Of a DNA stretch of 64,000 nt, positions 1-64,000 are shown one piece after another. Both the position numbers and the translations under genes were made by a program. The DNA is taken from positions 270,072,001 through 270,136,000 of the forward strand of contig OZ024741.1 in assembly GCA_964016885.1 (NCBI GenBank), in the 5' to 3' direction. The notes under the pieces were generated by a model, which made no database searches, was not told where the DNA came from, and saw nothing but the letters and a program-made list of their open reading frames with translations. The stretch is from Eledone cirrhosa (Eukaryota). Numbering within the stretch: the first letter of the stretch is position 1; each line of letters starts with the position of its first letter.

Positions 1-3000
1 TTACGGGACATTGCCTCAAAACAGTGTATGTCAATACAGTGCCACTACGACTCCCTCGAGAGTTACGGGACCTTGCCATAAAACAGTGTATGTCAATACA
101 GTGTCACTACGACTCCCTCGAGAGTTACGGGACATTGCCATAAAACAGTGTATGTCAATTCAGTGCCACTACGACTCCCTCGAGAGTTACGGGACATTGC
201 CACAAAACAGTGTATGTCAATACAGTGCCACTACGACTCCCTCGAGAGTTACGGGACCTTGCCATAAAACAGTGCATGTCAATACAGTGCCACTACGACT
301 CCCTCGAGAGTTACGGGACATTGCCATAAAACAGTGTATGTCAATACAGTGCCACTACGACTCCCTCGAGAGTTACGGGACATTGTCACAAAACACCGTA
401 TGTCAATACAGTGCCACTACGACTCCCTCGTGATTTACGGGACATTGCCACAAAACACCGTATGTCAATACAGTGCCACTACGACTCCCTCGAGAGTTAC
501 GGGACATTGCCCCAACACACCGTATGTCAATACAGTGTCACTACGACTCCCTCGAGAGTTACGGGACCTTGCCATAAAACAGTGTATGTCAATACAGTGC
601 CACTACGACTCCCTCGAGAGTTACGGGACCTTGCCCCAAAACAGTGTATGTCAATTCAGTGCCACTACGACTCCCTCGAGAGTTACGGGACATTGCCTCA
701 AAACAGTGTATGTCAATACAGTGCCACTACGACTCCCTCGAGAGTTACGGGACCTTGCCATAAAACAGTGTATGTCAATACAGTGCCACTACGACTCCCT
801 CGAGAGTTACGGGACCTTGCCATAAAACAGTGTATGTCAATACAGTGCCACTACGACTCCCTCGAGAGTTACGGGACAATGCCACAAAACACCGTATGTC
901 AATACAGTGCCACTACGACTCCCTCGAGAGTTACGGGACATTGCCATAAAACAGTGTATGTCAATTCAGTGCCACTACGACTCCCTCGAGAGTTACGGGA
1001 CCTTGCCATAAAACAGTGTATGTCAATACAGTGCCACTACAAACTCCCTCGAGAGTTACGGGACAATGCCACAAAACACCGTATGTCAATACAGTGCCAC
1101 TACGACTCCCTCGAGAGTTACGGGACATTGCCATAAAACAGTGTATGTCAATTCAGTGCCACTACGACTCCCTCGAGAGTTACGGGACCTTGCCATAAAA
1201 CAGTGTATGTCAATACAGTGCCACTACGACTCCCTCGAGAGTTACGGGACCTTGCCATAAAACAGTGTATGTCAATACAGTGCCACTACGACTCCCTCGA
1301 GTGTTACGGGACATTGCCATAAAACAGTGTATGTCAATACAGTGCCACTACGACTCCCTCGAGAGTTACGGGACATTGCCATAAAACAGTGTATGTCAAT
1401 ACAGTGCCACTACGACTCCCTCGAGAGTTACGGGACCTTGCCATAAAACAGTGTATGTCAATACAGTGCCACTACGACACCCTCAAGAGTTACGGGACAT
1501 TGCCACAAAACACCGTATGTCAATACAGTGCCACTACGACTCCCTCGAGAGTTACGGGACAATGCCACAAAACACCGTATGTCAATACAGTGCCACTACG
1601 ACTCCCTCGAGAGTTACGGGACCTTGCCATAAAACAGTGTATGTCAATACAGTGCCACTACGACTCCCTCGAGAGTTACGGGACATTGCCATAAAACAGT
1701 GTATGTCAATTCAGTGCCACTACGACTCCCTCGAGAGTTACGGGACCTTGCCCCAAAACAGTGTATGTCAATACAGTGTCACTACGACTCCCTCGAGAGT
1801 TACGGGACAATGCCACAAAACACCGTATGTCAATACAGTGCCACTACAACTCCCTCGAGAGTGACGGGACATTGCCATAAAACAGTGTATGTCAATACAG
1901 TGCCACTACGACTCCCTCGAGAGTTACGGGACAATGCCACAAAACACCGTATGTCAATACAGTGCCACTACGACTCCCTCGAGAGTTACGGGACATTGCC
2001 CCAACACACCGTATGTCAATACAGTGCCACTACGACTCCCTCGAGAGTTACGGGACCTTGCCATAAAACAGTGTATGTCAATACAGTGCCACTACGACAC
2101 CCTCAAGAGTTACGGGACATTGCCACAAAACACCGTATGTCAATACAGTGCCACTACGACTCCCTCGAGAGTTACGGGACAATGCCACAAAACACCTATG
2201 TCAATACAGTGCCACTACGACTCCCTCGAGAGTTACGGGACCTTGCCATAAAACAGTGTATGTCAATACAGTGCCACTACGACTCCCTCGAGAGTTACGG
2301 GACATTGCCATAAAACAGTGTATGTCAATTCAGTGCCACTACGACTCCCTTGAGAGTTACGGGACCTTGCCATAAAACAGTGTATGTCAATACAGTGCCA
2401 CTACGACTCCCTCGAGAGTTACGGGACATTGCCACAAAACACCGTATGTCAATACAGTGCCACTACGACTCCCTCGAGAGTTACGGGACCTTGCCATAAA
2501 ACAGTGTATGTCAATACAGTGCCACTACGACTCCCTCGAGAGTTACGGGACAATGCCACAAAACACCGTATGTCAATACAGTGCCACTACGACTCCCTCG
2601 AGAGTTACGGGACATTGCCATAAAACAGTGTATGTCAATTCAGTGCCACTACGACTCCCTCGAGAGTTACGGGACCTTGCCATAAAACAGTGTATGTCAA
2701 TACAGTGCCACTACAAACTCCCTCGAGAGTTACGGGACAATGCCACAAAACACCGTATGTCAATACAGTGCCACTACGACTCCCTCGAGAGTTACGGGAC
2801 ATTGCCATAAAACAGTGTATGTCAATTCAGTGCCACTACGACTCCCTCGAGAGTTACGGGACCTTGCCATAAAACAGTGTATGTCAATACAGTGCCACTA
2901 CGACTCCCTCGAGAGTTACGGGACCTTGCCATAAAACAGTGTATGTCAATACAGTGCCACTACGACTCCCTCGAGTGTTACGGGACATTGCCATAAAACA

Positions 3001-5350
3001 GTGTATGTCAATACAGTGCCACTACGACTCCCTCGAGAGTTACGGGACATTGCCATAAAACAGTGTATGTCAATACAGTGCCACTACGACTCCCTCGAGA
3101 GTTACGGGACCTTGCCATAAAACAGTGTATGTCAATACAGTGCCACTACGACTCCCTCGAGAGTTACGGGACATTGCCATAAAACAGTGTATGTCAATAC
3201 AGTGCCACTACGACTCCCTCGAGAGTTACGGGACATTGCCATAAAACAGTGTATGTCAATACAGTGCCACTACGACTCCCTCGAGAGTTACGGGACCTTG
3301 CCATAAAACAGTGTATGTCAATACAGTGCCACTACGACTCCCTCGAGTGTTACGGGACATTGCCATAAAACAGTGTATGTCAATACAGTGCCACTACGAC
3401 TCCCTCGAGAGTTACGGGACCTTGCCATAAAACAGTGTATGTCAATACAGTGCCACTACGACTCCCTCGAGAGTTACGGGACATTGCCATAAAACAGTGT
3501 ATGTCAATACAGTGCCACTACGACTCCCTCGAGAGTTACGGGACCTTGCCATAAAACAGTGTATGTCAATACAGTGCCACTACGACTCCCTCGAGAGTTA
3601 CGGGACCTTGCCATAAAACAGTGTATGTCAATACAGTGCCACTACGACTCCCTCGAGAGTTACGGGACCTTGCCACAAAACAGTGTATGTCATTACAGTG
3701 CCACTACGACTCCCTCGAGAGTTACGGGACATTGCCCCAAAACAGTGTATGTCAATACAGTGCCACTACGACTCCCTCGAGAGTTACAGGACATTGCCCC
3801 AAAACAGTGTATGTCAATACAGTGCCACTACGACTTCCTCGAGAGTTACGGAACATTGCCATAAAACAGTGTATGTCAATACAGTGCCACTACGACTCCC
3901 TCGAGAGTTACGGGACATTGCCCCAAAACAGTGTATGTCAATACAGTGCCACTACAACTCCCTCGAGAGTTACGGGACATTGCCCCAAAACAGTGTATGT
4001 CAATACAGTGCCACTACGACTTCCTCGAGAGTTACGGGACATTGCCATAAAACAGTGTATGTCAATACAGTGCCACTACGACTCCCTCGAGAGTTACAGG
4101 ACATTGCCCCAAAACAGTGTATGTCAATACAGTGCCACTACGACTCCCTCGAGAGTTACGGGACATTGCCCCAAAACAGTGTATGTCAATACAGTGTCAC
4201 TACGACTCCCTCGAGAGTTACGGGACCTTGTCATGAAACAGTGTATGTCAATACAGTGTCACTACGACTCCCTCGAGAGTTACGGGACCTTGTCATGAAA
4301 CAGTGTATGTCAATACAGTGCCACTACGACTCCCTCGAGAGTTACGGGACATTGCCCCAAAACAGTGTATGTCAATACAGTGCCACTACGACTCCCTCGA
4401 GAGTTACGGGACCTTGCCATAAAACAGTGTATGTCAATACAGTGTCACTACGACTCCCTCGAGAGTTACGGGACCTTGCCATAAAACAGTGTATGTCAAT
4501 ACAGTGCCACTACGACTCACTCGAGAGTTACGGGACCTTGCCCCAAAACAGTGTATGTCAATTCAGTGCCACTACGACTCCCTCGAGAGTTACGGGACAT
4601 TGCCTCAAAACAGTGTATGTCAATACAGTGCCACTACGACTCCCTCGAGAGTTACGGGACCTTGCCATAAAACAGTGTATGTCAATACAGTGTCACTACG
4701 ACTCCCTCGAGAGTTACGGGACATTGCCATAAAACAGTGTATGTCAATTCAGTGCCACTACGACTCCCTCGAGAGTTACGGGACATTGCCACAAAACAGT
4801 GTATGTCAATACAGTGCCACTACGACTCCCTCGAGAGTTACGGGACCTTGCCATAAAACAGTGCATGTCAATACAGTGCCACTACGACTCCCTCGAGAGT
4901 TACGGGACATTGCCATAAAACAGTGTATGTCAATACAGTGCCACTACGACTCCCTCGAGAGTTACGGGACATTGTCACAAAACACCGTATGTCAATACAG
5001 TGCCACTACGACTCCCTCGTGATTTACGGGACATTGCCACAAAACACCGTATGTCAATACAGTGCCACTACGACTCCCTCGTGATTTACGGGACCTTGCC
5101 ATAAAACAGTGTATGTCAATACAGTGCCACTACGACTCCCTCGAGAGTTACGGGACATTGCCACAAAACAGTGTATGTCAATACAGTGCCACTACGACTC
5201 CCTCGAGAGTTACGGGACATTGCCACAAAACACCGTATGTCAATACAGTGCCACTACAACTCCCTCAAGAGTTACGGGACCTTGTCATGAAACAGTGTAT
5301 GTCAATACAGTGCCACTACGACACCCTCAAGAGTTACGGGACCTTGCCAT
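1..5350. repeat. 62-bp tandem satellite, about 86 copies in the window (continues off the left edge)
   Basis: Unit TTACGGGACATTGCCATAAAACAGTGTATGTCAATACAGTGCCACTACGACTCCCTCGAGAG with an XhoI site CTCGAG in most units. Ends abruptly at ...ACCTTGCCAT followed by ACATATATG. Confidence 0.98.
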
Positions 5351-5487
5351 ACATATATGATGAGGTGTAAAGCACTTTTGAGTTCTGCTTGTGTTCTGCT
5401 TTATGAGATTTCTGAAAACTAGGATGTGTTGCAAATGTGTATATGTGTGTGTGTTTATGTGCATATGCATATATTTATATGTGTGAG

Positions 5488-5751
5488 TATTCTTTTATTC
5501 TTTTATTCTTTTACCTATTCCAGCAATACGGCTGAGGCTATGCTGGGGTAGCGCCCTTGTTGCTACACATTCTATCTCCAGCCTGTGTTGGCTGGTCATT
5601 GTTGCAAGGGGGAGTTCGTTGCTGCTGCCCTTAGGTTACCTTCGTACCGTGGTGTGGGCTCATCCGGGATCCTGGAGAGCAGGGTGCCGAGATGTTTCTT
5701 GAAAACATCCATGTCCACAACATGCAGATCTCTCAAATCCCTTGGGATTGA
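5488..5751 (-). mobile_element. CR1-group LINE 3' end (ORF2 C-terminus, 3' UTR and short tandem tail)
   Basis: Minus-strand IPRDLRDLHVVDMDVFKKHLGTLLSRIPDEPT...RAAATNS resembles the FK..LD.FL..IPD.P C-terminus of CR1-type ORF2. Ends in an (AATAAAAG)n-like tail; 5'-truncated at a TA tract. Confidence 0.7.
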
Positions 5752-6654
5752 GTATATAAATATATATAGAGAGAGAGTTGAGTATATAAATATATATATA
5801 TAAATATATATATATGTGTTTGCGTGTTTATATTTATATATAAATATATATAAATATAAACACGCAAACACAGACACACTTACAAAAATACACACTCACA
5901 GACATACATTCACACAAATACACATATATTCACACAAACACATATATATTTACACATACACATACATTCACACATCGTAGCAAATGGAACGCCAGCCGCT
6001 GTTTTGCTCTTGTTTTTTACCATCTCATTGTGTGACGGGCGGAATTCACTCAAATTTATATATAAATGTGTTCTTCTATTCTATAGTTAGTATTCATCAG
6101 ATTTATATAATACATTTTATGTTCAGTTTGATTTTTAATAACTCTAGTTTCGTGTAGTTGAAGTATTGCATTTCTTTCTATGAGTTGATGTACGTGGGGC
6201 ATTGATTTCTTTTGGCAATTGTCTTCTAAGTAGAGATTTCACTCCTAACACTTTATAGCTGAATATAACTTCACTGTCTCTATGTGCGTATATGCATTTA
6301 TTATTATCTTCAGAGTAAAGGAATATGATATATCTATATATATCTAAAGTTTTTATCGTTGCGCTTATGTCTCGAAATGGAGGTATTGTACACTGTAAGA
6401 TATATTTACACTGTTCTTCTGGATATTAAGTTTTTAAGACTGTTGATTTCTATGTCTTTCTCTTATCTAACGACATGTTTCAGTGTGACCATTGCGACAA
6501 ATATATCATCAACATATAACATATATTCATGTCTTACTAACACTTTTGTTTTCTACTGTAACCATGTACAACCTATGGCCGTTATTCTCTCATATTGTTT
6601 TCTCTCCCTCCCTTCCACAATTCTCAGTGGCTCCCCGACTTAATAGTTATATAA

Positions 6655-6708
<54 letters not shown>

Positions 6709-6711
6709 AAT

Positions 6712-6814
6712 TGTTTCTACTTTTGGCCCAAGGCCAGCAATTATCCTAGTGTATTACTGGTACTTTATTTTATCGATCCCGTAAGGATGAAAGGCAAAGT
6801 TAACCTTGGCGGGG
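6712..6814 (-). mobile_element. tRNA-derived SINE family A, 3' fragment
   Basis: Reverse complement matches the 3' half of the copies at 13593-13786 and 37985-38152 (GTTAACTTTGCCTTTCATCC...GATAAAATAAAGTACCAGTAA...AATTGCTGGCCTTG). Confidence 0.8.
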
Positions 6815-6914
6815 CCGTATAATATATATATATAAGGAACGATCGACTTTCGTCAAATCGGACCGAGGAAACAATGTTTCATTTGGTCATTCCAGTTGCT
6901 AATACTATCTATCA

Positions 6915-7159
<245 letters not shown>

Positions 7160-7160
7160 C

Positions 7161-7250
7161 ATGACTGTCTTTCACTATTTAGGGTTTGTATAAAAAATAT
7201 ATTGCCATAAAAGGTTTTATTACATACATAACCATAAATAGTATCCTTAA

Positions 7251-7304
<54 letters not shown>

Positions 7305-7394
7305 TTAAGGATACTATTTATGGTTATGTATGTAATAAAACCTTTTATGGCAATATATTTTTTATACAAACCCTAAATAGTGAAAGACAGTCAT
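7161..7394. repeat. Perfect 234-bp palindrome centred on a (TA)n tract
   Basis: 7161-7254 (ATGACTGTCTTTCAC...CCTTAATACT) is the exact reverse complement of 7301-7394. The (TA)n centre is itself self-complementary. Confidence 0.95.
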
Positions 7395-7463
7395 TAATTA
7401 CTATCTTATTACCAGTAAGATAAAGAGCTTAATGTAATAACATCGGTTGTTTTACAGAGCAGT

Positions 7464-7624
7464 TATATAGAGATTACAATAATCAAAGTTCAGTTTAAAT
7501 CATTTATTTGCTTACAATTGTTTCCTCCAAACCGAGGTTTGGATTCTTCGGAGTAAGCAAATAAATCTTCTTGTAAGCAAATAAATGATTTAAACTGAAC
7601 TTTGATTATTGTAGTCTCTATATA
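7464..7624. repeat. Inverted repeat with 54-bp arms around a hammerhead-containing spacer (Penelope pLTR-like fold-back)
   Basis: 7464-7517 versus 7571-7624, one mismatch. The right end runs into a TA/TG microsatellite. Confidence 0.85.
7502..7566 (-). ncRNA. Minimal type-I hammerhead ribozyme (C4 variant)
   Basis: Minus strand: ATTTATTTGCTTACT-CCGAAGA-A-TCCAAACC-TC-GGTTTGGA-G-GAAAC-AATT-GTA-AGCAAATAAAT. Stem II is 8 bp, stem III is the palindrome ACAATTGT, the cleavage triplet is GUA, and the flanks are complementary (stem I). Confidence 0.7.
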
Positions 7625-7628
7625 TATA

Positions 7629-7705
<77 letters not shown>

Positions 7706-7716
7706 GCGTGTGTGTC

Positions 7717-7787
<71 letters not shown>

Positions 7788-7980
7788 ATACATATATATA
7801 CATATGTAGATACATATATATATATATATTTACAAATATATATATACATATAAATATATATATATATATATATATACATATATATACATATATATATATT
7901 TGTATATATATATGTATATATATACATATATATATATATATTTGTATATATATGTATATATATACACACACACACATATA

Positions 7981-8468
7981 TAACTTTAACTTTGAATAAC
8001 TTTGAAATGTTTTGGCCAGTATTGGCCCAGGCCATGTCTAACTTAATAGCACCACCTGGCGAAGTCTTTCAATTCAGGATTTGGGCACCATGGCCCATTC
8101 GAGAAGAGGAATTACTGTTTGCGGAGACATATCCGGGTGTGGGTGGTTTGTCTGGGATTACTTGGAGGAATTTGTCCAAAAACTTCTTGAATTTTGTGTA
8201 GTCAGTTTCTGTTTTGACGTGTCCTGATGTTGAAGAGAGCAGGGCCAATTGAGGTGAAATAATTGTGCCGTATTGTTGTTATGAGTTGCAATTTAGATTT
8301 TTGTTTGGGACGGATAGCACGGGGCCCAAGCCTTGGGTGTATTTTGAAGGTGATGCCAACATCATTTGGGCAGTGCTGATGAAACATTTTCCACATCATG
8401 CAGATAATATAACGCACACGGCGACGTTGGAGTGAGTAAAGTTTCAGCTTTTCTAGTCGACCCCAGTA
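7981..8468 (-). mobile_element. CR1-group LINE 3' end, second family
   Basis: [27 protein letters not shown]...GPALFN, then after a frameshift KFKKFLDKFLQVIPDKPPTPGYVSANSNS. Short tandem tail (TTCAAAGTTA-like); 5'-truncated at a TA tract. Confidence 0.8.
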
Positions 8469-8483
8469 TATATATATATATAG

Positions 8484-8553
<70 letters not shown>

Positions 8554-8621
8554 TTGCCCATTGAGTGCGCTGAGATACAACCGGTACTGGCATTGATAAA
8601 TATGGTGTGTCCGTCAACCCT

Positions 8622-8748
<127 letters not shown>

Positions 8749-8969
8749 TTTGTGTGTGTATGAGTGTGTGTGTGAGTCCCAGATTCAACCGGCGATAACC
8801 ATAGTAAGTAAGGTAGTCAATACATTAGTAGAGTGTTTAATATAGAAATATCTTCTACAGGACTAGAACTGTTTCATTCAAAAGAAATCATCTAGTCCTC
8901 TAGAAACCATTTCTACATTAAACATCATATATATTTTATTTTTATTTTTCTCTTAAGTCAGAAGGATCA

Positions 8970-9205
8970 TTTGGCCGGTCTTTATCCCGGTTTCATGGCG
9001 TGAAGCGACTGAGAGTACAAGACTGCCCATTGGGCAGGACGCCAGTCCATCGCAGAGTTAAACCCCCGGCAATTGCTGGTACTCATTTTCAGCTGAGTAT
9101 ACTGGAGCAACGTGAAATGAAGTGTTTTGCTCAAGAACACAACACACAACCCAGGAATCGAACCCACGACATTATGATCGTAAGTCCAATACCCACCAGG
9201 CCAGG
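8970..9205 (-). mobile_element. SINE family B with 3' extension
   Basis: GGTTCGATTCC B box and the GTGTTCTTGAGCAAAACACTTCATTTCACGTTGCTCCAG core. The extension ATGGACTGGCGTCCTGCCCA...GCTTCACGCCATGAAACCGGGATAA is shared with 12905-13210 and 37765-37850. Confidence 0.8.
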
Positions 9206-9214
9206 TATATATAC

Positions 9215-9281
<67 letters not shown>

Positions 9282-9351
9282 CATTATAAAGAAAGAAGAA
9301 ACATTATATATAAATAAAAAGATATAATATACCTAGATTCCTTCATTATCC

Positions 9352-9440
9352 TCGACTACGCAGTTTCGTGGCTATTATGCAAAAACATTATATCATAGAG
9401 ATGCAGTATTTTTGTGAGGTTTGCCGACTTATCAAGAAGA
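9352..9440 (-). ncRNA. Degenerate hammerhead-like motif (U3-A8 core) in a pLTR-like relic
   Basis: Minus strand: TCTTC-TTGATAA-GTCGGC...GCCAC-GAAAC-TGC-GTA-GTCGAGG. Stem II closing pairs and AC/GT stem III are present; stem I is poor. Confidence 0.4.
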
Positions 9441-9881
9441 TACTTCATTTAGAGTTTCAAAATAGGTCCGTAGGACACGAGATAGAATCCCGAAAGGCGG
9501 AGGGGGAACTTATCACGTGATACAGCGGTCAAGAAACAGAGCTAAGCCTCTTAAAACCAAGAGAAAAATACCACAAAAGGCGGAGGGGGTATTTATGTCA
9601 AGGCCGTAGAAGAGTTGACTAGGAGGGCGAGAAGTGTGATTAGTGTAAGCTTAACAGCAGTCACTATACTTCAGTGGTTACTCTACTGTAGGGAGTTATA
9701 AACAATATAAAGAAATACACAGACACATGTGAATACATACAAATACATGCATATACCCACATATATCCCTGAATTTGTGTGGTGCCAACTAGTAACACCA
9801 TTATTCAACGAAGTACTCGATACTTGGGATAGTAGAATGTTACTATATTAGAGAGAATCGAGGCCCTACGGCTGGGCTCTT

Positions 9882-9928
9882 GCCATTTCGACAGCTAATT
9901 CCAGAGTGGAATTAGCTGTCGAAATGGC
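9882..9928. repeat. Perfect 22-bp inverted repeat with a 3-nt loop
   Basis: GCCATTTCGACAGCTAATTCCA-GAG-TGGAATTAGCTGTCGAAATGGC. Confidence 0.9.
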
Positions 9929-10029
9929 CTGAACTTTTTTATGTGAACATTAGAACTAGTTTCTGATCTAATTAGGCAGTACTTGAAACATAAACTAAAC
10001 ATGATTTACTAATAATATTCAGACTTGGT

Positions 10030-10290
10030 AGTACTGAAATGACCGTTTATTTATACTTACCATTTGTAACCTACAGATAGAATTAGGAAAGATCTTCACC
10101 TATTCGTTAAAAACTCACAATTATCTATTACTTTAGAAGCTAATATTAAGATGGTTGACCTCCTTGATGCAACACTTAAACAGTTAAACTAAATTATTAT
10201 CTCTACTACCTTTATTGTAAAATCAATATGATGAAATTATATAAACAAGTGAAATTATATAACAAAATCTTAGTTAAGAATAGTTCAAAT
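10030..10290 (+). pseudogene. Decayed Penelope-like reverse transcriptase fragment
   Basis: From 10076 translates DRIRKDLHLFVKNSQLSITLEANIKMVDLLDATLK, matching the Penelope RT thumb-proximal pattern (RIKK...F...GL.ITIE.N.K.V.FLDVTL). Stops and frameshifts on both sides. Confidence 0.6.
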
Positions 10291-10452
10291 ATGTTGGCCT
10301 AAGCGTAAACCTATTCAAAATAAGGTACTATCAACAAGTACAGTCATTCAAGAACCCAGCAAATACAAATGAAGCTTCGTTATCTGCGTACTTGTGGTAG
10401 CATAAAAACAGTAATACCACTTAAAAACAATAATACCAATGCAAACCCTTAG

Positions 10453-10796
10453 AGAGGAACCTCAGTTCGCGAACGCCTCCCATCACGAACAAATGGGTTT
10501 ACGAACAATTTTTCCAAACATATAACGTCTTAGTTCACGAACGGTGTCTCGAGTAACGAATATGCAAGCCGGCAACAACGGTTGGCGACAAGCTGGGAGT
10601 TTCGATGGGAAAGCGTCACTTGCTGTGTAAGTTAGTTGCTATGGTGATATTTATCAGTTGTTTTCAAACACAGTCTATTTCCTACTGCATTTCTCTCTCA
10701 ACATTTCGTATGGCAAAAAAATGTTTCGGTTTACGAACATTTCGAGCGACGAACGGTCTTCAGGAATGAATTAAGTTCGTGAACCGAGATTCCCCT
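10453..10796. mobile_element. Tigger/pogo-like non-autonomous DNA transposon (MITE)
   Basis: Terminal inverted repeats AGAGGAACCTCAGTTCGCGAAC and GTTCGTGAACCGAGATTCCCCT (18/22 match), resembling CAGTGGAACCTCGG-type Tigger TIRs. Multiple internal ACGAAC motifs; no ORF. Confidence 0.65.
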
Positions 10797-11515
10797 AATT
10801 TGGAACCGTGTTTCTTATATATTTATGCACTGGGGAAACTCTGTCTGCCAAGGACCCCTTCTCGATAGAAACTCTGAACGAATAACTTTCTGTAAACATA
10901 ATATACGAAACATTGAATTTTGAAAAGTTTCAGGCTTTGGGTAAACGAAAATACGGGAGAATCAGTTAATTATAATTTTATTCAACATATTCCCTTCTCA
11001 GATGCACAAACTTATTGCATCGGCCCTTCGGTTTTTCTAAGCCCTGTAAAAAAAACTCGAAGGTTGGGCCTTTATCCAGGCCTCTTAAATACCCTTAAAG
11101 CCAGGGACTTTTCAGCATGTCCTTGTATATACTGTTTCAACCAGGATTATATTGAAATTGTTAAGTTTTTCTATATCATTCATTGACAGTAAATGTACCA
11201 CTAAATATTTAATCGATACCCATATAATTGCCGTTTCATACATTTCTTAAGTTTTTTTTTTTTCTATTTTCAATATTCTATATTTTCATTTCCTTAATTT
11301 CTGTTGAAAATAATTTCCTAGCGTCTATCATTTCGATCTATTCATAAAAGTAAATTTAAAATTGATTCGATAAGAGCACAACTAAAATAGTTTAACAGGA
11401 AATATCGCCAAAGTTTATTTCACTACCAACACTTTCAATTATAGGTGATAGTCATAATTACCGTTTCAGCAACACTCATTTTAAAATCTATTTCTTCATA
11501 TGAAGTTTCATATAT

Positions 11516-11650
<135 letters not shown>

Positions 11651-12091
11651 ATCTACGTATGTATATATCTGCTCGTATGTGTCTACATATGTGCATATAC
11701 ACATACATGCATACATTAAAAAATACATACATACAAACATACATACATACATGTATACATTCATACATTTATACATACATACAAGCATGCATACATACAT
11801 ACATACATACATACATACATACATACATACATACATACATACAACAAAAGGGATCGATATGATCAACTAAATCACTTGAACGCTGTGCCCTACTATGGCC
11901 TCAGTTTAATGACTAAAACTAGAAAAAGAATGTTTTCTCCAAAATGGTTGACTTAATACACACGTGCTTTTTTTTTCCTTTCCTTTGTCTTCTCCCTCTT
12001 TATTTATCAATCGGATTTCGTAATGGTTAAGCTCCAAATACGATCAGACACGTGGTTTCCTTAATGACGGGAGATATCTAAGTACAGTTTT

Positions 12092-12227
<136 letters not shown>

Positions 12228-12339
12228 TTTCCAAAATGGTGAACTGAACACACATTCTTTTTCTCCAAAACATTTTTTCCGTTTCTTTCTCTTTTCATTC
12301 TCCTCTATCTTTCTATTTAATCTTTTATTTTTCATTCTA

Positions 12340-12375
12340 TTTTCTGATGAAGAACTAATGTCCGAAACATAAAGA
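12340..12375 (+). ncRNA. Minimal hammerhead ribozyme, partly decayed
   Basis: TTTT-CTGATGA-A-GAAC-TAAT-GTCC-GAAAC-ATA-AAGA. Canonical core boxes; stem II has one mismatch; stem III is ACAT (from ACGT). Same design as 31196-31231. Confidence 0.6.
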
Positions 12376-12894
12376 TTCTTTTACTACTATATCAAGCGTT
12401 AAACTAATATATTTTTAGTGTGTCTTCTTTTTTCCTTTCCTAAGATAGCAGGATATGATTTGAGGAAGATTTAGCTGTTATTTTTTTCAGCGCATCTCCC
12501 TCACTGTCCTCCGGGATAACGTTTTCTCGATTCTGTCTACTGGGACCGAGATAGCATAAGCCTGGGGTTTGGAGAGGCAGAGCATGAAAATGGGGAGGGA
12601 GAGGGATAGCCTGATAATTCTTCATTGGCTGGTTCGTACTGTTAACATTGGCCATTGCATATACACATAAAGGCTTGTTGAGTTAAAAACACATTAAGAG
12701 GGTGTTGTAGTTTGCTTGAAGCATTGCGTGTAGTATAGAAAGTAGAGTGTTATTTAGAGGATGCGACAATCTGAAATGGACGGTAAATTTCAAATAAATT
12801 GAAGGCAACGAAGATGTTTGTGCATTACCAGGTACTTTATTTATCTGTCCTTATATTTTGTTTAAATCTAAAATCTGTCTGGGGCCAATGGCTC

Positions 12895-13210
12895 GTGAGG
12901 CCAGTTCTTATCCTGGTTTCCGTGGCGTGAAGCAGCTGAGAATACAAGGCCTCCCACCCCCATCCCCGCCACTGGATAGGACGCTAGTCCATCGCAAGGT
13001 TAAAATCTGTCTCGAGGCTGGATCCACACCAAACCAGTACTTATCCCAGTTTCCGTGGCGTGAAGTGACTGTGAGTTCAAGACTCCCTTCATGGACAGGA
13101 CGCCACTCCATCGCAGGGTTAAACCCCCAGCTATTGCTGGTACTCATTTTCAGTTGAGTATACTGGAACAGCGTGAAATGAAGTGTTTTACTTAAGAACA
13201 CAGCACACCT
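12895..13210 (-). mobile_element. SINE family B 3' part with an internal duplication
   Basis: CCAGT..TTATCC.GTTTCCGTGGCGTGAAG...AGGACGC..TCCATCGCA.GGTTAAA occurs twice (about 12901-13005 and 13035-13123), then the family-B core. Confidence 0.75.
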
Positions 13211-13359
13211 TATATTTTAGGATTTAGTTCATTTATCTGTCTTAATATTTCGGAATTAAAATCCCGAAATACAAAAACGGGTATTCTCAGGGCCTGAATA
13301 ATCGTCTCCACCCACACCCACACCCACTCCTCACACCCACCCCTCACCCCACTCCCCAC

Positions 13360-13460
13360 AAGGCAAGGTTAACCTAGGCGGGCTTTGAACTCAGATCATA
13401 AAGGGCCGTAATTCTATGCTGCAAAGCATAGGGTTTTGACCCTCTACCGATACTGCCAAT
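13360..13460 (-). mobile_element. SINE family A, 5' half
   Basis: Reverse complement begins ATTGGCAGTATCGGTAGAGGGTC...CTGAGTTCAAAGCCCGCC, matching 13602-13700. Confidence 0.8.
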
Positions 13461-13592
13461 TTTATTTTACATTTAATGACTAAAAAACAAACATTACAAG
13501 AGATCCCATATTTACGAACGTACTCTGTACAATTACCGATTCCTCCTCCTCCTAACCCTCCCCGTATATTCTTCCATTATTTGGGGTCCGAA

Positions 13593-13786
13593 GAGGCGGT
13601 GGATTGGCAGTATCGGTAGAGGGTCGGACACCATGCTTTGACGCATAGAGTTGCGGCCCTTGCCACCATTCTGAGTTCAAATCCCGCCGAGGTTAACTTT
13701 GTCTTTCATCCTTACGGAGTCGATAAAATAAAGTACCAGTAATGCACTGGGGGTAATTGCTGGCCTTGTGTCAAAAGAAGAAACAA
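13593..13786 (+). mobile_element. tRNA-derived SINE family A, near full length
   Basis: A-box-like TGGCAGTATCGG, B box GAGTTCAAATCC, body GAGGTTAACTTTG.CTTTCATCC...GATAAAATAAAGTACCAG. At least 6 copies in the window. Confidence 0.85.
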
Positions 13787-13799
13787 TATATATATACAT

Positions 13800-13884
<85 letters not shown>

Positions 13885-13996
13885 TAAAAGGAATTCCAAC
13901 TTTGTCTGATTTACTCGTTTTATTTACAATCCTTTAAAATTTATAATGGTATTAGAATGAAATAGTATGGTAGAATATTAAATGTTAATTGTTAAT

Positions 13997-14035
13997 TGAA
14001 CAAGTACTTTCATGCTTTCGCAATCTTCAGGTTCA
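13997..14035 (-). ncRNA. Minimal type-I hammerhead ribozyme (minus-strand copy)
   Basis: Exact reverse complement of 14087-14125. Confidence 0.8.
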
Positions 14036-14086
14036 TATTGTGTGGTGACAGTTGAAAATTGCAAACTTAACTGTCACCACATAATA

Positions 14087-14125
14087 TGAACCTGAAGATT
14101 GCGAAAGCATGAAAGTACTTGTTCA
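14087..14125 (+). ncRNA. Minimal type-I hammerhead ribozyme
   Basis: TGAAC-CTGAAGA-T-TGC-GAAA-GCA-T-GAAA-GTAC-TT-GTTCA. Stem I is TGAAC/GTTCA, stem II is GNRA-capped, stem III is the palindrome AGTACT, and the cleavage triplet is CUU. Confidence 0.8.
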
Positions 14126-14295
14126 ATTAACACTTAACATTTAATATTCTACCATACTATTTCATTCTAATACCATTATAAATTTTAAATGATTGTAAAT
14201 AAAACGAGTAAATCAGACAAAGTTGGAATTCCTTTTATTAATATAATCTTCTATACACAATCATACACACCCGTGTATATTTATCTCTCTCTCTC

Positions 14296-14329
<34 letters not shown>

Positions 14330-14425
14330 CATATATATAGTAATAATAATAAATTTGAAGACTAAAATCCAAAGAGGGCTCGATAAGGATAAATATATAT
14401 CAAATATATAAGAACGGTAGAGCAA

Positions 14426-15991
14426 ATATTTATTAAAATAACAGATTAAAGTTTAAGCAAAGAATCGCTGCTTTCACCCTTAACAGCATCTTCTGAAACT
14501 AACAAAGTCAATCTGTAAACGCAGAACTGGATATTTCAAAAAACGTTGCAACCGGAGGAAGACAGGAAGACGATACTTTGGTTCGTGGAAACGTTCGCTG
14601 GCTAAGAACGGAAAAAACGAATATAATACGTCATTAATAGGAGCGGGGAAAAACAATTACGCGCAAAGACAGAACCACGTTTATGGTATAAAAGAGGTCG
14701 TAGACTAATGTTCTCTTAGGTGGTGCATAGAGACGTTCTCTGGCAATGAACGAAAAAAACGAAGATAATACGTCATATGTGGAGCGTGGAGAATAATAGC
14801 ACGCAAAGACAAAACCACGTAAATGGTATAGCAGAAGTCGTAGACTAAATTCTAACTTAGGAGACCGAATGAATCTCCGCTACGGAGTTAAGAACAAAGT
14901 AAATAAATACAATACAGAAGTAATAGAAATAAATAAATGCATGCACGCAAACAAAAACGTACATACACAAGCATACGCAAAAACTTACCATAGGTAAACA
15001 AAACCACGCACATATAAATGTGTGTGTGTGTGTAAGCGTGTATACAAATAAATAAATTATTATATAAACGTATATAAATAAATAAATACGTATATAACAA
15101 GCGCACACACATACCTACATGTAAATACACGAATGTTCGGAGACGTAAGTCAACCAAAACATTAGGTACACATATACACACGCCCTACATATGTACGAAC
15201 CTGCATACTCACACAGACGCAAAACTCCCGTATACACATAGCCGAACCATATGTACCAGAATATATAAAAAAAATTATACGCCATAACAATCAAATATAC
15301 GTACGAGAAGGTATACGTACCTTCACAAAACATACGGATAATATATACTTACCTATGCAAATAAGTAAAGGTATAAACATAACATATACTTAGCTCCCAC
15401 ATCGAGACGTAAAATATCCACGTATAGATCGTACTATCCGTTAGAGTATAACGTGGGGCTGTAATACAGGAAAGTTTTGTGCAATTTATGTTTACAAGCC
15501 GAAATTGCCTCAGACTTTTTGTTTAAGATGTGGTCTGTGGCGTAGAGTATTTCCAGGGCCTCAGCGGCGCAAAGGTCACATGGTCTTTTATTTCCGTTAT
15601 ACGATCTATCCTTAGCTAGGATCTCCCAGTGTAACTTATATTAGGTGTGGTTGTCTTTTAGACTCCAGATATAAGCTGAAAGTGACGTCATATTCCTTCT
15701 TAGAGGGTAACAAAAAGAATGGGTATGCATGTAAAGACGCTGCTTGAATCTATTGGCGGTTAACCCTATGTAGGCCCTACCGGACGTGGGTGTTACAACC
15801 TTACATTTGTAGACAATGTTACTAGAGAGGCATTTCCCGGATAGGGGGCAATCAACCCGCTGTCTTCCTCCGGTTGCAACGTTTTTTGAAATATCCAGTT
15901 CTGCGTTTACAGATTGACTTTGTTAGTTTCAGAAGATCCCGTTAAGGGTGAAAGCAGCGATTCTTTGCTTAAACTTTAATCTGTTATTTTA

Positions 15992-15999
<8 letters not shown>
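14426..15999 (-). mobile_element. 5'-truncated Penelope-like element with inverted terminal pLTR copies
   Basis: 140-bp inverted repeats 14426-14565 and 15860-15999, containing a decayed HHR-like CAGAAGA..GAAAGC, enclose a GIY-YIG remnant and 3' region. The right arm starts exactly where the ORF is truncated and ends in (TA)n. Confidence 0.85.
15435..15853 (-). pseudogene. Penelope GIY-YIG endonuclease remnant (not in the ORF track)
   Basis: DCPLSGKCLSSNIVYKCKVVTPTSGRAYIGLTANRFKQRLYMHTHSF...TSLSAYIWSLKD..*..WEILAK...CDLCAAEALEI...LNKKSEAISACKH. Has the IVY...YIG, FKQR..H, CxLC and LN...C.H motifs of PLE endonucleases; one in-frame stop. Confidence 0.9.
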
Positions 16000-16030
<31 letters not shown>

Positions 16031-16066
16031 GTGGGTAATATTAGATATTATCAAATTACAAGTATG

Positions 16067-16140
<74 letters not shown>

Positions 16141-16479
16141 CTGATATGTATCTAACACTCTGTTTCTGTATACATGTCAACCAGATTTATAATTTATTTT
16201 CAACTTATATTATATCCGTATTTGTGGTTACATATACACAAATATACTTGCCCTCATATATATATTTACGCACACATTTTCACCATACACACGCATTTGT
16301 ACATGCATACATATGTACATTTGTGAGTGTATATACATACATATACACACACCTAACTATATTTCCTTATATCTTTTTATATATTTTATATGTCTATTGC
16401 ATTACTTTTATTTATATATATATATTTTTTTTTTTGCATTTCTTGGGGAGACTTTCCAAATATTTCACTATGTTTTATA

Positions 16480-16551
16480 TTGCCTCGTCCGACGAATGTA
16501 GACGTTTCTTTCGTATTCGTCTTATTCGGGAAACCTCTAGTAATGAGGTAA
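16480..16551 (+). ncRNA. Type-I hammerhead ribozyme (C4 variant)
   Basis: TTGCCTCGT-CCGACGA-ATGTAGACG...CGTCTTATTCGG-GAAAC-CTCTA-GTA-ATGAGGTAA. Stem I is 9 bp (TTGCCTCGT/ATGAGGTAA, with GU pairs), stem II has AGACG/CGTCT, and the cleavage site is GUA. Confidence 0.65.
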
Positions 16552-16652
16552 TTATATTGTATTGTTTATTATACATTAAATTTTGCTCTGGTACTTACAT
16601 AGAGCACTCTTCACTCCTATGACTTTTTCAATTTTCAACGAAAACTTCAATA

Positions 16653-16725
<73 letters not shown>

Positions 16726-16735
16726 GAGGGGAACA

Positions 16736-17305
16736 AGTGATCATCAAACAATCTTTTAAATAAATTAAAAAACGATTTAAATATTCACCTGTTCTATTGC
16801 CGTTACCGACGGTTTCACTAATCAAAAGATTGGAAATTCAGAGAATTTCCAATGGAAAGAATTAGATCTTCAGACAGCTATTTCCGTACGATAAGAGTAT
16901 AAAGTCTCATAGTAAGAGAAAATATCGCTTCCTGCCCGTTGCATGGGGTCAGGCCGTTAAAGTGACACACACACAAAATTAGGCCATAAGTAAATGCGGG
17001 ATATTATAAACTTGCTGATCATGCCGCTAAAAATAGCAGCGCGATACAACGTTTTGTTCTCTATATATAGGAGAATAATTATAAAAGGGTATGGATATTC
17101 CAACAGGCACCAAGTACCTACAGAAATATGCATGGTGTTTATAATAGTTGTGGTTCGATGGTACTAATTTGAGATACCAGAACTATAAAAATTAGTGATC
17201 ATCAAACTATCTTTTAAATAAATTAAAAAACGATTTAAATATTCACCTGTTCTATTGTCGTTACCGACGGTTTCATTAATCAAAAGATTGGAAATTTAGA
17301 GAATT

Positions 17306-17311
<6 letters not shown>
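16736..17311 (-). mobile_element. Retrozyme/pLTR-like element: 458-bp unit with a terminal direct repeat, between (TA)n tracts
   Basis: 16736-16853 is repeated at 17194-17311 with few substitutions. The repeat overlaps the hammerhead; no ORF. Confidence 0.7.
16799..16878 (-). ncRNA. Type-I hammerhead ribozyme with a long structured stem II
   Basis: Minus strand: GCTGT-CTGAAGA-T-CTAAT-(internal hairpin ATTGGAAATTC-TCT-GAATTTCCAAT)-ATTAG-T-GAAAC-CGTCG-GTA-ACGGC. Stems I, II and III (ACCG/CGGT) all pair; GUA site. Confidence 0.85.
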
Positions 17312-17356
<45 letters not shown>

Positions 17357-17360
<4 letters not shown>

Positions 17361-19585
17361 GTAGAATAATCGAGAATCGGAAAAAACAGCTTACGAATTA
17401 ACGATAAACAGTATCCGATATGTGTGGCAGAGGGCTCAATAATTTGGATAAATCAGAGCTATAACTATCGTTAAAATACCAACACATAGAGATCATGTCT
17501 AAAATCACCCGTACAGCCGAAAAAGAACGACCAGGAAGATTCGGGTCACTCAAATAAAATATCAATAAATCAATAAATTAAATGAATGTAAAAAACTCAC
17601 CCGGACCCGCTAGAAGGATGTTAAATCTAGCTTCTTGGGTTTCTGCAATTCCTTATTCCAATCGCTATCAGCCCACATAAAAAATATATGAGACTTCTAG
17701 AGAAGGGGGGACGAGGAAGAGCTTTCTCAACGGGAATTCCGTCCGACAATGAAGAGAAGACCTTTAGCCAGAAACGCACATGGTACCCAGCAAGGGAGAT
17801 AACCTCTACATTAGCGAAAAATTTTGGTGATGTGCAAATCATGTAAGGATACAAAATATCACATATCGAATCAGAATGCTCAACAGACGTGTTAAAATAA
17901 ACAGGAGCTATTCATCAGTCAATAAGAATGACAAAAAATAATCAATAAAATTAACTGGTCAATAGCTAAGGTCTAGAGCTAAATATAGTAGAATAATCGA
18001 GAATCGGAAAAACAGCTTACGAATTAACGATAAACAATATCCGATATGTGTGGCAGAGGGCTCAATAATTTGGATAAATCAGAGCTATAACTATCGTTAA
18101 AATACCAACACATAGAGATCATGTCTAAAATCACCCGTACAGCCGAAAAAGAACGACCAGGAAGATTCGGGTCACTCAAATAAAATATCAATAAATCAAT
18201 AAATTAAATGAATGTAAAAAACTCACCCGGACCCGCTAGAAGGATGTTAAATCTAGCTTCTTGGGTTTCTGCAATTCCTTATTCCAATCGCTATCAGCCC
18301 ACATAAAAAATATATGAGACTTCTAGAGAAGTGGGGACGAGGAAGAGCTTTCTCAACGGAATTCCGTCCGACAATGAAGAAAAGACCTTTAGCCAGAAAC
18401 GCACATGGTACCCAGCAAGGGAGATAACCTCTACATTAGCGAAAAATTTCGGTGATGTGCAAATCATGTAAGGATACAAAATATCACATATCGAATCAGA
18501 ATGCTCAACAGACGTGTTAAAATAAACAGGAGCTATTCATCAGTCAATAAGAATGACAAAAAATAATCAATAAAATTAACTGGTCAATAGCTAAGGTCTA
18601 GAGCTAAATATAGTAGAATAATCGAGAATCGGAAAAACAGCTTACGAATTAACGATAAACAATATCCGATATGTGTGGCAGAGGGCTCAATAATTTGGAT
18701 AAATCAGAGCTATAACTATCGTTAAAATACCAACACGTAGAGACATGTCTAAAATCACCCGTACAGCCGAAAAAGAAAGACCAGGAAGATTCGGGTCCCT
18801 CAAATAAAATATCAATAAATCAATAAATTAAATGAATGTAAAAAAAACTCACCCGGACCCGCTAGAAGGATGTTAAATCTAGCTTCTTGGGTTTCTGCAA
18901 TTCCTTATTCCAATCGCTATCAGCCCACATAAAAAATATATGAGACTTCTAGAGAAGGGGGGACGAGGAAGAGCTTTCTCAACGGAATTCCGTCCGACAA
19001 TGAAGAAAAGACCTTTAGCCAGAAACGCACATGGTACCCAGCAAGGGAGATAACCTCTACATTAGCGAAAAATTTCGGTGATGTGCAAATCATGTAAGGA
19101 TACAAAATATCACATATCGAATCAGAATGCTCAACAGACGTGTTAAAATAAACAGGAGCTATTCATCAGTCAATAAGAATGACAAAAAATAATCAATAAA
19201 ATTAACTGGTCAATAGCTAAGGTCTAGAGCTAAATATAGTAGAATAATCGAGAATCGGAAAAACAGCTTACGAATTAACGATAAACAATATCCGATATGT
19301 GTGGCAGAGGGCTCAATAATTTGGATAAATCAGAGCTATAACTATCGTTAAAATACCAACACGTAGAGACATGTCTAAAATCACCCGTACAGCCGAAAAA
19401 GAAAGACCAGGAAGATTCGGGTCACTCAAATAAAATATCAATAAATCAATAAATTAAATGAATGTAAAAAAACTCACCCGGACCCGCTAGAAGGATGTTA
19501 AATCTAGCTTCTTGGGTTTCTGCAATTCCTTATTCCAATCGCTATCAGCCCACATAAAAAATATATGAGACTTCTAGAGAAGGGG
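17357..19585. repeat. About 626-bp tandem repeat, about 3.55 near-identical copies, between (TA)n and (TC)n(TA)n
   Basis: GTAGAATAATCGAG recurs at 17361, 17988, 18613 and 19239. The last copy is truncated at AGAAGGGG. Confidence 0.95.
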
Positions 19586-20570
<985 letters not shown>

Positions 20571-20819
20571 GGTTAACCTTTCTCAGTAATACGGATCATA
20601 CAGAGAAAGAATTGTCAATTATTGTGTAGAGAAACATTTTAGCCATTTAACAAACACACAAAACCTGTTAACGTTACATTATCTTGAGTCATTAAAGGTG
20701 AAGCAATCATTTGGCTGTTTCTAATCGTTAGAATATATACACTTCATCACACCTATAAACTTTATATGTGTCGTTTTTTTCTTGGTGTCAATATTTTCGT
20801 CACTCTTGAGTGCTACTGG

Positions 20820-21000
20820 TAGCATGTAACCCAGTACAACTTGTCACATGGTCAGGTTGTCGGCAGGCGACTAAACTGGCAACCCCACCAAGTTTACTTG
20901 GTGAGAGTGAGGAGGGTGATTTTGGACACCCTGCAGGACAAAAAACAAAACCTGACAAAGGGCGGAAGAACTCATAAGAGTCGACGGCCATCTAAAATCC
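20820..21000 (+). mobile_element. Non-autonomous repeat family C, modules A+D
   Basis: ATGTAACCCA...GGCGACTAAACTGGCAACCCCA is shared with 32970-33014. CCTGCAGGAC.AAAAACAAAACCTG.CAAAGGGC...TAAGAGTC.A.GGCCATC is shared with 33316-33385. Confidence 0.6.
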
Positions 21001-21294
21001 TGCCAGTAAAATCCTGGCAGTAGTTCCAGCTGCACGCATCCAAATACTGGTGTAGTGGTTCTGAGAACAATGCGGCTTTGCAGATGATCCATGCAAATTG
21101 ACAATGGAAAGGCCCGCCTGCTCGAGTTAGAAGAGAACTATTGACCTTCAGGAGAAGCAGCGCCCCCTGATTGCATTCAGCAACCAAAACAAATATGAAG
21201 TACACCAAATCCAATGCTCCTAGGGGCAGCCCCGGTTCTTCTTATTTGCAAGTGTAAACTCGGCCAGATTAGATTAGATTGGTATATTTTCGTC

Positions 21295-21440
21295 GTACCT
21301 TTTACAGTATATAATTGCGGCTCTTTACGTTCTGAGTTCAAATCCCACCGAGGTTAGCTTTGCCTTTCATCTTTACGGGGTCGTTAAAATAAAGTACCAG
21401 TAACAAACTAGGGCCTTGCACCTAAATCAGAATCCATTAT
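21295..21440 (+). mobile_element. SINE family A fragment
   Basis: CTGAGTTCAAATCCCACCGAGGTTAGCTTTGCCTTTCATC...TAAAATAAAGTACCAG. Confidence 0.8.
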
Positions 21441-21499
21441 TTTACTCGGACGTTTTGTGTTTTTAAATAGTTTAAAAACGAATATTCTTCACTGTAATT

Positions 21500-21690
21500 G
21501 TTTCCTCACTTAAAAAGGTTTCGATCACAGACATCGCTTGATATATGACATTTTTTTGTGATGCATGATATTGCTGGCCACAGGCAAGTCCCTAGCAGGA
21601 CTAAAAAGCCACGTCCGTGATGCTCATGCTTAAGTATCAAGCGATGCCATTACTCAAAATCGAGTTTGCAACCATCACGAATGTATGTAT
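21500..21690 (+). mobile_element. Repeat family C, 3' modules with (TATG)n tail
   Basis: TTTCCTCACTTAAAAA...ATTGCTGGCCA.AGGCA.GT.CCTAGCAGGACTAAAA.GCCAC...CATGCTTAAGTATCAA.CGATG...AAATCGAGTT...CCATCA then ATGTATGTAT. Matches 33074-33260. Confidence 0.65.
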
Positions 21691-21914
21691 GTTCTGGTTT
21701 TATAATTTCACAAATTTTTACCAATAGAGAGAGAGTCGGTTTCTAACACAGACACAAGACTTTCCCATTGGAATTTACACAACATCAACTAGGTAGATAT
21801 GTATGCATGTCTGCATGCATGCATGTTTAGGTATGCATGTTATTGTATGTGTGGATGTGGATGTTTTAAGTTGTATGTGTGCATGTGTATATGCTTAGTA
21901 TCTGTACATGTGTA

Positions 21915-24900
21915 TATGCAACATTTTTGGAATGTTTTACATATTTTTACTGTTCCATTAATGGATTGTACTTGTAGTTTCCTAACTAGTTGTGTTCTTT
22001 CTGTTCCTGTGAAGCCTAGCTTCTCAAGATTTGTATTAAGGCAGTTACTAACATATCCCAGTGCCCCAATAATCACAGGCATAAATCTGAAGGCATAATC
22101 AGGGTGGAGTATCTGCAGATTTTTCATCAGTTCTGCATAAATATTCTCTTTTCCGCTAATCTTTGATATTATATTGGCATCTGCTGGACAGCTAACTTCC
22201 ACTACTGTGCATGCCTTTTCCCTGTCCCATATCATAATATCTGGTCTGTTTTGCCTGCATTTTATTGGGGTTTTTACTGGAACATTCCACCAGTACTCTT
22301 TCATATTATGTATATGTAGGTCTTCCACATTGCTGTAGCTTTTAATGTGTTTATTATCGGGGCTATCTTTTCTATGGATTTCATTGTACAGTGTTTTGGC
22401 CACTACATCATGCCTCATAGGTAGATAGTACCGCGATGACATATTTGGACAGGTGCTTATGACATGGGTGACATCTTCCATGTTAATTCTGCAGAGTCTG
22501 CACTTGTTATCACATCTAGGTGTTTTGCCTGCATCCCTATCTCTTTTGTGAATCAGGTATTTCGTGTTGATTTCCTGTTTTGCAAAAGCGTATCCTTCAA
22601 AGTGGGAGCCAATATAGCGGTTGTTGGTCCAAGATAGACTACTTTCTTTATCTATATTACTCTCACTCTGGAGCTTCCTGGCAACATATCCATGCATGAT
22701 TTTTTGCTGATAAGCATGCAGTTTTTCATCCATGGATTCGCTGAGTTACTGCTGAGCAACTTCCCTGGGTGTGAGTTTTTGATTATCACACAGGGAATAT
22801 CTCTCGAGGAGTTCCTTCCCAACTCTCATGATCTTATCTGTTTCATGCAGATAGACTTGCTCGAGAAACTGGCTCCTACGCTTTGAGGTACGTAGATGTT
22901 GTCGGAGGGATATGATGCGACATTCAAATGCTGTCTGGACTGATGTTAGGCCTCTGCCTCCCTGCTTACGTTTCAAGTAAAGGCGGTCTATGTCACTGTT
23001 GATGTGGAAGTTTCCGATGTTGTTTAGTATTTTTTGAGTTCTAACATCAATCGCTCGGATTTCGTCTATCGTCCAATTGAGTATTCCAAACGTTGGTGTT
23101 AGGACAGGCACAGCAAACACATTGTGAGCCACTGTTTTGTTTTGCGCAGAGAGTTCCGATGACCATATCTTTCTTAATCGGGTGTAGTATTCCCTGGTTA
23201 CGCGTTCCTTATTACAGATACCATTATAGGATATGTTCTCATCTATCCCCAGGTATCTGCAGCAGTCCTCATCAGATATCGGTGAAACAGTTAGACCATT
23301 GATACAAATGTTGCTGGATTGGGTTGTTTTTCCCCGCTTTACAGTCATATATGAGCATTTATCTTGGCCAAACTCCATTCCTATATCCTTTGAGAATGTT
23401 GTAACCAGGTCAAGATTTTTCTTCATCCCATCCATGTTCTTGGCATAGAGTTTCAGATCATCCACAAAAAATTATGGGTTAGGTTCGTATTTCTGTCCTG
23501 CTGCTGTGAGCCTTCACATTTCTTGAGTAGAAAGGACAAGGGGTTTAATGACAAGATGAATAATATCACAGAGAGACTGTTTCCCTGAAATATACCCCTG
23601 CGATATTTTATTTTATCAGTGAAAATAGAGTTCTCCTTCTCTGTCTTTAACTTTAGGATAGTAACCCAAGAAGAAGACAGCCTCTCTATGGCTCTGATAA
23701 TAATGTCTGGGACTTTAGCAAGTCGTAGGGCCTCTATCATCCAAGAGTGGGGAACAGAATCAAAAGCTTTACTGTAGTCCAGCCAGACTAGCCATATTCC
23801 TCCTAAGTTGCACCTCCGACATCGCAGTTTTGTTGATTAGGAGTTGTTCAGCACATCCCCAAACCCCTTTCTTTCCAGCTGCTTGTTCATCTGTGATGAT
23901 ATTATTTTCACAGTGATCTTGGAGGAATAGGTTCAGGCAGGCTGTATACATCTTATACATCAGGTTCTGGCATGCAATGAGTCGGTAGTTTTTTTGCCAG
24001 GTAGGTGTCTTTGTTCTTGGGGACCAGTAATGTTTGTGCTAATGTCAACCATTCTGATATAAGTGTATCTCCCTTAAGAACTTGTTGGTAGAGGTCGGTA
24101 AGATACCTCCGATAGAATATCAATTTTTTGTACCAGTAGCCAACAATCATGTCTCTTCCTGGTGTTTTTTATCTTGGAGTTTTCCTATCACAGTCTCAAG
24201 GGTACCCTCACTTATTTCGTATGTTTTTGTTGTAGTGTAGGAGCAATAGTTCTTTCGGATTTCTCTTAGCCACACTGCTTCTTGGTTGAAATTCTTCATT
24301 TCATCCCATATTTTTCTCCAAAAGGAATCTAGTACTTTCTGGAATAGGACTTCAGTGACACTTATTATTTTGCCCTCCATATCTCTATAGACTGATGTTT
24401 GGTTTCGTCTGAATCTTTTATTAAGCACTTTTCTCTCATCTACCTTCTTCAAGTATCGGCGTTTTTCGCTAACAGCTCTTGATTCTTGTTTGAGGGTGAT
24501 CAGTTTATATTGAAGAGTTCTGGTTCTACTGTTACCAAACATCGTCTCTATTTTATTTTTCACTCTTTGTTGATGAGGAGTGAACGTTTTTTGTGTTAGT
24601 TTGCATATAAGGAGCATTGTCACATATCCTATGGTTTTTCGTAGGTCAGCAATCTTTTTTTCTATTTTAGTTATATATGATGGTATTTTTGGTGGTGTTT
24701 TGTTCTTCATATCTCTGCTATCACTGTCGTTGCTAAGGCATATAAACAGGCGTTGATTTGCCAAAATGTTGGGGTTTTTATCCGTCGTAAATATCCATCC
24801 CCTATTTCGTCAATAACAGGTAATATTTCATTATTTGGTTTTTTATTAAATATTGTTGTTTTAAAAAGTTCAGCAAGAGAAATGTTTATACATGAATTAA

Positions 24901-25560
24901 TTTCTCTCTGGAAGATTTCGTTGGGGGAAATTTTCAATTGTTTATACTTTTGATTATTATCATTATCGATAGTATTTTCCACAATAGTCGAGGTAGACTC
25001 GGATGGTACACGTGGTGTCAAATTTCTTAGATTATTATTATTATCGATAGTGTTTTCCCCAGCATTCGAGGTAGACTTAGATGGTACACGTGGTGTCAAA
25101 TTTCTTACAGGCATAGTTGTTTCAAGGCACTGTTCGACGTGGCTGCTAGGAAGTCTAGTAGCATGGCGACCTGTAGCACGTGTTGTTGATCCCATGTTTG
25201 TTGTGGGGTATTACAAATAATAATATTTATCTTATTTTTACGTTCAACAAACGTCGCTTGTTAGCGTAATTGTTTCGCCGTGAAGTGATTTAGCTCTGGG
25301 TGTATTTCGTCCCAGTGTAGCTTCCTTCTGTTGATATAGCCAATGGAGGGATTGTTTTTTGCCATTTTATAACAATTAAATAAATCATCATTAAGTTCGC
25401 AACTCCAAGAGAAATGCGATTTATAATTTCGGTTTCTTCTGTAGCTACAACTGAATAAATTTTGTTTACCTTTCTCATTTTTCTTCGGTACTCCACTGAT
25501 GTTTTTGTTGATGCTGTATTCAGCCATGCTGTTTGTAGCAAATCCTTGTAAAATGAATTA
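21915..25560 (-). mobile_element. Near-full-length, frameshifted R4/Dong-like non-LTR retrotransposon (RT + restriction-like endonuclease)
   Basis: N-terminal Myb-like WSCELNDDLFNCY...GY.NRRK.HW..IHP...TAKQL. RT motifs YKMYTACL, EQAAGKKGVWGCAEQLLIN, KAFDSVPHSW, RRGIFQGNSLSVILF, MDDLKLY, GGRGL. CCHC knuckle CRLC..EDVTHVISTC, then RHD, RPDI..WD, EVSCP, K..Y (PD-(D/E)xK nuclease). Split over about 8 ORFs. Confidence 0.93.
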
Positions 25561-25939
25561 TGTATTTAGTCGGATATCTCTCCGAATTCGAATAAAAGGT
25601 GTCTTCAGTAGATATAGTTAGAAGAATATCCAGTTATTCAACATGACTGGTAGTTGTGGCATTACTGTCGGAGATAGTAATCATCTTAAATTTAATGAAT
25701 AGTCTCCCACACCATATGCGACTGATCGCGTTGATTGACTATGTCTGTATGTATGTATGTCTGTATGTATGTGTGTGTGTATGTGTGTATGTATGTATGT
25801 ATGTATGTATGTATGTATGTATGTATGTATGTATGTATGTATGTATGTATGTATATGCAAGTACACATATGTATATATATATCCGCGGGGACATAGAAAT
25901 AATCGGGCTGGATACCCGATCGCGCGGTTAAACCACTGG

Positions 25940-26220
25940 GAATGAAGGACTCCCAAGCCTTTGTCAGGGTATTCTTCTAGGAGAAGGCAACTCAGGAAAC
26001 TGAGATAACTCCAACATAAAACCTACGGACCAGTAGTTACCGATGATGTTGATTTGTTCTTCTTTTCGGATTATAGCTACTGTCGCTCAGAGAGTGGGAT
26101 TGGCTCAGTGCACAGTCTTTCTTCACTTTAAAAAAATCTTCACGCTCAGGCATTGCACGATAGAATTAATTAATAATTATTAATAATGGTATATCGTGCA
26201 ATGGCCATACTCGATAACGA
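25940..26220 (+). mobile_element. Repeat family C, modules E+B (RTE 5'-UTR-like)
   Basis: AGCCTTTGTCA.GG...TTCTAGGAGAAGG.AA...GATGTTGA is shared with 33405-33487. TCAGAGAGTGGGATTGG...TCACTT.AAAAAA is shared with 33043-33091. Confidence 0.55.
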
Positions 26221-26476
26221 GGGGGCAGTCATCATCATATATGAAATATGGCGTTTCTTGAACATTTTTAAAAACTTGTTTCGAGATCCGAGGAAAACCA
26301 CAAACCCTCCATCTCAACTCTACTTGTGAAAAGCAAAAGAACTATGAAACCGGTAAAGGAATCAAATAAATATTCTTTAAAAGACTCCAGCTGCATTTCG
26401 ATTTCTTTTCCTTATACTTTCACTCGTGTAGGACATCTCGTTTCTTTTTTACATTTATAAAAAACCCTCATTTTCT

Positions 26477-26870
<394 letters not shown>

Positions 26871-26956
26871 TGATAATTAATAACGTTAATGATAATGATA
26901 ATTAAATGTATTAAACTAAAATTTGATTGTTTTACATTTTGTAAACACACGCACGT

Positions 26957-27029
<73 letters not shown>

Positions 27030-27065
27030 ACCACCACACCATACACTCATATATATATATATATA

Positions 27066-27193
27066 TAGTCCTTCATCAGAAGAAAGAATGAGAAATAAAA
27101 TCGATTGAGGGGACGGGCGGGATGGAATTGGAAAAACATGTCTTTGGATAAAAATAACAGGTGCATTCATGTTGACATCTCTTGCAAAACTGC

Positions 27194-27195
<2 letters not shown>
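27066..27195 (-). mobile_element. HHR-bearing short element family D, copy truncated inside the ribozyme
   Basis: Nearly identical to 31215-31336. The minus strand ends TTCTT-CTGATGA-AGGACTA then (TA)n. Confidence 0.7.
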
Positions 27196-27227
<32 letters not shown>

Positions 27228-27241
27228 TATGTGTGTATATA

Positions 27242-27326
<85 letters not shown>

Positions 27327-27329
27327 ACA

Positions 27330-27392
<63 letters not shown>

Positions 27393-27401
27393 GTACATAT
27401 A

Positions 27402-27454
<53 letters not shown>

Positions 27455-27592
27455 AAGAGTTAAACAAAATTCAATGAGTATATCAAAGAATGAGTTTTAC
27501 AGTAGATTGTAAGCACTCTACGGAAAAATAATTTCCCGGGGTTATTAATATTAGAATATAAATATTAATAAAATAGATGTTCTTTTGATCAA

Positions 27593-27653
27593 TTACATTT
27601 TATTATACATATTTCGGATGTACAACAGTACGTCCTCATCAGACAAAATATAA
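27593..27653 (-). ncRNA. Type-I hammerhead ribozyme, intact core
   Basis: Minus strand: TTATATTTTGT-CTGATGA-GGACGTAC-TGTT-GTACATCC-GAAAT-ATGT-ATA-ATAAAATGTAA. Stem I is 11 bp, stem II pairs at 7 of 8, stem III is quasi-palindromic ATATGTAT, and the site is AUA. Confidence 0.85.
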
Positions 27654-27910
27654 TGATACATGACATACCCTGAGATGTTAAATGGTTAAGATTTAATCAA
27701 GGTAGTGATTAACCTAAGAGAAAATTTAATATTTATACCCTAATAATAAGAAAATGCGAAAACGTAATAAATTCAATACATTCTCTATTGAATTTATTAC
27801 GTTTTCGCATTTTCTTATTATTAGGGTATAAATATTAAATTTTCTCTTAGGTTAATCACTACCTTGATTAAATCTTAACCATTTAACATCTCAGGGTATG
27901 TCATGTATCA

Positions 27911-27971
27911 TTATATTTTGTTTGATGAGGACGTACTGTTGTACATCCGAAATATGTATAATAAAATGTAA
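27911..27971 (+). ncRNA. Hammerhead ribozyme copy with a C3-to-U core substitution
   Basis: Identical to the minus copy except TTGATGA instead of CTGATGA at 27922. Confidence 0.75.
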
Positions 27972-28036
27972 TTGATCAAAAGAACATCTATTTTATTAAT
28001 ATTTATATTCTAATATATATATATACATATACATAT

Positions 28037-28101
28037 AACAGTTTTGCAAGGGATGTCAACATGAATGGACCTGTTATTTTTATCTAAAGACATTTTTTCC
28101 A
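28037..28101 (+). mobile_element. Family D fragment, inverted relative to 27066-27195
   Basis: CAGTTTTGCAAG.GATGTCAACATGAATG.ACCTGTTATTTTTATC.AAAGACAT is the reverse complement of 27135-27192. Confidence 0.75.
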
Positions 28102-28271
28102 TTGTTTTTATTAAGTTATCTTGACTCTGTTTTCCTATGATTTTTATTTATCGAAAATTTTTGAATGCATCTTCTCTTTTCATGATATTTGGATTACATT
28201 GAGTTCTTCATACGGATTGGACACTCCCGTATATTTTGGTAGATTTATCTCCTCTCTCTCTCTCTCTCTCT

Positions 28272-28318
<47 letters not shown>

Positions 28319-28489
28319 CAAAGGTATATATTGAGTTAGGAACTCAAAATAGTCTCTTATATATATATATCCCTTATGGCAAATAAAGAAACCTATCTAT
28401 TTATATATATATATATATACATACATATATCCTCTCTCCTCTCTCTCTCCCTCTCTCTCTCTCTCACCAACCTCTCTCTGAACCCAACA

Positions 28490-28525
28490 TTTCCTGAAGA
28501 AGGACTAACATCCAAAGCGCCAGAC
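28490..28525 (+). ncRNA. Decayed minimal hammerhead
   Basis: TTC-CTGAAGA-AGGACTAACATCC-AAAGC. The first box and stem II resemble 30412-30437, but the GAAAC box is mutated. Confidence 0.35.
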
Positions 28526-28782
28526 CCTCCTCTACTTCCTCCAAGTGTGATACTAATGAGACTTTGTGTTTTGCATCCCTGTATGTGTGTTGTCATTTCT
28601 TTAACTATATATATATATATTTATATATATGTGTGTGTTTGTGTGTGTGAGTGTGTGTGTGTGGGGGGGGTAATAATAAAAGTATGTGTTCCTACATGTA
28701 ATTAATACACATAGGGACACAAGTATAGTCCGACCATATGCCAGTGTGGTTCAATGGCAAGTTAATAAATTAACAAGCCAGA

Positions 28783-29147
28783 ACATATAAAATCAAGGGA
28801 GTGTAAACACAGAAAATATCTTTAAAAATAATAAATAAATTCAAAAAAAATTCACTGTATTTACTATATGTGCCCTTATGTTTCAGATCCCCAACAAATA
28901 GATAATCCAAGCGGATTTCCATTGAATGGCGCCAGTTTGTAATTTTAACTCGGAATGTTATATTCTCCGAGAGAGAAAAGCCTTCTGACGATGATCTCTT
29001 CTCTAATGAAAATCCGCTTGGATTATCTATTTGTTTGGGATCTGAAACCGCAGTAAGGGCACATATAGTAAGTACAGTGAATTTTTGGAATTTATTTATT
29101 ACTTTTTAAGATATTTTCTGTGTTTACACTCCCTTGATTTTATATGT
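28783..29147 (+). mobile_element. Fold-back element (about 140-bp diverged arms, about 80-bp spacer), Penelope pLTR-like
   Basis: 28783-28923 versus 29005-29147, inverted, with several mismatches and indels. The right end runs into a TA tract. Confidence 0.85.
28980..29060 (+). ncRNA. Type-I hammerhead ribozyme with a long loop II
   Basis: GCCTT-CTGACGA-T-GATCTC...GGGATC-T-GAAAC-CGCA-GTA-AGGGC. Stem I is GCCTT/AGGGC, stem II is GATCTC/GGGATC, stem III is AC/GT, and the site is GUA. Confidence 0.8.
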
Positions 29148-29414
29148 ATATATATATAAATATATATATATACATATGTATATATGTATATACGCATGTG
29201 TATATATGTATATATATATACATACAAATGTATATATGTATATATGTATATATATACATTTGTATGTATATATATATACATATATGCACATAATATATAC
29301 ATATACATATATACACATACATATATACACATACATATATACATATAACATATATAACATACATATATACACATACATATATACATATACATATATACAC
29401 ATACATATATACAC

Positions 29415-29473
<59 letters not shown>

Positions 29474-29876
29474 GGTGGGTGTGTGTGTGTGTGTGTGGGT
29501 GTGTGTGTGTGTGGTGTGTGTGTGTGTGTGTGTATGTATATGTGTGTGTGTGTGTGTGTGCATACATTTACATACATCATAGCTAAGACAAGCTAAGACA
29601 GATAGACAGATATACGGATGAATGGAAATTAATATAAGTAAGATAATGTCTAATTAATTCTGAGACTACTTAACAAGCAGTGCAATGTATAAATATATCT
29701 TGCAGCCATAATTTCGTCACTTAGATCAAGATAAAGACATTGCTATACATATTGCTATGATGTCTGGTTATTAAGCTTCAACTTGAATTCTGATTCAGTC
29801 ATTCAAGGAGATAGATATAAGATCTATTGGGTCTGCCTTTCTGTATCTCAAGTAGTCCGTTTATATTACAACACCC

Positions 29877-29935
<59 letters not shown>

Positions 29936-30136
29936 ATATTGTTATATATATATATATTGTTATGTATATATATATATATTGTTATATATATTGTTATATA
30001 TATATATATATATACATACATACATATATATGTATACATATATACATACATATATACATATACACATATATACATATACATATGTATATATATATATCTG
30101 TGTGTGTATAAATATTTATGTGTGTGTGTAAATATT

Positions 30137-30297
<161 letters not shown>

Positions 30298-30409
30298 TAC
30301 ATATACATATATATAGAGAGAGAGAGAGAATGGAAAATGACAAACTCAGATACAAAAATAATTAATTATATAGTTTCCCGCTTTGGATGAAAGAGAGGGA
30401 AAAAATTCA

Positions 30410-30440
30410 ACTTATCGGATGTTAATCCTTCATCAGGAGA
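30410..30440 (-). ncRNA. Decayed minimal hammerhead
   Basis: Minus strand: TCTC-CTGATGA-A-GGAT-TAAC-ATCC-GATAAG. Stem II is perfect; the GAAA box is mutated to GATA. Confidence 0.45.
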
Positions 30441-30444
30441 GAAT

Positions 30445-30496
<52 letters not shown>

Positions 30497-30719
30497 TGTG
30501 TGTTCAGAGATTAGAACATAAAAAATAGAAAAAGGGCAAGATGTGAGTGTGTGTGTTGTTTTCAATGTTGTGTGTGTATCAACCTATATATGTGTGGGAA
30601 GGTCTATACATTGTTGGTGGTGGTTTCTAGGTGTGTCTGGCTATATTAACATTGTATGTGTGTGGTTTGTTGTGTATGTATCAAATATAGAAGAAATTAC
30701 TTGTGAGAAATACATGTGA

Positions 30720-30874
<155 letters not shown>

Positions 30875-30884
30875 CATATGTAAT

Positions 30885-30946
<62 letters not shown>

Positions 30947-31001
30947 GTATATATATGTGTGTATATATATATGTGTATGTATATATATATGTATGTATAT
31001 G

Positions 31002-31114
<113 letters not shown>

Positions 31115-31129
31115 GGTAAACAGAAATAG

Positions 31130-31336
31130 CAACACAACCGGTACAGTATATGGAAGGGATATATTAGGTTAACGCTTGATATAGCAGGAAGAGGATCTTA
31201 ACGTTTCGGGCACTAATCCTTTTTCAGAAGAAAGAATGAGAAATAAGATAGATTGAGGGGACGGGCGGGTTGGAATCGGAAAAAATCTCTTTAGATAAAA
31301 ATAACAGGTCCATTCATGTTGACATCTCTTGCAAAT
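31130..31336 (-). mobile_element. Family D short element containing a minimal hammerhead at 31196-31231
   Basis: Minus strand TCTT-CTGAAAA-AGGATTAGTGCCC-GAAAC-GTT-AAGA, with stem I TCTT/AAGA and palindromic AACGTT stem III. The sibling at 27066-27195 retains CTGATGA. Confidence 0.7.
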
Positions 31337-31339
31337 ATA

Positions 31340-31803
31340 TATATATATCCTTTTCTGCAAAATATACGCTATCCTTTCTACAATATATATACACTATATC
31401 TTCTACAATATATACACTATCCTTTCTACAATATATACACCATCTTTTCTACAATGTATACGGTGTCTTTTATACACTATCTTTTCTACAATATGTACAC
31501 TATATTTTCTGCAATATATACACTATATCTTCTACAATATATACACTATATCTTCTACAATATATACACTATATCTTCTACAATATATACACTATATCTT
31601 CTACAATATACACACTATATCTTCTACAATATACACACTATACTTTTACAATATATACAACATCTTTTCTACAATATATACAACATCTTTTCTACAATAT
31701 ATAAACTATTTTTCTACAATATATACACTACCTTTTCTACAATATATCGTTTCTACAATATATACACAATACTTTTATAATATATACTCTATCTTTTCTA
31801 CAA
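31340..31803. repeat. 23-bp minisatellite, about 20 copies
   Basis: Unit TATATACACTATATCTTCTACAA, degenerate at the edges. Confidence 0.9.
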
Positions 31804-32242
31804 ATAGTTTTATTTGTCGATAGCTTCGTTGATAGGGTTGAGTTGACATAATTTCATTAGCGAACAAGAGTTATCTGAAACAATTGAAAGATCCACAACC
31901 CACACAACTAACCCGTCCACTAATGAAGTCACAGATTAGATCAAACGTGCGCAGGTTATATCAAAGACTTTCAAGTGTAATAGAAAACAGTCTTTATACA
32001 CTACTTTCACTGAGAGACCATTGATTACGTAGGCAAGTCACGTGCTTGTCTTTGTTAACGAGTTTTCCGGAATAAGATGTGTTCGTTGTTTTTGTGTTTG
32101 AACGTAAATCGACTGTTTCTCTGTGTCTGTCTGATTGTGTGTGTTTACTATATATGTGTGTGTGTGTGTGTGTGTGCGTGTGTATTATGTATGTACATTT
32201 ATATATGTGTTTATGTATGTATGTACATTTATATATATACGA

Positions 32243-32285
<43 letters not shown>

Positions 32286-32334
32286 TATATATATTCTTAA
32301 GTCATCCCTCTTTCAAAGGTGAAGCAGTCATTTT

Positions 32335-32590
32335 GCTTTTTCTAATGGCTAGAATGTATGTGGCTCGCCACACCTGCATAAACATCCACGCCACCGATGT
32401 TGTCCAAGGGAAAAGCAATGGCCGATATAGCTTTGTACCAGTGACGTCAAAACTCACTTCAACAGCTGAGTGAACTGGAGCAACGTGAATAAAAAGTATA
32501 TTGCTGAAGAACACAATGCATCACTCGGTCAGAGAATCGAACTCATAACCTCCCGATTGCAAGCCCAACGCTCTAACAACTAAGCCACTA
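32335..32590 (-). mobile_element. SINE family B with an alternative 3' tail
   Basis: Minus strand GTGGCTTAG..GTTAGAGCGTTGGGCTTGCAATCGGGAGGTTATGAGTTCGATTC...CACGTTGCTCCAG.TCACTCAGCTG, then a tail different from 8970-9090. Confidence 0.75.
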
Positions 32591-32669
32591 AGATATTACC
32601 GTACCCAATTTTGTCCCCTATTTTCAAAATGTCTCATCATCACCGTTTAATGTCTATTATCCATTCTAA

Positions 32670-32820
32670 TAGGTGATGTTAGAACATCAAATAGAATGCT
32701 TTGCAGTATTTATTTCGGCTCTCTATTCTCTGAGTTCAAATCTCACCGAGGTCATCTTTGGCCTTTCATCCATTCGAGGTCGATAAAAAAAAGTACCAGT
32801 TTCGTACTGAGGTCGATTTG
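32670..32820 (+). mobile_element. SINE family A, diverged
   Basis: ATGCTTTGCAGTAT...CTGAGTTCAAATCTCACCGAGGTCA.CTTTG..CTTTCATCC...GTCGATAAAA...AGTACCAG. Confidence 0.75.
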
Positions 32821-32959
32821 TCCTCCATATCGCCCTTCCACTTCCATTCTCTCACTTTCTATCCTTTTCTAGAAGAAATCTGCTGTGCTCAGACCTGGAG
32901 AGGGATGGGCTCCGCCAGGTTTTAAAAATGCCCTAGATACGTCGTATGTCAATATGGGA

Positions 32960-33490
32960 CCCCTATGATATGTAACCCATGTTCGGGTCGTCGGCGACTA
33001 AACTGGCAGCCCCATCGGCGCCTTCGTTGCGTTCAATTATGTTCAGAGAGTGGGATTGGTCCCGTGCAATGCCTTTCCTCACTTAAAAAAACTTCAAGCA
33101 CAGACATCACTTAATATGTGACTTAATATTTTGCGATACACGGCATTGCTGGCCATAGGCAGGTTCCTAGCAGGACTAAAACGCCACATGCACGATATTC
33201 ATGCTTAAGTATCAAACGATGGTATTACTTGAAATCGAGTTGCAGCCATCATCTATGTATAAGTTTGTATATGTGTCTGTCTGTATGTATGTATGTAAGT
33301 ATGTATGTATGACATCCTGCAGGACTAAAAACAAAACCTGTCAAAGGGCAAAGGAGCTCTTAAGAGTCAATGGCCATCCAAAATCACTGGGAGAGATGAC
33401 CCCTTAGCCTTTGTCAAGGCAGAATTCTAGGAGAAGGAAAACTCTGATATAACACCTGCAACCCTGATGGTATCCAATGATGTTGACTGG
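32960..33490 (+). mobile_element. Repeat family C composite (modules A-B-C, TATG tail, then D-E)
   Basis: Contains all modules seen at 20820-21000, 21500-21690 and 25940-26220, including CTAGGAGAAGGAAAACTCTGAT, which is reminiscent of RTE 5' UTRs. Confidence 0.6.
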
Positions 33491-33819
33491 TTCTTCTTTT
33501 TGGTAAATATCATCTTGGTTAAGAGAGTGGGACTGGCTTTGTGCTGTGCCTTTGCTCACTATAAAAGCTTCACGGCACAGACATTGCTTTATATCTGGAG
33601 ATTTCTCTGCACTTGTCGTCACATGGTACCATGGGCCCAGCACTATGTGTCAATAATTGTCCAAATGTAGTGTTTGTACCAGAGTTTTCAAGTTGCTGGC
33701 TGGACTAAGAAGTCACACTCGTTCAGCGCATTGGTAGGGGTTCTCCTACATGGATATAAAGTAGTGGCCGTACTCGAAAACGAGTTGGCAGCCACCATGT
33801 ATTATGTATGTATGTATGT

Positions 33820-35145
33820 AGTTATATATGTTATCTCTTTCTCTTAATTTCGAGTATATTTTTTTTGACCGGCCACCTTCCTGGTGGCATGATTGTAAAA
33901 GAAAAGAAATTGTCATCCCTTGAATCGCAAGAATGTTTTGCAAATTTTGAAGGTGCCATCTATCGCAGCCATTTGTAGACTATGAATTAGGGAGCTGCGC
34001 TTTTTGTCCGCAAATCCAAGTTCAGTCATACTTTGGTCCAAGCGGGTTGGTTTATAACCCGTAGCTCCAATAATGATGGGTATGAAGCTAAAGGTGTATC
34101 TTGGATACTGGATTTGTAAACTCCTCATCAATGGTCCGTAGATGTCCTCCTTCTCCTGTATTTTTCTGACAACGTTTACATCAAGTGGGCAGCTGATCTC
34201 CACAACAGAACACGTTTTCAATGTGTGGTCCCAAACAACAATATCAGGCCGGTTGTGCTTTAATTTGGTGGCAGTTTTTATTTTCAGGTTCCACCAGTAT
34301 TCCTTAGTGCCATCTGTCTCAATATATTCTTCCTCGTTGGTTGTTAATTTTGTTTTCCGAAGTGCGTTCCAGATGGTTCTAGCTATCCCATCGTGTCTCA
34401 TGGGGAGGTAGTAGCGAGATGACATTCTTTCGCAGCTGGCAACAATGTGGCTTACATCCTCGATCTTTGTTTTACATAGCCTACATTTATTGTCAGCTGC
34501 TGGCCCTCCTCTTTTGTGCAGCAGATATTTGGTAGGGAGTTCTTGTTCCTGTATTGCATAGAGATATCCCTCAAGATGTGATGTCATAAACTTGTCGGAA
34601 CTCCATGCCAGGCTTTTTGAGTGGTTTATCCCCTCTATGGTCTGTGTTTTACGTCTCAAGTATCCATGCACAACTTTTTCTGTAAATTGGTCAATTTTTT
34701 TATCTTGTTTGAACATTGATTAGGATCTTCCGATTTCTCTGGGTGAGAGATTTATATCAGGCTTTATTCCATATCTCTCCTCCAGATCAGTCGCTATTCT
34801 AATGATATTTCTTTTTTCATGCTCATAAACCTGGGCAAGATTGTTGCCAACCTTTTTCCTCTGTTGAAGGTGTTGCTTCAGTGTTACTATCCGGGTCTCA
34901 TATGTTGTTAATATTGATTTTAGAGCCCGGCCACCTTCCTTGCGTGAGAAGTATAGCCTATCCACATCACCATTGATGTTAAAGTTCCCAGTAACACTGA
35001 GAAGTTTGCGAGTTCTAACATCCATCTCACTTAGTTCTTGCAATGACCAGTTCAGCAGGCCAAATGTTGGCGTTAGAATTGACACAGCATAAGTATTGTG
35101 GGCAATGTTGTACGCTGACAGTTCTGATGACCATATTTTCTTTAC
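33820..35145 (-). mobile_element. 5'-truncated R4/Dong-like RLE retrotransposon, second family
   Basis: KIWSSELSA, LTPTFGLLNW, DVDRLY..RKEGGRAL, AIQEQEL, CRLCKTKIEDVSHIVASC, RHD, RPDIVVWD, EISCP, KEDIY, IIIGATG. Homologous to but diverged from 21915-23200. Both ends lie in (TATG)n. Confidence 0.92.
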
Positions 35146-35271
35146 ATATATGTATGTATATATGAATGTATGTATGTATATATGTATGCATGACTGTGTG
35201 TATATATGTGTATATATGTATGTATGTATATATTTATGTATGTATCTGTATATATATATATAGAGAGAGAG

Positions 35272-37022
35272 AGATATGTTTCTTTATTAGCTACAGGGGC
35301 ACAAAAGAGGGGGACAAATACAAAGGGGGAAGTTTACATACAATAAAAATGTGTAAAATATTATCACAAATGCAATTTAAAAATTAGTCGATTTCCCCAA
35401 TAGGAGGAGACATTACATATGGGTAACACATACCCACGAAAAAATGTGCAACCCTCATCTCCAGGAGTACGAAAAGTTTGTACTCCCTTCCTCTCCTCCT
35501 CTTTTACCTCAACCTACAGGCTGATATAGAGAGAAGGCCCATTCACTCGGGCCATTCTCGCCACTTTCACCCACCTTTCATAAAACTTGCTGGGGTACAG
35601 CACCTCTCTCTCTATCCTGATTCTTCTTCCAAAGTGGTATTTGAAAAAAATAATCAGTTGTTGGCCGGAGAGAAAGGTGTCTGACCTCAGCCCTTTCAAC
35701 CTTGTCCACCATACAACCTCTTTCGCTATAGCTATCACACAAAGTAAAACCGCCTCTCCTTCGTTTTTGAAGGAGGGTGGCGGTTTGATCATGACAATGG
35801 ACTCGGTGGTCAATATGATTGGTCCCACCCGCGACAATAGTCGTTCTACATAGCCCCACAGGTCGGTGACGCCCGGGCAGTGTATGAATGCGTGCGCGAC
35901 GGTTTCTTCGTCTCGCAGGCACCTCGGACAGATCTTTTTTGCAGGGTCCCTGCCCGGGCGCCCATGTCTGTAGAGCTTGTCTCGAACTGGTAGAGCTCCT
36001 CGGTAGCACTGCCAGGCCAGGGACTTTTGGAAGTTGTCCATCGGTCCCGGGCGGAAAGTCCTACCGAACAGACTGGCCAGTTCGTCTTCCTCTACGCCTA
36101 GAGTTCCACCGAGCGCGTCGTCGCACTTGCTGCGGATCAACCCTCTATAGAATGACGAAGTGGCGTCTCCACTGATCTCCGGGTCCGCCTGCCAGAGGGC
36201 TGTGAGAGCCTGAGCACATTCGATGTGCCAGTCGCCCATTTTCCTCGGTCTTTGCTTGACCCAGGACTGCAGCTCGGTCAGCGAGACGAGTCCTGGGAAG
36301 GCTCGCCTCACGAACGGGGCCCACACCGGTTGTCCGGTGAGGAATACGTAGAGATGCCGCAGCCTGAGCGCCTATTTGCGCATCGTCAGCCACGGAATCC
36401 CCAGCCCTCCGTTGGAAGGGTGTTGGCAGCAGATGGATCTCCTCACCAAAGGAGCCCGCCTCTTCCAAAGGAATTGGAAGAGCGCGCGCTCCATTTTGGT
36501 GAGCGTTTTGGCTGGACAAGGTACGTCGGTCAAGCGGTAGTAGATGGCGGGCGCTATAAAAGTGTTCGCCACCTCCGCTCAACCTTTCAAGGATAGTTTG
36601 CACTCGGCCCACTTCTGGGTGAGTGCAAACACCTTGGCCGTCACCTCGTTCCAGTTTTATCCACCTGGAGGTCCGGACCAAACCAGACCCCGAGCAGCTT
36701 TACCGGTCCTTCCGTCCAGCGTGCGACGACGCCATCGGAAGGCATCGGTTTGCCTCTCCACGATCCGAGTTGCAAACCGATGGACTTTTCCCGGTTCAGC
36801 TTCGCTCCTGTGAACCTTTCGTATTCCTTCAGTACGGTGCCGACTTCCTCGATTTGCGAGGCGCTCGACACCATTACAGCCATGTCGTCGGCGTAGGCCG
36901 ACGCCGCTTTCCGCAGTCCCGGTTCCGGAGGGATGCCCTGCAAAAGCTCCAGCTTCCGCAGTAGTGGCTCGAGAGTCAGTACGTACAGAAGGGAGGAGAG
37001 AGGGCATCCGTGTCGAATGGAT
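35272..37022 (-). mobile_element. Tx1/L1-clade LINE, 5'-truncated (RT 3' half, Cys-rich C-terminus, 3' UTR)
   Basis: SIRHGCPLSSLLYVLTLEPLL, SAYADD, GAKLNREKS, GGLGIP, GALPVRDKL, CPRC..EETVAHAFIHCP. AATAAA at 35288-35283, then ATATCTCTCTC. GC-rich; a few stops and frameshifts. Confidence 0.92.
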
Positions 37023-37719
37023 CGTAGATAGATAGATAGATAGATATAGATATAGATATAGATATAGATATATAGATATATATATAGATATAGATATAGA
37101 TATAGATATAGATATATATAGATATATGTGTGTATCATTTTTTTATAGATATTTTTTCTATGTGTGTGTATATGTCTATGCATATGTATGTGTATGTGAA
37201 GAGATGTTTTATAGGAGGTAGAAGTGGAAGATCGTTCTGTAAGATATAACCCAAAACACTTCCAGTGAAATGAAGGGGTGAAATGAAGATAGTGATCATA
37301 AAATTACAATATTTATTTTCTGCTAATGACATTAATCGATTACGACAAATCGATATAGAAAGGTTTGTTATAATGTAAATAACACATATTCACTAAAGAC
37401 AATTCGATCATATACTATTCTTCTTTGTTGGGGAGGAGGCAGTATGATATAGAGTTACAGGAAATACTCGTGTTCGTAAGACGCGAAAAATATATTTTCG
37501 ACAGCGAATTTCTTCGTGTTTTTTTGTTTTGTTTTTGTATTGTTTTCTTGAGAGGGGGGGGGGGTTACGCCTAAATCCTTGCAGAGCTGTAGGGAACGCT
37601 GTAGTGACATACGGCGATGCTTGAGTCATTTGTTTAAATGCCTGATGGAACACATCTCCTCTCCAGATCTGAATATGACCGGATTTAGCTCAAAAAAGGA
37701 AAGAGTGATTAAGAGGATG

Positions 37720-37925
37720 TCTAAAAGTCTGTCTCGAGTCCTGGGGCTCATCAGACTGGTGCTTATCCCAGTTTCCATGGGGTGAAGCTACTGAGAGTAC
37801 TAGACTCCCTCTGGACAAGCCACGAGTCAATCGCTGGGTTAAACCTCTATATATTGCTTGGTGAAGGCGCGTGGTTTAGTGGTTAGAGCATTGGGCTTGC
37901 AATCGAAAGGTTGTGAGTTTCGGGT
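37720..37925. mobile_element. SINE family B fragments (minus-strand tail fragment and plus-strand tRNA-like head)
   Basis: 37725-37850 matches 13005-13135. 37860-37922 GGCGCGTGGTTTAGTGGTTAGAGCATTGGGCTTGCAATCG...GTTGTGAGTT is the head. Confidence 0.65.
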
Positions 37926-37984
37926 GATGTTTTGTTTCTTACAATAAATTCTTCACCAGAGTATATTAATATAGGGACATAATG

Positions 37985-38152
37985 GCGGTAGAGGGTCGGA
38001 CGCCATGCTTCGACGCATAGAGTTATGGCCCTTGCCATTCTGAGATCAAATCCCACCGAGGTTAACTTTGCCTTTCATCATTACGAGGTCGATAAAATAA
38101 AGTACCAGTAATGAACTGATAATTGCTGGCCTTGTGCCAAAAGTAAAACAAT
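37985..38152 (+). mobile_element. SINE family A
   Basis: Close match to 13613-13786. Confidence 0.85.
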
Positions 38153-38211
38153 TATTATAGCCACTTAATGAAATCCCAGTTTGCTTAGAATAAATGACCT
38201 CTAAAAACAGG

Positions 38212-41200
38212 TGTGGCTGTCAGTATGTATGTGTCTGTCTATAGGTAGTTAGTGTGAATGTGGCTGTCAGTATCTATGTGTCTGTCTATAGGTAGTTAGT
38301 GTGAATGTGGCTGTCAGTATATATGTGTCTGTCTATAGGTAGTTAGTGTGAATGTGGCTGTCAGTATGTATGTATCTGTCTATAGGTAGTTAGTGTGAAT
38401 GTGGCTGTCAGTATGTATGTGTCTGTCTATAGGTAGTTAGTGTGAATGTGGCTGTCAGTATATATGTATCTGTCTATAGGTAGTTAGTGTGAATGTGGCT
38501 GTCAGTATATATGTGTCTGTCTATAGGTAGTTAGTGTGAATGTGGCTGTCAGTATGTATGTATCTGTCTATAGGTAGTTAGTGTGAATGTGGCTGTCAGT
38601 ATGTATGTGTCTGTCTATAGGTAGTTAGTGTGAATGTGGCTGTCAGTATGTATGTGTCTGTGTATAGGTAGTTAGTGTGAATGTGGCTGTCAGTATGTAT
38701 GTGTCTGTCTATAGGTAGTTAGTGTGAATGTGGCTGTCAGTATGTATGTGTCTGTCTATAGGTAGTTAGTGTGAATGTGGCTGTCAGTATGTATGTGTCT
38801 GTCTAGAGGTAGTTAGTGTGAATGTGGCTGTCAGTATGTATGTGTCAGTCTATAGATAGTTAGTGTGAATGTGGTTGTCAGTATTTATGTGTCTGTCTAT
38901 AGATAGTTAGTGTGAATGTGGCTGTCAGTATGTATGTGTCTGTCTATAGGTAGTAAGTGTGAATGTGGCTGTCAGTATGTATGTGTCTGTCTATAGGTAG
39001 TTAGTGTGAATGTGGCTGTCAGTATGTATGTGTCTGTCTATAGGTAGTAAGTGTGAATGTGGCTGTCAGTATGTATGTGTCTGTCTATAGGTAGATAGTG
39101 TGAATGTGGCTGTCAGTATTTATGTGTCTGTCTATAGATAGTTAGTGTGAATGTGGCTGTCAGTATGTATGTGTCTGTCTATAGGTAGTTAGTGTGAATG
39201 TGGCTGTCAGTATGTATGTGTCTGTCTATAGGTAGTTAGTGTGAATGTGGCTGTCAGTATGTATGTGTATGTCTATAGGTAGTTAGTGTGAATGTGGCTG
39301 TCAGTATGTATGTGTCTGTCTATAGGTAGTTAGTGTGAATGTGGCTGTCAGTATGTATGTGTCTGTCTATAGATAGTTAGTGTGAATGTGGCTGTCAGTA
39401 TGTATGTGTCTGTCTATAGGTAGTTAGTGTGAATGTGACTGTCAGTATATATGTGTCTATCTATAGGTAGTTAGTGTGAATGTGGCTGTCAGTATGTATG
39501 TATCTGCCTATAGGTAGTTAGTGTGAATGTGGCTGTCAGTATGTATGTGTCTGTGTATAGGTAGTTAGTGTGAATGTGGCTGTCAGTATGTATGTGTCTG
39601 TCTATAGGTAGTTAGTGTGAATGTGGCTGTCAGTATGTATGTGTCTGTCAATAGGTAGTTAGTGTGAATGTGGCTGTCAGTATGTATGTGTCTGTCTATA
39701 GGTAGTTAGTGTGAATATGGCTGTCAGTATGTATGTGTCTGTCTATAGGTACTTAGTGTGAATGTGGCTGTCAGTATGTATGTGTCTGTCTATAGATAGT
39801 TAGTGTGAATGTGGCTGTCAGTATGTATGTGTCTGTCTATAGGTAGTTAGTGTGAATGTGGCTGTCAGTATGTATGTGTCTGTCTATAGGTAGTTAGTGT
39901 GAATGTGGCTGTCAGTATGTATGTGTATGTCTATAGGTAGTTAGTGTGAATATGGCTGTCAGTATGTATGTGTCTGTCTATAGGTACTTAGTGTGAATGT
40001 GGCTGTCAGTATGTATGTGTCTGTCTATAGGTAGTTAGTGTGAATGTGACTGTCAGTATATATGTGTCTATCTATAGGTAGTTAGTGTGAATGTGGCTGT
40101 CAGTATGTATGTATCTGCCTATAGGTAGTTAGTGTGAATGTGGCTGTCAGTATGTATGTGTCTGTGTATAGGTAGTTAGTGTGAATGTGGCTGTCAGTAT
40201 GTATGTGTCTGTCTATAGGTAGTTAGTGTGAATGTGGCTGTCAGTATGTATGTGTCTGTCAATAGGTAGTTAGTGTGAATGTGGCTGTCAGTATGTATGT
40301 GTCTGTCTATAGGTAGTTAGTGTGAATATGGCTGTCAGTATGTATGTGTCTGTCTATAGGTACTTAGTGTGAATGTGGCTGTCAGTATGTATGTGTCTGT
40401 CTATAGGTAGTTAGTGTGGATGTGGCTGTCAGTATGTATGTGTCTGTCTATAGGTAGTTAGTGTGAATGTGGCTGTTAGTATGTATGTGTCTGTCTATAG
40501 GTAGTTAGTGTGAATGTGGCTGTTAGTATGTATGTGTCTGTCTATAGGTAGTTAGTGTGAATGTGGCTGTCAGTATGTATGTGTCTGTCTATAGGTAGTT
40601 AGTGTGAATGTGGCTGTCAGTATGTATGTGTCTGTCTATAGGTAGTTAGTGTGAATGTGGTTGTCAGTATGTATGTGTCTATCTATAGGTAGTTAGTGTG
40701 AATGTGGCTGTCAGTATGTATGTGTCTGTCTATAGGTAGTTAGTGTGAATGTGGCTGTCAGTATGTATGTGTCTGTCTATAGGTAGTTAGTGTGAATGTG
40801 GCTGTCAGTATGTATGTGTCTGTCTATAGGTAGTTAGTGTGAATGTGGCTGTCAGTATGTATGTGTCTATCTATAGGTAGTTAGTGTGAATGTGGCTGTC
40901 AGTATGTATGTGTCTGTCTATAGCTAGTTAGTGTGAATGTGGCTGTCAGTATGTATGTGTCTATCTATAGATAGTTAGTATGAATGTGGCTGTCAGTATG
41001 TATGTGTCTATCTATAGGTAGTTAGTATGAATGTGGCTGTCAGTATGTATGTGTCTGTTTATAGGTAGTTAGTGTGAATGTGGCTGTCAGTATGTATGTA
41101 TCTGTCTATAGGTAATTAGTGTGAATGTGACTGTCAGTATGTATGTGTCTGTCTATAGGTAGTTAGTGTGAATGTGGCTGTCAGTATGTATGTGTCTGTC

Positions 41201-44200
41201 TATAGGTAGTTAGTGTGAATGTGGTTGTCAGTATGTATGTGTCTATCTATAGGTAGTTAGTGTGAATGTGGCTGTCAGTATGTATGTGTCTGTCTATAGG
41301 TAGTTAGTGTGAATGTGGCTGTCAGTATGTATGTGTCTGTCTATAGGTAGTTAGTGTGAATGTGGCTGTCAGTATGTATGTGTCTGTCTATAGGTAGTTA
41401 GTGTGAATGTGGCTGTCAGTATGTATGTGTCTGTCTATAGGTAGTTAGTGTGAATGTGGCTGTCAGTATGTATGTGTCTGTCTATAGGTAGTTAGTGTGA
41501 ATGTAGCTGTCAGTATGTATGTGTCTGTCTATAGGTAGTTAGTGTGAATGTGGCTGTCAGTATATATGTGTCTGTCTATAGGTAGTTAGTGTGAATGTGG
41601 CTGTCAGTATGTATGTGTCTGTCTATAGGTAGTTAGTGTGAATGTGGCTGTCAGTATGTATGTGTCTGTCGATTGGTAGTTAGTGTGAATGTGGCTGTCA
41701 GTATGTATGTGTCTGTCTATAGGTAGTTAGTTTGAATGTTGCTGTCAGTATGTATGTGTCTGTCTATAGGTACTTAGTGTGAATGTGGCTGTCAGTATGT
41801 ATGTGTCTGTCTATAGGTAGTTAGTGTGAATGTGGCTGTCAGTATCTATGTGTCTATCTATAGGTAATTAGTATGAATGTGGCTGTCAGTATGTATGTGT
41901 CTGTCTATAGGTAGTTAGTGTGAATGTGGCTGTCAGTATGTATGTATCTGTCTATAGGTAGTTAGTGTGAATGTGACTGTCAGTATGTATGTGTCTGTCT
42001 ATAGGTAGTTAGTGTGAATGTGGCTGTCAGTATGTATGTGTCTGTCTATAGGTAGTTAGTGTGAATGTGACTGTCAGTATGTATGTGTCTGTCTATAGGT
42101 AGTTAGTGTGAATGTGGCTATCAGTATGTATGTGTCTGTCTATAGGTAGTTAGTGTGAATGTGGCTGTCAGTATGTATGTGTCTGTCTATAGGTAGTTAG
42201 TGTGAATGTGGCTGTCAGTATGTATGTGTCTGTCTATAGGTAGTTAGTGTGAATGTGGCTGTCAGTATGTATGTGTCTGTCTATAGGTAGTTAGTGTGAA
42301 TGTGGCTGTCAGTATGTATGTGTCTGTCTATAGGTAGTTAGTGTGAATGTGGCTGTCAGTATGTATGTGTCTGTCAATAGGTAGTTAGTGTGAATGTGGC
42401 TGTCAGTATGTATGTGTCTGTCTATAGGTAGTTAGTGTGAATATGGCTGTCAGTATGTATGTGTCTGTCTATAGGTACTTAGTGTGAATGTGGCTGTCAG
42501 TATGTATGTGTCTGTCTATAGGTAGTTAGTGTGGATGTGGCTGTCAGTATGTATGTGTCTGTCTATAGGTAGTTAGTGTGAATGTGGCTGTTAGTATGTA
42601 TGTGTCTGTCTATAGGTAGTTAGTGTGAATGTGGCTGTTAGTATGTATGTGTCTGTCTATAGGTAGTTAGTGTGAATGTGGCTGTCAGTATGTATGTGTC
42701 TGTCTATAGGTAGTTAGTGTGAATGTGGCTGTCAGTATGTATGTGTCTGTCTATAGGTAGTTAGTGTGAATGTGGCTGTCAGTATGTATGTGTCTGTCTA
42801 TAGGTAGTTAGTGTGAATGTGGCTGTCAGTATGTTTGTGTCTGTCTATAGGTAGTTAGTGTGAATGTGGCTGTCAGTATGTATGTGTCTGTCTATAGGTA
42901 GTTAGTGTGAATGTGGCTGTCAGTATCTATGTGTCTGTCTATAGGTAGTTAGTGTGAATGTGGCTGTCAGTATGTATGTGTCTGTCTATAGGTAGTTAGT
43001 GTGAATGTGGCTGTCAGTATGTATGTGTCTGTCTATAGGTAGTTAGTGTGAATGTGGCTGTCAGTATCTATGTGTCTGCCTATAGGTAGTTAGTGTGAAT
43101 GTGGCTGTTAGTATGTATGTGTCTGTCTATAGGTAGTTAGTGTGAATGTGGCTGTTAGTATGTATGTGTCTGTCTATAGGTAGTTAGTGTGAATGTGGCT
43201 GTCAGTATGTATGTGTCTGTCTATAGGTAGTTAGTGTGAATGTGGCTGTCAGTATGTATGTGTCTGTCAATAGGTAGTTAGTGTGAATGTGGCTGTCAGT
43301 ATGTATGTGTCTGTCTATAGGTAGTTAGTGTGAATATGGCTGTCAGTATGTATGTGTCTGTCTATAGGTACTTAGTGTGAATGTGGCTGTCAGTATGTAT
43401 GTGTCTGTCTATAGGTAGTTAGTGTGGATGTGGCTGTCAGTATGTATGTGTCTGTCTATAGGTAGTTAGTGTGAATGTGGCTGTTAGTATGTATGTGTCT
43501 GTCTATAGGTAGTTAGTGTGAATGTGGCTGTTAGTATGTATGTGTCTGTCTATAGGTAGTTAGTGTGAATGTGGCTGTCAGTATATATGTGTCTGTCTAT
43601 AGGTAGTTAGTGTGAATATGGCTGTCAGTATGTATGTGTCTGTCTATAGGTACTTAGTGTGAATGTGGCTGTCAGTATGTATGTGTCTGTCTATAGGTAG
43701 TTAGTGTGAATGTGGCTGTCAGTATGTATGTGTCTGTCTATAGGTAGTTAGTGTGAATGTGGCTGTCAGTATGTATGTGTCTGTCTATAGGTAGTTAGTG
43801 TGAATGTGGCTGTCAGTATGTATGTGTCTATCTATAGGTAGTTAGTGTGAATGTGGCTGTCAGTATGTATGTGTCTGTCTATAGCTAGTTAGTGTGAATG
43901 TGGCTGTCAGTATGTATGTGTCTATCTATAGATAGTTAGTATGAATGTGGCTGTCAGTATGTATGTGTCTATCTATAGGTAGTTAGTATGAATGTGGCTG
44001 TCAGTATGTATGTGTCTGTTTATAGGTAGTTAGTGTGAATGTGGCTGTCAGTATGTATGTATCTGTCTATAGGTAATTAGTGTGAATGTGACTGTCAGTA
44101 TGTATGTGTCTGTCTATAGGTAGTTGGTGTGAATGTGGCTGTCAGTATGTATGTGTCTGTCTATAGGTAGTTAGTGTGAATGTGGTTGTCAGTATGTATG

Positions 44201-47200
44201 TGTCTATCTATAGGTAGTTAGTGTGAATGTGGCTGTCAGTATGTATGTGTCTGTCTATAGGTAGTTAGTGTGAATGTGGCTGTCAGTATGTATGTGTCTG
44301 TCTATAGGTAGTTAGTGTGAATGTGGCTGTCAGTATGTATGTGTCTGTCTATAGGTAGTTAGTGTGAATGTGGCTGTCAGTATGTATGTGTCTGTCTATA
44401 GGTAGTTAGTGTGAATGTGGCTGTCAGTATGTATGTGTCTGTCTATAGGTAGTTAGTGTGAATGTAGCAGTCAGTATGTATGTGTCTGTCTATAGGTAGT
44501 TAGTGTGAATGTGGCTGTCAGTATATATGTGTCTGTCTATAGGTAGTTAGTGTGAATGTGGCTGTCAGTATGTATGTGTCTGTCTATAGGTAGTTAGTGT
44601 GAATGTGGCTGTCAGTATGTATGTGTCTGTCGATTGGTAGTTAGTGTGAATGTGGCTGTCAGTATGTATGTGTCTGTCTATAGGTAGTTAGTTTGAATGT
44701 TGCTGTCAGTATGTATGTGTCTGTCTATAGGTACTTAGTGTGAATGTGGCTGTCAGTATGTATGTGTCTGTCTATAGGTAGTTAGTGTGAATGTGGCTGT
44801 CAGTATCTATGTGTCTATCTATAGGTAATTAGTATGAATGTGGCTGTCAGTATGTATGTGTCTGTCTATAGGTAGTTAGTGTGAATGTGGCTGTCAGTAT
44901 GTATGTATCTGTCTATAGGTAGTTAGTGTGAATGTGACTGTCAGTATGTATGTGTCTGTCTATAGGTAGTTAGTGTGAATGTGGCTGTCAGTATGTATGT
45001 GTCTGTCTATAGGTAGTTAGTGTGAATGTGACTGTCAGTATGTATGTGTCTGTCTATAGGTAGTTAGTGTGAATGTGGCTGTCAGTATGTATGTGTCTGT
45101 CTATAGGTAGTTAGTGTGAATGTGGCTGTCAGTATGTATGTGTCTGTCTATAGGTAGTTAGTGTGAATGTGGCTGTCAGTATGTATGTGTCTGTCTATAG
45201 GTAGTTAGTGTGAATGTGGCTGTCAGTATGTATGTGTCTGTCTATAGGTAGTTAGTGTGAATGTGGCTGTCAGTATGTATGTGTCTGTCTATAGGTAGTT
45301 AGTGTGAATGTGGCTGTCAGTATGTATGTGTCTGTCAATAGGTAGTTAGTGTGAATGTGGCTGTCAGTATGTATGTGTCTGTCTATAGGTAGTTAGTGTG
45401 AATATGGCTGTCAGTATGTATGTGTCTGTCTATAGGTACTTAGTGTGAATGTGGCTGTCAGTATGTATGTGTCTGTCTATAGGTAGTTAGTGTGGATGTG
45501 GCTGTCAGTATGTATGTGTCTGTCTATAGGTAGTTAGTGTGAATGTGGCTGTTAGTATGTATGTGTCTGTCTATAGGTAGTTAGTGTGAATGTGGCTGTT
45601 AGTATGTATGTGTCTGTCTATAGGTAGTTAGTGTGAATGTGGCTGTCAGTATGTATGTGTCTGTCTATAGGTAGTTAGTGTGAATGTGGCTGTCAGTATG
45701 TATGTGTCTGTCTATAGGTAGTTAGTGTGAATGTGGCTGTCAGTATGTATGTGTCTGTCTATAGGTAGTTAGTGTGAATGTGGCTGTCAGTATGTTTGTG
45801 TCTGTCTATAGGTAGTTAGTGTGAATGTGGCTGTCAGTATGTATGTGTCTGTCTATAGGTAGTTAGTGTGAATGTGGCTGTCAGTATCTATGTGTCTGTC
45901 TATAGGTAGTTAGTGTGAATGTGGCTGTCAGTATGTATGTGTCTGTCTATAGGTAGTTAGTGTGAATGTGGCTGTCAGTATGTATGTGTCTGTCTATAGG
46001 TAGTTAGTGTGAATGTGGCTGTCAGTATCTATGTGTCTGCCTATAGGTAGTTAGTGTGAATGTGGCTGTTAGTATGTATGTGTCTGTCTATAGGTAGTTA
46101 GTGTGAATGTGGCTGTTAGTATGTATGTGTCTGTCTATAGGTAGTTAGTGTGAATGTGGCTGTCAGTATGTATGTGTCTGTCTATAGGTAGTTAGTGTGA
46201 ATGTGGCTGTCAGTATGTATGTGTCTGTCAATAGGTAGTTAGTGTGAATGTGGCTGTCAGTATGTATGTGTCTGTCTATAGGTAGTTAGTGTGAATATGG
46301 CTGTCAGTATGTATGTGTCTGTCTATAGGTACTTAGTGTGAATGTGGCTGTCAGTATGTATGTGTCTGTCTATAGGTAGTTAGTGTGGATGTGGCTGTCA
46401 GTATGTATGTGTCTGTCTATAGGTAGTTAGTGTGAATGTGGCTGTTAGTATGTATGTGTCTGTCTATAGGTAGTTAGTGTGAATGTGGCTGTTAGTATGT
46501 ATGTGTCTGTCTATAGGTAGTTAGTGTGAATGTGGCTGTCAGTATATATGTGTCTGTCTATAGGTAGTTAGTGTGAATATGGCTGTCAGTATGTATGTGT
46601 CTGTCTATAGGTACTTAGTGTGAATGTGGCTGTCAGTATGTATGTGTCTGTCTATAGGTAGTTAGTGTGAATGTGGCTGTCAGTATGTATGTGTCTGTCT
46701 ATAGATAGTTAGTGTGAATGTGGCTGTCAGTATGTATGTGTCTGTCTATAGGTAGTTAGTGTGAATGTGGCTGTCAGTATGTATGTGTCTGTCTATAGGT
46801 AGTTAGTGTGAATGTGGTTGTCAGTATGTATGTGTCTATCTATAGGTAGTTAGTGTGAATGTGGCTGTCAGTATGTATGTGTCTGTCTATAGGTAGTTAG
46901 TGTGAATGTGGCTGTCAGTATGTATGTGTCTGTCTATAGGTAGTTAGTGTGAATGTGGCTGTCAGTATGTATGTGTCTGTCTATAGGTAGTTAGTGTGAA
47001 TGTGGCTGTCAGTATGTATGTGTCTGTCTATAGGTAGTTAGTGTGAATGTAGCTGTCAGTATGTATGTGTCTGTCTATAGGTAGTTAGTGTGAATGTGGC
47101 TGTCAGTATATATGTGTCTGTCTATAGGTAGTTAGTGTGAATGTGGCTGTCAGTATGTATGTGTCTGTCTATAGGTAGTTAGTGTGAATGTGGCTGTCAG

Positions 47201-50200
47201 TATGTATGTGTCTGTCGATTGGTAGTTAGTGTGAATGTGGCTGTCAGTATGTATGTGTCTGTCTATAGGTAGTTAGTTTGAATGTGGCTGTCAGTATGTA
47301 TGTGTCTGTCTATAGGTACTTAGTGTGAATGTGGCTGTCAGTATGTATGTGTCTGTCTATAGGTAGTTAGTGTGAATGTGGCTGTCAGTATCTATGTGTC
47401 TATCTATAGGTAGTTAGTATGAATGTGGCTGTCAGTATGTATGTGTCTGTCTATAGGTAGTTAGTGTGAATGTGGCTGTCAGTATGTATGTATCTGTCTA
47501 TAGGTAGTTAGTGTCAATGTGACTGTCAGTATGTATGTGTCTGTCTATAGGTAGTTAGTGTGAATGTGGCTGTCAGTATGTATGTGTCTGTCTATAGGTA
47601 GTTAGTGTGAATGTGGCTGTCAGTATCTATGTGTCTGTCTATAGGTAGTTAGTGTGAATGTGGCTGTCAGTATGTATGTGTCTGTCTATAGGTAGTTAGT
47701 GTGAATGTGGCTGTCAGTATGTATGTGTCTGTCTATAGGTAGTTAGTGTGAATGTGGCTGTCAGTATCTATGTGTCTGCCTATAGGTAGTTAGTGTGAAT
47801 GTGGCTGTTAGTATGTATGTGTCTGTCTATAGGTAGTTAGTGTGAATGTGGCTGTTAGTATGTATGTGTCTGTCTATAGGTAGTTAGTGTGAATGTGGCT
47901 GTCAGTATGTATGTGTCTGTCTATAGGTAGTTAGTGTGAATGTGGCTGTCAGTATGTTTGTGTCTGTCTATAGGTAGTTAGTGTGAATGTGGCTGTCAGT
48001 ATGTATGTGTCTATCTATAGGTAGTTAGTATGAATGTGGCTGTCAGTATGTATGTGTCTGTTTATAGGTAGTTAGTGTGAATGTGGCTGTCAGTATGTAT
48101 GTATCTGTCTATAGGTAATTAGTGTGAATGTGACTGTCAGTATGTATGTGTCTGTCTATAGGTAGTTAGTGTGAATATGGCTGTCAGTATGTATGTGTCT
48201 GTCTATAGGTACTTAGTGTGAATGTGGCTGTCAGTATGTATGTGTCTGTCTATAGGTAGTTAGTGTGAATGTGGCTGTCAGTATGTATGTGTCTGTCTAT
48301 AGATAGTTAGTGTGAATGTGGCTGTCAGTATGTATGTGTCTGTCTATAGGTAGTTAGTGTGAATGTGGCTGTCAGTATGTATGTGTCTGTCTATAGGTAG
48401 ATAGTGTGAATGTGGTTGTCAGTATGTATGTGTCTATCTATAGGTAGTTAGTGTGAATGTGGCTGTCAGTATGTATGTGTCTGTCTATAGGTAGTTAGTG
48501 TGAATGTGGCTGTCAGTATGTATGTGTCTGTCTATAGGTAGTTAGTGTGAATGTGGCTGTCAGTATGTATGTGTCTGTCTATAGGTAGTTAGTGTGAATG
48601 TGGCTGTCAGTATGTATGTGTCTGTCTATAGGTAGTTAGTGTGAATGTGGCTGTCAGTATGTATGTGTCTGTCTATAGGTAGTTAGTGTGAATGTAGCTG
48701 TCAGTATGTATGTGTCTGTCTATAGGTAGTTAGTGTGAATGTGGCTGTCAGTATATATGTGTCTCTCTATAGGTAGTTAGTGTGAATGTGGCTGTCAGTA
48801 TGTATGTGTCTGTCTATAGGTAGTTAGTGTGAATGTGGCTGTCAGTATGTATGTGTCTGTCGATTGGTAGTTAGTGTGAATGTGGCTGTCAGTATGTATG
48901 TGTCTGTCTATAGGTAGTTAGTTTGAATGTGGCTGTCAGTATGTATGTGTCTGTCTATAGGTACTTAGTGTGAATGTGGCTGTCAGTATGTATGTGTCTG
49001 TCTATAGGTAGTTAATGTGAATGTGGCTGTCAGTATCTATGTGTCTATCTATAGGTAGTTAGTATGAATGTGGCTGTCAGTATGTATGTGTCTGTCTATA
49101 GGTAGTTAGTGTGAATGTGGCTGTCAGTATGTATGTATCTGTCTATAGGTAGTTAGTGTGAATGTGACTGTCAGTATGTATGTGTCTGTCTATAGGTAGT
49201 TAGTGTGAATGTGGCTGTCAGTATGTATGTGTCTGTCTATAGGTAGTTAGTGTGAATGTGACTGTCAGTATGTATGTGTCTGTCTATAGGTAGTTAGTGT
49301 GAATGTGGCTGTCAGTATGTATGTGTCTGTCTATAGGTAGTTAGTGTGAATGTGGCTGTCAGTATGTATGTGTCTGTCTATAGGTAGTTAGTGTGAATGT
49401 GGCTGTCAGTATGTATGTGTCTGTCTATAGGTAGTTAGTGTGAATGTGGCTGTCAGTATGTATGTGTCTCTCTATAGGTAGTTAGTGTGAATGTGGCTGT
49501 CAGTATGTATGTGTCTGTCTATAGGTAGTTAGTGTGAATGTGTCTGTCAGTATGTATGTGTCTGTCAATAGGTAGTTAGTGTGAATGTGGCTGTCAGTAT
49601 GTATGTGTCTGTCTATAGGTAGTTAGTGTGAATATGTCTGTCAGTATGTATGTGTCTGTCTATAGGTACTTAGTGTGAATGTGGCTGTCAGTATGTATGT
49701 GTCTGTCTATAGGTAGTTAGTGTGGATGTGGCTGTCAGTATGTATGTGTCTGTCTATAGGTAGTTAGTGTGAATGTGGCTGTTAGTATGTATGTGTCTGT
49801 CTATAGGTAGTTAGTGTGAATGTGGCTGTTAGTATGTATGTGTCTGTCTATAGGTAGTTAGTGTGAATGTGGCTGTCAGTATGTATGTGTCTGTCTATAG
49901 GTAGTTAGTGTGAATGTGGCTGTCAGTATGTATGTGTCTGTCTATAGGTAGTTAGTGTGAATGTGGCTGTCAGTATCTATGTGTCTGTCTATAGGTAGTT
50001 AGTGTGAATGTGGCTGTCAGTATGTATGTGTCTGTCTATAGGTAGTTAGTGTGAATGTGGCTGTCAGTATGTATGTGTCTGTCTATAGGTAGTTAGTGTG
50101 AATGTGGCTGTCAGTATCTATGTGTCTGCCTATAGGTAGTTAGTGTGAATGTGGCTGTTAGTATGTATGTGTCTGTCTATAGGTAGTTAGTGTGAATGTG

Positions 50201-53200
50201 GCTGTCAGTATGTATGTGTCTGTCTATAGGTAGTTAGTGTGAATGTGGCTGTCAGTATGTTTGTGTCTGTCTATAGGTAGTTAGTGTGAATGTGGCTGTC
50301 AGTATGTATGTGTCTATCTATAGGTAGTTAGTATGAATGTGGCTGTCAGTATGTATGTGTCTGTCTATAGGTAGTTAGTGTGAATGTGGCTGTCAGTATG
50401 TATGTATCTGTCTATAGGTAGTTAGTGTGAATGTGACTGTCAGTATGTATGTGTCTGTCTATAGGTAGTTAGTGTGAATATGGCTGTCAGTATGTATGTG
50501 TCTGTCTATAGGTACTTAGTGTGAATGTGGCTGTCAGTATGTATGTGTCTGTCTATAGGTAGTTAGTGTGAATGTGGCTGTCAGTATGTATGTGTCTGTC
50601 TATAGATAGTTAGTGTGAATGTGGCTGTCAGTATGTATGTGTCTGTCTATAGGTAGTTAGTGTGAATGTGGCTGTCAGTATGTATGTGTCTGTCTATAGG
50701 TAGTTAGTGTGAATGTGGTTGTCAGTATGTATGTGTCTATCTATAGGTAGTTAGTGTGAATGTGGCTGTCAGTATGTATGTATCTGTCTATAGGTAGTTA
50801 GTGTGAATGTGGCTGTCAGTATGTATGTGTCTGTCTATAGGTAGTTAGTGTGAATGTGGCTGTCAGTATGTATGTGTCTGTCTATAGGTAGTTAGTGTGA
50901 GTGTGGCTGTCAGTATGTATGTGTCTGTCTATAGGTAGTTAGTGTGAATGTGGCTGTCAGTATGTATGTGTCTGTCTATAGGTAGTTAGCGTGAATGTGG
51001 CTGTCAGTATGTATGTGTCAGTCTATAGGTAGTTAGTGTGAATGTAGCTGTCAGTATGTATGTGTCTGTCTATAGGTAGTTAGTGTGAATGTGGCTGTCA
51101 GTATATATGTGTCTGTCTATAGGTAGTTAGTGTGAATGTGGCTGTCAGTATGTATGTGTCTGTCTATAGGTAGTTAGTTTGAATGTGGTTGTCAGTATGT
51201 ATGTGTCTATCTATAGGTAGTTAGTGTGAATGTGGCTGTCAGTATGTATGTGTCTCTCTATAGGTAGTTAGTGTGAATGTGGCTGTCAGTATGTATGTGT
51301 CTGTCTATAGGTAGTTAATGTGAATGTGGCTGTCAGTATCTATGTGTCTATCTATAGGTAGTTAGTATGAATGTGGCTATCAGTATGTATGTGTCTGTCT
51401 ATAGGTAGTTAGTGTGAATGTGGCTGTCAGTATGTATGTGTCTGTCTATAGGTAGTTAGTGTGAATGTGGCTGTCAGTATGTATGTGTCTCTCTATAGGT
51501 ACTTAGTGTGAATGTGGCTGTCAGTATGTATGTGTCTGTCTATAGGTAGTTAATGTGAATGTGGCTGTCAGTATCTATGTGTCTATCTATAGGTAGTTAG
51601 TATGAATGTGGCTGTTAGTATGTATGTGTCTGTCTATAGGTAGTTAGTGTGAATGTGGCTGTCAGTATGTATGTATCTGTCTATAGGTAGTTAGTGTGAA
51701 TGTGACTGTCAGTATGTATGTGTCTGTCTATAGGTAGTTAGTGTGAATGTGGCTGTCAGTATGTATGTGTCTGTCTATAGGTAGTTAGTGTGAATGTGAC
51801 TGTCAGTATGTATGTGTCTGTCTATAGGTAGTTAGTGTTAATGTGGCTGTCAGTATGTATGTGTCTGTCTATAGGTAGTTAGTGTGAATGTGGCTGTCAG
51901 TATGTATGTGTCTGTCTATAGGTAGTTAGTGTGAATGTGGCTGTCAGTATGTATGTGTCTGTCTATAGGTAGTTAGTGTGAATGTGGCTGTCAGTATGTA
52001 TGTGTCTCTCTATAGGTAGTTAGTGTGAATGTAGCTGTCAGTATGTATGTGTCTGTCTATAGGTAGTTAGTGTGAATGTGTCTGTCAGTATGTATGTGTC
52101 TGTCAATAGGTAGTTAGTGTGAATGTGGCTGTCAGTATGTATGTGTCTGTCTATAGGTAGTTAGTGTGAATATGGCTGTCAGTATGTATGTGTCTGTCTA
52201 TAGGTACTTAGTGTGAATGTGGCTGTCAGTATGTATGTGTCTGTCTATAGGTAGTTAGTGTGGATGTGGCTGTCAGTATGTATGTGTCTGTCTATAGGTA
52301 GTTAGTGTGAATGTGGCTGTTAGTATGTATGTGTCTGTCTATAGGTAGTTAGTGTGAATGTGGCTGTTAGTATGTATGTGTCTGTCTATAGGTAGTTAGT
52401 GTGAATGTGGCTGTCAGTATGTATGTGTCTGTCTATAGGTAGTTAGTGTGAATGTGGCTGTCAGTATGTATGTGTCTGTCTATAGGTAGTTAGTGTGAAT
52501 GTGGCTGTCAGTATCTATGTGTCTGTCTATAGGTAGTTAGTGTGAATGTGGCTGTCAGTATCTATGTGTCTGTCTATAGGTAGTTAGTGTGAATGTGGCT
52601 GTCAGTATGTATGTGTCTGTCTATAGGTAGTTAGTGTGAATGTGGCTGTCAGTATCTATGTGTCTGCCTATAGGTAGTTAGTGTGAATGTGGCTGTTAGT
52701 ATGTATGTGTCTGTCTATAGGTAGTTAGTGTGAATGTGGCTGTCAGTATGTATGTGTCTGTCTATAGGTAGTTAGTGTGAATGTGGCTGTCAGTATGTTT
52801 GTGTCTGTCTATAGGTAGTTAGTGTGAATGTGGCTGTCAGTATGTATGTGTCTATCTATAGGTAGTTAGTATGAATGTGGCTGTCAGTATGTATGTGTCT
52901 GTCTATAGGTAGTTAGTGTGAATGTGGCTGTCAGTATGTATGTATCTGTCTATAGGTAGTTAGTGTGAATGTGACTGTCAGTATGTATGTGTCTGTCTAT
53001 AGGTAGTTAGTGTGAATATGGCTGTCAGTATGTATGTGTCTGTCTATAGGTACTTAGTGTGAATGTGGCTGTCAGTATGTATGTGTCTGTCTATAGGTAG
53101 TTAGTGTGAATGTGGCTGTCAGTATGTATGTGTCTGTCTATAGGTAGTTAGTGTGAATGTGGCTGTCAGTATGTATGTGTCTGTCTATAGGTAGTTAGTG

Positions 53201-56200
53201 TGAATGTGGCTGTCAGTATGTATGTGTCTGTCTATAGGTAGTTAGTGTGAATGTAGCTGTCAGTATGTATGTGTCTGTCTATAGGTAGTTAGTGTGAATG
53301 TGGCTGTCAGTATATATGTGTCTGTCTATAGGTAGTTAGTGTGAATGTGGCTGTCAGTATGTATGTGTCTGTCTATAGGTAGTTAGTGTGAATGTGGCTG
53401 TCAGTATGTATGTGTCTGTCGATTGGTAGTTAGTGTGAATGTGGCTGTCAGTATGTATGTGTCTGTCTATAGGTAGTTAGTGTGAATGTGGCTGTCAGTA
53501 TGTATGTGTCTGTCTATAGGTAGTTAGTGTGAATGTGGCTGTCAGTATTTATGTGTCTGTCTATAGATAGTTAGTGTGAATGTGGTTGTCAGTATGTATG
53601 TGTATATCTATAGGTAGTTAGTGTGAATGTGGCTGTCAGTATGTATGTGTCTGTCTATAGGTACTTAGTGTGAATGTGGCTGTCAGTAAGTATGTATCTG
53701 TCTATATGTAGTTAGTGTGAATGTGGCTGTCAGAATGTATGTGTCTGTCTATAGGTAGTTAGTGTGAATGTGGCTGTCAGTATGTATGTGTCTGTCTATA
53801 GGTAGTTAGTGTGAATGTGGCTGTCAGTATGTATGTGTCTGTCTATAGGTAGTTAGTGTGAATGTGGCTGTCAGTAAGTATGAGTCTGTCTATAGGTAGT
53901 TAGTGTGAATGTGGTTGTCAGTATGTATGTGTCTGTCTATAGGTAGTTAGTGTGAATGTGGCTGTCAGTATGTATGTGTCTGTCTATGGGTAGTTAGTGT
54001 GAATGTGGCTGTCAGTATGTATGTGTCTGTCTATAGGTAGTTAGTGTGAATGTGGCTGTCAGTATGTATGTGTCTGTCTATAGGTAGTTAGTGTGAATGT
54101 GGCTGTCAGTATGTATGTGTCTGTCTATAGGTAGTTAGTGTGAATTTGGCTGTCAGTATGTATGTGTCTGTCTATAGGTAGTTAGTGTGAATGTGGCTGT
54201 CAGTATGTATGTGTCTGTCTATAGGTAGTTAGTGTGAATGTAGCTGTCAGTATGTATGTGTCTGTCTATAGGTAGTTAGTGTGAATGTGGCTGTCAGTAT
54301 ATATGTGTCTGTCTATAGGTAGTTAGTGTGAATGTGGCTGTCAGTATGTATGTGTCTGTCTATAGGTAGTTAGTGTGAATGTGGCTGTCAGTATGTATGT
54401 GTCTGTCTATTGGTAGTTAGTGTGAATGTGGCTGTCAGTATGTATGTGTCTGTCTATAGGTAGTTAGTGTGAATGTGGCTGTCAGTATCTATGTGTCTGT
54501 CTATAGGTAGTTAGTGTGAATGTGGCTGTCAGTATGTATGTGTCTGTCTATAGGTAGTTAGTGTGAATGTGGCTGTCAGTATGTATGTGTCTGTCTATAG
54601 GTAGTTAGTGTGAATGTAGCTGTCAGTATGTATGTGTCTGTCTATAGGTAGTTAGTGTGAATGTGGCTGTCAGTATATATGTGTCTGTCTATAGGTAGTT
54701 AGTGTGAATGTGGCTGTCAGTATGTATGTGTCTGTCTATAGGTAGTTAGTGTGAATGTGGCTGTCAGTATGTATGTGTCTGTCTATTGGTAGTTAGTGTG
54801 AATGTGGCTGTCAGTATCTATGTGTCTGCCTATAGGTAGTTAGTGTGAATGTGGCTGTTAGTATGTATGTGTCTGTCTATAGGTAGTTAGTGTGAATGTG
54901 GCTGTCAGTATGTATGTGTCTGTCTATAGGTAGTTAGTGTGAATGTGGCTGTCAGTATGTTTGTGTCTGTCTATAGGTAGTTAGTGTGAATGTGGCTGTC
55001 AGTATGTATGTGTCTATCTATAGGTAGTTAGTATGAATGTGGCTGTCAGTATGTATGTGTCTGTCTATAGGTAGTTAGTGTGAATGTGGCTGTCAGTATG
55101 TATGTATCTGTCTATAGGTAGTTAGTGTGAATGTGACTGTCAGTATGTATGTGTCTGTCTATAGGTAGTTAGTGTGAATATGGCTGTCAGTATGTATGTG
55201 TCTGTCTATAGGTACTTAGTGTGAATGTGGCTGTCAGTATGTATGTGTCTGTCTATAGGTAGTTAGTGTGAATGTGGCTGTCAGTATGTATGTGTCTGTC
55301 TATAGATAGTTAGTGTGAATGTGGCTGTCAGTATGTATGTGTCTGTCTATAGGTAGTTAGTGTGAATGTGGCTGTCAGTATGTATGTGTCTGTCTATAGG
55401 TAGTTAGTGTGAATGTGGTTGTCAGTATGTATGTGTCTATCTATAGGTAGTTAGTGTGAATGTGGCTGTCAGTATGTATGTATCTGTCTATAGGTAGTTA
55501 GTGTGAATGTGGCTGTCAGTATGTATGTGTCTGTCTATAGGTAGTTAGTGTGAATGTGGCTGTCAGTATGTATGTGTCTGTCTATAGGTAGTTAGTGTGA
55601 GTGTGGCTGTCAGTATGTATGTGTCTGTCTATAGGTAGTTAGTGTGAATGTGGCTGTCAGTATGTATGTGTCTGTCTATAGGTAGTTAGCGTGAATGTGG
55701 CTGTCAGTATGTATGTGTCAGTCTATAGGTAGTTAGTGTGAATGTAGCTGTCAGTATGTATGTGTCTGTCTATAGGTAGTTAGTGTGAATGTGGCTGTCA
55801 GTATATATGTGTCTGTCTATAGGTAGTTAGTGTGAATGTGGCTGTCAGTATGTATGTGTCTGTCTATAGGTAGTTAGTTTGAATGTGGTTGTCAGTATGT
55901 ATGTGTCTATCTATAGGTAGTTAGTGTGAATGTGGCTGTCAGTATGTATGTGTCTCTCTATAGGTAGTTAGTGTGAATGTGGCTGTCAGTATGTATGTGT
56001 CTGTCTATAGGTAGTTAATGTGAATGTGGCTGTCAGTATCTATGTGTCTATCTATAGGTAGTTAGTATGAATGTGGCTATCAGTATGTATGTGTCTGTCT
56101 ATAGGTAGTTAGTGTGAATGTGGCTGTCAGTATGTATGTGTCTGTCTATAGGTAGTTAGTGTGAATGTGGCTGTCAGTATGTATGTGTCTCTCTATAGGT

Positions 56201-59200
56201 ACTTAGTGTGAATGTGGCTGTCAGTATGTATGTGTCTGTCTATAGGTAGTTAATGTGAATGTGGCTGTCAGTATCTATGTGTCTATCTATAGGTAGTTAG
56301 TATGAATGTGGCTGTTAGTATGTATGTGTCTGTCTATAGGTAGTTAGTGTGAATGTGGCTGTCAGTATGTATGTATCTGTCTATAGGTAGTTAGTGTGAA
56401 TGTGACTGTCAGTATGTATGTGTCTGTCTATAGGTAGTTAGTGTGAATGTGGCTGTCAGTATGTATGTGTCTGTCTATAGGTAGTTAGTGTGAATGTGAC
56501 TGTCAGTATGTATGTGTCTGTCTATAGGTAGTTAGTGTTAATGTGGCTGTCAGTATGTATGTGTCTGTCTATAGGTAGTTAGTGTGAATGTGGCTGTCAG
56601 TATGTATGTGTCTGTCTATAGGTAGTTAGTGTGAATGTGGCTGTCAGTATGTATGTGTCTGTCTATAGGTAGTTAGTGTGAATGTGGCTGTCAGTATGTA
56701 TGTGTCTCTCTATAGGTAGTTAGTGTGAATGTAGCTGTCAGTATGTATGTGTCTGTCTATAGGTAGTTAGTGTGAATGTGTCTGTCAGTATGTATGTGTC
56801 TGTCAATAGGTAGTTAGTGTGAATGTGGCTGTCAGTATGTATGTGTCTGTCTATAGGTAGTTAGTGTGAATATGGCTGTCAGTATGTATGTGTCTGTCTA
56901 TAGGTACTTAGTGTGAATGTGGCTGTCAGTATGTATGTGTCTGTCTATAGGTAGTTAGTGTGGATGTGGCTGTCAGTATGTATGTGTCTGTCTATAGGTA
57001 GTTAGTGTGAATGTGGCTGTTAGTATGTATGTGTCTGTCTATAGGTAGTTAGTGTGAATGTGGCTGTTAGTATGTATGTGTCTGTCTATAGGTAGTTAGT
57101 GTGAATGTGGCTGTCAGTATGTATGTGTCTGTCTATAGGTAGTTAGTGTGAATGTGGCTGTCAGTATGTATGTGTCTGTCTATAGGTAGTTAGTGTGAAT
57201 GTGGCTGTCAGTATCTATGTGTCTGTCTATAGGTAGTTAGTGTGAATGTGGCTGTCAGTATCTATGTGTCTGTCTATAGGTAGTTAGTGTGAATGTGGCT
57301 GTCAGTATGTATGTGTCTGTCTATAGGTAGTTAGTGTGAATGTGGCTGTCAGTATCTATGTGTCTGCCTATAGGTAGTTAGTGTGAATGTGGCTGTTAGT
57401 ATGTATGTGTCTGTCTATAGGTAGTTAGTGTGAATGTGGCTGTCAGTATGTATGTGTCTGTCTATAGGTAGTTAGTGTGAATGTGGCTGTCAGTATGTTT
57501 GTGTCTGTCTATAGGTAGTTAGTGTGAATGTGGCTGTCAGTATGTATGTGTCTATCTATAGGTAGTTAGTATGAATGTGGCTGTCAGTATGTATGTGTCT
57601 GTCTATAGGTAGTTAGTGTGAATGTGGCTGTCAGTATGTATGTATCTGTCTATAGGTAGTTAGTGTGAATGTGACTGTCAGTATGTATGTGTCTGTCTAT
57701 AGGTAGTTAGTGTGAATATGGCTGTCAGTATGTATGTGTCTGTCTATAGGTACTTAGTGTGAATGTGGCTGTCAGTATGTATGTGTCTGTCTATAGGTAG
57801 TTAGTGTGAATGTGGCTGTCAGTATGTATGTGTCTGTCTATAGGTAGTTAGTGTGAATGTGGCTGTCAGTATGTATGTGTCTGTCTATAGGTAGTTAGTG
57901 TGAATGTGGCTGTCAGTATGTATGTGTCTGTCTATAGGTAGTTAGTGTGAATGTAGCTGTCAGTATGTATGTGTCTGTCTATAGGTAGTTAGTGTGAATG
58001 TGGCTGTCAGTATATATGTGTCTGTCTATAGGTAGTTAGTGTGAATGTGGCTGTCAGTATGTATGTGTCTGTCTATAGGTAGTTAGTGTGAATGTGGCTG
58101 TCAGTATGTATGTGTCTGTCGATTGGTAGTTAGTGTGAATGTGGCTGTCAGTATGTATGTGTCTGTCTATAGGTAGTTAGTGTGAATGTGGCTGTCAGTA
58201 TGTATGTGTCTGTCTATAGGTAGTTAGTGTGAATGTGGCTGTCAGTATTTATGTGTCTGTCTATAGATAGTTAGTGTGAATGTGGTTGTCAGTATGTATG
58301 TGTATATCTATAGGTAGTTAGTGTGAATGTGGCTGTCAGTATGTATGTGTCTGTCTATAGGTACTTAGTGTGAATGTGGCTGTCAGTAAGTATGTATCTG
58401 TCTATATGTAGTTAGTGTGAATGTGGCTGTCAGAATGTATGTGTCTGTCTATAGGTAGTTAGTGTGAATGTGGCTGTCAGTATGTATGTGTCTGTCTATA
58501 GGTAGTTAGTGTGAATGTGGCTGTCAGTATGTATGTGTCTGTCTATAGGTAGTTAGTGTGAATGTGGCTGTCAGTAAGTATGAGTCTGTCTATAGGTAGT
58601 TAGTGTGAATGTGGTTGTCAGTATGTATGTGTCTGTCTATAGGTAGTTAGTGTGAATGTGGCTGTCAGTATGTATGTGTCTGTCTATGGGTAGTTAGTGT
58701 GAATGTGGCTGTCAGTATGTATGTGTCTGTCTATAGGTAGTTAGTGTGAATGTGGCTGTCAGTATGTATGTGTCTGTCTATAGGTAGTTAGTGTGAATGT
58801 GGCTGTCAGTATGTATGTGTCTGTGTATAGGTAGTTAGTGTGAATTTGGCTGTCAGTATGTATGTGTCTGTCTATAGGTAGTTAGTGTGAATGTGGCTGT
58901 CAGTATGTATGTGTCTGTCTATAGGTAGTTAGTGTGAATGTAGCTGTCAGTATGTATGTGTCTGTCTATAGGTAGTTAGTGTGAATGTGGCTGTCAGTAT
59001 ATATGTGTCTGTCTATAGGTAGTTAGTGTGAATGTGGCTGTCAGTATGTATGTGTCTGTCTATAGGTAGTTAGTGTGAATGTGGCTGTCAGTATGTATGT
59101 GTCTGTCTATTGGTAGTTAGTGTGAATGTGGCTGTCAGTATGTATGTGTCTGTCTATAGGTAGTTAGTGTGAATGTGGCTGTCAGTATCTATGTGTCTGT

Positions 59201-62200
59201 CTATAGGTAGTTAGTGTGAATGTGGCTGTCAGTATGTATGTGTCTGTCTATAGGTAGTTAGTGTGAATGTGGCTGTCAGTATGTATGTGTCTGTCTATAG
59301 GTAGTTAGTGTGAATGTAGCTGTCAGTATGTATGTGTCTGTCTATAGGTAGTTAGTGTGAATGTGGCTGTCAGTATATATGTGTCTGTCTATAGGTAGTT
59401 AGTGTGAATGTGGCTGTCAGTATGTATGTGTCTGTCTATAGGTAGTTAGTGTGAATGTGGCTGTCAGTATGTATGTGTCTGTCTATTGGTAGTTAGTGTG
59501 AATGTGGCTGTCAGTATGTATGTGTCTGTCTATAGGTAGTTAGTGTGAATGTGGCTGTCAGTATGTATGTGTCTGTCTATAGGTAGTTAGTGTGAATGTG
59601 GCTGTCAGTATGTATGTGTCTGTCTATAGGTAGTTAGTGTGAATGTGGCTGTCAGTATGTATGTGTCTGTCTATAGGTAGTTAGTGTGAATGTAGCTGTC
59701 AGTATGTATGTGTCTGTCTATAGGTAGTTAGTGTGAATGTGGCTGTCAGTATATATGTGTCTGTCTATAGGTAGTTAGTGTGAATGTGGCTGTCAGTATG
59801 TATGTGTCTGTCTATAGGTAGTTAGTGTGAATGTGGCTGTCAGTATGTATGTGTCTGTCTATAGGTAGTTAGTGTGAATGTGGCTGTCAGTATGTATGTG
59901 TCTGTCTATAGGTAGTTAGTGTGAATGTAGCTGTCAGTATGTATGTGTCTGTCTATAGGTAGTTAGTGTGAATGTGGCTGTCAGTATATATGTGTCTGTC
60001 TATAGGTAGTTAGTGTGAATGTGGCTGTCAGTATGTATGTGTCTGTCTATAGGTAGTTAGTGTGAATGTGGCTATCAGTATGTATGTGTCTGTCGATTGG
60101 TAGTTAGTGTGAATGTGGCTGTCAGTATGTATGTGTCTGTCTATAGGTAGTTAGTGTGAATGTGGCTGTCAGTATGTATGTGTCTGTCTATAGGTAGTTA
60201 GTGTGAATGTGGCTGTCAGTATTTATGTGTCTGTCTATAGATAGTTAGTGTGAATGTGGTTGTCAGTATGTATGTGTATATCTATAGGTAGTTAGTGTGA
60301 ATGTGGCTGTCAGTATGTATGTGTCTGTCTATAGGTACTTAGTGTGAATGTGGCTGTCAGTAAGTATGTATCTGTCTATATGTAGTTAGTGTGAATGTGG
60401 CTGTCAGAATGTATGTGTCTGTCTATAGGTAGTTAGTGTGAATGTGGCTGTCAGTATGTATGTGTCTGTCTATAGGTAGTTAGTGTGAATGTGGCTGTCA
60501 GTATGTATGTGTCTGTCTATAGGTAGTTAGTGTGAATGTGGCTGTCAGTAAGTATGAGTCTGTCTATAGGTAGTTAGTGTGAATGTGGCTGTCAGTATGT
60601 ATGTGTCTGTCAATAGGTAGTTAGTGTGAATGTGGCTGTCAGTATGTATGTGTCTGTCTATAGGTAGTTAGTGTGAATGTGGTTGTCAGTATGTATGTGT
60701 CTGTCTATAGGTAGTTAGTGTGAATGTGGCTGTCAGTATGTATGTGTCTGTCTATGGGTAGTTAGTGTGAATGTGGCTGTCAGTATGTATGTGTCTGTCT
60801 ATAGGTAGTTAGTGTGAATGTGGCTGTCAGTATGTATGTGTCTGTCTATAGGTAGTTAGTGTGAATGTGGCTGTCAGTATGTATGTGTCTGTCTATAGGT
60901 AGTTAGTGTGAATGTGGCTGTCAGTATGTATGTGTCTGTCTATAGGTAGTTAGTGTGAATTTGGCTGTCAGTATGTATGTGTCTGTCTATAGGTAGTTAG
61001 TGTGAATGTGGCTGTCAGTATGTATGTGTCTGTCTATAGGTAGTTAGTGTGAATGTAGCTGTCAGTATGTATGTGTCTGTCTATAGGTAGTTAGTGTGAA
61101 TGTGGCTGTCAGTATATATGTGTCTGTCTATAGGTAGTTAGTGTGAATGTGGCTGTCAGTATGTATGTGTCTGTCTATAGGTAGTTAGTGTGAATGTGGC
61201 TGTCAGTATGTATGTGTCTGTCTATTGGTAGTTAGTGTGAATGTGGCTGTCAGTATGTATGTGTCTGTCTATAGGTAGTTAGTGTGAATGTGGCTGTCAG
61301 TATCTATGTGTCTGTCTATAGGTAGTTAGTGTGAATGTGGCTGTCAGTATGTATGTGTCTGTCTATAGGTAGTTAGTGTGAATGTGGCTGTCAGTATGTA
61401 TGTGTCTGTCTATAGGTAGTTAGTGTGAATGTAGCTGTCAGTATGTATGTGTCTGTCTATAGGTAGTTAGTGTGAATGTGGCTGTCAGTATATATGTGTC
61501 TGTCTATAGGTAGTTAGTGTGAATGTGGCTGTCAGTATGTATGTGTCTGTCTATAGGTAGTTAGTGTGAATGTAGCTGTCAGTATGTATGTGTCTGTCTA
61601 TAGGTAGTTAGTGTGAATGTGGCTGTCAGTATATATGTGTCTGTCTATAGGTAGTTAGTGTGAATGTGGCTGTCAGTATGTATGTGTCTGTCTATAGGTA
61701 GTTAGTGTGAATGTGGCTGTCAGTATGTATGTGTCTGTCTATTGGTAGTTAGTGTGAATGTGGCTGTCAGTATGTATGTGTCTGTCTATAGGTAGTTAGT
61801 GTGAATGTGGCTGTCAGTATCTATGTGTCTGTCTATAGGTAGTTAGTGTGAATGTGGCTGTCAGTATGTATGTGTCTGTCTATAGGTAGTTAGTGTGAAT
61901 GTGGCTGTCAGTATGTATGTGTCTGTCTATAGGTAGTTAGTGTGAATGTAGCTGTCAGTATGTATGTGTCTGTCTATAGGTAGTTAGTGTGAATGTGGCT
62001 GTCAGTATATATGTGTCTGTCTATAGGTAGTTAGTGTGAATGTGGCTGTCAGTATGTATGTGTCTGTCTATAGGTAGTTAGTGTGAATGTGGCTGTCAGT
62101 ATGTATGTGTCTGTCTATTGGTAGTTAGTGTGAATGTGGCTGTCAGTATGTATGTGTCTGTCTATAGGTAGTTAGTGTGAATGTGGCTGTCAGTATGTAT

Positions 62201-64000
62201 GTGTCTGTCTATAGGTAGTTAGTGTGAATGTGGCTGTCAGTATGTATGTGTCTGTCTATAGGTAGTTAGTGTGAATGTGGCTGTCAGTATGTATGTGTCT
62301 GTCTATAGGTAGTTAGTGTGAATGTAGCTGTCAGTATGTATGTGTCTGTCTATAGGTAGTTAGTGTGAATGTGGCTGTCAGTATATATGTGTCTGTCTAT
62401 AGGTAGTTAGTGTGAATGTGGCTGTCAGTATGTATGTGTCTGTCTATAGGTAGTTAGTGTGAATGTGGCTGTCAGTATGTATGTGTCTGTCTATAGGTAG
62501 TTAGTGTGAATGTGGCTGTCAGTATGTATGTGTCTGTCTATAGGTAGTTAGTGTGAATGTAGCTGTCAGTATGTATGTGTCTGTCTATAGGTAGTTAGTG
62601 TGAATGTGGCTGTCAGTATATATGTGTCTGTCTATAGGTAGTTAGTGTGAATGTGGCTGTCAGTATGTATGTGTCTGTCTATAGGTAGTTAGTGTGAATG
62701 TGGCTGTCAGTATGTATGTGTCTGTCGATTGGTAGTTAGTGTGAATGTGGCTGTCAGTATGTATGTGTCTGTCTATAGGTAGTTAGTGTGAATGTGGCTG
62801 TCAGTATGTATGTGTCTGTCTATAGGTAGTTAGTGTGAATGTGGCTGTCAGTATTTATGTGTCTGTCTATAGATAGTTAGTGTGAATGTGGTTGTCAGTA
62901 TGTATGTGTATATCTATAGGTAGTTAGTGTGAATGTGGCTGTCAGTATGTATGTGTCTGTCTATAGGTACTTAGTGTGAATGTGGCTGTCAGTAAGTATG
63001 TATCTGTCTATATGTAGTTAGTGTGAATGTGGCTGTCAGAATGTATGTGTCTGTCTATAGGTAGTTAGTGTGAATGTGGCTGTCAGTATGTATGTGTCTG
63101 TCTATAGGTAGTTAGTGTGAATGTGGCTGTCAGTATGTATGTGTCTGTCTATAGGTAGTTAGTGTGAATGTGGCTGTCAGTAAGTATGAGTCTGTCTATA
63201 GGTAGTTAGTGTGAATGTGGCTGTCAGTATGTATGTGTCTGTCAATAGGTAGTTAGTGTGAATGTGGCTGTCAGTATGTATGTGTCTGTCTATAGGTAGT
63301 TAGTGTGAATGTGGTTGTCAGTATGTATGTGTCTGTCTATAGGTAGTTAGTGTGAATGTGGCTGTCAGTATGTATGTGTCTGTCTATGGGTAGTTAGTGT
63401 GAATGTGGCTGTCAGTATGTATGTGTCTGTCTATAGGTAGTTAGTGTGAATGTGGCTGTCAGTATGTATGTGTCTGTCTATAGGTAGTTAGTGTGAATGT
63501 GGCTGTCAGTATGTATGTGTCTGTCTATAGGTAGTTAGTGTGAATGTGGCTGTCAGTATGTATGTGTCTGTCTATAGGTAGTTAGTGTGAATTTGGCTGT
63601 CAGTATGTATGTGTCTGTCTATAGGTAGTTAGTGTGAATGTGGCTGTCAGTATGTATGTGTCTGTCTATAGGTAGTTAGTGTGAATGTAGCTGTCAGTAT
63701 GTATGTGTCTGTCTATAGGTAGTTAGTGTGAATGTGGCTGTCAGTATATATGTGTCTGTCTATAGGTAGTTAGTGTGAATGTGGCTGTCAGTATGTATGT
63801 GTCTGTCTATAGGTAGTTAGTGTGAATGTGGCTGTCAGTATGTATGTGTCTGTCTATTGGTAGTTAGTGTGAATGTGGCTGTCAGTATGTATGTGTCTGT
63901 CTATAGGTAGTTAGTGTGAATGTGGCTGTCAGTATCTATGTGTCTGTCTATAGGTAGTTAGTGTGAATGTGGCTGTCAGTATGTATGTGTCTGTCTATAG
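38212..64000. repeat. 47-bp tandem satellite, about 549 copies (continues off the right edge)
   Basis: Unit GTGAATGTGGCTGTCAGTATGTATGTGTCTGTCTATAGGTAGTTAGT; only point variants seen. Confidence 0.99.

What the first reader, a model, noticed from the sequence alone, without database searches (positions are those of the whole stretch)
13877..14245. Two-ribozyme palindrome: a 369-bp fold-back element with an intact hammerhead on each strand
Seen: about 177-bp arms with a 15-nt loop. Identical HHRs (13997-14035 minus, 14087-14125 plus) point outward, and the 3 arm mismatches fall outside the ribozyme. Inference: a transcript from either strand contains one ribozyme preceded by its own full antisense, so it is either an orientation-independent self-cleaving cassette or a self-silenced long hairpin (ADAR/Dicer substrate). 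It could be an extreme 5'-inverted PLE truncation, or a self-propagating palindromic retrozyme, which would be a new element class.
Basis: partly seen in the sequence, partly recalled or inferred. Interest (0 to 1): 0.8.

Follow-up and report, generated by a model that had tools for sequence, protein, structure and literature searches.

The report
Mirror-image stumps of a Penelope retrotransposon
This hairpin-shaped DNA is one of over a thousand similar head-to-head pairs of short end-pieces of a known kind of jumping gene (a Penelope-like retrotransposon), likely built anew at each insertion rather than copied as a unit, and its junctions give testable clues to how these elements insert.

Summary
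The palindrome and both hammerhead motifs are real, but it is not a new element class. It is two head-to-head 5'-truncated end-pieces (pLTRs) of a 4.2-kb Penelope-like retrotransposon with RT and GIY-YIG, found full-length in this genome. At least 1,075 such short palindromes exist, with variable centres; the same centre types recur across subfamilies and in both orientations relative to the tail, so they likely form anew at insertion. 52 of 98 sampled arms begin at -1..+11 of one site 31 nt after a TATA box, likely the transcription start; a weaker peak lies at the ribozyme cut. 43 of 49 palindromes have one tail, none two. Best model (inferred): both DNA ends prime reverse transcription, both cDNAs run off the RNA 5' end and are joined. 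Inverted pLTR plus tail, and opposite-strand hammerhead pairs, are published (PMC8557442, PMC4209133). The scan noted similar stumps in other genomes. No RNA data were available.

The parts
13786..13879 (.). (TA)n microsatellite: left part of the likely target site; no target duplication can be read in it
   Evidence: family ends abut (TA)n in most copies
13877..14052 (-). Tail-less inverted arm: family positions +23 to about +197 (3' end at 13880-13877, merging with TA)
   Evidence: L001: tail-less arm 5' end +23
13997..14035 (-). Minimal type I hammerhead motif, minus strand; predicted cut between 14002 and 14001
   Evidence: mirror of the plus-strand motif
14048..14052 (.). 5-nt microhomology at the junction (+1..+5 of the right arm = reverse complement of +23..+27 of the left arm)
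   Evidence: gap -5 class
14048..14245 (+). Sense arm, starting at family position +1 (predicted transcription start, 31 nt after a TATA box in promoter-bearing copies); the '15-nt loop' 14054-14068 is +7..+21
14087..14125 (+). Minimal type I hammerhead motif with palindromic stem III region; predicted cut between 14120 and 14121 (+74)
   Evidence: family copies starting at this site
14246..14287 (+). PLE 'tail', on this arm only; in full-length copies the same sequence runs on into the 5' UTR before ORF1
14286..14339 (.). (TC)n run then (TA)n: right part of the target site; (TC)n or (TATC)n follows the tail in 71 of 147 tail ends read, possibly priming slippage

Best explanation
The element is a head-to-head pair of 5'-truncated end-pieces of a Neptune/Nematis-type Penelope-like retrotransposon sitting in a (TA)n tract, likely made in one insertion event when two cDNAs ran off the 5' end of the element's RNA and were joined. 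Shown: parent element, variable junctions, a sharp 5' wall at +1, one tail per pair. Inferred steps: (1) a Pol II promoter in the pLTR (two CCAAT boxes, TATA at -31) starts RNA at +1; (2) the RT/GIY-YIG protein cuts both strands of (TA)n; (3) one DNA end primes at about +197 (no tail) and the other at about +240-260 (tail); (4) because these sites lie only 200-260 nt from the RNA start, both cDNAs run off at +1, or less often at the hammerhead cut (+74); (5) the free 3' ends join through 0-5 nt of microhomology or short fillers. Here the right arm's +1..+5 pairs with +23..+27 of the left arm. The product has no promoter and is probably dead; its ribozymes are passengers, predicted to be paired off in any read-through RNA.
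For: Parent: 4.2-4.3-kb copies L091, L092, L102; 775-aa ORF with RVT_1 (E 2.9e-6, below the curated cut-off) and GIY-YIG (E 3.3e-6, above it), DKG, YLDD, CX4CX2C motifs. Wall: 52 of 98 arms start at -1..+11, 0 of 98 at -15..-2, 19 of 98 extend further upstream; genome-wide 5,546 matches to a 20-mer just after +1 against 1,299 to a 20-mer spanning -18..+2. TATAWAAG at -31 in 15 of 17 promoter-bearing contexts, in two sequence variants. One tail: 43 of 49 one arm, 6 none, 0 both; P=4e-8 against independent choice. Symmetry: tail arm reaches further 5' in 22, tail-less arm in 17, equal in 1 of 40 parsed (3 of 43 unparsed); a single cDNA primed at the tail and copying itself would make the tail arm always the longer. 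Two templates sometimes: 3 of 50 palindromes have arms of different subfamilies at a linked dinucleotide; L214's left arm is 1 change from other copies but 10 from its partner. In vitro, a lizard PLE cuts and extends both strands, starts at two sites bracketing the tail, is predicted to be a dimer, and uses mainly uncleaved RNA (PMC11167929).
Against: No RNA data: the start site is inferred from truncation ends and promoter motifs only (one search listed no RNA holder). An extra G from a cap was not clearly seen. Arms are mostly of the same subfamily (47 of 50; random would give about 23 mixed) and some share rare variants (L183 seven, L211 a long deletion), which fits self-copying or one shared RNA as well. 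The commonest junction (CAACWGTTG) can also be drawn as a 1-bp snap-back of one cDNA. The 3 discordant cases could be later gene conversion. Samples come from the first 137 Mb of contig C1 and need exact-match anchors, so they favour younger copies.
Confidence: 0.7

Rival explanations
1. Same parent and same origin at insertion, but by snap-back: one cDNA reaches the RNA 5' end, folds on itself and copies itself back, with the tail lost or added during resolution. The window's junction is a natural 5-6-bp hairpin at the cDNA end.
For: +1..+8 pairs with +20..+27 in the folded sense arm; arms share subfamily in 47 of 50 and sometimes rare private variants; the arms of the 8.7-kb palindrome L102 are 99.9% identical; self-priming was proposed for PLE palindromic junctions (PMC3846280, passages).
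Against: The tail-less arm is the longer one in 17 of 40, so the second arm would need a tail absent from its template; for the window's own junction type it is 5 versus 5; zero-loop joins (L160) and fillers between two intact 5' ends (L169, L190); 3 of 50 discordant pairs. A hybrid (snap-back plus a second primer supplying the tail) is not excluded.
Confidence: 0.22
2. A self-propagating palindromic retrozyme: the palindrome is transcribed and retrotransposed as a unit.
For: At least 1,075 dispersed short palindromes; one junction class (span 105) is about 20 of 49; L185 and L186 share a rare junction variant with different flanks.
Against: Junctions vary; the common classes occur in all subfamilies and in both orientations to the tail; solo stumps with the same +1 start are common; the same inversion occurs with arms from 0.1 to 4.3 kb; no promoter; no tandem head-to-tail monomers as in retrozymes.
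Confidence: 0.04
3. A functional host element: an orientation-independent cleavage cassette or a selected source of dsRNA or small RNA against the family.
For: A read-through RNA would form a ~177-bp near-perfect hairpin; PLEs give small RNAs in a rotifer (PMC3846280, passages).
Against: This copy is one of thousands and 2-3 changes from other copies, with nothing pointing to selection; the hairpin is predicted to block ribozyme folding; motifs on opposite strands cannot form the dimer in cis.
Confidence: 0.04

Closest known systems
Insertion units of endonuclease-positive Penelope-like elements: pLTR, adjacent inverted 5'-truncated copy, 30-40-bp tail at one end, (TA)n targets (PMC8557442, passages; PMC3846280, passages)
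   Same: Head-to-head inverted pLTR, tail at one end only, palindromic junction, microsatellite target, TATA-like promoter in the pLTR, hammerhead in the pLTR.
   Different: Here both halves are cut down to about 200-240 nt at one sharp position, and this minimal form is present in over a thousand copies; the passages read do not describe such a wall or count tail asymmetry.
Opposite-strand pairs of minimal hammerheads 100-700 bp apart in Schistosoma mansoni, ascribed to truncated PLEs (PMC4209133, parts 1-2 of 4 read)
   Same: Two minimal type I hammerheads on opposite strands, close together, from truncated PLEs; short palindromic stem III.
   Different: Different host and family; stem II here is 3 bp; that paper did not analyse junctions in the parts read.
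Poseidon PLE of Anolis (PAc) in vitro (PMC11167929, parts 1-2 of 4 read)
   Same: Two RT start sites bracketing the tail, both strands cut and extended, AT-rich target, uncleaved RNA as main template.
   Different: PAc is Penelope/Poseidon clade with one ORF and starts at sites not homologous to the target; here both start sites are TA-like and copies starting at the ribozyme cut exist in the genome.
Non-LTR retrozymes (bioRxiv 10.64898/2026.07.22.740005, part 1 of 5 read)
   Same: Short, non-coding, type I hammerhead, PLE-derived.
   Different: Retrozymes are head-to-tail tandem arrays with same-strand ribozymes; this is a head-to-head pair with one ribozyme per strand.
Twin priming of L1
   Same: Two primers from the two target ends give an inverted insertion joined by microhomology.
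   Different: In L1 the two cDNAs cover different parts of one RNA; here both cover the same part, giving a palindrome.

Membership tests
EN+ Penelope-like element (parent family) | [quoted passage not shown] | tested here: met
   L102 ORF2, 775 aa: RVT_1 299-439, GIY-YIG 687-773; DKG and YLDD motifs
EN+ Penelope-like element (parent family) | pLTR with hammerhead motif, partial tandem and inverted structures | tested here: met
   L091, L092: same-strand motifs 4.2 kb apart plus inverted copy
EN+ Penelope-like element (parent family) | [quoted passage not shown] | tested here: met
   about 42-nt tail on one arm in 43 of 49 palindromes and in the window copy
Neptune/Nematis clades | CX2-5CxxC motif between RT and EN; CCHH motif in EN | tested here: met
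   CNDNRCGTC at 650; CIKC within GIY-YIG, His at 715 and 732; definition from PMC8557442
Neptune/Nematis clades | RT tree placement separating Neptune from Nematis | not tested
   no named reference proteins among the 120 listed homologues
Minimal type I hammerhead ribozyme | Core CUGANGA, GAAA, NUH with stems I and II and short palindromic stem III | tested here: met
   not reached by Rfam gathering scores
Minimal type I hammerhead ribozyme | Self-cleavage | tested here: inconclusive
   indirect only: 30 against 5 junction-like matches at the cut versus one control site; 7 of 26 ends in +12..+140 fall at +69..+78; no assay
Non-LTR retrozyme | Head-to-tail tandem monomers each with a same-strand hammerhead | tested here: not met
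   window element is a single head-to-head pair
Non-LTR retrozyme | Circular RNA of monomer length | not testable with these tools
   no RNA run listed
MITE or fold-back DNA transposon | Symmetric fixed termini and constant unit | tested here: not met
   one-sided tail, variable centre and arm length, RT-encoding parent

The most novel reading that the evidence does not exclude
These stumps are a genomic record of the Penelope transposition cycle: a dimeric RNP primes from both ends of a double-strand cut in a coordinated way (one end at each side of the tail), sometimes on two different RNAs; on linear RNA the default product is a run-off to the transcription start, and the hammerhead does cut in vivo, so its job would be to cut and circularise the RNA so that the 5'-near priming site yields more-than-unit copies with a promoter. 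L155/L156, an 844-nt unit starting at the cut and repeated in tandem, would be a copy of such a circle.
Probability: 0.4. Interest if true: 0.65.

Novelty: new member of a known kind. Interest (0 to 1): 0.38.

Why it matters
As an element it is ordinary: a known PLE insertion shape. Its value is as a large natural data set on an open question. The papers read state that how PLE inverted repeats and tails form is unresolved (PMC8557442) and that in vivo evidence for hammerhead cleavage was lacking (PMC4209133; PMC11167929 found no RNA reads ending at the cut). This family offers thousands of young junctions with a defined start wall, a one-tail rule, orientation symmetry and copies beginning at the predicted cut, plus a copy with two open ORFs for in vitro work. 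Practically, such stumps will be mislabelled as MITEs or new ribozyme elements, and each is a potential ~200-bp dsRNA if transcribed.

Tried and rejected
Rfam at gathering score over the whole window: 0 matches, uninformative for minimal hammerheads. RNA expression: no RNA holder listed; not evidence either way. Contigs of four runs laid on 13880-14290: none spans the element, so this copy's junction was not confirmed outside the assembly; in run X1 loose ends pile at 14048, 14245 and 14284, the three family boundaries, but X1 may be the assembly's own sample. Cap-derived G at -1: 12 of 27 'other' junctions have G, mostly explained by overlap with the partner arm; not claimed. Splice acceptor as cause of the wall (pyrimidine tract plus ACAG): rejected, copies keep +1..+4 (34 of 98 ends at +1..+4). 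RT stall at the 5' hairpin as cause: disfavoured, a stall would leave ends near +27, not +1. Sequencing fold-back artefact: rejected (see first-reader verdict). A genome-wide count of junction orientation against the tail was not obtained; orientation rests on 40 parsed loci. ORF1 identity: no Pfam hit under E 0.01, Atlas best score 0.84, a lead only. One search's 40 best hits are biased to palindromes like the query, so frequencies use instead. In one search, 66 of 98 arms were flagged as having an inverted partner; 6 of these are microsatellite mis-hits and 2 true ones were missed. The 30 matches include 4 that are internal variants, not 5' ends (26 versus 5 still P=2e-4); only one control site was tested. 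Literature searches found no paper describing twin priming or a start-site wall for PLEs in the listings seen; the library lacks most subscription papers, the older Arkhipova and Evgen'ev reviews were not read, and no supplements were opened, so this is weak.

Full report
Observation. The palindrome is as described: 177-nt arms, three mismatches outside the ribozyme motifs, 15 nt between. Each arm has the same minimal type I hammerhead motif (5-bp stem I, CUGAAGA, 3-bp stem II, GAAA, 2-bp stem III in a palindrome, CUU cut triplet; predicted cut 14120/14121 on plus). Rfam does not call it.

Family. The genome (3.0 Gb; an invertebrate, probably a mollusc, by inference from microsatellite content and the named homologues) holds 5,047 exact copies of the 39-nt motif and at least 1,075 short head-to-head pairs. 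Following copies upstream led to 4.2-4.3-kb elements (L091, L092, L102) with an ORF1 of about 449 aa and a 775-aa ORF2 carrying RT, a CX4CX2C linker and GIY-YIG: a Neptune/Nematis-type Penelope-like element by the criteria in PMC8557442 (passages). Window 14048-14298 is 92.9% identical to the 3' end of L102. In full-length copies the tail sequence runs on into the 5' UTR, as expected for PLE tails.

Do the palindromes move as a unit? Of the first 50 places listed I analysed 49 (one is a tandem duplicate). Palindromes belong to several subfamilies, and the common junction types occur in each. Inverted pairs also occur with arms of 0.5-4.3 kb, and solo stumps are common. This is what formation at each insertion predicts. 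One pair (L185, L186) shares a rare junction variant with different flanks, so rare secondary copying is not excluded.

Why so short? In 98 arms sampled by an exact 25-mer near the 3' end (those with enough fetched flank), 52 begin at -1..+11 of one position, none at -15..-2, 19 further upstream, 27 further downstream. Genome-wide 20-mer counts step from 1,299 to 5,546 across it. Promoter-bearing copies have TATAWAAG at -31 in 15 of 17 contexts and two CCAAT boxes upstream. I infer that +1 is the transcription start and that the stumps are run-off cDNAs; no RNA data could test this. The window's right arm starts exactly at +1 (14048); its left arm starts at +23 and overlaps by 5 nt of microhomology, so the 'loop' is just +7..+21.

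A second, weaker wall lies at the predicted ribozyme cut (+74): 7 of the 26 ends in +12..+140 fall in +69..+78 (P=0.003; window chosen after seeing the data), a junction pattern gives 30 matches (26 after removing internal variants) against 5 at one control site, the 8.7-kb palindrome L102 has its centre at the cut, and L160 is a zero-loop join of two ends at the cut. This is indirect evidence that the family's ribozyme cuts in vivo in a minority of templates.

One or two cDNAs? 43 of 49 palindromes have the tail on exactly one arm, 6 on none, 0 on both (P=4e-8 against independence); a tail-selected sample did contain 3 two-tailed pairs among 30 loci. The arm reaching further 5' is the tailed one in 22, the tail-less one in 17, equal in 1 of 40 parsed (a few rows are blurred by point mutations). 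Junctions show overlap of 2 nt or more in 16, 0-1 nt in 10, fillers in 14 of 40. At a linked dinucleotide, 47 of 50 palindromes have matching arms and 3 have arms of different subfamilies. Symmetry, fillers and mixed arms favour two cDNAs primed from the two target ends; high concordance and shared rare variants say they usually come from one RNA or one source locus, or from self-copying. The in vitro results on the lizard element (both strands extended, two start sites bracketing the tail, predicted dimer; PMC11167929, parts 1-2 read) fit the two-cDNA model. Snap-back, as proposed in PMC3846280 (passages), remains the main rival.

Function of this copy. It lacks the promoter. In a read-through RNA the antisense arm comes first and the predicted fold is one -276 kcal/mol hairpin, leaving no ribozyme fold; minimal hammerheads of PLEs need a same-strand partner and are weak (PMC4209133). 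It is most likely an inert by-product.

Novelty. Inverted 5'-truncated pLTRs with a one-sided tail and (TA)n targets are described (PMC8557442), as are opposite-strand hammerhead pairs from truncated PLEs (PMC4209133). So: new member of a known kind. After I had formed this reading, the scan's notes showed four similar cases in shark- and fish-like genomes (not checked by me); a sequence look-up found none. What this family adds is the TATA-anchored wall, the one-tail and symmetry counts, mixed-subfamily arms and ends at the cut site; I found no paper with these in seven searches of an incomplete library. Overall confidence that it is a PLE insertion formed anew at landing is about 0.92 (two-cDNA 0.70, snap-back 0.22).

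Noticed in passing
window 14340-15999: A second PLE in the same (TA)n tract: minus-strand GIY-YIG remnant with CxxC and CxH motifs like the Hydra clade of PMC8557442, ~85-nt one-sided extension at 14340-14425, inverted 140-nt arms 14426-14565 and 15860-15999. The same family abuts L009, L018 and L174.
   Followed up: partly
L102:4371-8700 (G000:C1:21872000-21881500): 8.7-kb palindrome of two full-length copies, 99.9% identical, centred on the hammerhead cut, both with open ORF1 and ORF2.
   Followed up: yes
L102:5837-5927: ORF1 and ORF2 overlap in the -1 frame with a T TTT TTA slippery heptamer, the same in L091, L092 and both L102 arms: predicted -1 ribosomal frameshift. ORF1 has no family assignment.
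   Followed up: partly
L155/L156 (G000:C3:222071940-222072805): Tandem of an 844-nt unit that starts at the hammerhead cut and ends inside ORF1, with the same junction twice: possibly copied from a small circular RNA, or a local duplication.
   Followed up: partly
window 7161-7394: 92-nt perfect inverted pair around (TA)24; the arm is the (TA)n-abutting end of another high-copy repeat (2,101 candidates); the paired arrangement is seen at 2 of 40 scored places.
   Followed up: partly
window 12344 (+), 28985 (+), 27642 (-), 10763 (-), 16873 (-): Further CTGANGA...GAAA cores that may be hammerheads of other PLE families.
   Followed up: no
tail ends in fetched loci: The tail is followed by (TC)n in 50, (TATC)n in 21, (TA)n in 34 of 147 ends read: the element may seed (GA)n and (GATA)n microsatellites by slippage at priming.
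   Followed up: partly
window 1-5351, 17356-19585, 38212-64000: Tandem arrays with 62-bp, 625-bp and 47-bp units; the last fills 26 kb to the window end.
   Followed up: no

Follow-up and report, generated by a model that had tools for sequence, protein, structure and literature searches.

Why should the only difference between the two arms of an almost perfect palindrome fall on a catalytic residue of a ribozyme? This question is raised by a locus in the genome of Eledone cirrhosa, within a window of 64,000 nucleotides (the whole stretch of DNA that was analysed). Computed comparison of the two 231-nt arms, 27548-27778 and 27786-28016, showed that G27642/T27922 was the sole non-complementary pair, giving CTGATGA in the minus arm and TTGATGA in the plus arm. 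This matched exactly the original prediction of 231-bp arms with one mismatch, and no further mismatch was present. Such a palindrome is far beyond chance, and the difference falls on position C3 of the hammerhead core.

Anatomy of the palindrome and its hammerheads

The whole insertion spans 27453-28016 and consists of two outward-facing arms with (TA)n on both flanks. The extent given earlier, 27548..28016, was right for the arms and too short for the element, which reaches 95 nt further left to 27453. Its identity as the stub of a Penelope-like element (PLE) had been missed. The features, with the evidence for each in brackets, are as follows.

27194..27452, unstranded: (TA)n-rich microsatellite to the left of the target (sequence)
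27453..27547, minus strand: one-sided 95-nt tail of the minus arm, a PLE tail signature, ending in (TA)n (family 3' ends)
27548..27778, minus strand: left arm, an inverted 5'-truncated pseudo-LTR copy (arm comparison, family copies)
27592..27654, minus strand: minimal type I hammerhead whose core is canonical, C3 being the complement of G27642; predicted cleavage between 27604/27603 (motif scan, structure evaluation)
27779..27785, plus strand: 7-nt spacer CATTCTC, which is the sequence found immediately upstream of the plus arm in the family (family copies)
27786..28016, plus strand: right arm, a 5'-truncated pseudo-LTR whose 3' end is the family's main 3' end and joins (TA)n (arm comparison, family copies, family 3' ends)
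27910..27972, plus strand: minimal type I hammerhead carrying C3->U (position 27922), its cleavage predicted between 27960/27961 (motif scan, structure evaluation)
27922..27922, plus strand: the lone arm difference, derived T where the family allele is C (arm comparison, family counts)
28017..28036, unstranded: (TA)n-rich stretch to the right of the target (sequence)

The inversion junction is at about 27778, and the spacer is assigned from family copies, which read ...ACACATTCTC|TATTGAA. Both arms contained the same hammerhead frame, with a 12-bp helix I, an interrupted 7-bp helix II, GAAA, a 2-bp helix III and the cleavage triplet AUA. The core CUGANGA ... GAAA ... UH together with helices I and II was complete in the minus arm, and the plus arm deviated from it at U3. 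The helix III loop was self-complementary and of the dimer type, AUAUGUAU pairing with itself with the inclusion of two G·U pairs. An Rfam scan of the window returned 0 matches at the gathering threshold, and no hammerhead model was matched, so it is the motif scan and the evaluation of the structure that identify the hammerhead. The lowest-energy fold predicted for the isolated 63-mer was not the active one (-13.8 versus -9.4 kcal/mol).

A change of C3 to U should lower hammerhead activity, because C3 forms a pair with G8. That pairing, which the original prediction had invoked, is described for the hammerhead core (PMC3088659) and is supported by the loss of PLE hammerhead cleavage in both C3G and G8C mutants (PMC11167929). 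A literature search found no measurement for C3U itself, and none of the titles or abstracts listed concerned U3·G8.

A family of Penelope-like elements

When one arm was searched against the animal's own 3.0-Gb genome, 2,201 candidates were obtained, 40 of which were scored. The exact 29-mer of the hammerhead core, with position 3 left free, had 2,322 matches in the genome, compared with 0 for a reversed-pattern control. Position 3 was C in 2,281 of these copies, and T27922 is therefore the derived allele. Among 264 distinct fetched copies, the 3' ends formed two clusters, with 100 copies ending at arm position 231 and 103 at positions 320, 324 or 326. Seventy-four outward-facing pairs were found among them, most consisting of one tailed and one tailless arm joined to (TA)n; (TA)n flanks were present at the window copy and at most of the fetched copies.

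Inverted pairs up to 4.3 kb apart enclosed RT/endonuclease frames. In longer copies (L061-L065 and L217-L221) the terminal repeat was contiguous with a frame that, by its motifs, encodes an RT together with a C-terminal GIY-YIG endonuclease. YRDD, DKT and CxCx5C linker motifs were present in the six longer loci examined (DKT in L219, L220 and L221; CxCx5C in L217-L220), and CxxC and CxH flanked the endonuclease end near the conserved E and N (CALC and CLH in L062 and L063). RWK was found in none of the six long loci, the sole frame that reached the N-terminal region (L220) reading RWR. Two of the element's frames had no Pfam match at E≤0.001, and the clade call therefore rests on motifs, by which the family is a Penelope-like retroelement of Hydra-clade type. 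Naiad, the first guess, was ruled out by the C-terminal position of the endonuclease and the presence of a hammerhead. At L066-L067 the two arms of one family copy, about 11.8 kb apart, enclosed another Penelope-like element, distinct from this family and with an open frame of 1,279 aa.

Comparison with the published Hydra-clade EN+ PLEs (PMC8557442) showed the same coding features: a C-terminal GIY-YIG, DKT, the CxCx5C linker, and CxxC and CxH around E and N. The pseudo-LTR hammerhead, the (TA)n insertion and the inverted 5'-truncated copy with a one-sided tail are also shared, and supplementary file S1 of that work (Craig et al. 2021) includes a family named Hydra-1_Obim. The differences are that the Hydra clade has RWK where the one copy here reaching the region has RWR, that the tail is about 95 nt here as against the 30-40 bp given in the paper, and that the window copy, unlike the full elements described there, has no coding sequence. 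Inverted truncated PLE copies with a one-sided tail were already described in that source.

The hammerheads resemble the minimal type I motifs of metazoan PLEs (Cervera and de la Pena 2014, PMC4209133) in their very short helix III and palindromic loop, and helix I, at 12 bp, is longer here. As described in that paper, these minimal hammerheads are predicted to require a dimer, single copies were uncleaved in vitro and dimers were cleaved weakly, and pairs on opposite strands 100-700 bp apart were already reported. The natural core covariation given there is U3-A8, whereas the plus arm here has an uncompensated U3·G8. The green anole Poseidon PLE (Frangieh et al. 2024, PMC11167929) belongs to a different clade. 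It shares with the present family AT-rich targets, a requirement for C3-G8 in cleavage, and a one-sided tail that is accounted for by two start points of reverse transcription. In that study, cleavage of the anole hammerhead depended on assistance from the element's protein and was dispensable for insertion in vitro, and mutants still inserted; the mutants described there include C3G and G8C but not C3U.

Age of the insertion and origin of the lone difference

If T27922 were an error of the assembly consensus, the arms would be identical. We regard this as very unlikely, although the public runs offered only family-wide alleles, with no read or contig tied to the locus: contigs were swamped by other family copies, with none of the listed pieces bridging the inversion junction, and RAD reads from three other individuals carried alleles found throughout the family. 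Those same family reads had letters other than C at position 3 in 16 of 1,117 cases, near the assembly's 1.8%, and the same C->T change was present in 28 other copies. Differences between arms are also the norm in the family, with a median divergence of 1.8% and a zero difference in only one of the 67 pairs that remained after 7 of the 74 had been excluded, before counting, as cross-pairs or poor alignments. Nor is the palindrome a fold-back assembly artefact, which was ruled out by arm ends that differ in the family-typical manner. An assembly error at T27922 is in sum unlikely.

The original prediction described the element as very young or homogenised. Youth is plausible, since one difference in 231 nt is few beside the family median, and the insertion is likely to be young by this sequence comparison. 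The element's enzyme would cut the TA repeat, and one RNA template would be copied onto both cut ends with early truncation. A single template is suggested because two alleles, at arm positions 31 and 49, are common to both arms and are found together nowhere else in the assembly. The C->T change could then have arisen in one arm during reverse transcription or later in the germ line; A-to-I editing was ruled out as its source by the derived allele, which is a C->T change.

Alternatively, the insertion could be older, with its arms kept alike by arm-to-arm conversion and T27922 a recent change still unconverted. The two shared alleles fit this reading as well, as does the unpaired tail, which differs from its closest subfamily at 3 of 95 nt. 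Conversion would change the age of the insertion and leave the neutrality of the difference as it is. We consider it doubtful at this locus, and no homogenisation was seen across the family. Similarity between arms was no greater with spacers of 20 nt or less (91 differences in 3,892 sites) than with spacers above 200 nt (45 in 2,317), the intermediate class of 20-200 nt having 59 in 3,372. Shared rare alleles were not enriched in pairs with short spacers (5 versus 6), and were also found in arms separated by 3-4 kb, which is what copying from a single template would give.

The paired arms of the family also indicate how often a lone difference should fall on the core. Outside the search pattern, arm differences were found at 10 of 400 core sites and 168 of 7,314 non-core sites (p=0.73). 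An apparent lack of G/C core differences (0/174 versus 66/1,813, p=0.003) was an artefact that came from choosing loci with an exact pattern of the core, and the split test showed no difference. The probability that a lone change falls on one of the 12 core sites was estimated as 0.056, and that it falls on C3 itself as about 0.007 per palindrome. At least 15 outward-facing pairs were counted by hand among the first 100 family places, which extrapolates to roughly 350 pairs, and exactly one difference was found in 3 of the 18 pairs not selected on a variant. Together these values lead to an expectation of about three palindromes whose lone mismatch is in the core. Three were seen: the window copy, L091 (C3->G) and L177 (G5->C). 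Lone differences at non-core sites were found in L116, L053, L061, L186 and L201.

Among 15 pairs in which C3 was changed in one arm only, the change was on the longer (tailed) arm in seven and on the shorter arm in eight, and C3 was changed in both arms of two further pairs (hand counts). The same core mutation was observed in both arms at L186 (C3->T), G000:C17:37546285-37546444 (G8->A), G000:C18:19531859-19531988 (G8->A) and G000:C1020:21870-26627 (G5->A). This suggests either that damage to the ribozyme does not prevent insertion of the RNA, or that the arms were converted.

C3 changes across the genome and the question of selection

The original prediction proposed that the change may reflect selection against cleavage of a plus-strand transcript. 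In that case a hammerhead on the plus strand would have cut a host transcript, such as an intron, and C3->T would have been fixed for the relief it brought. It is true that the sole difference strikes the residue whose pairing with G8 matters. Moreover, in counts of single-site variants set against the 2,281 canonical 29-mers, C3 was the most often altered of the three core sites tested, with 41 variants (29 T, 7 A and 5 G) compared with 28 at G5 and 21 at G8 (p=0.03). Changes at G8 and G5 should be equally good knock-outs, however, and these were the rarest variants. A context-matched control was provided by the non-catalytic C203, which lies in the same TCT context 66 nt downstream and was altered in 78 of 3,018 copies, 41 of these changes being C->T (hand count of the listed variants). 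C3->T was found in 29 of 2,322 copies (1.25%) and C203->T in 41 of 3,018 (1.36%), a ratio of 0.92 (95% CI 0.57-1.48, p=0.81), and so there was no excess over the matched control. These counts cap any genome-wide excess of C3->T at about 1.5-fold; by arithmetic from the limit of 1.48, they are compatible with an enrichment of up to about threefold confined to a quarter of the copies. C3 variants were not enriched in palindromes either (17 of 40 fetched loci compared with 21 of 60 in the control set, p=0.53; counted by hand, with flanks of 1.5-2.5 kb).

The non-core variants numbered 43 at C151 (helix II), 78 at G153 (loop II) and 121 at G135 (helix I), and inherited variants may inflate such non-core controls and mask a small C3 excess. 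The three core sites had fewer variants (mean 30) than these three non-core sites (mean 81). The deficit may mean that selection maintains the hammerhead in copies that are actively moving, but the comparison is confounded by sequence context. The two most variable sites were both TGT, and no C->T deficit was seen against the matched TCT control.

The predicted behaviour of the RNA also argues against cleavage of a host transcript. Because the ribozymes point outwards, RNA read through the locus on either strand would make the antisense arm first and should fold into the 231-bp hairpin, with a predicted energy of about -375 kcal/mol, in which the mismatch of the plus RNA is a G·U wobble. The predicted cost of forcing the hammerhead fold was 85.9 kcal/mol for the plus strand and 82.1 kcal/mol for the minus strand, and the pairing probability of helix I within the hairpin was predicted to be below 1e-44. 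The ribozyme is predicted to be sequestered in the hairpin of any read-through RNA, and neither hammerhead should cut, whatever the base at position 3. No same-strand partner for a dimer was found beside the window palindrome. The 126 low-complexity-filtered frames of at least 55 aa in window positions 5,400-38,200 contained no host exon, short exons being able to escape this limit; the only domains recognised in them were RT and zf-RVT, apart from one PUB match below threshold.

With no excess over the matched control, no bias between the arms, a ribozyme predicted to be sequestered and no host exon in these frames, selection for host relief at this locus is highly improbable. The caveat attached to the original prediction, that a single event may be chance, is the best reading of C3->T. 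The locus is very probably a truncated back-to-back insertion of the ribozyme end of a PLE in a TA repeat, with the lone C3->T a neutral copying error or later mutation.

It is conceivable, though we give it very little credence, that at a minority of loci within host transcripts sense PLE hammerheads do cut pre-mRNA, for instance where the hairpin has been loosened by RNA editing or where a dimer forms with a further copy, and that hosts select core mutations like C3->U. In that event a single genome, with its thousands of paired arms, would provide a measure of in vivo ribozyme activity that has its own internal control. A literature search, with subscription journals mostly outside its scope, found no study of host selection on PLE hammerheads. 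The insertion pattern and the opposite-strand hammerhead pairs are known already and the mismatch behaves as background, so that the present case matters little in itself. Its value is one of method: each paired insertion has its own control arm, there are hundreds of pairs in the family, and once the genome is annotated they could be used to test cleanly if host RNA is ever cut by minimal PLE hammerheads.

Retroelement fragments, microsatellites and two satellites were seen in the window. An older high-copy repeat flanks the TA run of the stub in inverted pieces, 27066-27193 (minus) and 28036-28101 (plus), with 67 nt at 93%, and the young element is likely to have landed inside this older insertion. 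The older repeat has a hammerhead-like core of its own, and related pieces were found near 28494, 12344, 30436 and 31214-31348. A second palindrome, at about 13880-14243, has 174-nt arms with 3 mismatches, all outside the core, and outward-facing hammerhead-like cores that read CTGAAGA ... GAAAGTACT. A third, at 28783-29147, is older and belongs to another family (145 nt at 91%). Sequence containing CTGATGA occurred three times on the minus strand, at 17918, 18543 and 19169, about 625 nt apart. Broken non-LTR retrotransposon frames with RVT_1 and zf-RVT were located at 21840-25210, 33913-35283 and 35514-37303, all on the minus strand. The satellites occupy 38212-64000 and 1-5351, and comprise a 47-bp repeat in at least 548 copies (96% matches, with strong GC skew) and a 62-bp repeat in 86 copies.
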